Positions 1 to 64,000 of a stretch of DNA of 64,000 bases are shown in pieces. Below the pieces are notes generated by a model. The model made no database searches. It was not told where the DNA came from and was given only the letters and a program-made list of their open reading frames with translations. Every line of letters begins with the position of its first letter. Positions within the stretch are counted from its first letter, which is position 1. The stretch is from Zancudomyces culisetae HAW-14-8 (lineage: Eukaryota; Fungi; Kickxellomycota). The position numbers and the translations under genes were made by a program. The stretch lies in the NCBI GenBank assembly GCA_052426225.1, contig JBNJNM010000011.1:4340001-4404000 (forward strand). The letters are read 5' to 3'.

Positions 1-176
1 TTCTATGGCGCTTGCATCTAGGTTTAGTACTTTTTCAGCTCCTATTTTATTAGCAAGGATATTCACTAAATAAACTCATCTTAACGTAGATATAATTCAG
101 CTAATTTACATATTTTTATCTTGTACACTTGTAAACACTTTTCTTTTGTTATCATTCTAGGCCTACGACCTTAATA

Positions 177-566
177 TTATAAAAAAGTTTTTAATCCAGC
201 ATCACAATCATTACCTTCACTCATAGTCCCATCACTTGCACGTTTATTATTTTTAATGTTAGTATCCTTACTATCAATATATTCTCTCCCCCATTCTGCG
301 TATCCACTTTTAGAATCTTTTATACTGTCAAGTATTTTTTTACTCGCTTCGATGGAATGACTGTTTTCTTTGTGTAATCCAGACTCAGACGATGCTGATT
401 TTTGACTGTTAGACCATTGATTGTTGTTTATATTCCCCTGGACACTATTAAGACTATCTTTAAGATTATGTTTATCTAGCTCGCTAGAACTTGCTAGCGT
501 TGTTGTTGAACATATTATTAGGGCAGTTGCAAGTACTTTCCCAAAACTAACTGTATTCGGCTTCAT
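177..566 (-). CDS. small putative secreted protein (129 aa), Ser/Asn/Lys-rich, unknown function
   Basis: ATG-initiated ORF with signal-peptide-like N-terminus (MKPNTVSFGKVLATALIICSTTTLA); no family recognised. Confidence 0.5.
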   Translation of the reverse strand: MKPNTVSFGKVLATALIICSTTTLASSSELDKHNLKDSLNSVQGNINNNQWSNSQKSASSESGLHKENSHSIEASKKILDSIKDSKSGYAEWGREYIDSKDTNIKNNKRASDGTMSEGNDCDAGLKTFL

Positions 567-2079
567 GATTTATTGCAGTAATACTATCAATATTCAATTT
601 CAATATTTAAGAATCCCGGATTTGTCTTTGTCTGTATTACAAGCAATTACCAGGTAGAGGAACACTGATGTGCTGAGAAAGGTTAGTACGTTTTATGTTC
701 TGAATATACCTATCCTCTCGAGTATTTACTGCTATTATTGTAAGTATAATGAGCGATTACTTTCTTTTGGTGTTTTTAACCAAGTACAGTCATATAGATT
801 ATTTCAATACTAAAGAGAGATGATATTTAAAAAAAGTATGAGAAGGAATGAAAGGAAGAAAGGAGAATATATATTGATTAACAGTGTTGTGAGTATTTGA
901 ACTTTTGAGTAAAGTCCGCTAAAAAAACTGGATAAGCCTTTCAAATTTTTAATAATTATATTGATCAGCAAGGTTGCCTTTATAACCCAACCAATTTACT
1001 GTTTAGACTCTAGATATGTTGGTTGGTCTCGCTATAAGATATACCCACTACCCTTGCACATTCCTTTTTGTATGCATATGAGCAGTTTATCATTCTGTGA
1101 CAAAAAAACTAGCACGAAGGTTACTGGACCTTGTGTTAGCTATAAATGATATGATAGGATTTGCAATTCTTTTTTTAAATTATGTTACAAAGTATCCTAA
1201 AGTTGCTGAGCACAGTGGCGATACCCCCCTAACCCTCTTCGTTATTACCAAGGAAAAGTTCTCTAGAAACTACTTTTTAATATAACGTGAGCATTAGACA
1301 TAATACATATAACCTTTAAAACATACTAGTGCAGAAACAAAGCAGATCAAAGTTTTTTTTCAAAAAAAAGCTGTTTAAAACGACATTTGCCTATAAAGTC
1401 TTTATTATGCATGTTCCAGGACATAACCCACATACTTTAATATTGTTGCGAGATTCTAGTTCATTTACTTTTTTAAAATACACATAAATTGTTGATCAAA
1501 ATTCCAAATCTGCAAATTCTATTTGCTATATGGCTCTGCTTTTTTTTTGCCTCCCCTTAATATCCCACCTGTCAAAAAATGGGATTTATTATAAAAGTTC
1601 TTTTTCATTCACAAAAACAGTAAGACTAGGCTGGGCTGAACTGGACAATAGAACTGAAAAGTTCAATAGTCTTGAATCATATGTTTAAAGCTACATTTAA
1701 CTTAAAGGTTACCCCAATATCTAGTACCCAAAAACATGTTCTTTACATTCAAGTATTTTCATTATAGTTCGCCGTCATAATTATGTAGGCTAAACTGGTT
1801 TGATCAACTCAAATGCGGTTGTAGCTTTGAATGCGTTTGCACACGCTTGCACCATTAGAGACAGAGAAGTGAAAAAATGTAGTATTTTGTAAATCTTGTG
1901 GAGTTATGAGCTAGGCCCAGCTATAGACCCACATACACATTAAGTTGACAAGTTTCAATTTATACCAATTCTTTTTTTGCCATGGATATTTCCAATAACT
2001 TTGCACTCTTTGTCAATAACAGATATACATTATTTTCGTTTATCAATTCGCTAGATACCACCCCCTATGCTCAGCAAAA

Positions 2080-2153
2080 CTAAAAACGCTAAAAACACTA
2101 AAAACGCTAAAAACACTAAAAATACTAAAACACACTAAAACACACTAAAACAT
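2080..2153. repeat. minisatellite (CTAAAAACR)x5 followed by (CTAAAACACA)x3
   Basis: direct reading of tandem 9/10-mers. Confidence 0.85.
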
Positions 2154-3618
2154 ACTTGAGGATCCTAGAATATATAACCCATAATACTGAATCCGACGAA
2201 CAATTATAGTAAAAAGTTGTACTAGTTTAAAACGATAGCGTATCTATTTTTCCGCGACTAGAACGCTTATTCCCAGCGAGGCTTAAAAAATGCTATAATA
2301 TATTGTGGTAGGCTAGTTAAAATGGGCGGTGAAAAAATTATTTTTATTTGGTGTAGATGGGGGGGGGGGGATAAGAGCAACTGTGAAACTTACAAAAAGC
2401 TACTTTTACCTGTTTATTCTAGCAAGTTGGTGTGAATCAATGGTATATAATTACCCGAACTATTTTATATTTATAAGGATATAATGTGTATCTTAAAGTA
2501 AGCTGCACTTGTGCTGATAGTATCACGAGCCAGCTACACTAACTGCAGGAAATAGACTGTACAAAATAGTGTTGGGCGCTAATCCCTTTACAAGCCTGTA
2601 GATGGCTGGCAGAAGCAAACATAATCTTAAATATGCTTTTCCCCAGAAGTTTTGTAAACAGAGTAAGCTAAGCTTTGCAATAATGTTACATAAATAATAC
2701 ATAAAAACAAGATGTTACAAGAGTACGTATGAGAAGTAGTGGTTCGAATCCAATTTGACCCATTTACTCACAATAATATTATTTCAAGGGGTTGCTGATA
2801 TCAACTGACAAGATACCAAAAACACTCTTTAATTGGTTTTGTTTATAAAAAGAAGGCCACACTGGTAGCTGAAAAGTAAAATATTTTCGTGTAGTTTTGA
2901 TGTGTTTGAATTTTGTATTCCGATTACAATTTAAAAAAGCAGTACCCAAATAGCCAAGACTTCATTGTATGGTTGGAATTATGTAAATATTGCTGAAACG
3001 CAACTCGAAAGCGGTATGTGATAATTCACGATTATATCTTTTTATGCGATTTGTAATTATGGATATGATAACACATCCATTCACTGTTTATGATGCTTGA
3101 TTGGCTATCTGTGGAAAAATTGCCAACACCAAAAGCAAAAAGAAAACAAACACCTTTTTTAAATAGCGAAAATAAACACAGAAAAAAAATTAAAGGACAA
3201 TGGAAATGCTTGGAAATCAAGTATTTTGGGAAGGGGGAAATAAACTACAATGCAATTCGACAGGGAATTTCAGAGTTAGTGGTGGCAAGAAAAGAAGGAA
3301 GCTTTGAGGTGCATGTTTGAGTTTATTGGGTAGAAAGCAAGGATTATGTCTAAAGGAGTGTGCTTTATATTACACAATTTTGCACTTCGGAATTTAGCTG
3401 TCTCGGCAGTTGTTTTTTTTAAAGAGTTTCTTCTAGTCAGCGAAAATCGCGAATTTATATACAGAGACATAATTTCGGCAGGTTTAAAAAACAAACAATC
3501 CAGCAAAGCAAAAAAGTTTTCATTACTCTAAAAATTATTCACCACGAGTAAACAAACATCAAACTAAACAAACATCAAACTAAACAATAATCAAAATAAA
3601 CGTAGTACACAATCAACA

Positions 3619-4498
3619 ATGGGATTAGGTGAAGAGATCGCATCGAGAAGCCTTTCGATATATGCACAATGGATGGGTCTACTATCTGCCATACTACTGA
3701 TACTATTTGGAGCTGTGTTCATTCTCTCTGACACCCTTTTCAGAGTTTTGGCATTGTAAGTGTAAAGCTACATGTATATATATAATATCAAAAACAGCAA
3801 ACATCATTGGTATTAAAAAAAATTAAAACACCTATCATAGAATAATTGGGGCGCTTTGTTTATTGATGGAGGTTACGTTCCTATCAAATGTAAGTGTAAA
3901 CATAAGGTATATTTTGAAAAAAAAAAGAATTCTAACCCTAAACTCGAATTATACACGTAGCTTGTTTTCAAAAATAAACTGTAAGTTGAAACGATAAATA
4001 AGATGATCACTTTTCTAATCTATGATCTGTATTGCATAACTTTTACAATAACATTTATAATCTTAATTTAAGCTCGCAAAATATATAAAAATAGAAGTTC
4101 AGATGATTCAGCACTGGTAAGATACAGATCATGGGTCAGATTTCTCATTTATTTGGTGTAAGTATTTTGTTTATTTCGGTTGAGATTTTTTAATAACCTA
4201 TATATAAATTTCCTGAAGTATGTAAAATAATGTCTGGTTGAATATAGGTTTGCGGCTATAATGTGGACGGCAGTTAGCAGGGGCAGTGCGTCGCTAGTAT
4301 TTGGGTCAATCGCATTGACTTTTGCAACTCTCTTCTATTGTAAGTTTGACGTTATCTGATGCTACCTTTTTCAATGCTATTTTATCTCAGTTATCGCCCT
4401 ATTCTCACCTGTTCTTCTTTTTTAAAAAAATAGTGCTGAGTGCTGTGTTCAAACAAGAGCCACTTACATCACGAATGTTGGGTGGTACAGGTGTATAG
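3619..4498 (+). CDS. TVP18: Golgi membrane protein Tvp18, 6 exons
   Basis: Manual splicing (3619-3755, 3841-3889, 3961-3980, 4095-4157, 4248-4339, 4434-4498; GTAAGT donors) gives MGLGEEIASRSLSIYAQWMGLLS...YRSWVRFLIYLVFAAIMW...KQEPLTSRMLGGTGV, typical of Tvp18; absent from the ORF track. Confidence 0.85.
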
Positions 4499-5175
4499 AA
4501 GAATCAACTTTGACTATTTTGCCTTATGGTTTCAAACAGAGAACCCCCAAAAGCGTGGTTTGCGTGCAATGCCGTTCAAATAGCTCATCAATTTACAAAC
4601 CAGCATTTGTCTTTCTTTTATTGTTTTTGCAACAAGGTTTTTAGAAAAAAACTTAAATAAATTTGTACCTGTATCACTGGTAGTGTCAAACTAACAGCCA
4701 AAATAAGAAAAGTGGATCGATAAGAAGCAAGCTGTTCGATTGAAGTCGGGCTCTGTGTTTTTAGTTATCCTGTAGCCCAATAAGGGTTCAACGCCTGTTT
4801 GCCTGGATTATGAGTGTTTTTAGAATTATATTTAGGTAGAGCAAACTAAACAAGCTATGTGACACAGAAAATACATATTCTCACTTGGAACAGACAACAG
4901 TCTTAAGTCCTAATATATGTAGTAGAAGGGGATCTTCGCACCCATGCTCCTTGCACACTCCCTAAAAAGGGGGCGATGAAACACAAAATACCGAAACCAA
5001 CAAAATACAATAGGGATTGTGCTAGAAAGTATGTAAGCACATACTAGCTTTAAGTATCAATAGCAATATTCCGTTAGCAATTCGGCATTTGAAAAGAACG
5101 ATAAAAATGTACAAAAATTAAAATTGAAACAAGTGATCAAAAGTAAATGCCAAATAAGTCCTTTAAAGGCAGCTA

Positions 5176-6361
5176 TTACATCTTGAACAAAGCTTCCCAT
5201 CCTTTTTTTAGCTGCCCGATGTGATCTTTGGTACAAATATCAATATCAAGCCCTTGTGAGGCGGCTCTAGACGGCGATCCTACTCGAAAGAATGCTCCAG
5301 TACCCGCTTCAGCTGACAGAATGGTGTTTGCTAAACACAGACCCTTTTTTTTTACACGGGCTATCTCCTCACTATGTCGAGTTTTTGAGCTATAAGAAAC
5401 AATAACATCGAAACGATTTGTTAAACTACAGAAACACGTATACAAAAGATATCAGTATTAATGTTTTGGTATTTTTGTTACTTTTTCAGTTCATGTATAG
5501 TTTCATCGGTTTCCGCTATTTGGCTGTCCATTATCCTTTTCAAAGATTCCTTTGCCTGTTCAGCATAAATAGTAACTAGAGTTCAAACAACATATTATAT
5601 ATGTATATCGTAAATTCCAATCCAAAGCATGAAATATACGTACCTGAAAGTATCTACAGTGGTTAACCATTGCCGAAATGTTGGAAAGCGTATTTTGAAT
5701 TTGTGCAAGCTGCGGACCAACCTACAGTAGAAAAAAAAACTATCAAAATCAACCAGAATCTGGGATTACAAAATGATAAAAAGATCTGGAAAACATGATA
5801 TTAAAAACTAACCAGCTCAGGATTATCCACGGTCACACCCAAAAACTCAACATACTCATACAGTACTCTGTCAATTAATTTACACAATATCTCGGCGCTG
5901 TTTTCTATAAAAGATGACAATTTAACGTAAAGGTCTTGTCCTTAGCTATTTAATAGTAAACAAAAAAAATGAAAGTATATCGATTTACCATTTTGATTCT
6001 CCAAAAGAATTTCGTTTATTTTTGCATTAAGCACATCCTTTTTATTGCTCAACTAAGGTTTTGAAAGAATGTTAGTTTGTAAAAACTCAAATACGTACTA
6101 TGTACTGTTTTTTTTTAAAAAAGAGATTGGATTTAGACGTAGAGTATAAATCGGAAAAAAACTTACGGAAAACGACCGGCCAAAAATAGTATATTCATCG
6201 CTATCTGGTGGTGTAGGTGGTACCAAATACCGCAGCTCCTTATTTTCCTGTATTCCTCGAGTTGTCTTTGATTTTAGTAGTTCCAAGTTCTCACTGGTAA
6301 AATATGAGTAGTGGTAGGGCGGAAATGGAAAGGCGGTAGATAGACTCTGATTTTTATCCAT
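5176..6361 (-). CDS. MED7: Mediator subunit 7, multi-exon
   Basis: N-terminal STAFPFPPYHY..F..EN...L.PP.PP...Y.IFG motif; internal exons give ISAMVNHCRYFQ/AKESLKRIMDSQI (Med7 N.YRP.QARE.L equivalent); last exon is in the frame of ORF 5176..5445. Confidence 0.8.
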
Positions 6362-7638
6362 TTTTGGTCGAGTAAATTTGAATATTTATTTTTACGTTTT
6401 AATATGAATAACTTGATGTATAGAAGATTCGCAATTTCTAGGTTTATTTATATATTTGAAATGGCTTTCCCATAATCAATAGATGTCAAATTTCCGTTTA
6501 ATTTCTTTATAGAATCGAAAATAAAGTTATATACGCGCACTATTGACCATCAATTAGTTTTTAAAGAAAAGGTGAATGATTGCTTTGTTATATTGAAGTA
6601 AGTGCATTGGTTTTGGGGATTGCGTCAGGATTGGAACAGAAAGAAATAAACACTTGTAGGGTTTTAATTCAAAATTCAGTAAAACTATATAGAATTTTAG
6701 CTCTAAAGAACTGCTAATACGCCGTTGACTGGATTCAGTTAATCCTCCTGTTATGGTAGATTGTTTACACAACTGAAAAAAAAATAAATAATTTTCTGCA
6801 ACTGGACGACAAATCGCCCTATTTTGCCATTGCAATAGTAGCTGCTGACCTGCAACTTGTTGCCCAAAGAGCACAAACTTTTGCCAAAGTAATCTATTTG
6901 CTTAGCATTTTGCCAGTTGACAAACTGTCTCAAAAAAGCGAGTACTCAATTTTACAATGAGCCTATTTTTTTTTTCAATAGAATAACATCAAGCAATGGT
7001 GATAAATGATTAAAACGCTCACCATTGGACAAAAGGAAAAAAATTTTAGAATTGGGAGTTAAAGAGAAAAAAATATAGGATTCATATTACCAGAGTGTTT
7101 ATAATTTTACTTTTTTAAAAATAAAAAGGCTCAGTGGACTTGAAAAAGCTACAATCTTTCAGAGTAGGATAATAATAGGTAAGTATATCAACAGCTAGCT
7201 GGCTGCGAAAGACTCGATTTAATCTATGGACTAGTGTGTGTATCAGCAACAACAGCAAGAAACAAAACAAAACAAAACTTTATGAGAATGGGAAAAGGAA
7301 CCTGTATTATTTTTATTCGATGGATTTGAGGTCGTATATGAATTTTTAACTCTACGTTGCTGCCACCAACATCGTTAATACTACGTTGCGGAAATTTTAA
7401 GGAACGGTAGAATTATCAAATTGTTGGATTCGGTTTTAAAATGTGTGAAGCTGTCATTTTGTGGTGCTACAAATGATTTATTTTTGAATCTCCTTTTTTA
7501 CGTTGAACACACCTAGTATCAAAGATTAAAAGCGATATTGTCTCTGGAATCTTAGTCAACTTTGGCATTTAATCAAAAATATACATTTTGTGTACAATCT
7601 ATAACATTAAAATTTCTATTACATAGAAAAACATAAAA

Positions 7639-8319
7639 ATGGTTGCACATTTATCCAAGGCTAACGGTGTTGCCGCAACACCAACAGAGCTTTTGCTGGC
7701 ACAATCTTTGACTGACCTCGAGAAGAGCGTTCCAGATCTCAAGAAGGATCTTAGACCAATCCAGATCTCTGCCGCCAAAGAGGTACGTATCAGTTGTTTT
7801 GCATTTGAAGAGGTTAATATATCAGGTGGAGTTTTGTTGTATGTGCTATCGGTTACTGATATTAAATGAATTTCCGCTATAAAATAGATTGAAGTTGGAC
7901 AAGGAAAGAAGGCTATTGCAGTCTTTGTACCAGTTCCACTCCTCAAGCAAACACGCCGCGTTCAACAGCGCGTAACCAGAGAGTTGGAAAAGAAATTCTC
8001 CGACAGCAACGTAGTGTTCATTGCTGAGCGCAGAATCTTGCCACGCCCAACCCGTAAGTCTCGCCAGAAGCAAAGCCGTCCACGCTCACGAACTTTGACT
8101 GCTGTCTACGAAAAGATCTTGGAAGACCTTGTCTACCCAAGTGAAATTGTTGGAAAGCGCACCCGTGTAAAGGTTGATGGGTCAAGAACCACCAAGTGTT
8201 TCTTGAGCAGCAAGGACGCCACTAACGTTGGTTACAAACTAGATACCTTCTCAACTGTTTATAAGCAACTCACTGGAAAGGATGTTGTTTTTGAATTTGA
8301 TCAAGACCAGGCCTTGTGA
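7639..8319 (+). CDS. RPS7: 40S ribosomal protein S7 (eS7), intron 7783-7887
   Basis: ISAAKE|[17 protein letters not shown]...RELEKKFSD...[28 protein letters not shown]; GTACGT...ATAG intron. Confidence 0.97.
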
Positions 8320-8941
8320 TTTAGCCCTTTTATACCTATTCCATAATAAGACTTGTCTTTATGTTTTCTTAATATATATAAACTTTATAACATTAGTTTA
8401 ATAAACATCGTAAAAAGTGTACACGAAGGCTTAGGTGTTATATTCAATAAATATTGGAATAACAAGCTACACATACAGGAGAGGAAAGAAAAAGTACAAA
8501 GAGCAACCATGAGCAACTACTATCTACTCAAAGACAGAAATACACCGCTGTTGATGAAAAAGATGGTAATTAGGTCGATAGTCATTGCGGTCGCTGGGTA
8601 TGGAGGTGAAATGTTCGGCATGTCTGAAGCAAGGGTAAAACCGATACAGCAAGCCGTGGACAACACATTAAGAATAGCCATGGGAGTGGGATATATAGCA
8701 ATAAAAAAACATAAGAAAAAACATAAAAAGATAACAAAAAGATAACAAAAAAAGTTATAAAAAACCCAAAAAACATAGTAAAAAGTACCCAAAAGGTCAT
8801 AAAAAACTCATAAAAAACACGTCTAAACCGAGATTAGTACTGATCTCAACACATTTAGTCCAACTGAACATAAATTTAAACCCAAATCTACCAAATTTAA
8901 CTGATCCAAAAACAAAAAAACCAAGAAACGTCTGCGAAGAT

Positions 8942-10573
8942 ATGGCATCAACGCAGACGAAAGAAAAGTCTTACGCGCAAACTGCGCAAAGTGGCAGCTA
9001 CCAAGCTGCAAGGGGAGGAAGAGCGGTGCTCTACCAACAATACTCCGTCCTATACTGGGTCGATGAGAGACCCAATGTAGGAAACATGATGGTATGCAGA
9101 ACTAGAGATGAGCGAAAATTCGCCATCAGAACTAGAAGTATCAATGAGAACTATGACGCGGCAGTGAGAGAGATATCTGATACCTTAAAAGATTTTGAAA
9201 TCTCATTTGACCAAGATAGAGAAAGAGGCGTCCTGTTTGTCTGGTTCACAACACTGGAAGAAGCAGAAGAGGCCAGAAAAATTGAGGAAACAATAACAGG
9301 AAAGGAGCTAAACCTGTATAACACTTTCCAACATTCAGAAAAGACGAAGGTGGTAACTATACCATCCTTTAAGAATGATGAAATACATGGCTTTGTGAAG
9401 AATTTGTACGAAGAGCTAAGTCAGTATGGTGAAGTTGCAGATATAATGGCACTGAGGGTGCCGGGCAACAACCATTTCTTTGTCAATAGCTTAAAAGTAT
9501 TGATTAAGATGCACGACTTAGCCATATTGCCCACCACGTTAGTAGTAAAAGATGAGAAGGTCAATCTTATCTGGGATGGGGCCCCAGCTTCATGCACATA
9601 CTGCAAGAAGGAAGGCCACTGGAAAAGCGAGTGCCCTGAACTGGCAAAACTAAGGAAAAGAGGCAGACCGGACAAGTACAGGGAGATGATGAACATCATC
9701 GAAAAAGGCAAAAACCAGATCGAACAAGAGCGACAAAAAGGGAGCGAACAAGAAAATCAAAAAGTAAAGGAAAGAACAAAAGAAAAGGGACGGGTAAAAG
9801 ACCAAGCCTCAGCACAACCACAACCACAAGAACAGAAGGGAAAACAAAAAAAAGATCGAGTCTCAGCTCAACATCAGGAGCAGAAAGAGGTACAACAAGA
9901 AAAAGAAATGGTGAACACAAATTTTATTGATAACTACGAAAACCTTATGGATGAAGGATACGACTCGGAAATACAAAAAAAAAAGCAAGAACAAGATGAA
10001 GAGGAAGTTCTAAGACAAGAACATGAGCTGAAACAAGAAAACATGGAAGTGGAAAATATTATTAATGATGTTCTTTTTAATAACAACATAATCAGGAAAA
10101 AAACAAACACACAAAAATATAAAATATTGAAACAAAAAACAAACAAAAAAAACAACAAACAAAAGAAAGTTAAAGAGGACAAAGCATTCTTAATACTCGC
10201 GCAGAAGATTGCAAATAAAGAAAAGGAGGAAGCTATAAGAACCGAAATAAATATACTTACGTTGGAAGGGGAAGTGGCAATGGAAACACAACCACAGGAG
10301 CAACAACAAGCACGGGAACAACACCAAGTACAAGAACAACACCAAGTACAAGAACAACACCAAGTACAAGAACAACACCAAGTACAAGAACAACAGCAAG
10401 CACAGGAACAGAATCAAACGCAAAACCAGCAAGAGGCACCACACGGCGAGGCGGAAGACAGCGGAACCGGAAAACCTCCGGATCAAGACAACAGCAATCA
10501 AATCGGTCCCAGCATCCATGATGCGGAGATGGAGGAAGACCCTCCTTCATCTCCGATAAATGTAATGGATTAA
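8942..10573 (+). CDS. LINE ORF1p: RRM-like region, CCHC zinc knuckle, long Q/E/K-rich tail
   Basis: CTYCKKEGHWKSEC = CX2CX4HX4C; LSQYGEV RRM-like segment; lies upstream of ORF2. Confidence 0.92.
   Translation: MASTQTKEKSYAQTAQSGSYQAARGGRAVLYQQYSVLYWVDERPNVGNMMVCRTRDERKFAIRTRSINENYDAAVREISDTLKDFEISFDQDRERGVLFVWFTTLEEAEEARKIEETITGKELNLYNTFQHSEKTKVVTIPSFKNDEIHGFVKNLYEELSQYGEVADIMALRVPGNNHFFVNSLKVLIKMHDLAILPTTLVVKDEKVNLIWDGAPASCTYCKKEGHWKSECPELAKLRKRGRPDKYREMMNIIEKGKNQIEQERQKGSEQENQKVKERTKEKGRVKDQASAQPQPQEQKGKQKKDRVSAQHQEQKEVQQEKEMVNTNFIDNYENLMDEGYDSEIQKKKQEQDEEEVLRQEHELKQENMEVENIINDVLFNNNIIRKKTNTQKYKILKQKTNKKNNKQKKVKEDKAFLILAQKIANKEKEEAIRTEINILTLEGEVAMETQPQEQQQAREQHQVQEQHQVQEQHQVQEQHQVQEQQQAQEQNQTQNQQEAPHGEAEDSGTGKPPDQDNSNQIGPSIHDAEMEEDPPSSPINVMD
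10316..10387 (+). repeat. 18-bp coding tandem repeat x4 (EQHQVQ) in ORF1
   Basis: GAACAACACCAAGTACAA repeated 4 times. Confidence 0.9.
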
Positions 10574-10802
10574 CATCCTATTCAAGTAACAGAATTACAT
10601 CATTATAACAACAACAACACAAACAAAAATAACAACAAATATCATAACTGATAAACTACTGGTACTCAACATACCAGAATTGTCTCAGAAAACTGTAAAA
10701 TATTTTTTTTCGTTCATCACAAAAATCGAAAAAAAAAATCTACACGTCAAAAAAATTAAACAGAAAAATAAATCTTACCGCTTCGAAATCCAAAAAATCG
10801 AT

Positions 10803-13800
10803 ATGTCCTTGATTCGATTGTCCGCCCTAAAAAAATTGGAGTTGGAAAAAAAATTAAAGTGTATACTAAAAGTTGAAGAAAATAAAAATGAAAGAGAGAA
10901 AAATTTAAAAAACAAAAAAACAAAAAATTTATACCAAAAAAAAATTGAAAAAAAAAATGAAAAAATTAACCTAAAAATAATGACATACAACGTATGCTCA
11001 ATAAAAAATAAAAAATATGAATTAGATTATTTTTTAACCAAAGTAAATCCAACCATACTATGCTTGCAGGAGACCCACCTGCAGGAGAAGTCTGGGAGGA
11101 TGAACATAAATGGCTACACATGTGTAGAGTCAAAAAGGCCGACACTAAAGACGGGTTCTGGTCTTCTAGTGGGGGTAAAAAAAAATATTGGCTGGCACAT
11201 AGAGGAGTATAAAAATAATAATACCTGGATGGCCGCAAAAATACATGGATATACAGAAAAGGAGCATAAAAGACTGGAAGTGATGGTAGTGAATGTACAC
11301 ACGCCACACAAACCAAAAGAAAGAACTATGATGAAGAAGGAGGTAGAGGACTTTATCAACAAGGAATACGGGAAAAATAAGGAAATAAAAATAATACTAT
11401 GCGGCGACTTCAATATGAGGACAAGTATAGTAACCCCTTGGCTAAAAAAACTCAGGTGTATAGTCAGGAGAGCCCCGACAAGGAAACGAAGCGGGACAAG
11501 GATAACAAAAAAGCGACTGAAGAACACCATCGACCACATCTTTTATACCCCCACAGTAGGACAATTCGTGACAACAAAACTACACAAAAAAATTGACCTC
11601 AGCGACCATCTGGCTATTACAGCCAACTTTACCATTGAGGAAATTAAACCAGAGCAGCAAAAAAAAATTGTCAACCGGAAACTATTGGACCAAAAATCAG
11701 AACTGTTCAGAACTCACAATAAATTTTCAATTTTGACATCTCTTAACGAAACTGACGAACTAATCAGTGAAACCGTCAATGAGACTAAAAAATTGATGGA
11801 TAAGATGACAAGAAAAAATAATCCAAACCCAAAAAATAATGAGAAATTGGCCGAAAAAAATTCCGAAGCCAAAAAAAATCAACATTTTTTAAGTAAAAAA
11901 ACGCGAAAAATGATCAAACTTCGTTGCAAATTGTTCAAAAAAATGCTCAGAACTTGTGATGAACACGAGAAAGAGCTGTTTTATAATGACTACGTCCAGA
12001 TGAAGTCCAAAACTACAAAACTGATCAAAAGTGACCAAAAATTACATAAAAAAAAGGAGTTAGTTAAACTATGCGAACACATCAAAGGCAATGATGCCAA
12101 GACGATGTGGAGATGGTTAAAAATGAGGGCTCTAAATAAAAAATCTGTTTTCAATAATGGAGGAGTCCTGGATGAATCAGGAAGGGAGATAACAGAGGAA
12201 GCAGAAAAACTCAAAGTATGGATAAAACATTTCTACAAGCTATCGAAGAATGAAAACTCAGCATTAAACACAATCCCAGAAGAAAGAGAGGAGGAAGTGG
12301 ACTACTTCAGAGAATGCGACGAAGAGCCAACATGGACAGAAATAAAAGAAGCACTCAAGGAGACACCGAGAAATAAAGCAGCTGGAGAGGATGGCATTCC
12401 AAGCGAAGTTTGGAAAAGTACACAAAGCGATGATGATGCAGAATCGGAACTTGCAGTACTTTTATTAACCATAATTAAAAAATTCTGGAATAATCCAAAG
12501 TTAAACAGTGAAAACAATACTAGCGTAATCGTTCCTATCTTCAAAAAAGGAAACACTAAAGACCCAAACAATTATAGGGGGATTTCGCTAATCCCAACCA
12601 TAACCAAACTTATAGCTAAAATAGTCGCTAATAAATTAAGATTAATAGATAATAGACATATATTATTAGCAAAAGAGCAAGCGGGATTCAGAACACTGGA
12701 GGAATGCGTAGCTCAAGCTACAGCTCTATACGAAATTATAAAAAGGCGAAAAATTAATAATACAAAAACCATAATTTGTTTTATTGATTTTGAAAAAGCC
12801 TACGACAAAGTGCAACACAATTTATTATTCAAAAAATTAAAAATGAACAAAATAAATGGTAAATTGCTAACAGTAATTAAAGAATTATACGCTAACGCAA
12901 AGATAAAAGTGAGGGTAGGAAATGGATTATCGGAGGCGATGAACTTCGAAAGAGGTGTTCGCCAAGGATGCCCAGCCTCACCAATGCTTTTTGATATTTT
13001 TATCAACGATATATTTGAAGGAATGGAGGGAATAGAAGTGCCAGGGATTCAAGAAAAAATTCCGGGACTACTATTTGCAGACGATACAGTTTTATTGTCA
13101 GACACTCCAGAACAGATGCAAGAAGCACTTAACATGATGCAGCAATGGTGTCAGAAGTGGGACATGAAGGTGAATGCTAGCAAGAGTGCGATTATGACAG
13201 TTGAAGCAGTGAATAGAACAAGCGACGAAAATAACAATAATATTGAAATTACGATTCCAGAATACTTTTTGGGAAATGCAAAAGTACCAGAAGTAGATGA
13301 ATATAAATACTTGGGTGTTATATTCAATAAATATTGGAATAACAAGCTACACATACAGGAGAGGAAAGAAAAAGTACAAAGAGCAACCATGAGCAACTAC
13401 TATCTACTCAAAGACAGAAATACACCACTGTTGATGAAAAAGATGGTAATTAGGTCGATAGTCATTGCGGTCGCTAGTTATGGAGGTGAAATGTTCGGCA
13501 TGTCTGAAGCAAGGGTAAAACCGATACAGCAAGCCGTGGACAACACATTGAGAATAGCCATGGGAGTGGGCAGATCGACATGCATGAGGAGATTGCGAGA
13601 AGAATTAAATATAACAGATATTTACAGTAGAACGACCAGAGCTAGAGACAGAGCATTCCACAAATGGAGTGGCATGAAAACATGGATAGCAGATTTAATA
13701 CAGAACCCCTTCAAACACTCGAAGGACACTTGGGTCACAGGGTACACAAGGTGGTCTAACAGATTCAACAGGATCAAGATTGACAATTCACCAACCGGAG

Positions 13801-14426
13801 AGGTAAGAAAAACCAAAGAGACACTCGAGATAAACAACAGGCTGAAAGACAAGTCGAATATTACAAAGTGGATAAAGGAAGTTGGAGCAGGCCGACAAAG
13901 GAATTGGGTCGACTTACAAGCGGCCTTTCCACAGTACATGAAACACATTCTTTTCGTAGGTCGAATTCGAATAGGTCAATTCTGGACCGCCACGAGATTA
14001 GCAAATTCGGGTTTTATAGATCCAGATTACAAAGCCAAATGTCCGTTCTGTAAGAAAGAAGAAAAAGAAACAGTTGAACATTACCTATTAGATTGCAGCA
14101 GATGGGACGAAATTAGGAAGGATTTACTTACTGAATTTATAGATTTTTATAGTTCTTTTTTATCTAGCACGATTTCCGAGTGTGTTGAGCTTCGCAGGAA
14201 AATCGTGGGTAAACTCCTGGGGGAGGAGTTAAAGCTCAAACTACCTGGGATTCTTCGAGATCCAAACGCCACTTGCGTTAGAGCAGTGGTTTCCACAGCC
14301 CGGTTTCTTAACGAGACCTTTTTACCTCGCTACCTAGTGTTGAAAGACATTAGTGTAGTCCCACTCCCCTTGAACCAATGCCCATCGGGTACGGAGACTC
14401 TAGAGAGTCGAAGGGGAATAGGATGA
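10803..14426 (+). CDS. LINE ORF2p: AP-endonuclease, reverse transcriptase, C-terminal CCHC
   Basis: APE motifs TYNV, CLQET, GDFN, IDHI, SDH; RT motifs YRGISL, QAGFR, DFEKAYD, GVRQGCPASP, FADD, YKYLG; CPFC...ETVEHYLLDC. First ATG at 10803; the frame is open from 10590. Confidence 0.96.
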   Translation: MSLIRLSALKKLELEKKLKCILKVEENKNEREKNLKNKKTKNLYQKKIEKKNEKINLKIMTYNVCSIKNKKYELDYFLTKVNPTILCLQETHLQEKSGRMNINGYTCVESKRPTLKTGSGLLVGVKKNIGWHIEEYKNNNTWMAAKIHGYTEKEHKRLEVMVVNVHTPHKPKERTMMKKEVEDFINKEYGKNKEIKIILCGDFNMRTSIVTPWLKKLRCIVRRAPTRKRSGTRITKKRLKNTIDHIFYTPTVGQFVTTKLHKKIDLSDHLAITANFTIEEIKPEQQKKIVNRKLLDQKSELFRTHNKFSILTSLNETDELISETVNETKKLMDKMTRKNNPNPKNNEKLAEKNSEAKKNQHFLSKKTRKMIKLRCKLFKKMLRTCDEHEKELFYNDYVQMKSKTTKLIKSDQKLHKKKELVKLCEHIKGNDAKTMWRWLKMRALNKKSVFNNGGVLDESGREITEEAEKLKVWIKHFYKLSKNENSALNTIPEEREEEVDYFRECDEEPTWTEIKEALKETPRNKAAGEDGIPSEVWKSTQSDDDAESELAVLLLTIIKKFWNNPKLNSENNTSVIVPIFKKGNTKDPNNYRGISLIPTITKLIAKIVANKLRLIDNRHILLAKEQAGFRTLEECVAQATALYEIIKRRKINNTKTIICFIDFEKAYDKVQHNLLFKKLKMNKINGKLLTVIKELYANAKIKVRVGNGLSEAMNFERGVRQGCPASPMLFDIFINDIFEGMEGIEVPGIQEKIPGLLFADDTVLLSDTPEQMQEALNMMQQWCQKWDMKVNASKSAIMTVEAVNRTSDENNNNIEITIPEYFLGNAKVPEVDEYKYLGVIFNKYWNNKLHIQERKEKVQRATMSNYYLLKDRNTPLLMKKMVIRSIVIAVASYGGEMFGMSEARVKPIQQAVDNTLRIAMGVGRSTCMRRLREELNITDIYSRTTRARDRAFHKWSGMKTWIADLIQNPFKHSKDTWVTGYTRWSNRFNRIKIDNSPTGEVRKTKETLEINNRLKDKSNITKWIKEVGAGRQRNWVDLQAAFPQYMKHILFVGRIRIGQFWTATRLANSGFIDPDYKAKCPFCKKEEKETVEHYLLDCSRWDEIRKDLLTEFIDFYSSFLSSTISECVELRRKIVGKLLGEELKLKLPGILRDPNATCVRAVVSTARFLNETFLPRYLVLKDISVVPLPLNQCPSGTETLESRRGIG

Positions 14427-14692
14427 GTTTAGAATATAGATTGTTTTTATTTTTTAGGAACTGTTTATTTTCTAAATAAATTTTTTTTTCTACCGAAAAA
14501 AAAAAAAAAAAGCCATGGGAGTGGGCAGATCGACATGCATGAGGAGATTGCGAGAAGAATTAAATATAACAGATATTTATAGTAGAACGACCAGAGCTAG
14601 AGACAGAGCATTCCACAAATGGAGTGGCATGAAAACATGGATAGCAGATTTAATACAGAACCCCTTCAAACACTCGAAGGACACTTGGGTCA

Positions 14693-16670
14693 TTTCAAAA
14701 AAGGAAACACTAAAGACCCAAACAATTATAGGGGGATTTCGCTAATCCCAACCATAACCAAACTTATAGCCAAAATAGTCGCTAATAAATTAAGATTAAT
14801 AGATAATAGACATATATTATTAGCAAAAGAGCAAGCGGGATTCAGGACACTGGAGGAATGCGTAGCTCAAGCCACAGCGCTATACGAAATTATAAAAAGG
14901 CGAAAAATCAATAATACAAAAACCATAATTTGTTTTATTGATTTTGAAAAAGCCTACGACAAAGTGCAACACAATTTATTATTCAAAAAATTAAAAATGA
15001 ACAAAATTAATGGTAAATTACTGGCAGTAATTAAAGAACTCTATAATAACGCAAAAATAAAAGTAAGGGTAGGAAATGGATTATCGGAGGCGATGAACTT
15101 CGAAAGAGGTGTTCGCCAAGGATGCCCAGCCTCACCAATGCTTTTTGATATTTTTATCAACGATATATTTGAAGGAATGGAGGGAATAGAAGTACCAGGA
15201 ATTCAAGAAAAAATTCCGGGACTACTATTTGCAGACGATACAGTTTTATTGTCAGACACCCCAGAACAGATGCAAGAAGCTCTTAACATGATGCAGCAAT
15301 GGTGTCAGAAGTGGGACATGAAGGTGAATGCTAGCAAGAGTGCGACTATGACAGTTGAAGCAGTGAATAGAACAAGCGACGAAAATAACAATAATATTGA
15401 AATTACGATTCCAGAATACTTTTTGGGAAGTGCAAAAGTACCAGAAGTAGATGAATATAAATACTTGGGTGTTATATTCAATAAATATTGGAATAACAAG
15501 CTACACATACAGGAGAGGAAAGAAAAAGTACAAAGAGCAACCATGAGCAACTACTATCTACTCAAAGACAGAAATACACCGCTGTTGATGAAAAAGATGG
15601 TAATTAGGTCGATAGTCATTGCGGTCGCTGGGTATGGAGGTGAAATGTTCGGCATGTCTGAAGCAAGGGTAAAACCGATACAGCAAGCCGTGGACAACGC
15701 GATAAGAATAGCCATGGGAGTGGGCAGATCGACATGTATGAGGAGATTGCGAGAAGAATTAAATATAACAGATATTTACAGTAGAACGACCAGAGCTAGA
15801 GACAGAGCATTCCACAAATGGAGTGGCATGAAAACATGGATAGCAGATTTAATACAGAACCCCTTCAAACACTCGAAGGACACTTGGGTCACAGGGTACA
15901 CAAGGTGGTCTAACAGATTCAACAGGATCAAGATTGATAATGTACCAACCGGAGAGATAAGAAAAACCAAAGAGACACTCGAGATAAACAACAGACTGAA
16001 AGACAAGTCGAATATTACAAAGTGGATAAAGGAAGTTGGAGCAGGCCGACAAAGGAACTGGGTCGACTTACAAGCGGCCTTTCCACAGTACATGAAACAC
16101 ATTCTTTTCGTAGGTCGAATTCGAATAGGCCAATTTTGGACCGCCACGAGATTAGCAAATTCGGGTTTTATAGATCCAGATTACAAAGCCAAATGTCCGT
16201 TCTGTAAGAAAGAAGAAAAAGAAACAGTTGAACATTACCTATTAGATTGCAGCAGATGGGACGAAATTAGGAATGATTTACTTACCGAATTTATAGATTT
16301 TTATAGTTCTTTTTTATCTAGCACGATTTCCGAGTGTGTTGAGCTTCGCAGGAAAATCGTGGGTAAACTCCTGGGGGAGGAGTTAAAGCTCAAACTACCT
16401 GGGATTCTTCGGGATCCAAACGCCACTTGCGTTAGAGCAGTGGTTTCCACAGCCCGGTTTCTTAACGAGACCTTTTTACCTCGCTACCTAGTGTTGAAAG
16501 ACATTAGTGTAGTCCCACTCCCCTTGAACCAATGCCCATCGGGTACGGAGACTCTAGAGAGTCGAAGGGGGATAGGATGAGTTTAGATTATAGATTGTTT
16601 TTAATTGTTTATAGGAACTGTTTATTTTCTAAATAAATTTTTTTTTCTACCGAAAAAAAAAAAAAAAAAA
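14693..16670 (+). mobile_element. 5'-truncated LINE copy (~1.98 kb) nested in the host copy
   Basis: Starts at the equivalent of ~12540 in ORF2 and ends in A18; TSD GACACTTGGGTCA (14680-14692 / 16671-16683). Confidence 0.94.
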
Positions 16671-18012
16671 GACACTTGGGTCACAGGGTACACAAGGTGG
16701 TCTAACAGATTCAACAGGATCAAGATTGATAATGTACCAACCGGAGAGATAAGAAAAACCAAAGAGACACTCGAGATAAACAACAGGCTGAAAGACAAGT
16801 CGAATATTACAAAGTGGATAAAGGAAGTTGGAGCAGGCCGACAAAGGAACTGGGTCGACTTACAAGCGGCTTTTCCACAGTACATGAAACACATTCTTTT
16901 CGTAGGTCGAATTCGAATAGGTCAATTTTGGACCGCCACGAGATTAGCAAATTCGGGTTTTATAGATCCAGATTACAAAGCCAAATGTCCGTTCTGTAAG
17001 AAAGAAGAAAAAGAAACAGTTGAGCATTACTTACTAGATTGCAGCAGATGGGACGAAATTAGGAAGGATTTACTTACTGAATTTATAGATTTTTATAGTT
17101 CTTTTTTATCTAGCACGATTTCCGAGTGTGTTGAGCTTCGCAGGAAAATCGTGGGTAAACTCCTGGGGGAGGAGTTAAAGCTCAAACTACCTGGGATTCT
17201 TCGGGATCCAAACGCCACTAGCGTTAGAGCAGTGGTTTCCACAGCCCGGTTTCTTAACGAGACCTTTTTACCTCGCTACCTAGTGTTGAAAGACATTAGT
17301 GTAGTCCCACTCCCCTTGAACCAATGCCCATCGGGTACGGAGACTCTAGAGAGTCGAAGGGGAATAGGATGAGTTTAGAATATAGATTGTTTTTATTTTT
17401 TAGGAACTGTTTATTTTCTAAATAAATTTTTTTTTCTACCGAAAAAAAAAAATAAAATAAAATAAAATTTACCGAAAAAAAAACTGACTAGCTCCTTGAG
17501 AACATAGATCAAAAGACGTAGTGCTTATATTGAATTGGGCATTAATAGGTTTCTAAATAGACGTTATCAGAATAACCCGACTATTTTTAACCGACCTAAA
17601 GCACAGAAAACATAAAGGCCTAAGGTTTCATACAAATGGCTTGTAGCACCAAATGTGGCTATATATGGTCACAAGGATTTTTTCTTATGTTTGTATTTAT
17701 TTATGTGTATTGAAAAGCAGTTTGTGTCTGCGCTTTTTTTAACCGCGTTTTTTTGTCAAAATATAAAAGGTAAACCAATTTGACTGGCTAGTATGTGTTA
17801 AAATATGTTTCATCTGATATACGGATAGCGTAGAATCTGGAGCACATGAAATACATTTTTTTGAATACTTCCGTTATATAATGACAACTTCCATCGCCAC
17901 TTTTCGGGACATACTCTTTTTTACACAAGGCTCATTTCCAAAAACCTAGCGTATATGTACTGTAAACAAGAATATTATAGTTGTATATTATTAATAGAGG
18001 TTTAAGTTAAGA

Positions 18013-19221
18013 ATGACACAAGCAGAAGAACCAGAACCAATCTCCAGACTCAGGAAGTATCTACAAATCAAAACTGTCCACCCAAAACCAGACTACGAAT
18101 CTTGCAAAAACTTCTTGATCCAACAAGCCGGAGAAATAGGTTTGGAACATCAGGTAGTTGAGTGTGTAGAAGGCAAACCCATAGTTATAATAAAACTTGC
18201 TGGTACTGACCCTACTCAAAAATCCATTTTATTGAGTTCGCATACTGACGTAGTTCCAGTATTTGAAGACCAGTGGAAGTACGATCCATTTGCTGCAGAA
18301 AGAGTTTTAGAAGGTGATGAGATCAGAATTTACGCACGTGGTGTTCAGGATATGAAAGCACAAGGGATGTGCTATCTGGAGGCGTTCAGAATACTCAAAA
18401 GAGCTGAAAAAAGACTAACCAGAAACGTGTATGCAATATATGCACCTGATGAGGAGATAGGAGGTGCCGATGGGGTGGAAGCACTAGTAGAGACCAAAGA
18501 GTTTGAAGCCTTGAACGCAGGATTTGACCTAGATGAAGGTGGTCTTGGTGTGGGTGACACTGTCATAGCGTTTACAGCGGAGAGGCTTTTAAACGCTGTC
18601 AGGTTTACTGCACACGGGAACACAGGCCATGGAAGCCAATTCATTGAGGGAACTGCAATTGAAAAGCTACTTCCCGTTATGAATTGGATGCTTGCTTTCA
18701 GAGAAGAGGAAAAGGTCAAACTCAACACAATCGAGGGCGACCGGTTTCTATGTCAAGGTGCGGTAACAGCTACAAATCTTACAATTCTGGAGGGAGGGAA
18801 GCAACAAAACGTGGTCCCAGCTACGTTTTCTGCAACGTTTGATATGCGTGTATCTCCGAATAGAGATATCATGGTGCTCAGAAAGACTATACGCGATTTT
18901 GCAGAAAAACACAATGTCCAGTGTACTTTTCTTTCTACCGACTCAGTAAACCCAGTTACCACATGGGACTCAAGCGATCCTTTCTGCGCGTCAATAGAAA
19001 AGGTGTTTGAAAAGCGCATGATTAAGTGGAGTAAAGTCATTTGCTTTGCTGTATCAGACGCCAGACATATTAGGCGCAAAGGAATTCCCGCTATTGGAAT
19101 TAATCCACTAACAAATCATCCCTTACTTCCTCATGACCACAATGAGTATGTTAGAGAAAAGGACTTTTTGGAAGCCATTGATGTTTATGTTGATCTGATT
19201 AGTGGGTTGGCTAATGCCTAG
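18013..19221 (+). CDS. ACY1: aminoacylase-1 (M20A metallopeptidase)
   Basis: SHTDVVP, IYARGVQDMK, PDEEIGG, LDEG, G.TGHGS, HDHNE motifs. Confidence 0.92.
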   Translation: MTQAEEPEPISRLRKYLQIKTVHPKPDYESCKNFLIQQAGEIGLEHQVVECVEGKPIVIIKLAGTDPTQKSILLSSHTDVVPVFEDQWKYDPFAAERVLEGDEIRIYARGVQDMKAQGMCYLEAFRILKRAEKRLTRNVYAIYAPDEEIGGADGVEALVETKEFEALNAGFDLDEGGLGVGDTVIAFTAERLLNAVRFTAHGNTGHGSQFIEGTAIEKLLPVMNWMLAFREEEKVKLNTIEGDRFLCQGAVTATNLTILEGGKQQNVVPATFSATFDMRVSPNRDIMVLRKTIRDFAEKHNVQCTFLSTDSVNPVTTWDSSDPFCASIEKVFEKRMIKWSKVICFAVSDARHIRRKGIPAIGINPLTNHPLLPHDHNEYVREKDFLEAIDVYVDLISGLANA

Positions 19222-20899
19222 ATTATTTTTTCCCTATTGTTTTCTGTTCTCATAATTTTCACTGTTTCAAGTTCATCAATTCATATTCTGAAAAAATATA
19301 CATCAGAGTTCCTCTCAAGCTTGGTCAAGCATTCTATTTCATGAAAACATTATTATGTTTATTAAGTATTAATGGGTGGAATCCTCGAAATTCTCCGGAT
19401 AAAAATTCAAATTCCTTTTTAAGATCCATTTCTTGGTGTCATGTATATCTCCTTAAATAGATGGTAATTTTGTCACTGAACAATCCAAGCTCTTTCTTGA
19501 AAATCACTAGATGAAAAACATTGCATGCATTTGTGTGTGAGGTGCTTAGGTTTTATTCTGTTACATTTTATAACATCCTACTTTACTCTTTCACGTCACA
19601 TTGTCATACTGATATTCTGTGAAAGACAAAAAGATAGCTCTGCCACTTGTTCAAACCAACATAGTTGACTGTTAACTATTCTTTGTATTCTATATGTAAA
19701 ATCACAATACAATATCAGTTTTTCTTTTTAAATGTTATCATCGTGTAATTAATCCCCTTCGATATGTATATGGCTAATACCCAGTACTTTTACCATTTTT
19801 ACCATCTTTTTAGATTATTTTGTCAGATGAAAGGTTGGGGTTTTTACAAAAACTTTAACACAAATGATGGGTTTTATCAAACAGTCGGTATTTAGTGTAT
19901 TTCAACTGAACTTTCAATTCTTTTAGTTCTTTCACATCTCCCACCCACCCTCCAACAAAAATTAACAGTGAATTGTGTTTTTTTATTTTCCTTTTATTTG
20001 GTCTTAATTTAGTTGCTGTCGACCATTAGATTTTCGAATAAAAATTCAAGTTCTCATTTTCCAATTTATATAATAATGATGGGAATCAAATGGTGTATTA
20101 ACTAAAAGAAATTGAACCTAAATTGCTGATTGTTATCTCATTGCTGTTTTGATTGGTAATCGCTTTCTGGGTCATCGCACTTTAAAACTTTCCCAATCAA
20201 CACGACAGTTCACATAAGATCTCTTATTTCTTATTTCATTAAATACAGTCCAAGTACTTCATCTAAAGTATGCCTTCACTTTCAGACAATAACTAAAAAA
20301 TATCTTAAATTCACATTTAAATATGTTTACCTTGAAGGTGATGTGCTAGTCTGATGCAAGAGTATAAAATTAATAATGGCAAGTTATGCCTTTCTATATG
20401 TTCAGTAAAACCAAAGACTAGTTAAAAATCATCGATGGTTTTATCCAAATATTGACAGAGCTTTCGTATTTAATCTTTGATTTTATCATATATTTAACGT
20501 TGTACAATCATCTTTTTTATTTAAAAGTAATCACATGACAAAGTAGAGTTTACATAAAACATATAAACCTGGTAATACCAACAAAACAGTATTTACCGAG
20601 AAACTAATGAAACAAAGGGGCTATACCTACAGCATGGAAGGATTAAAGTGTCTTATGTTGTCTACTGTGTTGTCTATTATTGCGATTGTTTTGAAGTTTG
20701 GAGGGATAGAATGTTGGATTAAGTTTCAGCTTGCATATGGAATAACGGTATCACTTTTTTCTTATAACCTGATGGTTTTTCAGTCAATTCGATATCAAAT
20801 GAAAGTGTCACCTATTGCTCCAACCACTAAGACCTAAAAAGTGATAAAAAATACATTTCTTACACGCTTACTAATTCAAGAATAAGTAACATTACTACT

Positions 20900-22354
20900 A
20901 TGACTGATAGAGAAAAGACGGGTGGTTCCGTTGATATCACCAGTAAGGATGATAATGTAAACAGAAGTTTTGTCCTGACTAATGATGAGCAATACATTCT
21001 GAAAAGAGCGCTCAAAAAAGTCGATTTAAGAGTATTCCCAATTATGTACTGTCTATATCTAGCTGGTGCTATGGATAGAGGAAATGTTGGGGCTGCATTA
21101 ATCAATGGAATGAGAACAGGTCTGAATCTTACGTCGGTTCAAGAAGGTAGCATAAACTCGTTGTTTTTTATTACATACGTAGCTATGGAGCCATTTGCAA
21201 ACGTCCTTCTCAAAAAACTCAGGCCCTCTATCTGGTTTCCATTTATTGGAATCGGTTGGTCAGTGACTTGTATGTGCATGGCAGCTGCAAAGAATGCAAC
21301 ACATGCTATTATTATCAGACTTATACTAGGTGCTTTCGAAGCTGGATTTACGCCGGGTCTTATTACATACATGGGATACTGGTACACACGAGAAGAGCTG
21401 GGACCTAGAATGTCAGTTATGTTTTCAGCTCTTCCTGCTGCTGGTATAGTCAATTTATTGTATGGGGCTATTATCTTGATCAAGATTGGAAATTTGCAAC
21501 CCTATCAAGTCATATTTGTATTTGGGGGGTTAATAACACTCATTATAGGTATAATCTCAATATTGGTTATAAAGGATTATCCCGAAACAGCAAAATTTTT
21601 GACACCTAGGGAAAGAGATATTGTTGTGAAGAGGTTGATTTCGAGTCAAGGAAGTGCGCAAAAGGCGGTTATCACGCTAAAAACAATTATTTCCACCATC
21701 ATGGATTGGAAAGTATGGGCAATCTGTATTATAGGTATTTCAAAAAACAACACGTTGGTTATAATTGGATTTATCGGGCCAACCATTATAAAATCTCTTG
21801 GGTTTTCTAGTTCAGCATCAACGTTCTTAGCCAGCGGTCCTGCAATAGTTGGAACCATTAGTTCATTGCTGTGTGCGTTTCTAATCGCAAAATATCCTTA
21901 TTGGATAAGACTTGTTATTTTTGATACAATATCAGTTGTTTGCCTTTTGATAATTGCATATACCAAAGACAAAATACTGAGGCTCACATTTATTTTTATA
22001 CTTGGGGTTTCAATGTTTTCTGTCGTTCCAATCGGTATGAGCTGGATGTCGGTAAATTCAGGCAGCACTCAAAAACGAGCCATCAAGTCAGCGTTTTATG
22101 TTATGACTGGCTCCCTAGCTGGAATTTTAACTCCATATCTTTTTACTCCAGCTTCAGCACCCAAATATATAGCTGGGTATGCTTTAACCTTTAGTTTATA
22201 TGCCTGCTCCATTATACTGACCATTATTTTGAGAATGTATCTAGATCGCGAAAACAAAAATAGGGATAAAAATCCTAAAGATGTATCTCATTTGTCTACA
22301 GAGGAGCAAAGAGACCTTCATGACTTTCATCCGGATTTTAGATATATCTTGTAG
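20900..22354 (+). CDS. MFS transporter, anion:cation symporter (Dal5/Tna1-like)
   Basis: K.DLRVFP, DRGNVGAA, RLILGAFEAGF.PG, WYTREE..R, P.TAKFLT..E, APKY, C-terminal HPDFRY. Confidence 0.9.
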   Translation: MTDREKTGGSVDITSKDDNVNRSFVLTNDEQYILKRALKKVDLRVFPIMYCLYLAGAMDRGNVGAALINGMRTGLNLTSVQEGSINSLFFITYVAMEPFANVLLKKLRPSIWFPFIGIGWSVTCMCMAAAKNATHAIIIRLILGAFEAGFTPGLITYMGYWYTREELGPRMSVMFSALPAAGIVNLLYGAIILIKIGNLQPYQVIFVFGGLITLIIGIISILVIKDYPETAKFLTPRERDIVVKRLISSQGSAQKAVITLKTIISTIMDWKVWAICIIGISKNNTLVIIGFIGPTIIKSLGFSSSASTFLASGPAIVGTISSLLCAFLIAKYPYWIRLVIFDTISVVCLLIIAYTKDKILRLTFIFILGVSMFSVVPIGMSWMSVNSGSTQKRAIKSAFYVMTGSLAGILTPYLFTPASAPKYIAGYALTFSLYACSIILTIILRMYLDRENKNRDKNPKDVSHLSTEEQRDLHDFHPDFRYIL

Positions 22355-22377
22355 ATTTATCGCTTTTATTTTTATTT

Positions 22378-22409
22378 TTATTGTTATTGTTATTGTTATT
22401 GTTATTGTT
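22378..22409. repeat. (TTATTG)n microsatellite
   Basis: direct reading. Confidence 0.8.
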
Positions 22410-23839
22410 TTATATTTAAAAAAGGGTCTGTGCTAGCAAATAAAATCGCAACATATACCACCCTCTCCCTCTTTAATACGTTTGATTATTAATCACAATT
22501 TTAGTAAACACAGTATTAGTATAATGTATTGTTTCGAGCATAGTAGCATTTATTAATTAGGTGAGAACATAACTCTATTGAGCGTAGAGTGGGTTCAATA
22601 AAAATATACTATCAGTACATTCCAAAGCCAAAACTTGGCCTTTTAGATGTAAATCTTGGTATAATGATATTCTGGAATTCGCAACCAATTTTCTTTTTTC
22701 TGATAACATGGGTATTGAGTATATATGTTAAACACAAATCTTACTCTGTTATACTGCTTACAGAATCATTTATTTACTATTTACTTTTAATCCTACAAGG
22801 TCTATTCACCCACTAAATGTGCGTACACTCGCTATTACTATCTCTACTCATTCTATAAAAAATAACTTGATTATAAGTCTTTAAAGTATACTGTCAATGA
22901 AGTGTTATTTCTCAAATACTAAATGAAGCTTGATGGCATTGATAAAAACAAGACCCAACTCATATCAGAGTGATCTTGAAATATGAAATACGTACTTTTA
23001 GTTATGTGAACAGAGTATTAACATGAGACTCACGTAGTTTACACTAGTACATACATCAGTATATTTTTTGAGTATAAGTGCACCATATACTCTCATCTGA
23101 TGCAAATCTGCAGTTGCATAAGGAACTGTATTTTCAACAAACAAGTTGTTCCAATAATATCTTTTTTACAGTTTATTCTTTCAACAAGCATGCCTTTAAA
23201 ATGTTGCCATACCTTTCATCTCAAATAAAAAGAAAAAGTTTAATTCCTAAACAATCTAGATTTTTTCACAAGGGTGTTGATATACCGAGAAAGAGAAGTA
23301 AATTGTAATAAATGGTAGTGAATACCAATTCTAGTCATCCTTTAGAAAGTTTTAATAATAAGCAAAAGATGGTAAAAGAATCAACAAATCGTTGCAGGTA
23401 TTGGGGGAGGGGGGGAGAGATGAAATAGGAATGATAGGATGACATGCGGACATGAGAGTTCAGGGTTAATCCAAAAGTTTCCTTTTTAAACAGTTTAGAG
23501 TCTGTGGCAAACAACAAACTTTATCACCACACGTTCCAGCTTTAAGAAACTGCACTGAGTATTATCAATGCAAGAGCAGGTAATCACCATGCTGTGTAAC
23601 TTTTTTATTATAACTTTTCAAAATTCTAGTAAATGTAATACATTCCATCACTTTTTTTTGGAATTTAGAGGAGCCGTTATGTAATAATATCAAAAGATGT
23701 GCAACAAAAATAAAATAATATATCAAGTAAATTCAAATGGTTAAAGCTTTTATCCCTTCTAATATATTCTAAACAAAAAACTTTTACTATGGATCTCCCG
23801 AAGCTGTTTAATGGTACTTTGTGGATACAGTGGAATAAG

Positions 23840-24955
23840 TTAGGCTTCATCAAGTTCTCTCAGAAACACAGCGTTAGGATCTTGTCTATAGGCTGAGTAC
23901 CTTTGCTCTGTATTTGGTGGTACACCACTCGGCTATTAAGTAAGTTAAAAAGTTAGCTTTGCTGAATAGATAACATGTTAAAAATGCTAGTAATAATTTG
24001 TATTAAGAATGTTTTACAAACAAATAAAAATACTTACGAAGCGGATTTGGTTGTAGTTATTAGAGGCATTAAACTCGGGGTATTCAGAATAATCAAATGG
24101 TTTTTCTTCGAGTCGCTTTGCGCGAGCCCTCTTATACAGATACCAGGCACCGAGTATCACAAGAATAACTGCGAGCGAGGAAAATACTGCGATTAGTGCG
24201 ATTGCTGTTGTGCTTAGCTTTCCATCTGAACTGGATGAAGATCCGGAAGAAGTTTTGCTAGTAGCTTTCGATTTCGTACTGCTTGGTGAGGCGCTAACTA
24301 TCTGTGTCGAGGTAATAGTTGTGACAGACCCATTTTCATTTGTTGAGGTAGATAGCACTTCGGTTTCAGACTGTGTTGGTGGAGGTGTTGTTTTATCCTC
24401 TGGTGTTGTAGGATCTGGTGATGTTGGAGGATTTTCAGTTGTTGGAGAGGGTTGTGCGGTAGTTGGAGAGGTGGGAGGTGGCTGTTGTGTTGTTGGTGTT
24501 GGTGTTGTGGGTGTTGGTGTTGTGGGTGTTGTTGGAGGGGGTGGTTGTTCTGTAGTTACTGGAGGTGGTTGATTAGTTGTTGAAGGGGGTGGTTGCTCTG
24601 TAGTTACTGGAGGTGGTTGTGTGGTTGTTGGAGGGGGTGGTTGCTCTGTAGTTGCAGGGGGTGGTTGTTCTGTAGTTGTTGGAGGGGGTGGTTGTTCTGT
24701 AGTTGGAGGGGGTGGTTGTTCTGTAGTTGCGGGGGGTGGTTGTTCTGTAGTTGCAGGTGGTTGTTGTGGGGTTGTTGCAGGGGGCGGTTCCTCTGTAGCT
24801 GCCACAGGTGGCTGTTCTGTAGCTTCTGGAGTAAGTAAACCTGAATCATTTGGTAGTGCGGGACCGCTTGATCCGCCATCGCTCTGCGCCTCTGCAATTA
24901 GGCCGAATGCCAATATTAATAACACCCCTAATCGTTCCCAATATTTCGACCTCAT
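23840..24955 (-). CDS. type-I membrane protein with Pro/Thr-rich repetitive ectodomain (Mid2/Wsc-like architecture), intron 23933-24037
   Basis: Signal peptide, TTEQPPP repeats, S/T stalk, one TM (AIALIAVFSSLAVILVILGAWYLY), KRARAKR; spliced tail PSGVPPNTEQRYSAYRQDPNAVFLRELDEA*. Confidence 0.85.
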
Positions 24956-26949
24956 TGGAAGTTCTCGTTGGAATTGTTGAGGAAATTGTGTTTTTTTTTG
25001 AAATTTCTCGCGTATTTCTTTTGTATACTATAAAAAGTTTAATGGGCAACAAACAGCCTCACAGTTATAATCAATTCCAAGCTTTTTCTAGCCCAAGAAG
25101 TAAGGTTTTTTTTCTTTTTTAAAAAAGATAGTGAAGATGAATTGGATGCTATTAATTGTTTTTGTGTTAGGGCTCTAATCATTTCGTTGGGGGGGGGGAA
25201 GAGAAGTGTTCTTTTACTTTATTCAAGTTAAAGTGCAGTAATAGAACGAGAATAGTCAAATAACGTCATTTTAAATTGCCAAAAACAAAAGGATTTGTTG
25301 TGGATTACATAATAATCAGGTTTACTTTTTAGTAGGTAATCCCAATTGCGAAGTTGCAAATTAGTAATGGCTTTTTTTAACCATGAATCTGATGCTGTTT
25401 TCTATTTAGGCACTTTCAAAAAAGAACATATTTAAACGCACGTATGTGAATAAACAAAGGCATTTCACTGATTTTTTTACATCTTAACATTTCACCGATA
25501 CAAACGAAGCACCTGTTAGTTACATATTCAGTAAATTTGGCCAATTGTTTATTAAAATAATTACGTACCACAAATAGGATCAACAGAAAAACATACGGGT
25601 TCTCAAAACAATAGGTAATTTTTAACTATAATCAAAATAACAAGCGAATGGCGGAAAAATACTAAATACACAGATATTCAAAAAGTTGGGCAAAACATCT
25701 AGCAAAATGGTTGGATTGTAGAACATTGAGTTTTGTCAATTAGGGTGAAAGTTTTTTTTGAAAAAGCCAAAGATGTAGGGTATTTGAGTATTTATTTTGG
25801 ATAGTAATAAAAATATGTTGGTAGTAAAATGCCCACAAACGTAAAGCAAATATCCATAACAACCTTTGGATGGATATTTATTGATGTCAACATACTTTAG
25901 GTGCTTTCTCATCTACACTATTTTTAAAGTTGGTGTTTTGAGGTAAAAGCGGCACAAACTTTTTGAAAGCTGGTCAGTCCAGCTAGCCGATATTAATAAG
26001 TGTACGTTGGGCTAGTATCCTGTGTTTAACTAAAATACAAGGGTGAAGGATGTGGATGGTTTAGAGTGCTGTTTATTGGTTTGCATAGTACCAGGTTTAA
26101 GTTGTATTGCAAAAGAGGCAAAGCCACAACGAATCCTTAAAAATGCTTGTATATAATAATAGTAGTGTGGTATATAATCTATACCTTTCTATATGATTGG
26201 TATATATGTGTGTGTAGTTATTTGACACTAACACGCGTGCTTACAGATATTGGGCCAGGGAGTGTATTGTGTATGTTCAAACATTTGCAAGGCATGGTGA
26301 TTCAAATGGTAACTTACGCCCACTAGTAATGGCTAAGGAATTTGACATTTCTCAAAATCTAATTACGCTTACCCCCAAGGACTTACTCGCACTAAGAAAT
26401 ACACATGAAGTTATGAACTATAATAAGTACAGCCTTTTCAGTATAAAAATAACATGAAGGGCCTGGCTGTTCAGTTCACATATGTGTTAATGCAGCTAGA
26501 GAATCAGAGTGCTTGATAAATTCAATCTTTTTGTGGGAAATAATGTATAAATCCTTCTAAATCGGCACATGTCTGCTTAGTTATTTTATCAAGCTGAAAA
26601 AATATGTGATGAGGGTGTAGATTGGTATATGTTCAGTTTAGCCATCCTGGTAATTAGAATTACAAATTCAAGTCAAAAAAAATATCTAAATACCTGTGGA
26701 TAATATGGAATGAGGCCAAAAAGTGAGCATAAACGAATCAAAGTGAAAAGGATTCAGGGCGAGAAATAAAATGTTGACAGCGTGAATAGAGGTTTCACGC
26801 TAAATACATATGCTTCGAAGAAAATTACAAGAAATTACTAATATGTCTATCTACAAACTAAACATAAGCGTTATGATTAGATATGGTCCTAAATTACAAA
26901 TAATTGCATTTGATAGGTAAAAAAATAATAGTGATATAAGGGCGAAAAA

Positions 26950-27000
26950 GGAGAAAGAGAGAAAAGAGAGAAAAGAGAGAAAAGAGAGAAAAGAGAGAGA
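26950..27000. repeat. (GAAAAGAGA)n purine minisatellite
   Basis: direct reading. Confidence 0.8.
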
Positions 27001-28236
27001 AGGAAAGAAAGGGAAAGGAAAAGCTCTACGCTAGTCAAGTACTCGTATTACCACTAGAGCAATATATGCTGAGAACGGACCCCGTTCATTGTTCAATATC
27101 TCTTGTAGTTAACTCTTTTAGGAAATCTTAACATGTTAAAAACCCTGGAACCTAGCATTAGTAATACATGGTTTTCTCATCACAATAACAGGGTTTTTAA
27201 AGGTTGAAGTACAGCAAGAGTGCATTGGTATCCTTTTAATTGAAGAGGGATAATATTTAGAGCGAGTAGGAACCATCTATTAAATCACCAAGTGGGTGGG
27301 GGAGACAAAGATGATGAAACTCTTTCGAAAGTTTTGCAAAACAAAAAAAAAACGAGGGTGGTATGACTTTGTATATTTTCTACTATGGTTGACGAATGAA
27401 ATTACCCCTCGTTACACTTTGATTGACATGCACAAATAAGGCTAAATGTTTGTTGCCTGACCAATGATGGTTACAAAAGTAATTTATTTGTCAAGATTAG
27501 TGGATTAAATTACGCGATCCAAACTTGATGTATTTAGTTGTAAGAGGTATTGGCTAAGCAAGTTGTATTTCACGCATTTGCAATAAATTCAACGTGGTTT
27601 TGTAATAGAGATAGCTGGTTTCGAAAAGAAAGTTGGACAGGGAAAAAAAATGCAGTGGTAAAGGTCGGCGATGTAACCAAAATAGCCAATGAATGTTAGT
27701 TCGATCCAAATCCATCTTTTGTTTGTATGCCCCTTTTCAAATAATATTTGGCCCTAAACAAAGCTTTATGGGATCGGTATGCTTCAGTGGTCATGTTTGT
27801 ATCATTAAATCGAGGACTGATTGTGAAAATTATCCCTGTTTCAAGTTAATTAATAATGCTAATAAGTGGTCGAAATTTTTCATTTGGCTAATCTACCAAT
27901 GGATTTTGGCGGACTAAAAAAGACGTATATGGATCTCCTCAGTAAATTCACCTTATACACGAAAAAAACACTAAACGGGAAAAAGCCGTCACTTATCACC
28001 AGCCTTTAGTAAACTGAGGTTGGAAAAACAAAGAAAGAAAAGAAGCCACTGCCGCCACAATCGCAACCACAACCACAACAAAAACACACACACACACATG
28101 CATGCACAAAAAAATGAAGGATGGAAAGCTCAAGCAAAAAAAAAAGTATATATAGGATAACCAAAGATATGTCAATGGGAGAACCCAACTTCTTTAATTT
28201 TGATATCTACTAATAGCGCAACTTTCTTTTCAGAAA

Positions 28237-30348
28237 ATGAAGTTGAATTTCGTGTCAACACTGCTGCTCTGTGCAGTAGCAAATGCAGGACAATTTGATG
28301 CTCCACCAGCTGATCTTCCAGACTGGAGCAAAACGCAACAATTCACACCCGATCACCTCGTAGCAGTTAAGCGCCTTGATGCATTGGCAGTTTCACCAGA
28401 CAACAAATATGCCGCATATACTCAGTGGATGTTTAATAGAACTAGCAACAAAGTTGGAAGAAACATCAGGCTTATGAGTCTCAGCGGAGACTACCCAGCA
28501 TCTGACCTGACTACCTTTGCCTTCGGTACATCTGATACAAGTCCAGTTTGGCTAGATGAAAACACTGTTGCATTCACCGCTGTCCGTGGATCTCCAGCTT
28601 CAAATATATTTACTGTTTCCCTGACTGACAAGAAGATCAGCCAAGTGTCAAACTATACTAACAGTGTAAGCAGTCTAGTGTATAGCGCAGCAGCAAAAAG
28701 AATTGCGTTTATCTCAGATGTTTACAAAGGTTTGGGTGTAGATGAATCTGCTGAAAAAGCAGAAGAAGAGAGCAACCTACCATACAGTGGTGTAGTCTAT
28801 GATCATTTGTTTGTCCGCCACTGGGATACATATATTGGCAAAACAAGAGCCCAACTATTTACAGTTCCAATTGATGTCGTTGATGGTAAATACTCGGTTA
28901 CCGGAAAACCAGTAAATCTTGTTGAGAAGTACGATGGCGCATGGGGACTGGAACCAAATACTGTTGTATTCTCTCCAGATGGTAAGAACGTTGCGTTTGA
29001 CGCCAAGATCCCAGGAAGAGAAGAGGCATGGTCTACAAAGGCAGACATTTTTGTGGTTCCATCAGATGGCTCACAGGCTCCGGTAAGTTTGACTCCACAG
29101 AATCCAGGTGCCTGCTCAGCACCAGCATATTCACCAGACGGCACACGCCTAGCATGGTTGCAAATGGTTACACCAGGATATGAATCTGACAGAAACAGAG
29201 TTATGATATATGACACAAAAGCCAACCAAGTCTCTGAACTCGATATGGGATGGACATACAGCCCATCATCTGTTGCTTTCTCACAAGATAACAAGTCATT
29301 GTTTCACATTACAAACTACAGTGTTGATGATGCGCTTTTTAAGTATGACTTTGACACCAGAGCAAATACACAATTGACACAAGGAAGTTCTGTTTACATG
29401 ATGTCACAAATCAGCTCAAACAACATCATATTATTTGCAAACTCTCTGAGCTATCCAAACACATTGTTCAACCTCAATATTTCTAGCAAAGCCATGCAAA
29501 AGATCTCCACAGAAAACGATGCTTTGTTGGATCCATTGTATCTATCAAACGCATACACATTCAAATTCAAGGGTAGTCTTGACGAAGACGTCGAGGGCAT
29601 GATGATGTATCCATTCGGATATGACCCAACAAAGAAGTATCCAGTAGCATTCCTCATTCACGGTGGTCCCCAATCCTCATGGGTCAGAGGGTGGAGCTAC
29701 CGATGGAACCCAAATGTACATTCTAACCAGGGCTTCTTTGTAGTGGTCATCAACTTCCATGGCAGTACCGGATACGGACAAGCCTTTGTTGATTCAATTG
29801 CACGTAACTGGGGATCACACCCATACTTTGATCTAATGAAGGGTTTGGATTACTTCCTTGAGCAAGCTTGCGGTGCTGACCAAGACAGACAAGTTGCTTT
29901 GGGTGCATCATACGGTGGATATATGATCAATTGGATTCATGGACATACTGACCGCTTCAAGGCACTTGTGAATCACGATGGTACCTTCAGTACTGTTTCA
30001 TCATATTATTCTACTGAGGAGTTATACTTTATGGAGCACGACCTTGGAACTCCATGGATCCCCGAGGAAAGAGCACAAATGGAACAGTACAACCCTGAAC
30101 ATTATGTAACCAACTGGAAAACACCTACACTGGTAGTTCACTCTGAATTGGATTACCGTCTTCCAATCACTGAAGGATTGTCAACCTTCACTGCATTGCA
30201 GAGACAAGGAGTTCCATCCAAGTTGTTGTACTTCCCTGATGAGAACCATTGGGTACTTCAGCCATTCAACTCGTTGAAATGGCACAACGAGGTTATCGGA
30301 TGGATAGGCAAGTACACAAACACCACTGTCTGGCAATTGACTCTTTAA
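28237..30348 (+). CDS. DPP5: secreted dipeptidyl-peptidase V (S9 family)
   Basis: Signal peptide, LFVRHWD, IHGGPQ, W.YRWN, GSTGYGQ, nucleophile GASYGG, DYRLP, FPDENHWV. Confidence 0.93.
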   Translation: MKLNFVSTLLLCAVANAGQFDAPPADLPDWSKTQQFTPDHLVAVKRLDALAVSPDNKYAAYTQWMFNRTSNKVGRNIRLMSLSGDYPASDLTTFAFGTSDTSPVWLDENTVAFTAVRGSPASNIFTVSLTDKKISQVSNYTNSVSSLVYSAAAKRIAFISDVYKGLGVDESAEKAEEESNLPYSGVVYDHLFVRHWDTYIGKTRAQLFTVPIDVVDGKYSVTGKPVNLVEKYDGAWGLEPNTVVFSPDGKNVAFDAKIPGREEAWSTKADIFVVPSDGSQAPVSLTPQNPGACSAPAYSPDGTRLAWLQMVTPGYESDRNRVMIYDTKANQVSELDMGWTYSPSSVAFSQDNKSLFHITNYSVDDALFKYDFDTRANTQLTQGSSVYMMSQISSNNIILFANSLSYPNTLFNLNISSKAMQKISTENDALLDPLYLSNAYTFKFKGSLDEDVEGMMMYPFGYDPTKKYPVAFLIHGGPQSSWVRGWSYRWNPNVHSNQGFFVVVINFHGSTGYGQAFVDSIARNWGSHPYFDLMKGLDYFLEQACGADQDRQVALGASYGGYMINWIHGHTDRFKALVNHDGTFSTVSSYYSTEELYFMEHDLGTPWIPEERAQMEQYNPEHYVTNWKTPTLVVHSELDYRLPITEGLSTFTALQRQGVPSKLLYFPDENHWVLQPFNSLKWHNEVIGWIGKYTNTTVWQLTL

Positions 30349-31001
30349 TTTAACTGTTGTTTTCCACTTTCTTCCAGTATTAGAGTTTTAATTTTCAATA
30401 AACAGATTATGCAACATTATCATGTCCATCACCATTTTTTTGCTTTAAAATTATTTTTTTTGAATCGGAGATTAAAGTAAAAAAAGTGATAGTTTATTGC
30501 CAATTGATGGAGGCTATTTCGACGAAAGGTGGGGAAAGTCTTGAAGCGTGACTACCAGTGCTACGGGAAAAGAACAGTGTGATAAAAAGCGCCACTTCCT
30601 ATAAGTCTTCACGTTTCATCACCATTCTTCTCACTTCATTCTCTTCCCCCCTTCACTTTTAAATGCTTATTTCGACTATCTCAATATTTATTTATTTTTT
30701 AGTTAGTTATTGTAAAGTCAATTGTGAACCACTTGGAAGAAAATAACAATCAATAGACATTTAGTCCGGGGAGGAGGGAGGCCTTAGCTTTATTAAAACG
30801 GCAACCCACGCTCTTTCTTTGGTTTATTAGCCACACATAAAGAGCGAAAAGAAAATAATTTTAACTACTTTATTTTATGGTCGTCTTTTAGCCCTTTCTG
30901 TCGTTATCCGAATTTGCATTTTGTACATATTTAATAATTTGTAGTATACAAATAATAATCTTATTGCTGTAAATAAATCGAAAAGAAAAGATGTGTATTC
31001 T

Positions 31002-32781
31002 ATGACAATGGAAGAACAAACGGACTCTCAGAATTCTGGGACACAACACACAAGATGGTTAGCGATAGTAGGGAGCATTCTTGTTCCAATCAACATTTTG
31101 GGCTTTGTGATTACATTTAGTGGAACTAAGGGTTCTAATGATGATTTAGGATGTAAGAAATATGCAACATCCCCTCAGTATATATGTTTACGCCTCAAAG
31201 ATGGGAATATGTAATCTAACCATTAACAACTACAAATTATTTTTATTTTGATAGTTTTGCCAACACGTAAGAGCTCACTTTTTTTCTCTATTATACTTTT
31301 GTCTATCTTTGTCAAATATGAGCCAAAAAGAAATATGGCTCAACACATGAGAATTTGTGCACTAAATGGCAAATACGAATTTACTGAATACTTCTCCCAG
31401 CGGCTATTTCACTCAGGATAGTATTGTTTTCGTTTGTGTTCATCTCATTGATAACATCGGCTTTTCGAATAATGGAGTACAGGCTAATACTAACTACGAC
31501 ATTAACTATATTAACAAGCATGATTGAAGGTAAATCGATTATCGTCTAAAAAATCTAACCCGAGTACTTGTTTTTGAAATAAAGAGCCAGGCGGAGTAGG
31601 GTGCGAAGGAAAAAACTCATAGTAGTTCTCATAAACAATCATAATATCATAGGAGTATATGGGCTGGTCTTGATTGTAGTGCATTATAAAGATTTAAAGG
31701 CTTCAAGCAGTATGAAGGGGACAGCCGCGGCGGTAGTAATAATTAATTTTGTCTTATCAATTATGGTAGCCATATTTTTCATTATGGATGCATACATCTC
31801 ACGAAAGCACAAGGGTAGGCTATCAATAAATATATATCACATATTTTGTGAGATACACTACATATCGATACCGTTTAAATGCTAGATGTATGTGAATATA
31901 AAAAAAATGTAGGAAGTGGCATCCCGTACATCTTTAAGCAATGGTTCATCAACATGTACATATTTTATGTGTGGGTAATGATCGGTGGTTTGCTATTCTG
32001 GGCGCTAGAGGGTCAACCACTTTATATTGGAGTATATTTCTCATTTGTGACTGCTGCAACGGTTGGATATGGGGACTATGTGCCGACATCATCAGCTTCG
32101 CGGACGGTATTTATGGTATGGACGATGGTGGCTCTGGTGTTATTAGCCAGCTATCTTATCTATTCCAACAGAATTGGCACTGTTTTTATAGAGATTGCAC
32201 GAGAGAAAAGGATTAAAAGGATGCTCAGACAAAAAGAAAAGGTCTTGGCCATGTCCGAGGAGGAGAAAGATATATTTTTGAGACAGTGGAAAAAGAGAAG
32301 GCATCTTGGTTTTGGTTATTTCACAGAAAAATTAAAGACATATAAAATTGCCAATACACGATCGCAACCTTGGGAGTTTAGTTCTTTTGAGGCACAGATG
32401 GACAAATACACACATTCTGTCGACAAGAAGGTGTCAAGTCTACGGAGGCGTGAGGCTGAGGTCACTTTTAAGACATTTATTCTTATTGTCCTTATTGTGA
32501 TCTCATTTTGGACCATGTCTGCATACTTCTACAGTGTCTTTGAACATGACACGGACAACTATTTTCTGTACTTTTGGGTTTATTTTATTACATTTACAAC
32601 AATTGGGTATGGTGATACAACACTCAGCTCTAAGGCGTCGATTTTCTTTCTCTGTACTACAGGAATGTTTTCACTTACCACAGTTGGTGCTTTAATTGCC
32701 ACAATGACCGAAAGTTTTCAGCGGTTCCTATGCAATAGAGTGCTACCTCGTAGACTTTATGATGATACTTATACAGCTTAG
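31002..32781 (+). CDS. TOK1: TOK-type two-pore K+ channel, 5 exons
   Basis: Two pore loops (TVGYGD, TIGYGD); about four extra N-terminal TM segments recovered by splicing 31002-31152, 31255-31266, 31401-~31529, 31654-~31814, ~31913-32781. Confidence 0.85.
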
Positions 32782-33839
32782 ATTTTATTTTATTTTTTAT
32801 ATGAATACATGTATATTATCTATTTATTGATTTCTTTTTATGATACAAAATTTGCCTATTCACTGCAATCCCAAAGGTCTTTTGTTTGGGCTTGTTATAA
32901 GCCAGATGGATGCTTGGAATAGAATCCATCTCTAGAAAACACCCTTTATGCACGTAAATGAACAAAAAATGTTGTGCTGTGAAATAGTAAACCTTTCATT
33001 TTGGAGAGTAAACGATGATCATAATGATGGTGTTGGTGTGTCATAGAGCTGACTGACTTGGTAAGCCTGGAAAAGTTTTTGTAATGTGCGATTTAAAGTG
33101 TTGTAAAATATAGCACAAAAGTATTCCCATCTTCTCTACAAGAAAAGTGCCAGCCAAAGCGAGCAAAAAAAGAGAAGGAAACCAGGGATTACATAACATT
33201 GTTGTGGGATAGATAATCGAATTCGCATTTGTGATTTTGGATTGTATTTTATCCGTTAATTAATAACCAGTAAATAATTTAATTGACCTTTAATAATAAA
33301 ATTCATATATTGTCCCAGCAATAGCATCATATTTATCCAAAATAAGCACACAATTAATATAATCAATTGCAACTAAATTCTATTAAAAGCCCATGCAAAA
33401 TCATGAATATTATAATATTAAAAAATTCACAGATTCCAAGCTATAAAAAAACCATATTATTCGCAGACCTAAGTAAAGTTGAAGCTCACTGTCATTATAG
33501 TGTAACGTGAGTTTTTTAAAAAAGAAAATTAATCTAATAATTGTAAACACAAAAAAAAAAGTTTTGGAATTGGGTTGTTACAATTTGAGCTTGTAGTCCA
33601 AGAAAGAACAATGTGAACCAGTCAAAATGAACCCTTTACCTGTAGCTTTTTTTCACTTCAAAATTAAAAAGCGTAACAAAAAAAAGACAAACCTGGAATT
33701 ATCAGAAGAAATGGACAAACTGAAAGAGCTCAAGAAATGTAGAACATGAATGACTTTGAAAGCAATGACAGAAAAAATCTATAGTTTAAAGTGAAATGGA
33801 ATACACATAAAAATACAATGCAAAGAGTAAAAGCAGTAA

Positions 33840-35300
33840 CTACCAGAACTCGTTAGTGGTAGGGGGTGGGTGTGGATTATTGGGACGATAAAGAACGTGT
33901 TCTACGAGGTATTTCGGGTGGTAGTCAAAAACCGAATCAAAATACGGTGGTGGATTTTTAAAGTTTGGATGTATGGCGTACTCGGGATGCGCAAATAGCA
34001 AAGGTGAGGGTGAAAATGCGTGATTGGAGGAATGGTACTGGTATTGATGATGAATGGGGGGAGTGTTACCTCCAGGGAAGCAGAAATTCTGAGAATGAAG
34101 AGGAAGAGGGGTTGGGGGTGTGGGTGTGGGTGTGGGTGTGGGTATTGGATCAGCAATGAATTTCGTGCAAGACTTTACTAGAGCTTGGAGCTCAGATAAT
34201 GTACAACGTTTAGAGGGATCGATCTCCAATACGCGACCAATGATATGAGCAAACATTGGGGTGGCATTTATAGCTTTATAGAGTGCTGTTTTATCATGCA
34301 AAAAGCGACAGAAGAGGGAATCGGAGATATGGGCGCGATTCCATGGGTTACGTCCAGTGGCGAGGTTTATGAGAATAACACCAAGTGCCCAAATATCATT
34401 AGTGGCGGTCGTATACGTAGATAGGCTTCCATCCAATCCGCCTTGACATTCAGGACTCATGTAGTATGCCGAACCACACCCGATTTCGTTACTCCATGGC
34501 TTGTCGGTCGATAACCCAAAGTCAATAATCTTAACGTTGAGTTTGTCATGCGTCAATAAAATATTTTCAGGTTTAAGGTCGCGATGATATACACCGTGGG
34601 CATGACAGTGTTCTACAGCACTGACAAGCTGTAAGAAAATGCGACGAATCAGGTCGTCGTTTCCAATTATCCGGAATTGCGATTTGAAACTGTTTGAGAT
34701 ATTTTCGTATAAATCACCACCACCATCTGAGCAATCCTCCATCACGATAAATATCTGTTCATTGGTATGCAACACACGTTCAAGACGAATCACATTGGGA
34801 TGGAATGGTATTTTTGTATACATTGAAATCTCTTGACTCAAGAGCCGTGCATCCATGTAGGTACCATCACCAATATCACGCCCCTGACCCTGTCCCTGCC
34901 ACTGCCCTTCCATTTGCTGTTGTGGCTGACTTGGACGTCTATATCTTTCCTCATTTCTTGCAATTACTTTTACAGCATAAGTAGCCTTAGTCACTATATT
35001 TACCGCTTTGTATACCTCGCCGTAGGTTCCAACCCCTACAAGCTTTACAAACTGAAGCGTCCCGTTGTCAATTGAATGGCCAACCATACCGCCTGCTTGG
35101 TTCTTTCTATACTTTTGCTTTTGTTTGTTCTTCTCTCTTTCTCTTTCTATCTCTCTATCTCTATCTCTTTCTCTTTCCATCTCTCTTTGCCTCTGAGTTT
35201 GTATCCGCATTTGCGCCTGTGCTTGCGCCTGCATCTGTAGCTGCATCTGTAGCTGCATTTCTTTTTGTAGCAGCGGTGCTTCGTTTACATATGCGTTCAT
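33840..35300 (-). CDS. Ran1/Pat1/Sks1-like Ser/Thr protein kinase
   Basis: GVGTYGEV, YAVK, HRDLKPEN, DFGL, CGSAYYMSPEC, DIWALGVILINL..GRNPW; Q-rich and RE-rich low-complexity N-terminus. Confidence 0.9.
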   Translation of the reverse strand: MNAYVNEAPLLQKEMQLQMQLQMQAQAQAQMRIQTQRQREMERERDRDREIEREREKNKQKQKYRKNQAGGMVGHSIDNGTLQFVKLVGVGTYGEVYKAVNIVTKATYAVKVIARNEERYRRPSQPQQQMEGQWQGQGQGRDIGDGTYMDARLLSQEISMYTKIPFHPNVIRLERVLHTNEQIFIVMEDCSDGGGDLYENISNSFKSQFRIIGNDDLIRRIFLQLVSAVEHCHAHGVYHRDLKPENILLTHDKLNVKIIDFGLSTDKPWSNEIGCGSAYYMSPECQGGLDGSLSTYTTATNDIWALGVILINLATGRNPWNRAHISDSLFCRFLHDKTALYKAINATPMFAHIIGRVLEIDPSKRCTLSELQALVKSCTKFIADPIPTPTPTPTPPTPLPLHSQNFCFPGGNTPPIHHQYQYHSSNHAFSPSPLLFAHPEYAIHPNFKNPPPYFDSVFDYHPKYLVEHVLYRPNNPHPPPTTNEFW

Positions 35301-36892
35301 TGTTACCTCCTGTGTTTATTCTTAACCATTAAAGGCTATTTATTTTGTATATCGTTCAAGTATTTCTTCAGAGTGAAGTTTTTACAACTATTTTACTTCC
35401 GTGCCCACTATTAGCAGTGTTCGTTCCACAGTATATTTACCAATAAGCAAAACTTTTTTTTTACTGTTGGGCTAGCCTATATTTTACTATGCTCTTATGT
35501 ATTATCAGTTTATTTATATTTTCTTTTTTCTTTCCGTTTTTCAACTTATACTATCTCCTCTGTGTGAGTTTAGCCGAGTATATTTATTAATATTTATTAT
35601 TTTCATCAGCACAGAGCCCCTTTGGCCTCTTGCTCACTTTCGCACTTGTGGCCTTTTATCTTTACCGCTTTTCCCTTAAGTTTCCTCTTCGGTTATTTTG
35701 CTTCAGTATATTTATTATCTGGTGAATTAAATTCTAGTACTAAAGCACTTTTGACAATGAAAAGCTGTCATGTATTCCAACAAAATAAGATAAACTTAAC
35801 GTTTTGTTTTTCACTTTATCCTGTTTTTATGCTTTAAACTAGGTGTTGTATTTTTTTTTTTTGGTGTATACATTCACATCAGCAGTTTTGTCAATTACGA
35901 TGAATTTTCTACAAAATATTTTGAAAACATACATCAGCCCCCTCAGCTGCTATATATGTGAGTATGTATACCTAGTTACAATGAATGTATTTGTATTTGT
36001 GTGTATACCTTTCCCTACAAATTGTTCAAAATTATTTTAAAACTGTAATTTTACTGGTAACACTAATGGCGGTACTGGTCTAAATTTTCAATATTTCTAA
36101 ATTTGGCTTATTTTTTCACTTTGAAAATACCTGTAATTTCTCCTTATTTCACCTTTTTCAATAATTTCGCATGGTAAATTACCATCATCTAATAATTACC
36201 AAATCTCATTTTACAAACAAAAAAAAACTCTCAAAATAAATACGTAAGCTGTGTGTCATCGTGTGGTTTTGGTTTACATTTTCCGTAATTTATTATATGT
36301 ATTTATTTATTTCCCAATATAAATTATCTGTTATACGTGTAAATGAATTTGTGTTTACTAGCGCTTTTCTTTAGTTCAAAATAGATAAACATAATAGATC
36401 CAGCGTGAACAATCTTCGTTTGTTTATTCCACCATTTGACTAACTTATTTATTTATTCATTAATATCTGTTTTTATCTAACATGTTTTTAACAAAGGATT
36501 CCTCCACCTTGTGGGCTCCAAACCCACATTTTATCCTCATTCCCACTTCCACCCCCATTCTCAATCCCATACCCATTCTCACCGACAACACCACCTTGCC
36601 TTTTACCTATAAATATATTTTTCGTACACTTTTCTATTTATTTTTCAAGGTGTAAACAGGCTTTTGTCTATACTCCTGAGCCTACTCCAACAACCTGAAC
36701 TATAAATGTAAATATCCTTCTCATTTGTAAAAAGTGGTTTTTTTGTTTTTGTCGAATTTGTATTCGATACGTCCATTTATTTGTTATTTGTGTGAATTTC
36801 ACCAGTATCCCACTTTTTTTATAAAAAAAAGAAAAAAAAACAATCAAATGGAAGGTGTCTGGTGCTCTTATTTTTTTTGCAAATGCCTCTTA

Positions 36893-37015
36893 CTTGAACC
36901 CAAACTCAAACTCAAACCCAAACCTAAACCTGAACCTAAACTTAAACCTAAACCTGAACATAAACTTAAACCTAAACCTAAACTTAAACCCAAGCTTAAA
37001 CCCAAGCTTAAACTA
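36893..37015. repeat. degenerate hexamer array (CCTAAA/CTTAAA/CCCAAA), ~20 units
   Basis: direct reading. Confidence 0.85.
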
Positions 37016-40000
37016 TAACACATTGTGATAAGTTGCTATTTATTATTGCAAATTAAAACAAAGTTATATTACTTTTTTTTTCATTTTTATGTAATACACA
37101 GCACAATAAAAATCTTGAAATTTGCCATAACTCGATTTACCAATGGTCAGACTTAGATACATTAACATTAATGACAACAATACCACCCATTTATGAACAG
37201 TTTAACGCTTGTTCCCTTCCTCCACCCTCTATCTTCTCGTCCAGCTTCAACCTCACTTCAAAACACCTTTGGTGGACAGCTTTGCCTTTTTTTTTTCTCC
37301 ACGGGTTTATTCTCCAACTAACACCAATTAGACCAACATTAGTAATAAAAATTCAAAGTGCGTATTTCCCAAATTGATCCAGTTTTCTTCACTATTGTCC
37401 ATAAAACCCATTTTCTATTTCCCCGCTTGTTTTTATTCTCTACCATACACCTCCTCAACATCTACGTTCCTAGCTTTCAAGATTTGTAAAACTATATGTG
37501 GGGTTTTTACTATAGTACTACTTTCCTAAAACGTTAGTGAATAACATAGTTCAGCTAAAACATTCACATACATATGTTGCCAGGAAAAAAGAAGTATGAC
37601 CTTTGGATTGAATAAAATAGATAACAAGTTATGAGGAATTTACATGCTGCTCATGCCAAGTGAAAAGAGAGGTACAAGTTCTCTGGAGTTTTCTGTTCGA
37701 TAGTGCGACTTGGCCGAACTAACAACCAGATAAATGGTGGAGTATACACAGTCTATCGCTAGTTATTCTCATTGATCTTTCAACATGCGGTTTGGCTTTG
37801 TGAAAATTAAACTTCATTCGCATTCCCACTATGAAAATACATGTCAGGTTTCAAAATTTAATTTCAATTTTGGCCCAAAGTGTCCATGTATTTTTGTTTT
37901 ATTTTTGAAATTTGCTGCATTTTTTAATATAGGACAAAGTGTCCATAAATATCATACATCAGGGAAAACGGCAAAAAAAAACATCAGAAAAAATCTCTGG
38001 ATGAATCACATTTAGGTGTAACAAGGCAGAGTCAAAGCGAGTATTCAATAATTTCCGGGATGAAGTGGTTCCAGCTATAATAATGAACTTGGAACACAAT
38101 CTTTTCATGGTTGTTGATAATTATTGCCAAATTTTGACCTGTTTGGTAATTAGTAAGATGCCATTATTTATATTTACATAAATATCGCATGTCATACTTG
38201 TCCAATTCCAGTCGTAACAATAAATACATTCATTGGTGTGAAGATGACATAAACATGAACCACCAATAGTTACAAAGGCATTACAGTTCACAATCTTTTC
38301 TATACAGGGGTAGAAAAAACAACAATTCTAGAAATATCATGAGAACTGGAGAGGGTCAAATAAGGCATTGGCCAGCTCACAACCTAAAACTCTTAGTCAT
38401 TTTAACATCCTTCCCTACCACACTCCAGACCAACATGTTAAAGCTTCATAGCCAAGTCAATAGTGAATCTCTTCTTTTATACTAGGTTTCATAATTAGAT
38501 GAACAGCAGTTTGGTTATGATTATAAAAGTTTGCCAATTCAATATCTAGTCCCCAATATTGATCAACCAAAACATCTTTACTTTCGCACGTACTAGACTG
38601 AAGTATATAAGATTGTAATATCACTAGTTATATCTTCTACACTCAGCTTGCATCACCAATATCTCTTCTTGTAGCGCTATGGATAGTGGTTCGCAAAGCT
38701 GAGGAAGCCATGCTTTTGAAGGGTAGATAACGCCATTGTGAGGTATTTGTAGCACAGCAGCTTTTTTTTGTGAATTCAAACAACACTTGACTTGATTTTT
38801 ACGGCTCGGTTATTCTGGAAATAGTCCCGCCCGAATGATACCCACTGACCTCATAAAAGTGCAAATGAAAGTGTCTCGTTTCTTGATACACTTTCTGCTT
38901 CTTTTTTTTTACATGTCTCTTGGGTATTGCTTACTGTTTGTAATATAGTCGGTAAGTGGTAATCAACATATAAAAAAATATATACACGCTGAAGGTAGGG
39001 AGGGGAAGTTATTTTCAAGAATTCTCACAAACTCTGTAATCTACTGAATTGGCTAGCTTGAGTTGAATAATGCAAAGTGTACTTTCGGGATTAAATACAT
39101 TCTAAACATCAGTATAAGCTTATGCTTAATTTAGATAGTGGTCTCTCTTGTTTTTAGACGGATATGGGGTTTGAAGCTGTAAATGCCATTCCCTTCTCCA
39201 CAGAGTTTCAATAGCATTCAGCGCATTTTTAAGATGTGAAAGTTTTTAGTATTGGTGTGGTGGGTAATAAAATCGTACATATGGTGTATCTTGTCTTAAT
39301 ACAATTAATTACCATTCTTTGAAATGATTTAAAAATTAAGAGTTGCTTGTAGTTGGGATCTACTGTAGTTTATTGACAGTGTATGATATCAACCGATGGT
39401 TCTATTATGAGTTTAATCTATTTCTTTTGAGAAAAGGAAACGGTTCAACTTGTAATGAGAAATCATACTGACTCTTTCTTTTCACATTAATCTTTTATTT
39501 CACGAGGCGCACGCATGTAGAAACCATCACACACACTTTTCCCATCCACTCATTTTCCCTAGCTACTAAATATTATCAAGGATGTGACGTTTTTCCCAGC
39601 ATTACTAGTGATAAAAAAATTAGGGTTGATGCTGATTCCCCAACTCATTCAAAGCTAATAGAAGCGAAAACAACAACTAAGGATCTGTTACATATCCCGT
39701 GCTTGATTTTGCTAGCTTCCAGAGAATGCTAAGTATCAGTGTATGTGTGCTCTGAGTGTAGTTGGGGAATTCGTCGTAAATCTTGATATGATTATTTCTG
39801 AAGTGTAAAAACCACAATGTGGTCTGAATCAGAAAAAGATTCCTGTTTTTGTACACAACCAAACCAAGGTTAGTTATACTTTTTGGGGTTTCTGATTTAT
39901 TTAGTAACCAAAAAAATAAATACATTTTAACAATTGTTAATGTGAAAAATATATTTAGTACAACCTCGACATTACACAAACACCAGACTCCCACAAACTT

Positions 40001-41774
40001 GGAAATATTTTTAATAAATTAATAACGCTGTAACTACGTTACATCATGTAGTGGTATATACAGCCCAATAAAAGTTCCCATCACGGTATTAAAATGCCGT
40101 TGTATGGTGTAGTTGCAATACAAACACACCAAACTATACACATACCATATTTATACACTCAAGCTTAAATGATGTAAACTTTGGTGCTGACTGATTTTTG
40201 TCATTCTTTTTTAGAAGCAAAGTTCTGTGAAAGTAACGACTTACCTAATATATTCTTTTAAATTGACAAAAATATACAAAAAGCTTCTATTTCGACATAA
40301 TAAATCTAATTAGGTAATAGTGGTTAAAAGGTCTAGTAGTTGATGTGTACAGAAAACAGCCATGATGGTAATAATAGCTACAGATACTAATGAGGGATGT
40401 ACTATTATGTCTATGCAATTTTAATAGCAGCGGAGGGAGGAGGAATGTAGGCGTGGGATGAGGGCGGGGGGGGGTGAGTAAAAAAACATGTCTATACTCA
40501 CACCTTCAAGTAACACCCAACTGTTTTAGAAAATCTGTATTTTATAATTTCTTGGTTGCATCCAGGCACCATTCCACTAATTTTATTTCCACCCCATCAA
40601 AATCATGTAAGAGGTTTATAGTTTTTAACAATCAGTATAATAGAGTAATAGATTCGTGGTATGGTTGTGTGGTTTTGAATGTTTGATCACATCTCTTTTT
40701 TTTAAAAAAAAGTTGACGTTATAACAAAAAAAAAAAGGCTTTAAGTTACCTTGTTTTGGTTGTATATTTTCTTTTCATGCTGTGGACAAGCACAGAGTCT
40801 ATAAATAACCCACTTGAAATGAAAAATTCTTTGTTATTAGTGTTGGGTTTGTTTTAATATCAGTTTTTTTTACTCCGAGAAATAACAATTTCTGCTACTC
40901 ATTGCATTTTGCAGTTCTTTAAATCGACATTTATCTGGAATTGATAATATATGTTATTACAGAATAACATGATATCAACACTGGCTATTACTCCTTTTTT
41001 AAACGGTTGGCAAAAACTCATTTCATAGAAGTTATGAATCCTGAGCTCAAAAACAAAACAATTTGAGCATTAAAAAATGATCTGTACTGCGGTAGATTAA
41101 ACACCAAGGTATGGCGAGTTGGTATATTTGACTCGCTGAGAACTATTTTTACAACTCAGAAATTACACGAACAACACTGTGCACATACTTACCATTTGGT
41201 CTGCTCGAAGATGTTTAAGGTAATGAGTAGAAAGAAATAAAGGCTTTTCTTGGGAGAAAAGAGGGGGGGAAAGTAATATCAGAAAAGGTCGTGTAGGTGT
41301 GTATATCACGCATGTACATTTAAATGAACTTGTGGGTTTTCTTTTGTACTTTTTGACTTTTAATTTTTACATTACATGAAAAAAGGGCGAAACAAACCAC
41401 TTTCTGTCAATAGACGGGAGATAAGGGCAGGTGATTGGATTATCTATGCTATTCTCTCTTTATGCAGGCCGTATTTACCGCATTGTTTTCAGTTTTCGGC
41501 AATTTCCACTTGGTTCGCCATATCTTTTTAGCAAATTTGTGGTCTTGGATTCATTCACATATTTGCAGGTATATTAAACATTCGAGTTTGGATTTATACA
41601 AATAAATAAAGAACTTGTATCATCCGCAAACTACACAAAACAAAAAGAGTATTGGATAAAAAAAGACAAAAAAAAATATACTTTTGCTTTCAACTTCAAC
41701 GGATTTCTTTCAGTTGTTCTAAAAAACTAAAAAAGCAACGGAAAAAGGTAAATAACGAAATAGCAAAAAAAAAT

Positions 41775-42671
41775 ATGGATGGTCCAGCAGGAGGAGGGTA
41801 TAAGTACCAGCAATTGCCACCAATTTACACAGAAACGGATCAGAGCGCGATTGAAAATCGAGATAGGACAAATTACGCACAGGGACAGAGTCATGTTGTA
41901 ATACCAGTTTTAGGGGGAAATAATGACAGCAACGGTTATGGGACACTTATAGGCAATGTGCAAGAAGGGGGTGGTATAGTTTATAAAAAATACGTAATAC
42001 AGACTGACATGGATATAAGAAAGGCGTTTATACGAAAAGTGTATACAATACTGATGGTCCAATTGGGCTTAACAAGTGTAATAGCAGGAACAATCATGTT
42101 AAATCGAACAATGCAACAGTGGGTGTTGGGTCATATTGTTGGTGTTCTGGTTACAAGTGTAATAGGAACTCTTGTAACGATGCTATGGCTTTGGTTCAAA
42201 TCAAAAAGTTATCCACAGAATATGATACTACTGGGATTGTTCACAATCTTTGAGGCGATGATGATAGGAACGCTACTAGCCGAGTATTCAAACAGTGGGA
42301 ACGGTATTTTGGTACTAAAAGCTTTACTGATCACGCTTGGTGTTGTTATTGGGCTCACTGTGTTTACAATGCAGAGTAAATATGATTTCAGTGGCTTGGG
42401 TCCTATACTGACCGTTGCCCTATTTGGGTTTACAGGCTTTATGCTGGTGAATATGTTTATTCCATTTTCAGCCGGAGGAGGAATGTTTGAGTACGGAATA
42501 ACAATATTTGGTGTTGGATTGTTTTCTTTGTACTTGGTTTATGATACGTATATGATTATGAACAAATTAGAAGTAGACGAATACATTCTGGGCAGCTTAA
42601 TGCTATACTTGGATATAATCAATATATTCCTTAATATACTAAGGCTAATAAGCGAAGCCCAGGACCACTAG
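41775..42671 (+). CDS. BXI1: Bax inhibitor-1 / TMBIM (lifeguard) family protein
   Basis: IRKAFIRKVY.IL..QL, YPQN..LL..FT..EA, Q.KYDF, YDT..I, EY......LYLDIINIF; first ATG at 41775 (track start is TTG). Confidence 0.9.
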   Translation: MDGPAGGGYKYQQLPPIYTETDQSAIENRDRTNYAQGQSHVVIPVLGGNNDSNGYGTLIGNVQEGGGIVYKKYVIQTDMDIRKAFIRKVYTILMVQLGLTSVIAGTIMLNRTMQQWVLGHIVGVLVTSVIGTLVTMLWLWFKSKSYPQNMILLGLFTIFEAMMIGTLLAEYSNSGNGILVLKALLITLGVVIGLTVFTMQSKYDFSGLGPILTVALFGFTGFMLVNMFIPFSAGGGMFEYGITIFGVGLFSLYLVYDTYMIMNKLEVDEYILGSLMLYLDIINIFLNILRLISEAQDH

Positions 42672-43271
42672 ACCTGAATATGGTTCCCTATGTCCTTTAG
42701 CCTAACTCTAAAATCAATTTAATTTTAATTCAACGGCAAGTATACCATCGCGTTCCTTCATCTGGTTTGTTTAAATATTGGTAGCTTTTTTCTAAACATT
42801 AAAACGTGTCACAATTTATTTTTACATAAAGAATACGATAAATGGAGAGAAAAAAGCATTCATAGTGCTGTGGAACTTGGTTAAATACCCACTCCTATTT
42901 TTTTTGTTTTAGCCACAAACTTTCCCTTAAACAGCAATTGGTTTTTATTATTTCTAAAGAGAAACACGTCGCTGAGGTTTAATGTTTTTTTTGAGAGCAA
43001 AATAGAGCAAGCTTTTTTTTTGGAGCCAGTATTTGTTTGAATTGGAGCTGAGAACAGAAATTGCATTAGCGTTTACAAGAATGAAAAGCCAACAGAAAAA
43101 GAAATTTTTTTCTTTTAAAAAAATGAAATTCTATAACTTGTAAAATAAAATTTTTTCTGGTTTATTCAAAACAAAAAGAAAAGAAAAAATCACTTAGTAA
43201 ATACGAACGAGAAAAGAAATTACAAAGGACAGATTGAAAGGAACAAAAAAAAAAGACAAAGATAAAGATAT

Positions 43272-44732
43272 ATGAGTTCTGCACAAAATCAAGCTAAACC
43301 TTCATTGCATGGAGTCAAGATTAAAACAAGAAAGGTAGGAATCCTTTGGTAATTTATTTCATAAGTGTGAACAAGCGCATTTTTTAAAAAAGGAATAGGG
43401 ATTGCTAAATAAGCAATAGTAATGTAAAATATCTGGACTTTTTTATAGAGAGTAATTAAATCGCAAACCAAGTTTGAGCCTGAAGGTAAGGACATTTGGT
43501 TTAGGTTATGCAAAAAGCAAGAGAGATTGAAACAAAAGGGTATGCTAAGATAAAAAAACGTTAAAATAACAATAGGATTTAGGGATCAGCTTTTAGAAGT
43601 ATTTGGAGAAAACAAAGAGCTTGATACAGAGGAGATAACAGCCAAGTTAGATGCAGCAGGAAAAACTATAGATTATCGGACATATGGGGAGGCGTTTTTT
43701 GAATTGTTGGTGAGCGGAGGACTAATCGCACCAGGGGGGATTCTTGAATATGATGAGGAGTATGGCGAGCTGTTCTTCAGCTTGTTTAGTGCAAGAAAAG
43801 GAGATAAGGATGCGTTGGAAATTGCACGAGAATGGGTGGGGCTAATTAGTCGGCTCACAAGACGATACAAATACCTGGAGCGGATATTTTCGGACACAGC
43901 CAAAGGAATCGTAGAGTATGTCAATCGGTATAGCGAGGAGAACAATAAGCGCTTAGCGGCGGGATTAGGGTTGTTAATGGCGCGAGGGCTGATTGGATTT
44001 GAGAGTATCAAAGTGTTACAGAAAGAGCACCTCAACAAAGATGGCTATGGACTAACGGTTCTTACGGGTATTATGCGAGCATACTTGGGCGAAAAGTCAA
44101 TTGAAAGCCTGTTTGTGGCTTTGGAAAAAATCAAAGCAGATTCTCTCTTGGATTTCTTCCCATTCAACAAACGCATGGATGAATACTTTGTGCGTCACTT
44201 CGAGGCTGAGGATATGCGGGCCGTTATTGATTATGTAGCCGCCCGCAAGGCTGAGTCTGCTCGCGATGCTGTTTACTCTGACCTATTTGAACGCCTACAA
44301 TCCGGTGCTTCTGCAGAAGACCTGGCAAAAGCTGCCCGTAGAGCCATGACTGCTCACTCTTTTACTCCCGCCCAAATGGCAACCTTGCTATGGGATGCCA
44401 TTCTGAGTTACCTACGCTCTTCTTCAGATCTTGTTGCCGAGCAACAGCAATTTATTGCCGAAGTTCGTAAGTACAGCGACTCGCTTCTAGTCTTTACAGA
44501 TTCCGCAAAGGCCGAAATGGCTCTTTTGCAACATCTCCAAAAATCTTTTTATGAGGACGCTTCTCTTATGAAATTCTTTGCATCTGTTGTTCGTGTGTTT
44601 TACGAAGAGGATGTTTTGTCTAACGATGCTATTTTGTTTTGGGCGAAAAAAGGCGCTCTTAGTCAGGGAAAGTCGACTTTTATGAAGCAAATGTCCAAAT
44701 TTATCGATTATTTAGAGCAGCAGTCTGAATAA
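43272..44732 (+). CDS. BZW: eIF5-mimic protein 5MP / BZW (W2 domain), 3 exons
   Basis: Spliced MSSAQNQAKPSLHGVKIKTRK|RVIKSQTKFEPE|GFRD...DYRTYGEAFFELLVSGGLIAPGG; RRYKYLE; W2 motif YEEDVLS.DAIL.W...GKS.F..QM..F. Confidence 0.92.
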
Positions 44733-44825
44733 TAATCCGTTCTTTTTATTATTTACTACCAACAAAACCTATTTAAAATAAAAATAAACTGTTTCCTAGC
44801 TTTAAAGTGCACTATTTGTTTTGCT

Positions 44826-45503
44826 TTAAAACGACAACAGAAAAGTTTCGGCTACTGTTCTTGCCCTAGCATTTATACTCAGCTTCATCTCGCTAATTTC
44901 CTTGTCAACTTCTTGCATAAACTCAATAATAAAATCTACAACCTTGTCCTTATCCAGCCGTTCTGTCTCAAGATGCTGGTTTGTAATCAAAAAGCTGATG
45001 TCGTATCCTTTTATCGCTGCCACCCGTCGTAAAATAACGAAGCTTTCGGCGCGCAGCATCAAAAATCTGGCGAATTTGTGACTTAGAATCTTTTCCATAT
45101 CATCAGCCTGCTTAATCCGGATGGATAACCGAACAGAATTTATAGACGTCTCAATCAGCACTTGTTCATTTTCATTGCGTGAAATGTGTAGTGGTGCAAG
45201 AATAACCTCTGGAGTTGTCCTTTTTGTATATATATTTTTAAATGCTTATTATACAATGTTGGAGTAATACAGATTCTTTGCAATTAAAACTTACCCAGCC
45301 TCGATTTCAGGATACTCGTGCTTCTCTACAATTTGTGAACCAAAACTTTGAATGTTTAGAGCAGCCGTTAAGCTAGATTTCACGGCATTTAGGTAGGGTT
45401 TTAGCGTGTTTGACTATTGATTCCATTATCCAATGTAATATTAGTTTTCGTTTGTATGCATTTTACTATTGCAATTAAAAGAGTATATTTTTCTACTTGC
45501 CAT
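44826..45503 (-). CDS. ARPC4: Arp2/3 complex subunit 4 (Arc19), 3 exons
   Basis: M|[28 protein letters not shown]|..[35 protein letters not shown]. Confidence 0.95.
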
Positions 45504-45980
45504 CTCTATCGTTCAACTTTTCCTCTTTGTTCTTGCTTCGTTAAACTTACAGACTTTGTACTTTGAATATTCTTCACGACCTTTAATCAATGACAGTCAG
45601 AAATATTGCCCTTTATTTTTTTTGCAACTTTTTCTTGAAAGCTAATACCTCTTAAAAATGCAAAGTTAAATAACGTCAAAATGCTAAATTCAATTAGAAT
45701 GCTCTCAATTTAGGCTTGTATTTCTTGTTGCACCATTCATAGGTTATCCAAAATGCTTTATTTTTTTTGTTGTTTTTTGGAAGCAGAAACAAATAAAAAC
45801 TGAAACATCTTGTTTATAAAGATGGTACTATTTTTTTTCCATACAAGCACGCACAACTGTTTACAAAGCCAGCTCTAACCGATTTACGTTGGTATGTTGT
45901 GGATAAAAGTGAAAGTTTGCAGACCTGTAAGTAAGGACAAATATCGTAATACCAATACTTTCTTTAGAATGGTACCCCGA

Positions 45981-45981
<1 letters not shown>

Positions 45982-46011
<30 letters not shown>

Positions 46012-46024
46012 AACACAAACACAT
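45982..46024. repeat. (CA)n microsatellite
   Basis: direct reading. Confidence 0.8.
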
Positions 46025-48032
46025 TCACTATAAAATATCTTTTTTTGTTTTATCAAGCTTTTGGAGGATATGGATTGAAAAAGCAAATATTGTAAAGAAG
46101 AGCGAAGCATGTTATACAAAGATAAGATAAAACATAAGTATATTGAGCTAAATATGTTTCAAAATAAAGTATAATCATCTCTCTGGCAGTCATAACAAGC
46201 CTGGTATTTGCGCTTGCTTTAAATATTGACTATTCAAGCGTGTAAACGATAAATAACTGAATTGGTGATAAAAAAAATTACATATTTAGAAGCGCGGTTA
46301 CAGCTACACCTTTTCTAAATTATTCGTATACATATTTTTAGAAATAGGATTATCACGTTACCTTTGTAATGGCAGTGTAGACATATTGTGCTTTAACTGC
46401 TGGTTAAACTACAACTCCATGGCGTACCTAGTAAAATTTTCCATATAACTCATTTACATTTGATACTCCCTTTGGCGCGCGCTTCTGCATAAAAAGCGTG
46501 CAGTTAGCTGAATACTAGTTTACAGCTACGTATCTAAGGTATACGTATTATCTGGCTACTCCACCCCTGTCCCCCCCCCCCCTGCCCCTTCCTGTTCCGA
46601 GTAACCATGCTAGTGATGTTATTTGGTAATAGTTGATGGTATATTGGGAGAACAAAAACCCATATCTCAGTTGATTAGTTGCATTTCTTTTTTTTTTTTG
46701 CAATACGTTTTTTTTGGTTCTGTAGCTCAATTTTCTGAAAAGAATAAGTACCCAACTATCAAAAGCCAATGGAGGTAGCTGATGCCGGCTAGAATATTGT
46801 TTTCCAATATTAGCTGTTGGTTCATGTTTGAAAGTATATTCATACAAAGGCAAATGTTTTGTTGTATTATATGCCACCAGGTGTAGAGCGGGATAACGCA
46901 TTGTATAACCCTAGACTAAAAAAAAAAGAGTCTGGCCTTGCAAAAATTGGTATTTATTTCACTTCAAAACACTTTTGTTAATACCACTCATGTTTCCCAT
47001 TATCTTTTCTCATAACAACACTAGAATTTCTTGGTTTGTAGTGGGGTATCAATTTTTTTTATTATTTCTTTTTTTACCTTAACCCAATAGTTCGTGCGAA
47101 TACCTAACAGTTGTCAATAATGTTAATAGAACACAGCTGATAAATAGCTAGCTTTTGTAGTTCCGGACACAAATTCATACTCGAGTTTCCATATCCATGT
47201 ACGGTTTGGCACTGATACTGCAGTGCCCTTGTGAGTTGCGGAAGGGGATGTGGTTGTGGGCAAATACTCAAAGCGTAGTTGTAGAACTATTCCTAGTTAT
47301 TGATATTTTTTGCAATTCGCATAAAAGTTAGTTCTCTAAAAAATTAAAGGGAGGGTAAAATGGATAGACACAAGCATAGCAACAGGGTACCATATTCAAT
47401 TTACATAGGTTTAAACTGGTGATCACTTGAAAGGGGATCAACATTTAATATACTGAAATGTCGAGCCACAGTTAGAGGATATAGTACAAAGTTTATCATG
47501 CACAGTTCAAAACTCAAAATAAATAATACGAAATAGGTCCAGGCTGTAGTAATAATAGAAATGTGAAAATCATTATATCTAGAAGCTATAGGCATAAAGT
47601 GCTCAGCACAATGAGTTTAGTTTTACTTTTTGTTCTCATCTCTATAATAGTTTAATAGTATAAAATATATAAATTGAGGAGAAACTATCTTGAAAGTATA
47701 TCCGTTAGCAATACAATCACTGCTATTCGTTATTTAAATTGAATATTTTTCTTTGGTGTTTTATTCAAAACAGGACATCGTTAAAATAAACCATACTACT
47801 GAGCTTTTCTGAAAATTTTGTAAGTGATGTTTCTTTTAAAAATTGTGGTACATTCGTTAAATATATAACCGATTAAGGGTACTTACTTGGTATTAAGAAA
47901 AAATGTACTGATTTAACTGTATTGATCTACGATTGATAGCTATCTGTGAAACGACTTGATGAGTGTACAATAGAAACCACTCTACCAGTTGCAGAAAAAA
48001 ATAGAATAAAAAAATAGAAAAAGAATAACAGC

Positions 48033-49925
48033 ATGAATAAGCTTTTGTTTGTGTGTGGGATCATCTTTACAGTGATTTTGTCGATCTCAAGAGCAGCGGC
48101 AGACAAAAACGCAAAGGTAAACTTTGCTCAGCTTAACCGACTTGTTGTGGATAATGCCTCAAACATAGCTAGTCCGAGTTCAACACAAACTAACGCTCTT
48201 CATCCTGGGGTTGGGGCAGCTGATGGCGCGTTGATAAGAAAAGTCGAAAATCTGATGGATGACGAAAAACTGGCTGCACAGAATAGAAAAAAATCTATTT
48301 ACAGACTTCGAATTAAGTATAGACTTAGGTTTGAGGCTGCAAAGGCATTGTTTGAGGAAAGACTTGGTCAGCTAAACGATAGAATCGAGTCTCTTAAAAA
48401 CAGAATAAATGAACAAAATGAGTGTTTTACTGCCAACACCATAACAGTGACATCAGATTATACTTCTACAAAGACCAGCCGCGTCAAAGTGAAGCAAACA
48501 GTAACTGTACAGCCAACAGTCCAAGCAACGACTATCCTGCACACCACTGTCACGGTTCCAAAAAAAACTAAAACCAATACACGGCATACCATGAATAGAC
48601 CTTGTACCAAGTGGAAATCAACAAGTGTTTTTATTACACTTACAAAGTACACAGATAAGACAAAAGTATCTTCCACAACAGTTACAAGAAAACAAACAGT
48701 GGAGACTATTTTGACAACCACATCTAAAGTAGTCGCAACTGCAACAAAGAAAACTGTTATTACATCCACGCTTCAGGCTACAGCCACCGCTACAACAACC
48801 GTTCCAAAAACCATAGTGGTATCACAAACTTCAACAAAGCCACAAATATTTACGACAACCACAAGCTCTATATCTTCCGTTACCCGTGTCACTAGATTGA
48901 CTACTACATCAAACGCCAGCCTAACCTTGACGGCCACACAAAGTTCCATCATAACTAACAGTGTACTTTCAACTGTATTTGCAACAAAGGATCACACTGT
49001 TACTTCTACCGTTTACATGACATCCACTACGGTATTAACACGCACGCAAATTCAAACAGTACTTACACACTCTACACAGACTACACGGGTTACAAACACC
49101 ACAACTACTAGAGTTAAATCCACACAGACAAGCCTTACGACTACTACTTCCAGCGCAACTATTACCGTAACCACAAGAAGAACAAAGAGTCAAAGTACCA
49201 TACTCACTGTACCAACCACTTCAACTGTTGTACAAACAATAACAAACAGCAAGACCATAGTTAAAACCAGTACCTCAAATATTACACAAACAGTGATAAC
49301 AAGGACAAAATCTAAAGTTACAAATACAAGCACACAAAAACTGACTGTCACCACGTACAGTACAGCTACAAACACAATAACTGCTAGTCTTACAATTAAT
49401 AAGGTTACAAGAACAACAACAACCATTCCAACGACTAATATAGTTATTATTACAAGCACAAGCACTAAAACTGTCATGGTTGACCCTACTGCAGAGTCGG
49501 TTACTACTACATCGCTTACTAAATCCAGAAGCACTACAAGAACCATTGTTTCCCCTACCACAAAAACCGCTAGTACTTGCCTTACCAGAACAAGAACAAG
49601 AACCTCTATTCGAACAAACACCTCCACACGTACACGTACACGTACTAACACTGTTACCAGTGATTCGACAACAACTAAAACGCATTCTAGCTACCAAACC
49701 TTTACTGATACAAAGATACACACAAGTATCACCACTGTTAGCTCGAAGTCTACCATTAATGACACCGAATTTATTACAACTAGAAGCTGTCGCACAATCA
49801 CCTCAACTCAATCTCGAACAAAAACAAAAACAACAACCATACGCTCAACAACTACTTCATCTATTACTGTTACTAAACACGAGAGACCTATTATTAGAAC
49901 ATGTAAAACACTTGTAAGCGCCTAA
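48033..49925 (+). CDS. secreted Thr-rich protein with N-terminal coiled coil, unknown function
   Basis: Signal peptide, helical region ~70-130, then ~490 aa dominated by T/V/S/K/R; 630-aa uninterrupted ORF. Confidence 0.8.
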   Translation: MNKLLFVCGIIFTVILSISRAAADKNAKVNFAQLNRLVVDNASNIASPSSTQTNALHPGVGAADGALIRKVENLMDDEKLAAQNRKKSIYRLRIKYRLRFEAAKALFEERLGQLNDRIESLKNRINEQNECFTANTITVTSDYTSTKTSRVKVKQTVTVQPTVQATTILHTTVTVPKKTKTNTRHTMNRPCTKWKSTSVFITLTKYTDKTKVSSTTVTRKQTVETILTTTSKVVATATKKTVITSTLQATATATTTVPKTIVVSQTSTKPQIFTTTTSSISSVTRVTRLTTTSNASLTLTATQSSIITNSVLSTVFATKDHTVTSTVYMTSTTVLTRTQIQTVLTHSTQTTRVTNTTTTRVKSTQTSLTTTTSSATITVTTRRTKSQSTILTVPTTSTVVQTITNSKTIVKTSTSNITQTVITRTKSKVTNTSTQKLTVTTYSTATNTITASLTINKVTRTTTTIPTTNIVIITSTSTKTVMVDPTAESVTTTSLTKSRSTTRTIVSPTTKTASTCLTRTRTRTSIRTNTSTRTRTRTNTVTSDSTTTKTHSSYQTFTDTKIHTSITTVSSKSTINDTEFITTRSCRTITSTQSRTKTKTTTIRSTTTSSITVTKHERPIIRTCKTLVSA

Positions 49926-50889
49926 AATAGAGAAATCACAAAAGAATACATTATATTGTGTCAAAAAAAATAAAAATAAAGTAAGGCTGGAATGGATTAA
50001 TGGACTCAAGCACTTGGTGTATGAGTAGTATTTATTTTATATTTAACAAGCATAGTAGTAGTAGAGTAAAGGTGAGCGAGAAGATTATAGTAGCTATTTT
50101 TTGGCATAGAGTTTTGACAAGGTACAACGTAAAACTGTGTCAGCCAGTTGGCTATGCGTTTATTTAAAGCCAACGGTTATTTTTTCGAGATATATTTTAT
50201 GATGGATTAATAGATACACTATTTAAATAAAATACATTAAAATACTCAAGTGTATATCAAAGAACCATACCGGATAGACTTTTCTAAAACCCAAACTGTT
50301 CTTTGTTTGTTTTCTCTTGTCTTTTTTAGGAACTTTGTATGTATCTATCTGGCTAAAAAAAGACAAACTTAATAGCGAATAATATAAACGGAATTATTCA
50401 AATGCGCTTTTTGCAATGCTGTAATGCAGGTTCAACCTTCAGTTAAATCCGCTAATGCATAAAAAGAGACATCCATAGGGTTGTAGCTGACTTGACGCAT
50501 TACAACGCCCCTGATTGTTATGGGTTATTAAATAACATTAAGTGTGTAATTCATCACTTTTTATGATACTGCTTTACGAGTGTTCGTCTTGAATCCAAAA
50601 CTTTGTAGAATCGTAATCAGCCCATCACATTTAATACTTTTCCAATTCGTGTTGTGAAATGGGATCACGTGGTGTATACGACTAAAAACAAAGTTACATG
50701 CTTCTGTATGTGATTTACTTGGTATTGGCTGATAGGAGTCACATGATATGTAACCTTTTTTATTAATCAGTTAGAGCTAACATTATCCGCTAAACGGCAA
50801 TAACAAATATATGCAGTAAGATGCACTCAAAAGGGTCGCCATCAAAGCTAAAAACACGAATATCTTGTTTCTTATGTAGTATGCAATGA

Positions 50890-51354
50890 CTAGTACTTGA
50901 CAGGAAAAGCCGTTAAAACAAGGTTCCCGACAGCGCTGTTAACTGTGAGCGAAAACGTTTTACACTGGTTCATAGCCTCTAAAGCACTTGTGATAAATTT
51001 GTCCCAATAACCAGGAGAAAGTACATCAGACTTTAGACGTTGTTGAATTATTGTAAAGCTCCACATTGTGTTTGTCCCAGAGTCAAAAAATAGTTTATTG
51101 TTTGGAACCAAAAATATACCTTGAGCTGGAAAAGATTCTTCTGCTAGGAGTGCGTTCCAAACTAAAGATGCAGTAGACGGGACAGGCTTAAAAAGTGTTC
51201 CAACATTCGAGTTGATCCAGATCGTTGTATCCACATTAGTGGGGCTCTTCATTGAAGCGCATGCTGCCCAACCAGCAGCGTTATTCCCACACGTGATTGC
51301 ACCTGAACAGGTAAAAAGTGTTATCAGTGAGACTACGAGCGATTTCCAATGCAT
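50890..51354 (-). CDS. small secreted protein (154 aa), unknown function
   Basis: ATG in AAAATG context at 51354; signal peptide MHWKSLVVSLITLFTCSGA; Cys-containing globular-looking mature part. Confidence 0.7.
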   Translation of the reverse strand: MHWKSLVVSLITLFTCSGAITCGNNAAGWAACASMKSPTNVDTTIWINSNVGTLFKPVPSTASLVWNALLAEESFPAQGIFLVPNNKLFFDSGTNTMWSFTIIQQRLKSDVLSPGYWDKFITSALEAMNQCKTFSLTVNSAVGNLVLTAFPVKY

Positions 51355-52595
51355 TTTCCTCTCAATTAACGACAAATGTTGTTGATGTAAAACTAAAAAT
51401 GCGCACAAATGAAGATGATGAATATATTTACTACAATGTTTCTGTTATATCTTCCATGTAAAAAAAAGAGGGGCGGGAGGGCTGAGTTATCCTTTTATAG
51501 GATCTTTTTTTTTTCATGGCTATTAACTGAAAGCAAGCATACTCTCCCTTTCATCAATATAAACATTGCAACTCCAATCCTTAAATTAAACTGTAGGAAA
51601 GTGCTCGATTTTTCAAATTAGAACGGAAAGTAAAGCATGAAATTTTGTTACACTAGTCCATCATACCAACTCAAGCCACAATTTATTAGCGTCTACTTAT
51701 GATTTCTTTCTCTTTTTTTATGATAGATATTAGGGCAAAGTGTATGCACCTATAAGGTCAAGATTAGCAACTTGTGTGCATATTCTAGTCGTTATAAAAG
51801 ATAATGTTCCTATGAAAACGGAAAAATTGACAAAATGCAGTTGAAAACTACATGTCATCAATTTTAATGCGAATTATAAATTCATTTTTTCTTATTTTGC
51901 ATTTACATTTACAACCGCCATAAGTAAAGGTGTGCAGTTAAGTCGCGGATTTTTCATGAATCAGATACTTATGCAACCCCCAATTCCAATTGTGGGAGAA
52001 TAGTGAATTTCCCACCTATAACACAGCTAAAGTCCGGTCAGATCTAGTTAGGATCTCATGTTGTGTTGCTCATCCCATTCCCATTCCCTTACCCTCACCT
52101 AACACATATACCTCATGATAGTGCTTTCGACCTAGTGTTGTTTAGCTCAGTTTTGCTTTGGATCCACTTCCTTCGCCTCTTTCCACTGCAGGAATCTGTG
52201 ATTGTAGTGATAAATGTTTTTGAGCATAAACGTGTATATCGAGCCATGTGTATTATGCGGTCAAAAGTTGAATAAACATTAGTTTATACACCCCTCCCTT
52301 CCCCAGAGACAATTTACAAAAGCATAGTCACCAAAGGTTTATTCGCACGCCCAAAAGATCAATGTACAAAGCGAGAAAAAAATGACGTTAGCTCTGTAAG
52401 TGTATGTAAATAAAAAATCTTATAGTGTTGATATATGCCAGGAAAAAAGTGCAACTACCCTAATTCATGGCTCCTCATAGCGAAGACTACTTTGTTAGTG
52501 GATAGTGGTGACAAACTAATGCACTAAATGTGGAGGTAACTTTTGCAAAACTATTTCTCTCCAGTACAAGAACCATATACTCTACTAAGGCTTTG

Positions 52596-53408
52596 CTATA
52601 CTAGCTCAGTTAAACTAGTTATTTTGACGACATTTTCTGCATCATTAAAACTGCTGGCCTTCCGTTTTCTATCCAGCAAAATTGAATTGAAACCTGCCTT
52701 CGATGAGGCCAGGTAGTCGCCAAAGAGATCGTCGCCAATATGGCAAACCTGTTGTGGAATATATTTATTTTCGACAGCAGCCGAGTAAAGTTTCGGATCT
52801 GGCTTCTGTAGCTGCATAGATTCACCGGTAATAATAAAGGAAAAATATCTGTCCAAACCAAAACTCTTAACCACTTGCTTTGTGCGATTGTCGGAATTGG
52901 TTATTATCCCCAATTTGTACTTGTTTGTGTATAATTCCTGAAGGGTAGGTATTGTGTCTTCGTAAAGGCTAAATCCCGAACTGCCGGAAAAATGTTCGAA
53001 TAACTCTTCAGATGCAGAGTCTATGAATTTTTCGATACTAGAGGGATGGACTCCGCCTAGGAACCAAGTTCGTTCAATCACTCTTTTCCACCATTCAAAA
53101 GCGTCCATCGAACCCACACCGTAGCACGGAAATGATCGACCAAGCCGTTCTAGAGCTACGGGAAAGCTTTTTGTTATAAGTGCTTCATCTACAACGACTT
53201 TATTCGCTTTAAGAATTTTCGACTATTTGTTTATGTTACGCCAAACACTGTAAATTTTGAAGCAAATCTAGGATTACGAAAATGAAAAATACCAGAAAAA
53301 GAAACGAACATATGTTTTGCCAATTGGTTCTGTTGGATAGTAAAGCGTATGTATAGCATCAAATGTTATAACCCGGGTGGCAGGAAAGTATTTTTTTAAG
53401 GCGCACAT
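52596..53408 (-). CDS. HAD-superfamily hydrolase (HDHD3/REG-2-like), one intron
   Basis: Exon 1 motif I VITFDAIHTL; motif II IITNSD; KPDP; HIGDD...DY....AG. Confidence 0.88.
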
Positions 53409-53778
53409 TACTACAGCAAGTGTAAGAAAAAAAAATATCGAGATGGAATAAATACAGAGAAAAAAGAAAAAATTACACGTTTCTTTTTATAAAGTAGATA
53501 AATAAATAAACAAAAGTGGTAGTATACCAGTAGACTAGCCCCAGCCTCTTGAAACCAAAGAATATCATCTTTGAGTTCTGGGTTGGTAGAAAAAAACGAC
53601 TAAGTACTAAATACTGTAAATGGTAACTGCAAACCCCCAGAACTAAGTATATTTATGGAGCAAGAAAATACCCAAAGTGATGTAACCAGTGACTGTTTGA
53701 TTTGTTTCTACTATATGTGAATATGTTTGTAAAATGTTTAGGGACATTTTACTATCAGGTTTTGAACCTTTACATGTT

Positions 53779-54627
53779 CTATCCTCCTTCCCAGAAATCT
53801 GGGGACATTCTCGTAAAAAACCCACCGTTATTACACATTAATACGTCCATATCCTCTGTTGCCAAATAAACTGGTGTTTTAACAGCAATCTCAATATTAT
53901 TCGATCTGTATTTATCACATGGTAACTGTGTTGAAGCTGTTGGAAATTCGGGATCACAACTAGCAAAAAATAAATTCCTGGGATCTTTTTCATACGAAGC
54001 TGATAAAATCCTCGCCAAGGCGACAAGACCTGCGCAGTGGATGGGGTACATTGTATCCGAAGCCGCTTTACTCTGCAAAGCGGTTTCAAGCTCACTGGTC
54101 AGTAATTCATTAACTTGTGCACTTGAGTTGCATTTTGGGTATATATTTTTTTTATCAACGCTCAGTTTTTGTGCTCTCTTTTGTTGGTTAGCAAGTAATA
54201 TTACACGGCCATTGTATTTCATCAGCCCCAAAAAGTTGGAGATAAAGTTGGCATTTAGAAAATAGTTTTTTTCAATTGCTTGGCTAGCATCATAGCTACC
54301 TGCCTCTGTAGAGGAGGGATAATTGTCACACGTCATTAACGTGTCAATACACTGATCTCCATGTGCTTCTAACAGGTATTCCTTGAACTTCATTGCATCA
54401 TTTTCTTTGTTACTCAATGTTATAAAAACAGGGGTAATTATAACCGTGCAGTTGGCTCGTTTTGTAGTTTCAGGTGCATGCAATTCTTCTGAGTCTTCAT
54501 TATTTCCTGGAAAACAGACAGCGTAGATGTGAAGATCCTCCTTGGCTGTCAGTGCTAGTCGTCTAGCAATTGCGGAAACCAGATTGGTTCCACCTCCAGT
54601 CATCACAAAAACTTTACTATTCGACAT
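53779..54627 (-). CDS. carbonyl-reductase-like SDR with degenerate motifs
   Basis: VFVMTGG....SAIARRLA, IDTL, NYF, GRVILLA, FFASCDP, TPVYLA follow the carbonyl reductase layout. Confidence 0.7.
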   Translation of the reverse strand: MSNSKVFVMTGGGTNLVSAIARRLALTAKEDLHIYAVCFPGNNEDSEELHAPETTKRANCTVIITPVFITLSNKENDAMKFKEYLLEAHGDQCIDTLMTCDNYPSSTEAGSYDASQAIEKNYFLNANFISNFLGLMKYNGRVILLANQQKRAQKLSVDKKNIYPKCNSSAQVNELLTSELETALQSKAASDTMYPIHCAGLVALARILSASYEKDPRNLFFASCDPEFPTASTQLPCDKYRSNNIEIAVKTPVYLATEDMDVLMCNNGGFFTRMSPDFWEGG

Positions 54628-55104
54628 TTGACGGAAAATCGTGGTTTCTTTTGCTTTTTGCTATTTCACTAGTAATCTGGGGAACATAGTAGTTACTTCA
54701 AAAAAGAACAAAGCGCATTTTTTATCGTTAACACCTGGCAAATTGCAGATATGAATTTACCTAGAAGAAATTGTTACAAAGTAATTTAGCACTGGAATAC
54801 AGTAATTTCGTCCAATGGGCCAGGTACTAGAGCACAGCTTTCATTGGTGAGTAAATTGCTACGACAATAAAACAATAGTGAGAGGCCAATGAAAGTATGT
54901 GCACAAGTTGCATTATAGAGCCATTCTTTCCCCTCTACTTTCTTGCTTTTGCTTTTTGCTCGTTAACTCTTTTAGCTTCTTATGTGCTAGGTTTACATGA
55001 TATCACCTAATTATACATCTTGATACTCTAATTTTCCTGATAAGGCTGTTTATAAAAATCACTGTAGTACAAAGGAGATCACTAGTCAGAAAAAACAATT
55101 CGAG

Positions 55105-56048
55105 ATGCAAAGACTGTTTGGAACAAGCAAACCGAAGGCACCAGAGCCTACAATTAACGACACTTTGAGCTCTGTAAGTGGGTTAAGTCATTTGATTTTG
55201 ATTTTTTTTATTTAATTTCTAGAATATCTTTACTTTTATGTCAAGATGCACGAATCGTCTAAAACAAAGGACGGCCAATCAGCACTATATAGCGAATGAG
55301 AAGGAGCATATCGAACACGGAATAACAATTTTAGTTTTTATAGATGGATAGTAGAATTTCTGGTCTTGAGGAAAAGGTTAAAAAGTATGATTCAGAACTA
55401 AGTGCACTAAACATTCAATTAAAAAAATTACCTGAGGGTGGCTCAAAGGTATTTATTTTATACGTGAAACCTTAGCATAAGTATCAACTAGTGGAGTTAC
55501 TATCCTTCACCTCAACCTGGCTAATTTTTCCCACTATTACTGTTTTCTAGAATATCTTGAGGCAGAAAGCGATGAGAATATTAAAGCAAAAAAAGCAAAT
55601 TGAAGGACAAATCGAATCCATATACTCACAGAAGTTCACAATCGAAAGCAGTGTTATAGCTACAGATAATTTAAAGGCGACATATTCTACTATTAAAGCA
55701 ATGGAAGTTACTAGCAAGGAGCTTAGAGCCCAATCAAAAAAAGTCAATATCGATAAAATATATAGCCTGCAGGATGAAATCGCCATGTATATGGAGCAAG
55801 CTGACGAGTTTAATGAGATCCTTACTAGAGACTATGCTACACCAGTAGATATTGACGAAGATATGCTTGAAGCAGAATTGGAAGCTTTGGGCACGGAGAT
55901 TGAACTAGAAAAGCAAATAGAGGACGAAAAATCGGGTATACCGTCCTATTTAGCTCCCAGCTCAGGTGAAACTACTAACCTTGGGGCTGAGACTGAGGAA
56001 CTTCCTAACACCGAGAAGCCTACCCAACTGAATACGCTTTCGGGTTGA
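55105..56048 (+). CDS. VPS60: ESCRT-III Vps60/CHMP5, 3 exons
   Basis: MQRLFG..KPK.P.PT.ND|MDSR...EEK..K.D.EL|..RQKAMRILKQKK; IDKI..LQDE; IDEDMLEAELEALG. Confidence 0.92.
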
Positions 56049-56724
56049 TGTTACTATTCTGGCTATAGAATATTTACTTGGTTTTTTTTTAAAATGACAC
56101 GGTCCCTATTTCATATGTATCATTCCTCTCTTGGATTGGTGTCGAAAAAATGTTACCATCGTATTAGACATTAATCAAATACCCGCGTTTTATCGTCTCC
56201 ACTGATGTCATTTTTTTTGGGAGAGGGAAGGATAGGAGGATTTATGTGTGAGTGTACGCTATTGCACCGAAGAATTAATAGCCGCTTAAGGTCCTATTTA
56301 TATTTGGCTGCTTCATACGCTCAGGTGATCGAATACTTTAATTATATTTTACCTTGCCACCGCCTGTTTCGCGTGAGCTGGATTACTTTTTTTTAAACAT
56401 AATACTTTCAAGTGTTGAGAATTTTTTTTTCTTGTGTTGGAGTAAAGCCTCAATACATGTGCATTTAAAAAAGAAAAAATAATTCGTCACATCAAACATT
56501 CAAGTATTGAAGGAACGTAATGGTAAAACCGGACAAAGTACTGTATATTTTGAAAGTTAAGTATTAAAAGAGATGCTAGTTATCTGTATATATGAATAGA
56601 GATTGCGGTTGGATAAATCGCGAATAAGTATAATACCAAGTTAATTAAAGTTTGTAATACTCAAAAATATATGGCCTACTTGCTGTTATTGTTAGTTATG
56701 AATATATTGAGTAAAACCTAATAC

Positions 56725-59595
56725 TTAATGTACATCAAGTTTGGAGCGCATAGTCTCTGAAAGTTCAACGACCATCATTGCAGCTTCATTAAATGAGGTT
56801 GAATTACTTGAACCACGGTCCAAACCTGTGCCGCCTAGGTTTAATTTTGTAGGCTCATTTTTTTGTTTATTTGTGATATCGATTTGTGTACTAGAAGTTG
56901 TTCCAAATTGTGAGTGCCCGCCTCTGTATGATGAAATACTTTCCGTGTATATGTTCATCGGTTTATTATTTCCGCTGTACTTTTCCTCACTAAAGAGCTG
57001 GGAATTTGGAATTTGTGTATATGTATCATATCTTGTTTTTGAAAACTTGCTATTCATCTCAACTGTAGATGTTTCGTAATTGTGTTCAGCAGCTACTAAA
57101 GATGCTTCTCCTAACCTACTGTTGTTACCATAGTTTTGTTCTGCCAAGCTCTGATCAGTTGATGTTTGTGATAACCGATCGCTAATAGTCCTAGACATTA
57201 CAACAGTACGCGCATCGAGACCATGTGTAGGATATTCCATACCTAGTGTTGCGGATGCTTCTGAGCGTGAGATTGAAGGACCGACTCTTGAGCTGCTTTT
57301 ATTAAAGCCGCTTTGCTGCAATGACACAGATGCTCCAGAATCTACAACATTGTTTCCGTTTGAACTATTGATAGTGTTAATTGTTAAATGTGGGTTGTTA
57401 GCATATCCACGATGTGAAACTGGTCTAAGTAGTGATCTTATTCTGTTGGATGTAGGAAGGACTTTGTCAATCAACGTGTATATTCGATCGAACTCTGACC
57501 CAAAATTCTCTTTTGTCGCTCTGTCCAGCTCAAATCGTGTAACATCCTCAGTTGATAACATGCTATAGATATTTGTATCCTTTCTTCCTGGTCTTTCACG
57601 TGTTGGTTTTTCTGGGTCATGTGAATTTGTAGATTGGATAACCCTGTATACATTAGGATTGACTATCACTGCTGAATAGTTTGGCCTTCGTTTTCTAAAC
57701 TCGGTGATGAGATCCAGAAGAAGAGTTAGATGAAGCTCGGGGTTAAAGTCATCCTTTTGCAGTAAAAGCCTGTCACTCGAAGAGCATATGTATGTTAGAA
57801 GTAGCGATGTAATGCGCGAGTTGCTAGTTGATTTTAGCGATTCGTGTTTAGCTATACTAGTGCATATTTCAAACCATGCTGAAAATAGTCCATCTTCAAC
57901 ATTTCCTATTTCTATTGTATCTAGACTGATTAACTTTGATGCTGGCGGTGGTATCTTGTAAATAAGCCTGTAAAAAGCTGCTCCAACATCAAGCAAAAGG
58001 GCCATACACAAGAGTCTTAGATCAGGTGATGGATTGTCACAAAGACTCCATGCTAACCCCAAACTTTGTACAGCCTGCAGTGAAGAGTCCTCGATTTCAG
58101 ATATTCTGTTTTCTATGTACTCTGGATCGGCTCTTTTAGGGTTGTCCAAAAACACCAACTGTAGGTCCTGTTCACTACAATGCACAAGAACATGTAGAAG
58201 CATGGGTAGTGTCAGCTTTACTCCACCAGTGCTGACTTCGCTTTCAGCACCATATGATTGATGAGATGAGACATTACTTATAAGTGCGTTTGCTCTTGGA
58301 ACAATTTTTTTCCATAGAGTATACAGGTGCTCAATCTCGCTATCACTTAAATCTAATTTTAACCGTCTGACGTTTAATATAGAGCTTAGATATTGGTTGT
58401 TGTTGACTACTATTGCTTTAGCATACACTTTTTCTGGATCTAGACTGCACTCTTGGTCCAAATTTTGATCTTCAATATCATTTAGATTAATCCATTTAGA
58501 ACCAATACTTAGTAATGACTGTTGTGCAAGTGCAAAGTATCTTTCTGTTTGGCCGAGCATAGTTAGTATCGCTATCTCTTTTATAACTGCAATTCTTTCG
58601 TCAACATCAATGTGCGATTTGACTAACCTTGACCTAATTTGGGTTTTCTCTTCCTTTCCAATAATTCTACACCTTATTGCTTCGTTTAAAACCATATTAA
58701 TTATTCTTCTAAACGCTTTTGCTTTTTCAAACTCGGTCACACGCTCTGTATGCAATAGACAGCATAATGGATTACAACATCTCTTTTTTGTACAGTGCAG
58801 AGGATATTTGGCATCATATAACATCAGATTTACATTTATCATAAAGATATGATCAATTACAGACGGTTGATCCACTTTCACTAGTTCGTTCAGCTTCCAC
58901 TTTGCCACCAAATCTAGGTTTAGCTTTGTACTTTTACAGGCATCAGCAACTAGGTACGCTATATCTTCCAGATATCCCGGAGTTGAACGTCTTGTAGCTT
59001 CTTGAATTCTTTTTGTTACTCTGCATCTAATTTCATAGCTGAGAAGTTCATCATTGAAGTATTTTTTAAACAACAACTCATTAACGTGTTGCATAAAAGC
59101 CAAAACATAGTTTCTTTCTTTTTTTGGTGCATCTCTGGCATCAAAATTACTGATGTTTCTGTATATCAGGCTCGGTTGATTAACGTCATAGTGACTTTCG
59201 TCTTTGCTTGCATCGTACACATCTCTACTTTTGCCTCTGGTCACACCTGATTCGTATTTAGAGCTGTGGTTTTCGTCTTCATTTCCTTTTGCATATTTGA
59301 AAAACTCGTCATAATCTGTGGTATAACTCTTATAACCAAATGACTTGCTTGGCATGTTTTCTAGCTTTCCAGAAGAAAGTGTCTTGTTTGCTGGTGAGGA
59401 GTTGAAACTTTTGTTGGTATCGCTTTCGTATCCCCGACTTGATGAATGCAGTTTTTCGTTCAACTTGGTCATAATTTTTTTACCGCTTTTTAAAGCCTGC
59501 ATGTATCTAATCTGCCTGTTTTTGCTCGAGTTTTCGACCAAGTTTAACACTAACTTGTGATCATCAACATCATTTACCATTTTTTTGCTAATCAT
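56725..59595 (-). CDS. hypothetical protein (956 aa), helical core with disordered termini
   Basis: long uninterrupted ATG-initiated ORF; no family recognised. Confidence 0.8.
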   Translation of the reverse strand: MISKKMVNDVDDHKLVLNLVENSSKNRQIRYMQALKSGKKIMTKLNEKLHSSSRGYESDTNKSFNSSPANKTLSSGKLENMPSKSFGYKSYTTDYDEFFKYAKGNEDENHSSKYESGVTRGKSRDVYDASKDESHYDVNQPSLIYRNISNFDARDAPKKERNYVLAFMQHVNELLFKKYFNDELLSYEIRCRVTKRIQEATRRSTPGYLEDIAYLVADACKSTKLNLDLVAKWKLNELVKVDQPSVIDHIFMINVNLMLYDAKYPLHCTKKRCCNPLCCLLHTERVTEFEKAKAFRRIINMVLNEAIRCRIIGKEEKTQIRSRLVKSHIDVDERIAVIKEIAILTMLGQTERYFALAQQSLLSIGSKWINLNDIEDQNLDQECSLDPEKVYAKAIVVNNNQYLSSILNVRRLKLDLSDSEIEHLYTLWKKIVPRANALISNVSSHQSYGAESEVSTGGVKLTLPMLLHVLVHCSEQDLQLVFLDNPKRADPEYIENRISEIEDSSLQAVQSLGLAWSLCDNPSPDLRLLCMALLLDVGAAFYRLIYKIPPPASKLISLDTIEIGNVEDGLFSAWFEICTSIAKHESLKSTSNSRITSLLLTYICSSSDRLLLQKDDFNPELHLTLLLDLITEFRKRRPNYSAVIVNPNVYRVIQSTNSHDPEKPTRERPGRKDTNIYSMLSTEDVTRFELDRATKENFGSEFDRIYTLIDKVLPTSNRIRSLLRPVSHRGYANNPHLTINTINSSNGNNVVDSGASVSLQQSGFNKSSSRVGPSISRSEASATLGMEYPTHGLDARTVVMSRTISDRLSQTSTDQSLAEQNYGNNSRLGEASLVAAEHNYETSTVEMNSKFSKTRYDTYTQIPNSQLFSEEKYSGNNKPMNIYTESISSYRGGHSQFGTTSSTQIDITNKQKNEPTKLNLGGTGLDRGSSNSTSFNEAAMMVVELSETMRSKLDVH

Positions 59596-62466
59596 TATAA
59601 TAATATAATATCAGTATTGTGTTAATGTTGAAATTATTTTGCTATCTCCTTTGTACTGCTTTGCCGCAATACTCCCACCTACGTATTATACCAAAACTAT
59701 ACCAAATATAGCCCAATAAGTGAGAAACAAAACAGAAAGTGAGGGGAAAATATCTCGCTCTAGTAAAATGTTTGCTTTTACGTAGGTTTTTTTTTAGCTT
59801 GCTAGGCCTATATCTTCAGGAGGACCTTAATGATGTCTGCTTGTATCTAGATGAGTATCACCCTCCAAAAAGGAACTTATTCCACAGTCAATACTATCCT
59901 ATTTTTTTTAATCTCACTTCAGGTACAAAAAGTTCTGGTGTACTCTTGGTCGCTTTACACTTTTTGTTCAGCAATGGATGGAAATTTTTGTTGAATAAAG
60001 TGTTGAGTTGTGTATACGACTGAGCTTTTTTTTTTTGTAGTATGCGTAGATGTAATAAGAAAATATTATTGTACACTATATACACGCTCAAAATGCTGAA
60101 GTTATATACCACCACTGTGTTTTATATTGTTTTTTCGAGATACTACTCTTAAACCTGCCTTTAGACTTTGCTTGTTCTTTGCACTTGCTTTTTCTGTAAA
60201 TAACTTCTTTTGATATTCAGTTGGATAAGGGTTAATGCCTATTACACTCCAAATCAAAAAGTAGAGGGGTTGAGGTATAAATAATACATAAAAGCCAATG
60301 CTGCTTCAAAGGTTATATGCGTTTTATAGTCTTTGGTAGTAATGGTGATTGTTGTTTATATTAAAGTAAATATCCACTGGTATTAATTTAAACAATTCGA
60401 ATATGTTGCTGGATTCAGAATAAATAATGTTCGTAGTATCTGGATATACTATACTGTCTAATCTGTCGCCTATTCTGATTCTTAGTTTTGAATTATTTTT
60501 TTTGGAATATAATATACCCTGAGTTGGAACAAAGTTTTGTCTACTGATAAATCACACCCTAACCCTTATATTACATTACTTCAGGTCTGGTGAAAAAAAG
60601 GGGTTTCTAAAAATTCGTGTTTGCATGACAGTACCTTCATCAGAACTATGATATTTATTATTAACAACTTTTATAAACCCGCTCAAAGGATAACCGTAAC
60701 TATTTAGATTACCTTTGCATTTAGTTTTACTCCTTGTGTTTAACGTGTGGTAGTCAAAAAAAAACACATATTAAATACGGATAATATTTCCATCATGGAG
60801 TTAAAAGTAGGTATTAAGTTTCATTTGAGGAAAAATCATTTGAAAAGAAAGGTCAACTTTAGTAGTGATGTTTTATCGGTCACAGCATCCTGGTATCGCA
60901 AAGCTAACCGCGTTTCAGAAAACTATATTTTTAGGTTTGTGGATATCCTTGAAATGCTAATTTCCTTTTTCATATTGCTGGCTAATCTTTATATTTGATT
61001 AGATGTAATTCAAAGCCGCTTTATTTAGCATAACCAGATATCTACGCTGTGTGTATTGTATTTATTTGCCTTTGTTTGACATATTGCTGCTATTTTCATA
61101 TCTATTACCCCACCCTGCTTGATTGAAAAATGTTTTTTTTTCGACACAAAAAGTGTGAGGGTCCACTGGCCAAGACATTTATTAAAGCAAGTTTTCAAAA
61201 AAGCTACATGTCTAAAAAGACGGATAACTTTATGTTGGTAAACTGAGCAAATAATATACATCATATACAATGATCATAAAAAAGCGATAACTTGATACAC
61301 AAACACTTTTTGTAGTAAGCAGTGATAGGCCAAAATTGTGATTTTATTAGCACTTAAACCCAAACCCGCAAAATAGTGGTGTTATGGTTATTTTTCAATT
61401 TTAGAAAGATGTATCACACAGTTGTATTGTGGCTATCTTGCAGATTTTGTTTTGAAAACCTGTATATAAAAAGATATCTACTTCCTTCAGCGACTAAAAA
61501 GCAATTCAACGTGACCTAGCGAGTCAGAATTACAAAAGTATTTATTCTACGGGTTAGTTTCTTTGTCCCCCCCAAAAAAATGAAAGCGGCAAGTCTTGAG
61601 TTGTATATCTACCATGAGATCTATTACACAAAAAAAGTAATCATTTCATAAACAAACTCATAACATATGTATGAAACTCTTAAACAATAACTTTGCACAA
61701 TACTTTTACCCTCTGGCTTATCATTCTAGCTAACTGTATATGCGTTTTTTTTTAAATCAGTTTAAAACTTTTGCTTGTAAAAGTGGTTGTATACAAATTG
61801 CTGTGGAGAGATGTAGTCTATCTGAATATTTTAAATCCCCCTCCCATGCTTCGATGGAAGCAAGAGGAGAGAAAAAATTATAGCCACTTGTTGACGACAC
61901 ATTTCTCTGATGTGACAAATAAACTCAAGGGATAGATTTGCGTTACAATTATGGTGTAGCCAGGCAACTCCTAAAGGTGTGCAGATATGGGGGCGCACAA
62001 AGGACATTTGAAATCCTTTTTTCTACTTTCTAGAAAAGAGAGTACACTCAAGGCTAAAATTAAACGTAAAGCGTCAGAATTGCTGTAAAAAAATGTTCAA
62101 AAAGTGGTTCTTATCAAACACATATTCAGCTCTCAATAAAGTGACCTATTTTACAATGCAAAGCATAATGACTGCCAAAAGTCATTATGATAAAATTAAA
62201 TAAAGCGCTTTGAGTAATCAGCGTGAACCTGTACCTCATAAACCCCATATATTGCACTTGGAACATTGTTCTGCGTCCCCTCACAATAGATGTACATACG
62301 CTGAACAGGAGTAAAAACTTAAATGATAACGTTGTGATTTCTTAAAAAGAATAATGTCTAATACAAATAAAATGTAAGTCCAAGATATTTGGAGTAACTT
62401 CTATACATTCTTGAACAGTATAAACAACTGGTGCTATTGTACTCCAGCTGAAAAAAAGGTAACTAT

Positions 62467-63084
62467 TCACTGCGATTCTGATTCTTTAGTCGAATCACTT
62501 TCTTTTTTATTTGCATTTTCTTGCTTATTTGCATTTTCGGCTAGCTCAATCTGTATACGCTCGAATGCACGCGCAATTTTGGCCTGCACATACAATGAAC
62601 CCCCGTCTTTATAATCATTCATTTTAAATAAATATTCATATTTCTATTTTTTATGAGATAAAGTAGATAAAGGTTTCGTCAGCGAGCTACTTTTTGCAGA
62701 TATATGATACTAAGTACAGATAAACATTTACCTTTCGGAGTTCTTCCATATTTTCCAAATTTTCAACGTTTAATATTTTCATTGATTCATCGAGAGTAAT
62801 TCCGGTGGTTCGAGTTGCCTGATCTTTAGCCAAGTCTTCGGTTTTGGCATTCCCGGCAGCTGCTCGTGCAGCAGCAGAATCTGTACATTAAAATATAATA
62901 AAGTTATGGGCGGTTCAACATTCAAAGGTATTTATATGAACATTAGACAATCAATCTGTGAATTTCTTTTTCTTTAAGTTTGCTTCTTACTTTCGTTCGC
63001 CTGTTTAATTGCATCTCTAAATGCTACTCGAAACATTTTTGCCCCGTGAAGTAGCATTTGGGCGATAGCTTTGGGTGCTGACAT
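62467..63084 (-). CDS. PAM16: mitochondrial import motor subunit Pam16/Tim16, 3 exons
   Basis: Spliced MSAPKAIAQMLLHGAKMFRVAFRDAIKQA...GITLDESMKILNV...|KYEYLFKMND...GGSLYVQAKIARAFERI; absent from the ORF track. Confidence 0.92.
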
Positions 63085-64000
63085 TTTTACTCAATTCGAT
63101 GCTTTACGCTTTTATTGTTTTATTATTATTATAGAATTCGATGTTTGCAGAAACTCTGTCTTTATCAGAACTTGAAGAGTATCTCTTTTTATTTTGTAGA
63201 GTGTTATTATAATTCATTATGTAACTGGAACTATCTCAAATCAGCTATTAGCTGATCTTGGCTTCCTTGAAAATTGGTGAAAAAAATTTTTTTTTCATTT
63301 GTCCAAGAAGTTTTAAAGGACAAAGGACAAAGGACAAATAGGTATTTTGATTTTCAAAAACTATTGCTCTAAATGTATATGCTAACCACAGATTGACTCG
63401 AAAAAACGTGGTGTGTAGTTGGGGAAGGGGTGTACACAATTATAAAAGGTACAATTTTGGAAATTCATATCAATAGAACCTGCTTGGGAACCTAAGGATG
63501 TTTCATAAGAAGCCTTAAGAAAGCTGGTGAGTAAAAACAGCTTAAAAACTATGGTGTAACAAGTCATAGTACTTAGGTATGATACCAAAATTTTTGAACA
63601 TGGCGAGCTCCAGTCACGGTTCTAACGAAGATACTGTCTGTGTATCTATAACGCTTTTTTTGTCTCTATTTGTGTATAGGTCTAAAACCTCCGTCCAAAA
63701 AAAAAAAGATTTATTTACTAGCTATATCTATAAAACTGAATATAAAGAGTTGCTATCATAGTTACATGGACACATTTCATAAAATTCTAACAGTGCTTAA
63801 GACAGGAGAGAATCCAACACATTTTCCCTGACATTGTCCTCGACACTTGATTTCTATATTCAAATCTATATCTATTATTATTCTTGTGTTGATAGTATGA
63901 ATATTCTGCTGTGATGCGAGTCAGTCTAGAATAATTTTTTTCTCTGAAAATAGAGATAAAGTCACCACCTTTCCGGTTCAATTGTAAGTGTAAATGTGTG

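Follow-up and report, generated by a model that had tools for sequence, protein, structure and literature searches.

Nested copies of one retrotransposon family raise the question of what brought them to the same place. In a stretch of 64,000 nucleotides from the mosquito-gut fungus Zancudomyces culisetae (hereafter the window), a truncated LINE copy is split by two insertions of its own family (8430-17457). A first-pass annotation, made from the letters alone, had described this array and proposed a preference of the family for its own sequence or locus, with its own ORF2 as a possible target.

Structure of the nested array

Re-mapping gave the features listed in Table 1, for which the inserted long copy served as reference (element coordinates 1-5820 = 8691-14510). 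All LINE copies of the window are co-oriented. They lie on the strand of the gene for ribosomal protein eS7, and the array starts 110 bp past its stop codon. The last exon of this gene matched Pfam Ribosomal_S7e (7888-8316, E=8e-64); over the same stretch, the NCBI entry '40S ribosomal protein S7 [Zancudomyces culisetae]' matched with 100% identity. Both insertions are flanked by target site duplications (TSDs). The first is (A)GCCATGGGAGTGGG with 14-15 bp (right copy at 14511/14512-14525) and the second is GACACTTGGGTCA with 13 bp (14680-14692 and 16671-16683). In host coordinates, 169 bp separate the two target sites, whose equivalents in the long copy are window positions 13557 and 13725. 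Removal of both inserts and of one TSD copy each restored a host of 1,201 bp, which aligned to the long copy in one gapless alignment with 19 mismatches and an open ORF2 frame. The array, its TSD lengths, the distance between the sites, the co-orientation and the exact restoration of the host were thus all confirmed. A TSD of the host copy itself was sought and was not identifiable.

Table 1. Features of the array and its neighbouring genes (positions in the window)
Feature	Position	Strand	Remarks
Ribosomal protein eS7 (RPS7) gene, array anchor	7639-8319	+	first coding exon by eye from ~7639; last exon 7888-8316; stop 8317-8319
AT-rich spacer (eS7 3' UTR or terminator region)	8320-8429	+	110 bp, eS7 stop to first LINE base
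Host copy, piece 1	8430-8690	+	element coordinates 4620-4880, ORF2 C-terminal part; 98.1% identity to long copy
TSD 1, left copy	8676/8677-8690		last 14-15 bp of host piece 1; junction read
Youngest insert, near-full-length family-A LINE (long copy)	8691-14510	+	coordinates 1-5820; 16-A tail
ORF1 of long copy	8942-10573	+	RRM-like + CCHC knuckle; intact
ORF2 of long copy	10980-14426	+	from its ATG; APE endonuclease, reverse transcriptase, zf-RVT; intact
Host copy, piece 2	14511-14692	+	element coordinates 4863-5047; TSD 1 right copy at start, TSD 2 left copy at end
Second insert, 5'-truncated family-A copy	14693-16670	+	element coordinates 3850-5820; 18-A tail
Host copy, piece 3	16671-17457	+	element coordinates 5032-5820; TSD 2 right copy first, degenerate A/(TAAAA)n tail last
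Mini-copy, 16 nt	17468-17483	+	last bases of element 3' end + nine A's, directly behind host tail; repeat family D8
M20 peptidase gene, next host gene	18013-19221	+	Pfam Peptidase_M20 E=7.7e-30; distal limit of stack-bearing intergenic region

The 2-kb copy differed from the long copy at 45 positions in 1,971 bp (97.6% identity) and from the host at 20 positions in 1,202 bp. These SNPs, together with the separate tails and TSDs, uphold the earlier view of separate retrotransposition events and speak against a tandem duplication. Some contigs of the assembly do duplicate others (C19 and C21; C12 and C10 with C6), so that misassembly and tandem or segmental duplication had to be considered. However, a separate poly(A) tail and an exact TSD accompany every insert, the host is restored without gaps, the copies are not identical, other arrays have unique flanks and different TSDs, and the assembly was built from PacBio HiFi reads (PMC12611240). 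An artefact or a duplication can for practical purposes be dismissed.

In agreement with the first-pass annotation, no further family copies were found in the 64-kb window at the DNA or protein level, apart from the mini-copy added here, an older insertion with extreme 5' truncation or else a slippage product. The likely order of events is that the host copy was followed by the 2-kb copy, inserting ~525 bp from the stop codon, and then by the near-full-length copy at ~356 bp.

Family A is a young L1-like LINE family

The inserted family, termed family A, is a young and recently active L1-like LINE family of ~6.0 kb with an APE endonuclease and a reverse transcriptase. Both ORFs of the long copy are intact, but ~155-185 nt of 5' UTR that are present in other copies are absent, and the earlier term full-length therefore needs this correction. 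ORF2 matched Exo_endo_phos (E=1.8e-11), RVT_1 (E=7e-40) and zf-RVT in Pfam and belongs to an APE-type LINE; its nearest relative was a Smittium mucronatum reverse transcriptase annotated as 'jockey' (38% identity). For ORF1, the zf-CCHC match (E=6e-4) was just below the Pfam cut-off, and atlas feature matches to ZCCHC3-like RBD and CCHC clusters (scores 0.91-0.94) identified an RNA-binding protein. Neither Pfam nor the feature matches revealed a DNA-binding or tethering domain, and ORF1 resembles an ordinary RRM + CCHC LINE ORF1. We observed the hallmarks of target-primed reverse transcription, namely A tails of 16-18 nt, 5' ends from -184 to 5448 and, at 14 insertions, TSDs of 11-18 bp. Over its 5,820 bp the long copy matches copies on contigs C15 and C9 with 100% identity and a copy at C11:4154997 with 99.98%.

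The copy behind eL39 carries a 5' transduction. Inside its own TSD are 11 nt that equal the flank of the copy behind eL8. This transduction shows that the transcript of at least one family-A copy began upstream of the element. An Rfam search at E<=1 of an 8.8-kb locus with a full-length copy returned a tRNA gene only, hence no known ribozyme.

Family A lies behind ribosomal-protein genes

Copies were taken from the best-scoring candidates of a genome search, and all copy counts are lower bounds. Twenty-nine of the 31 informative family-A arrays were located in sense behind a cytosolic ribosomal-protein (RP) gene, each of them behind a different one. The occupied genes, each with Pfam support, are uL16, eS7, P2, eS24, uL11, eL8, eL39, uL5, uL29, eS28, uL1, uS13, eL15, uS3, uS11, uL4, uS9, uL15, uS2, uS12, eL20, uL2, uL14, eL24, eL36, uS8, eS8, eL32 and eL37. 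The enrichment is significant (P ~6e-57) even if each insertion is forced behind some gene, and the 95% lower bound of the RP share is 79%. At 23 loci the distance from the stop codon to the first LINE base was 110-728 bp, with a median of 226. Insertion by family A is one-way and takes place ~100-750 bp past the stop codon of a cytosolic RP gene. In every case the template strand of the RP gene is nicked first, so the copies lie in sense. A class of position-specific LINEs at RP-gene 3' flanks, defined by sense insertion within ~1 kb behind the stop codon, takes in 29 of the 31 arrays. Of the initial proposal, the preference for a locus is therefore strongly supported, while a preference for the element's own ORF2 sequence is not.

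In the 23 spacers, no motif or k-mer was enriched over shuffled sequences; common to them were only AT-rich words. One tRNA gene lies 245 bp beyond one array, probably by coincidence.

A compact genome might retain, out of random insertions, only sense copies behind RP genes. With 8,484 genes, the 27-Mb genome is indeed gene-dense (PMC12611240), and selection could plausibly favour terminator-side, sense insertions. Yet thousands of other 3' flanks should be equally harmless, all but two of the 31 arrays are nevertheless at RP genes, and a related LINE family (family B) persists behind many non-RP genes. Furthermore, the four identical or near-identical (99.98-100%) and hence very recent copies are all behind RP genes already, as are all full-length copies of a 91% subfamily. 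Therefore, targeting acts at insertion, and survivorship as the sole cause is very improbable.

The attraction could also come from the 3' ends of the most transcribed Pol II genes in general, with their R-loops, termination complexes or open chromatin, RP genes making up most of this class. The two arrays outside RP genes lie behind an unknown gene and a Stm1/HABP4-like gene, which is typically abundant, and the lower bound of the RP share would also fit a target class of about the 100 top genes. Family B was likewise found in sense, 200-700 bp behind varied non-RP genes. However, it shows this downstream habit without RP enrichment (one RP gene in 17 sampled loci). GAPDH and EF-1alpha, the two highly expressed non-RP controls that were checked, were both empty, although they are normally among the very top-expressed fungal genes. 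With two such controls, RP-specific recognition is therefore not separable from recognition of top-expressed genes; we regard the broader target as possible and rather doubtful. Occupancy of RP genes is itself incomplete, as RPL3 and RPS6 were LINE-free within 1-1.4 kb.

Nested hits lie in gene-proximal copies

Nesting is far above chance. At least seven insertions are inside copies of a family that makes up ~0.44% of the genome (P ~1e-5 to 1e-6, with occupancy doubled), and half of the arrays contain at least two copies. The seven verified nested hits were found twice in the window, at eS28, uL1 and uS13 and twice at uS3. Such numbers would be expected if the endonuclease or the ribonucleoprotein recognised the 3' sequence of its own ORF2, so that copies attract copies anywhere. 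All seven hits fall at element coordinates 4866-5322, and break points near 5155-5172 recur at four loci. But genome-wide mapping of the junctions, while confirming the excess of nesting, showed nested sites spread over ~450 bp of ORF2 (4866, 4917, 5035, 5142, 5251 and 5310 in host coordinates) with unrelated target sequences. Six nested sites and ten sites in unique or other-family DNA had no sequence in common; the latter TSDs were in unique or family-B DNA, and single copies occur in unique DNA behind RP genes. The range 4866-5322 is the part of the element that short truncated hosts contain. The breaks near 5155-5172 lack a downstream host remainder and look like composites copied as one unit and not like insertion hot spots.

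None of the 13 full-length copies was interrupted, though the 3' region of ORF2 is present in all of them at 5 kb from the gene, whereas seven hits occurred in truncated copies (P = 7e-4 if hits followed target length). All verified nested hits affect truncated copies close to the gene. Their insertion points, 241-658 bp past the stop codon, fall inside the 110-728 bp range of primary insertions. In the same zone, at eS24, family A has inserted into the unrelated sequence of a family-B element. Targeting of its own ORF2, as first suggested, is therefore improbable in view of the unrelated sites, the uninterrupted full-length copies, the hit in family B and the distances that fit the gene zone.

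The 14 TSDs (11-18 bp) are unrelated in sequence, as are their flanks, and most begin in an A-rich context. To judge from these junctions, nicking requires no defined sequence and is weakly biased towards A-rich sites, as in L1. Direct head-to-tail junctions, where the next 5' end follows a tail within 0-8 bp, were found at uL16, eS28, uS13, eL32, eL20 and the Stm1-like gene. At least ~90 family-A 3' ends are gathered in roughly 35-40 arrays, which is more clumped than random hits on ~79 RP genes. Such junctions and clumping, the mostly A-rich TSD starts and the mini-copy directly behind the host tail of the window would suit a second layer, in which the RP 3' flank sets the zone and resident copies add attraction through poly(A):poly(T) nick or priming sites or through homology with the incoming RNA. 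Neither window insertion is in an A-run, however; clumping could arise if RP loci differ in their tolerance of insertions (the neighbours of RPL3 and RPS6 are close and convergent), and template jumping of the RNA in a single event could also yield head-to-tail pairs. An added attraction of this kind is a possibility that we consider unlikely overall, if slightly less so than a draw to highly transcribed genes at large.

Nesting is best explained as a by-product of locus targeting combined with the weak A-rich nick preference. An earlier truncated copy would fill the target zone, so that later insertions become nested inside it, as in the window, and others would fall in or beside a resident poly(A) tail and give head-to-tail arrangements.

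Comparison with known LINEs

TRE5 and TRE3 of Dictyostelium discoideum, LINEs of the L1 clade, insert at a fixed distance from tRNA genes. Family A is similar as an APE-type LINE of a compact genome that is directed by position relative to a gene class and not by DNA sequence, with fixed orientation, repeated hits at one locus and 5'-truncated copies with TSDs. It differs in having Pol II RP genes instead of Pol III genes as targets and a broad zone behind the stop codon. TRE-type targeting of Pol III genes was rejected, since the arrays are anchored at RP genes and no tRNA gene is present in the 64-kb window.

The known targets of sequence-specific LINEs comprise rDNA, snRNA, tRNA, microsatellites and transposons, and RP genes are absent from the target classes listed (PMC4640811). 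Like R1/R2 and Tx1-clade elements, family A finds its safe sites at a highly expressed class of genes with many members. R2 is co-transcribed with its host gene, and the transcription start upstream of a family-A element is a comparable trait. In contrast to these elements, family A inserts beside and not inside the host gene and has no defined target sequence. A Tx1/R1-type specificity was rejected on the unrelated TSDs and flanks and the motif-free spacers.

Nested or head-to-tail LINE arrays are known from Zepp in Chlorella, Cnl1 in Cryptococcus subtelomeres and HeT-A/TART in Drosophila. As in family A, 5'-truncated copies of a single family are stacked there in one orientation, both nested and in tandem. 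Those arrays occupy telomeres or centromeres and are interpreted as self-targeting or end-targeting, whereas each family-A array is behind a different single-copy RP gene and gene-distant copies are unhit. Self-nesting of the Zepp/Cnl1 type was rejected on the uninterrupted full-length copies and the primary insertions in unique DNA.

Human L1 prefers poly(A) tails. Its endonuclease prefers T-rich/A sites (PMC1950540). Family A resembles L1 in its APE domain, the variable TSD length, the mostly A-rich nick context and tandem copies that abut tails. Unlike L1, which is dispersed genome-wide, it is confined to RP-gene 3' flanks.

Origin of the array and implications

In summary, the array is most probably a stack of family-A LINEs that was built by targeting of RP-gene 3' flanks. 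The ribonucleoprotein may be tethered by some feature peculiar to RP-gene 3' ends; candidates would be the chromatin, the transcription-termination or the 3'-processing machinery of these very heavily transcribed genes. The sense position could allow read-through transcription of the copies from the RP gene; an indirect hint at this is the 5' transduction at eL39.

Other Harpellales were also considered. A sense LINE ORF2 fragment starts ~150 bp past eS7 in Smittium simulii, and such fragments start 180-370 bp past uS3 in S. culicis; of seven orthologous RP loci in other Harpellales, five had no sense LINE. Tentatively, family A might be a growth-coupled hitch-hiker of the RP regulon. A factor at RP 3' ends would recruit the ribonucleoprotein, read-through from the RP promoter would replace or add to its own promoter, and the habit would be of such an age that LINE lineages of other Harpellales, namely the two Smittium species, have it too.

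We found no published account of such RP-gene targeting by any retrotransposon. If the hitch-hiker reading is true, family A would be the first known case of a retrotransposon homing to 3' flanks within one defined class of protein-coding Pol II genes.

Structure of the nested array behind eS7

Family A is a young LINE of the L1-like APE type. The nested architecture of its array in the window was confirmed by a scan for repeats and by reading across the junctions. There, a truncated resident copy (the host copy) is split by two inserts of the same family. The pieces and target site duplications (TSDs) were mapped and are listed in the table, with element coordinates (1-5820) set by the long insert. 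Excision of both inserts and of one TSD copy each restored the host copy, as proposed in the first-pass annotation; the restored sequence aligns to the long copy without gaps over 1,201 bp, has 19 mismatches and keeps the ORF2 frame open. The 2-kb copy and the long copy differ at 45 of 1,971 positions. The host copy, the 2-kb insert and the long insert are three distinct retrotransposition events, again as proposed. Within the 64-kb window, no further family-A copy was detected at the DNA or protein level, in agreement with the earlier reading.

The long insert has intact ORF1 (CCHC knuckle) and ORF2 (APE endonuclease, reverse transcriptase, zf-RVT). Its designation as full-length is justified for both reading frames, but not for the 5' UTR. 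Other copies have a further 155-185 nt of 5' UTR, and the long insert is therefore slightly 5'-truncated. The likely order of insertion is the host copy, followed by the 2-kb copy (~525 bp from the stop codon of eS7) and then by the near-full-length copy (~356 bp from the stop codon), which is identical or nearly identical to three other copies and hence the youngest. The C-terminal part of ORF1 contains a Gln/Glu/His-rich hexapeptide repeat. An M20 peptidase gene follows the array, and after the array behind uL1 there is a paralogue that shares 76% of its nucleotides across 532 bp. This pair reflects either coincidence or an old duplication of a block comprising a ribosomal-protein gene and its neighbour.

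Coordinates of the features analyzed. Positions refer to the window unless a contig (C) or locus (L) is named.
Feature	Position	Element coordinates	Remarks
eS7, last exon	7888-8316		Pfam E=8e-64
Host copy, piece 1	8430-8690	4620-4880	
Long insert	8691-14510	1-5820	nested event; 14-15-bp TSD at 8676/8677-8690 and 14511/14512-14525
ORF1 hexapeptide repeat	10271-10432		7-9 tandem 18-bp units
Host copy, piece 2	14511-14692	4863-5047	
2-kb insert	14693-16670	3850-5820	nested event; 13-bp TSD at 14680-14692 and 16671-16683
Host copy, piece 3	16671-17457	5032-5820	
Mini-copy, 16 nt	17468-17483		after tail of host copy
M20 peptidase gene	18013-19221		after eS7 array
M20 peptidase paralogue	L012:8331-8858		after uL1 array
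Nested insertion, eS28		5251-5266 of host	
Nested insertion, uL1		5310-5322 of host	
Nested insertion, uS13		4917-4934 of host	
Nested insertions, uS3		5142-5158 of host	two inserts at one site
eL39 locus (L007)	C8:1147583-1156446		5' transduction
eL8 locus (L006), flank matched by eL39 copy	C23:108809-117672		5' transduction
tRNA gene and adjacent LINE 3' UTR match near P2 array	L003:1176-1257 and 1018-1085; C9 near 1284300-1284500		tRNA gene ~245 bp beyond array
Match to LINE 3' UTR near P2 array		5674-5742	69 bp, 90%; beside tRNA gene
Locus with internal fragment (L017)	C12:52986-58385	1914-4307	not counted
Locus with internal fragment (L019)	C6:2815279-2820675	1914-4307	not counted
Duplicated contig regions	C19 vs C21:2.32-2.48 Mb; C12 vs C6; C10 vs C6		
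Family-B loci	C6, C9, C10, C13, C15, C20, C21, C23		L063, L064 full-length; L062, L065-L080

Family A lies behind ribosomal-protein genes

The host copy begins 110 bp beyond the last exon of eS7 and shares its strand. Each locus was oriented by its LINE, and open frames on the upstream sense strand were read and then checked against Pfam. In total, 29 different cytosolic ribosomal-protein (RP) genes were found directly upstream of family-A arrays, in every case in sense orientation: uL16, eS7, P2, eS24, uL11, eL8, eL39, uL5, uL29, eS28, uL1, uS13, eL15, uS3, uS11, uL4, uS9, uL15, uS2, uS12, eL20, uL2, uL14, eL24, eL36, uS8, eS8, eL32 and eL37. Only two of the 31 informative arrays lie behind other genes, one being a Stm1/HABP4-like gene, whose array occurs a second time on a duplicate contig, and the other a gene of no assigned function. 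A locus at a contig end, an internal fragment within a segmental duplication, two diverged 5' fragments and a 5'-UTR-like fragment in another LINE were left out of the 31. Under a generous null model, in which every insertion falls behind some gene and 79 of 8,484 genes encode RPs, 29 of 31 has P ~6e-57; the 95% lower bound of the RP share is 79%. A large cluster at 2.58-2.645 Mb of C21 is not centromere-like and resolves into four RP genes (uL11, uS3, eL32, eL15) with one stack each.

The first-pass annotation had proposed that the family prefers its own sequence or locus. Preference for a locus is borne out by the 29 arrays; preference for its own ORF2 is not supported, none of the full-length copies being interrupted (see below). 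We consider it probable that family A targets the 3' flanks of RP genes, and this reading replaces that of self-targeting. Confidence in any specific mechanism of recruitment is much lower than in the targeting itself. No tethering domain was found in ORF1.

Insertion geometry and nesting

Both ends could be placed at 23 loci, and there the distance from the stop codon to the first LINE base was 110-728 bp (median 226 bp; 78% at or below 350 bp). The spacers are AT-rich, and 7-9-mer counts at these loci revealed no shared motif above shuffled sequences. The 14 insertions with readable TSDs have duplications of 11-18 bp with unrelated sequences, mostly starting A-rich as is typical of L1-type endonucleases. 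The first nick is invariably on the template strand of the RP gene. The specificity of family A is one of position relative to the gene, and not of DNA sequence.

A nested insertion was counted as verified when the host remainder was found and the duplication was present. Nested inserts of this kind occur at five anchor genes (table), with two events each at eS7 and uS3, and their target sequences are unrelated. Six of the seven events were located ~241-658 bp from the stop codon when they inserted, within the range of primary insertions. The event at uS13 lies ~540 bp from the stop codon only if the proximal copy came later, and otherwise ~1.6 kb away. Each of the 13 full-length copies carries the same 3' region of ORF2 ~5 kb from its gene, and none is interrupted (P = 7e-4 if hits scale with target length), with the younger age of these copies as a caveat. 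Moreover, family A is inserted into another LINE, family B, at eS24 and abuts family B at eL8 and uL4. Based on these distances, the uninterrupted full-length copies and the insertion into family B, the best account of nesting is that it arises incidentally when one narrow zone is hit repeatedly, with no need for the element to recognise its own ORF2. Head-to-tail junctions, in which a tail is followed by the next copy within 0-8 bp, are numerous. They fit either nicks made within or next to poly(A) tails already resident in the zone, or jumping between RNA templates. An added pull of resident tails is possible.

Control genes and family B

As controls, further genes were inspected. No LINE was present within 1-1.4 kb of RPL3 and RPS6, both of which have close convergent neighbours, and these empty genes rule out that every RP gene carries a LINE. 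GAPDH and EF-1alpha likewise had no LINE. EF-1alpha was taken separately, as the top locus for the Pfam profile GTP_EFTU_D3 was mitochondrial EF-Tu. The absence of LINEs at GAPDH and EF-1alpha leans against a pure expression-level rule, in a sample too small for a firm rejection.

Family B shares ~39% ORF2 identity with family A and is abundant, with at least 130 candidate 3' ends. In a sample of 17 loci away from family A, its copies follow varied genes at a distance of 200-700 bp and mostly in sense orientation. The anchors include MFS transporters, an ABC transporter, LIM and ankyrin proteins and wall-like or secreted proteins, and only one is an RP gene (eS25). For ~12 independent events, P of the sense bias is ~0.02; some loci form paralogue pairs and could be duplications. 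Since family B is mostly in sense behind varied genes, the habit of inserting in sense into 3' flanks may be a trait of the wider lineage, and its restriction to RP genes may be special to family A. A tRNA gene lies beyond the P2 array, beside a short match to the LINE 3' UTR (table); similar matches of 55-100 bp at 75-82% are family-B tails.

Copy census and assembly

The genome assembly comprises 27.1 Mb in 25 contigs, and the window is C11:4340001-4404000. The eS7 and uS3 proteins encoded beside two of the arrays match Zancudomyces culisetae entries at NCBI with 100% identity. The published PacBio HiFi assembly (27.2 Mb, 35.6% GC, 8,484 genes; PMC12611240) is described without mention of retrotransposon targeting or RP genes. 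Family A has ~90 candidate 3' ends, and its listed copies make up ~0.44% of the genome. Over 5,820 bp, the copies on C15, C9 and in the window show 100% identity. A fourth copy, at C11:4154997, reaches 99.98%, and the four together point to very recent activity. Further full-length subfamilies have 91% and 88% identity, with differences mainly in the 5' half. Divergence of the 91% subfamily is concentrated in this half, where the ORF1 hexapeptide repeat lies. Truncation points at the 5' end are shared between independent loci (4780/4781 three times, 4954-4966 seven times, 5310 twice, 5362/5363 three times and 4346 twice), which suggests stops of reverse transcription, re-copying of truncated copies, or short sub-elements.

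Several loci are present twice with equal scores on different contigs, namely the Stm1-like gene with its LINE pair, EF-1alpha, mitochondrial EF-Tu, GAPDH and the L017/L019 fragment. Haplotigs or recent segmental duplications are thus present in the assembly, and copy counts should take them into account. The L017/L019 fragment was not counted. It is 91% identical to family A, lacks both ends, is not 3' of an RP gene and lies inside a segmental duplication with flanks 94-98% identical. A candidate at C6:175300 was dropped, being only a 5'-UTR-like fragment within a family-B copy.

Transcription from upstream and composite copies

The eL39 copy, a member of the 91% subfamily, carries 11 nt between its own TSD and its 5' end that match the host-LINE flank of the eL8 copy. 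This match represents a 5' transduction, which means that transcription of the source began upstream of the element. It points to the eL8 locus, or to a similar one, as that source. Copies behind P2, uL16 and uL5 have a common 5-11-nt extension leading to a family-B context like that of eS24, and its history is more ambiguous. We infer read-through transcription from the RP gene into the LINE.

At uL4, uS2, uS12 and uL14, a 3'-truncated "host piece" is fused to a complete copy and the downstream host remainder is absent. In composites of this kind (L023, L027, L029 and L033), the 3'-truncated family-A piece is fused upstream of a copy that is 5'-truncated and otherwise complete; several of these pieces end at 5155-5196, and some have only 90% identity. 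Such composites may derive from one read-through RNA copied as a unit or from template switches; they have no TSD that proves copying as a single unit. An Rfam search (E<=1) for a ribozyme in an 8.8-kb locus with a full-length copy returned only a nearby tRNA gene.

Other Harpellales

The closest ORF2 relatives (P0001, P0015, P0017 and P0018) are on 3-5-kb contigs without neighbouring genes. Smittium simulii has at least three LINE ORF2 fragments in sense, starting ~150 bp after eS7. In S. culicis, a sense LINE fragment lies 180-370 bp after uS3, and the contig stops within it. No sense LINE was found at eS7 and uS3 of S. angustum and Furculomyces boomerangus or at uS3 of S. megazygosporum, and the sole find at eS7 of the latter was an RT fragment in antisense at a distance of 2.3 kb. 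In S. mucronatum, the contig stops 435 bp after eS7. These comparisons suggest, but do not prove, that the RP-flank habit extends past one species.

Discussion

In architecture, family A is an ordinary L1-like APE LINE. It has no defined target sequence and is therefore not of the Tx1 or R1 type. It is also not tRNA-targeted like TRE, and it behaves differently from the self-nesting LINEs of telomeres and centromeres. The closest mode is that of position-specific elements, which recognise a class of genes and not a sequence. To our knowledge, the safe harbours of retrotransposons are Pol III genes, rDNA, snRNA genes, telomeres, heterochromatin and Pol II promoters. We found no description in the literature of targeting to RP-gene 3' flanks in fixed sense, and it is absent from the target list in PMC4640811.

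Homing of a LINE in one orientation to the terminator side of ~30 or more RP genes would add a class to the known targets. Such homing implies that the 3' ends of RP genes, or the ends of those Pol II genes that are transcribed most heavily, bear a recognisable molecular mark, and family A is a potential probe for finding it. For annotation, the arrays account for short-read Harpellales assemblies that break just 3' of RP genes, and nested arrays do not necessarily indicate self-recognition. The ordered stacks of insertions provide a natural chronology of element activity, and their position suggests a route by which expression of the element could be coupled to cell growth.
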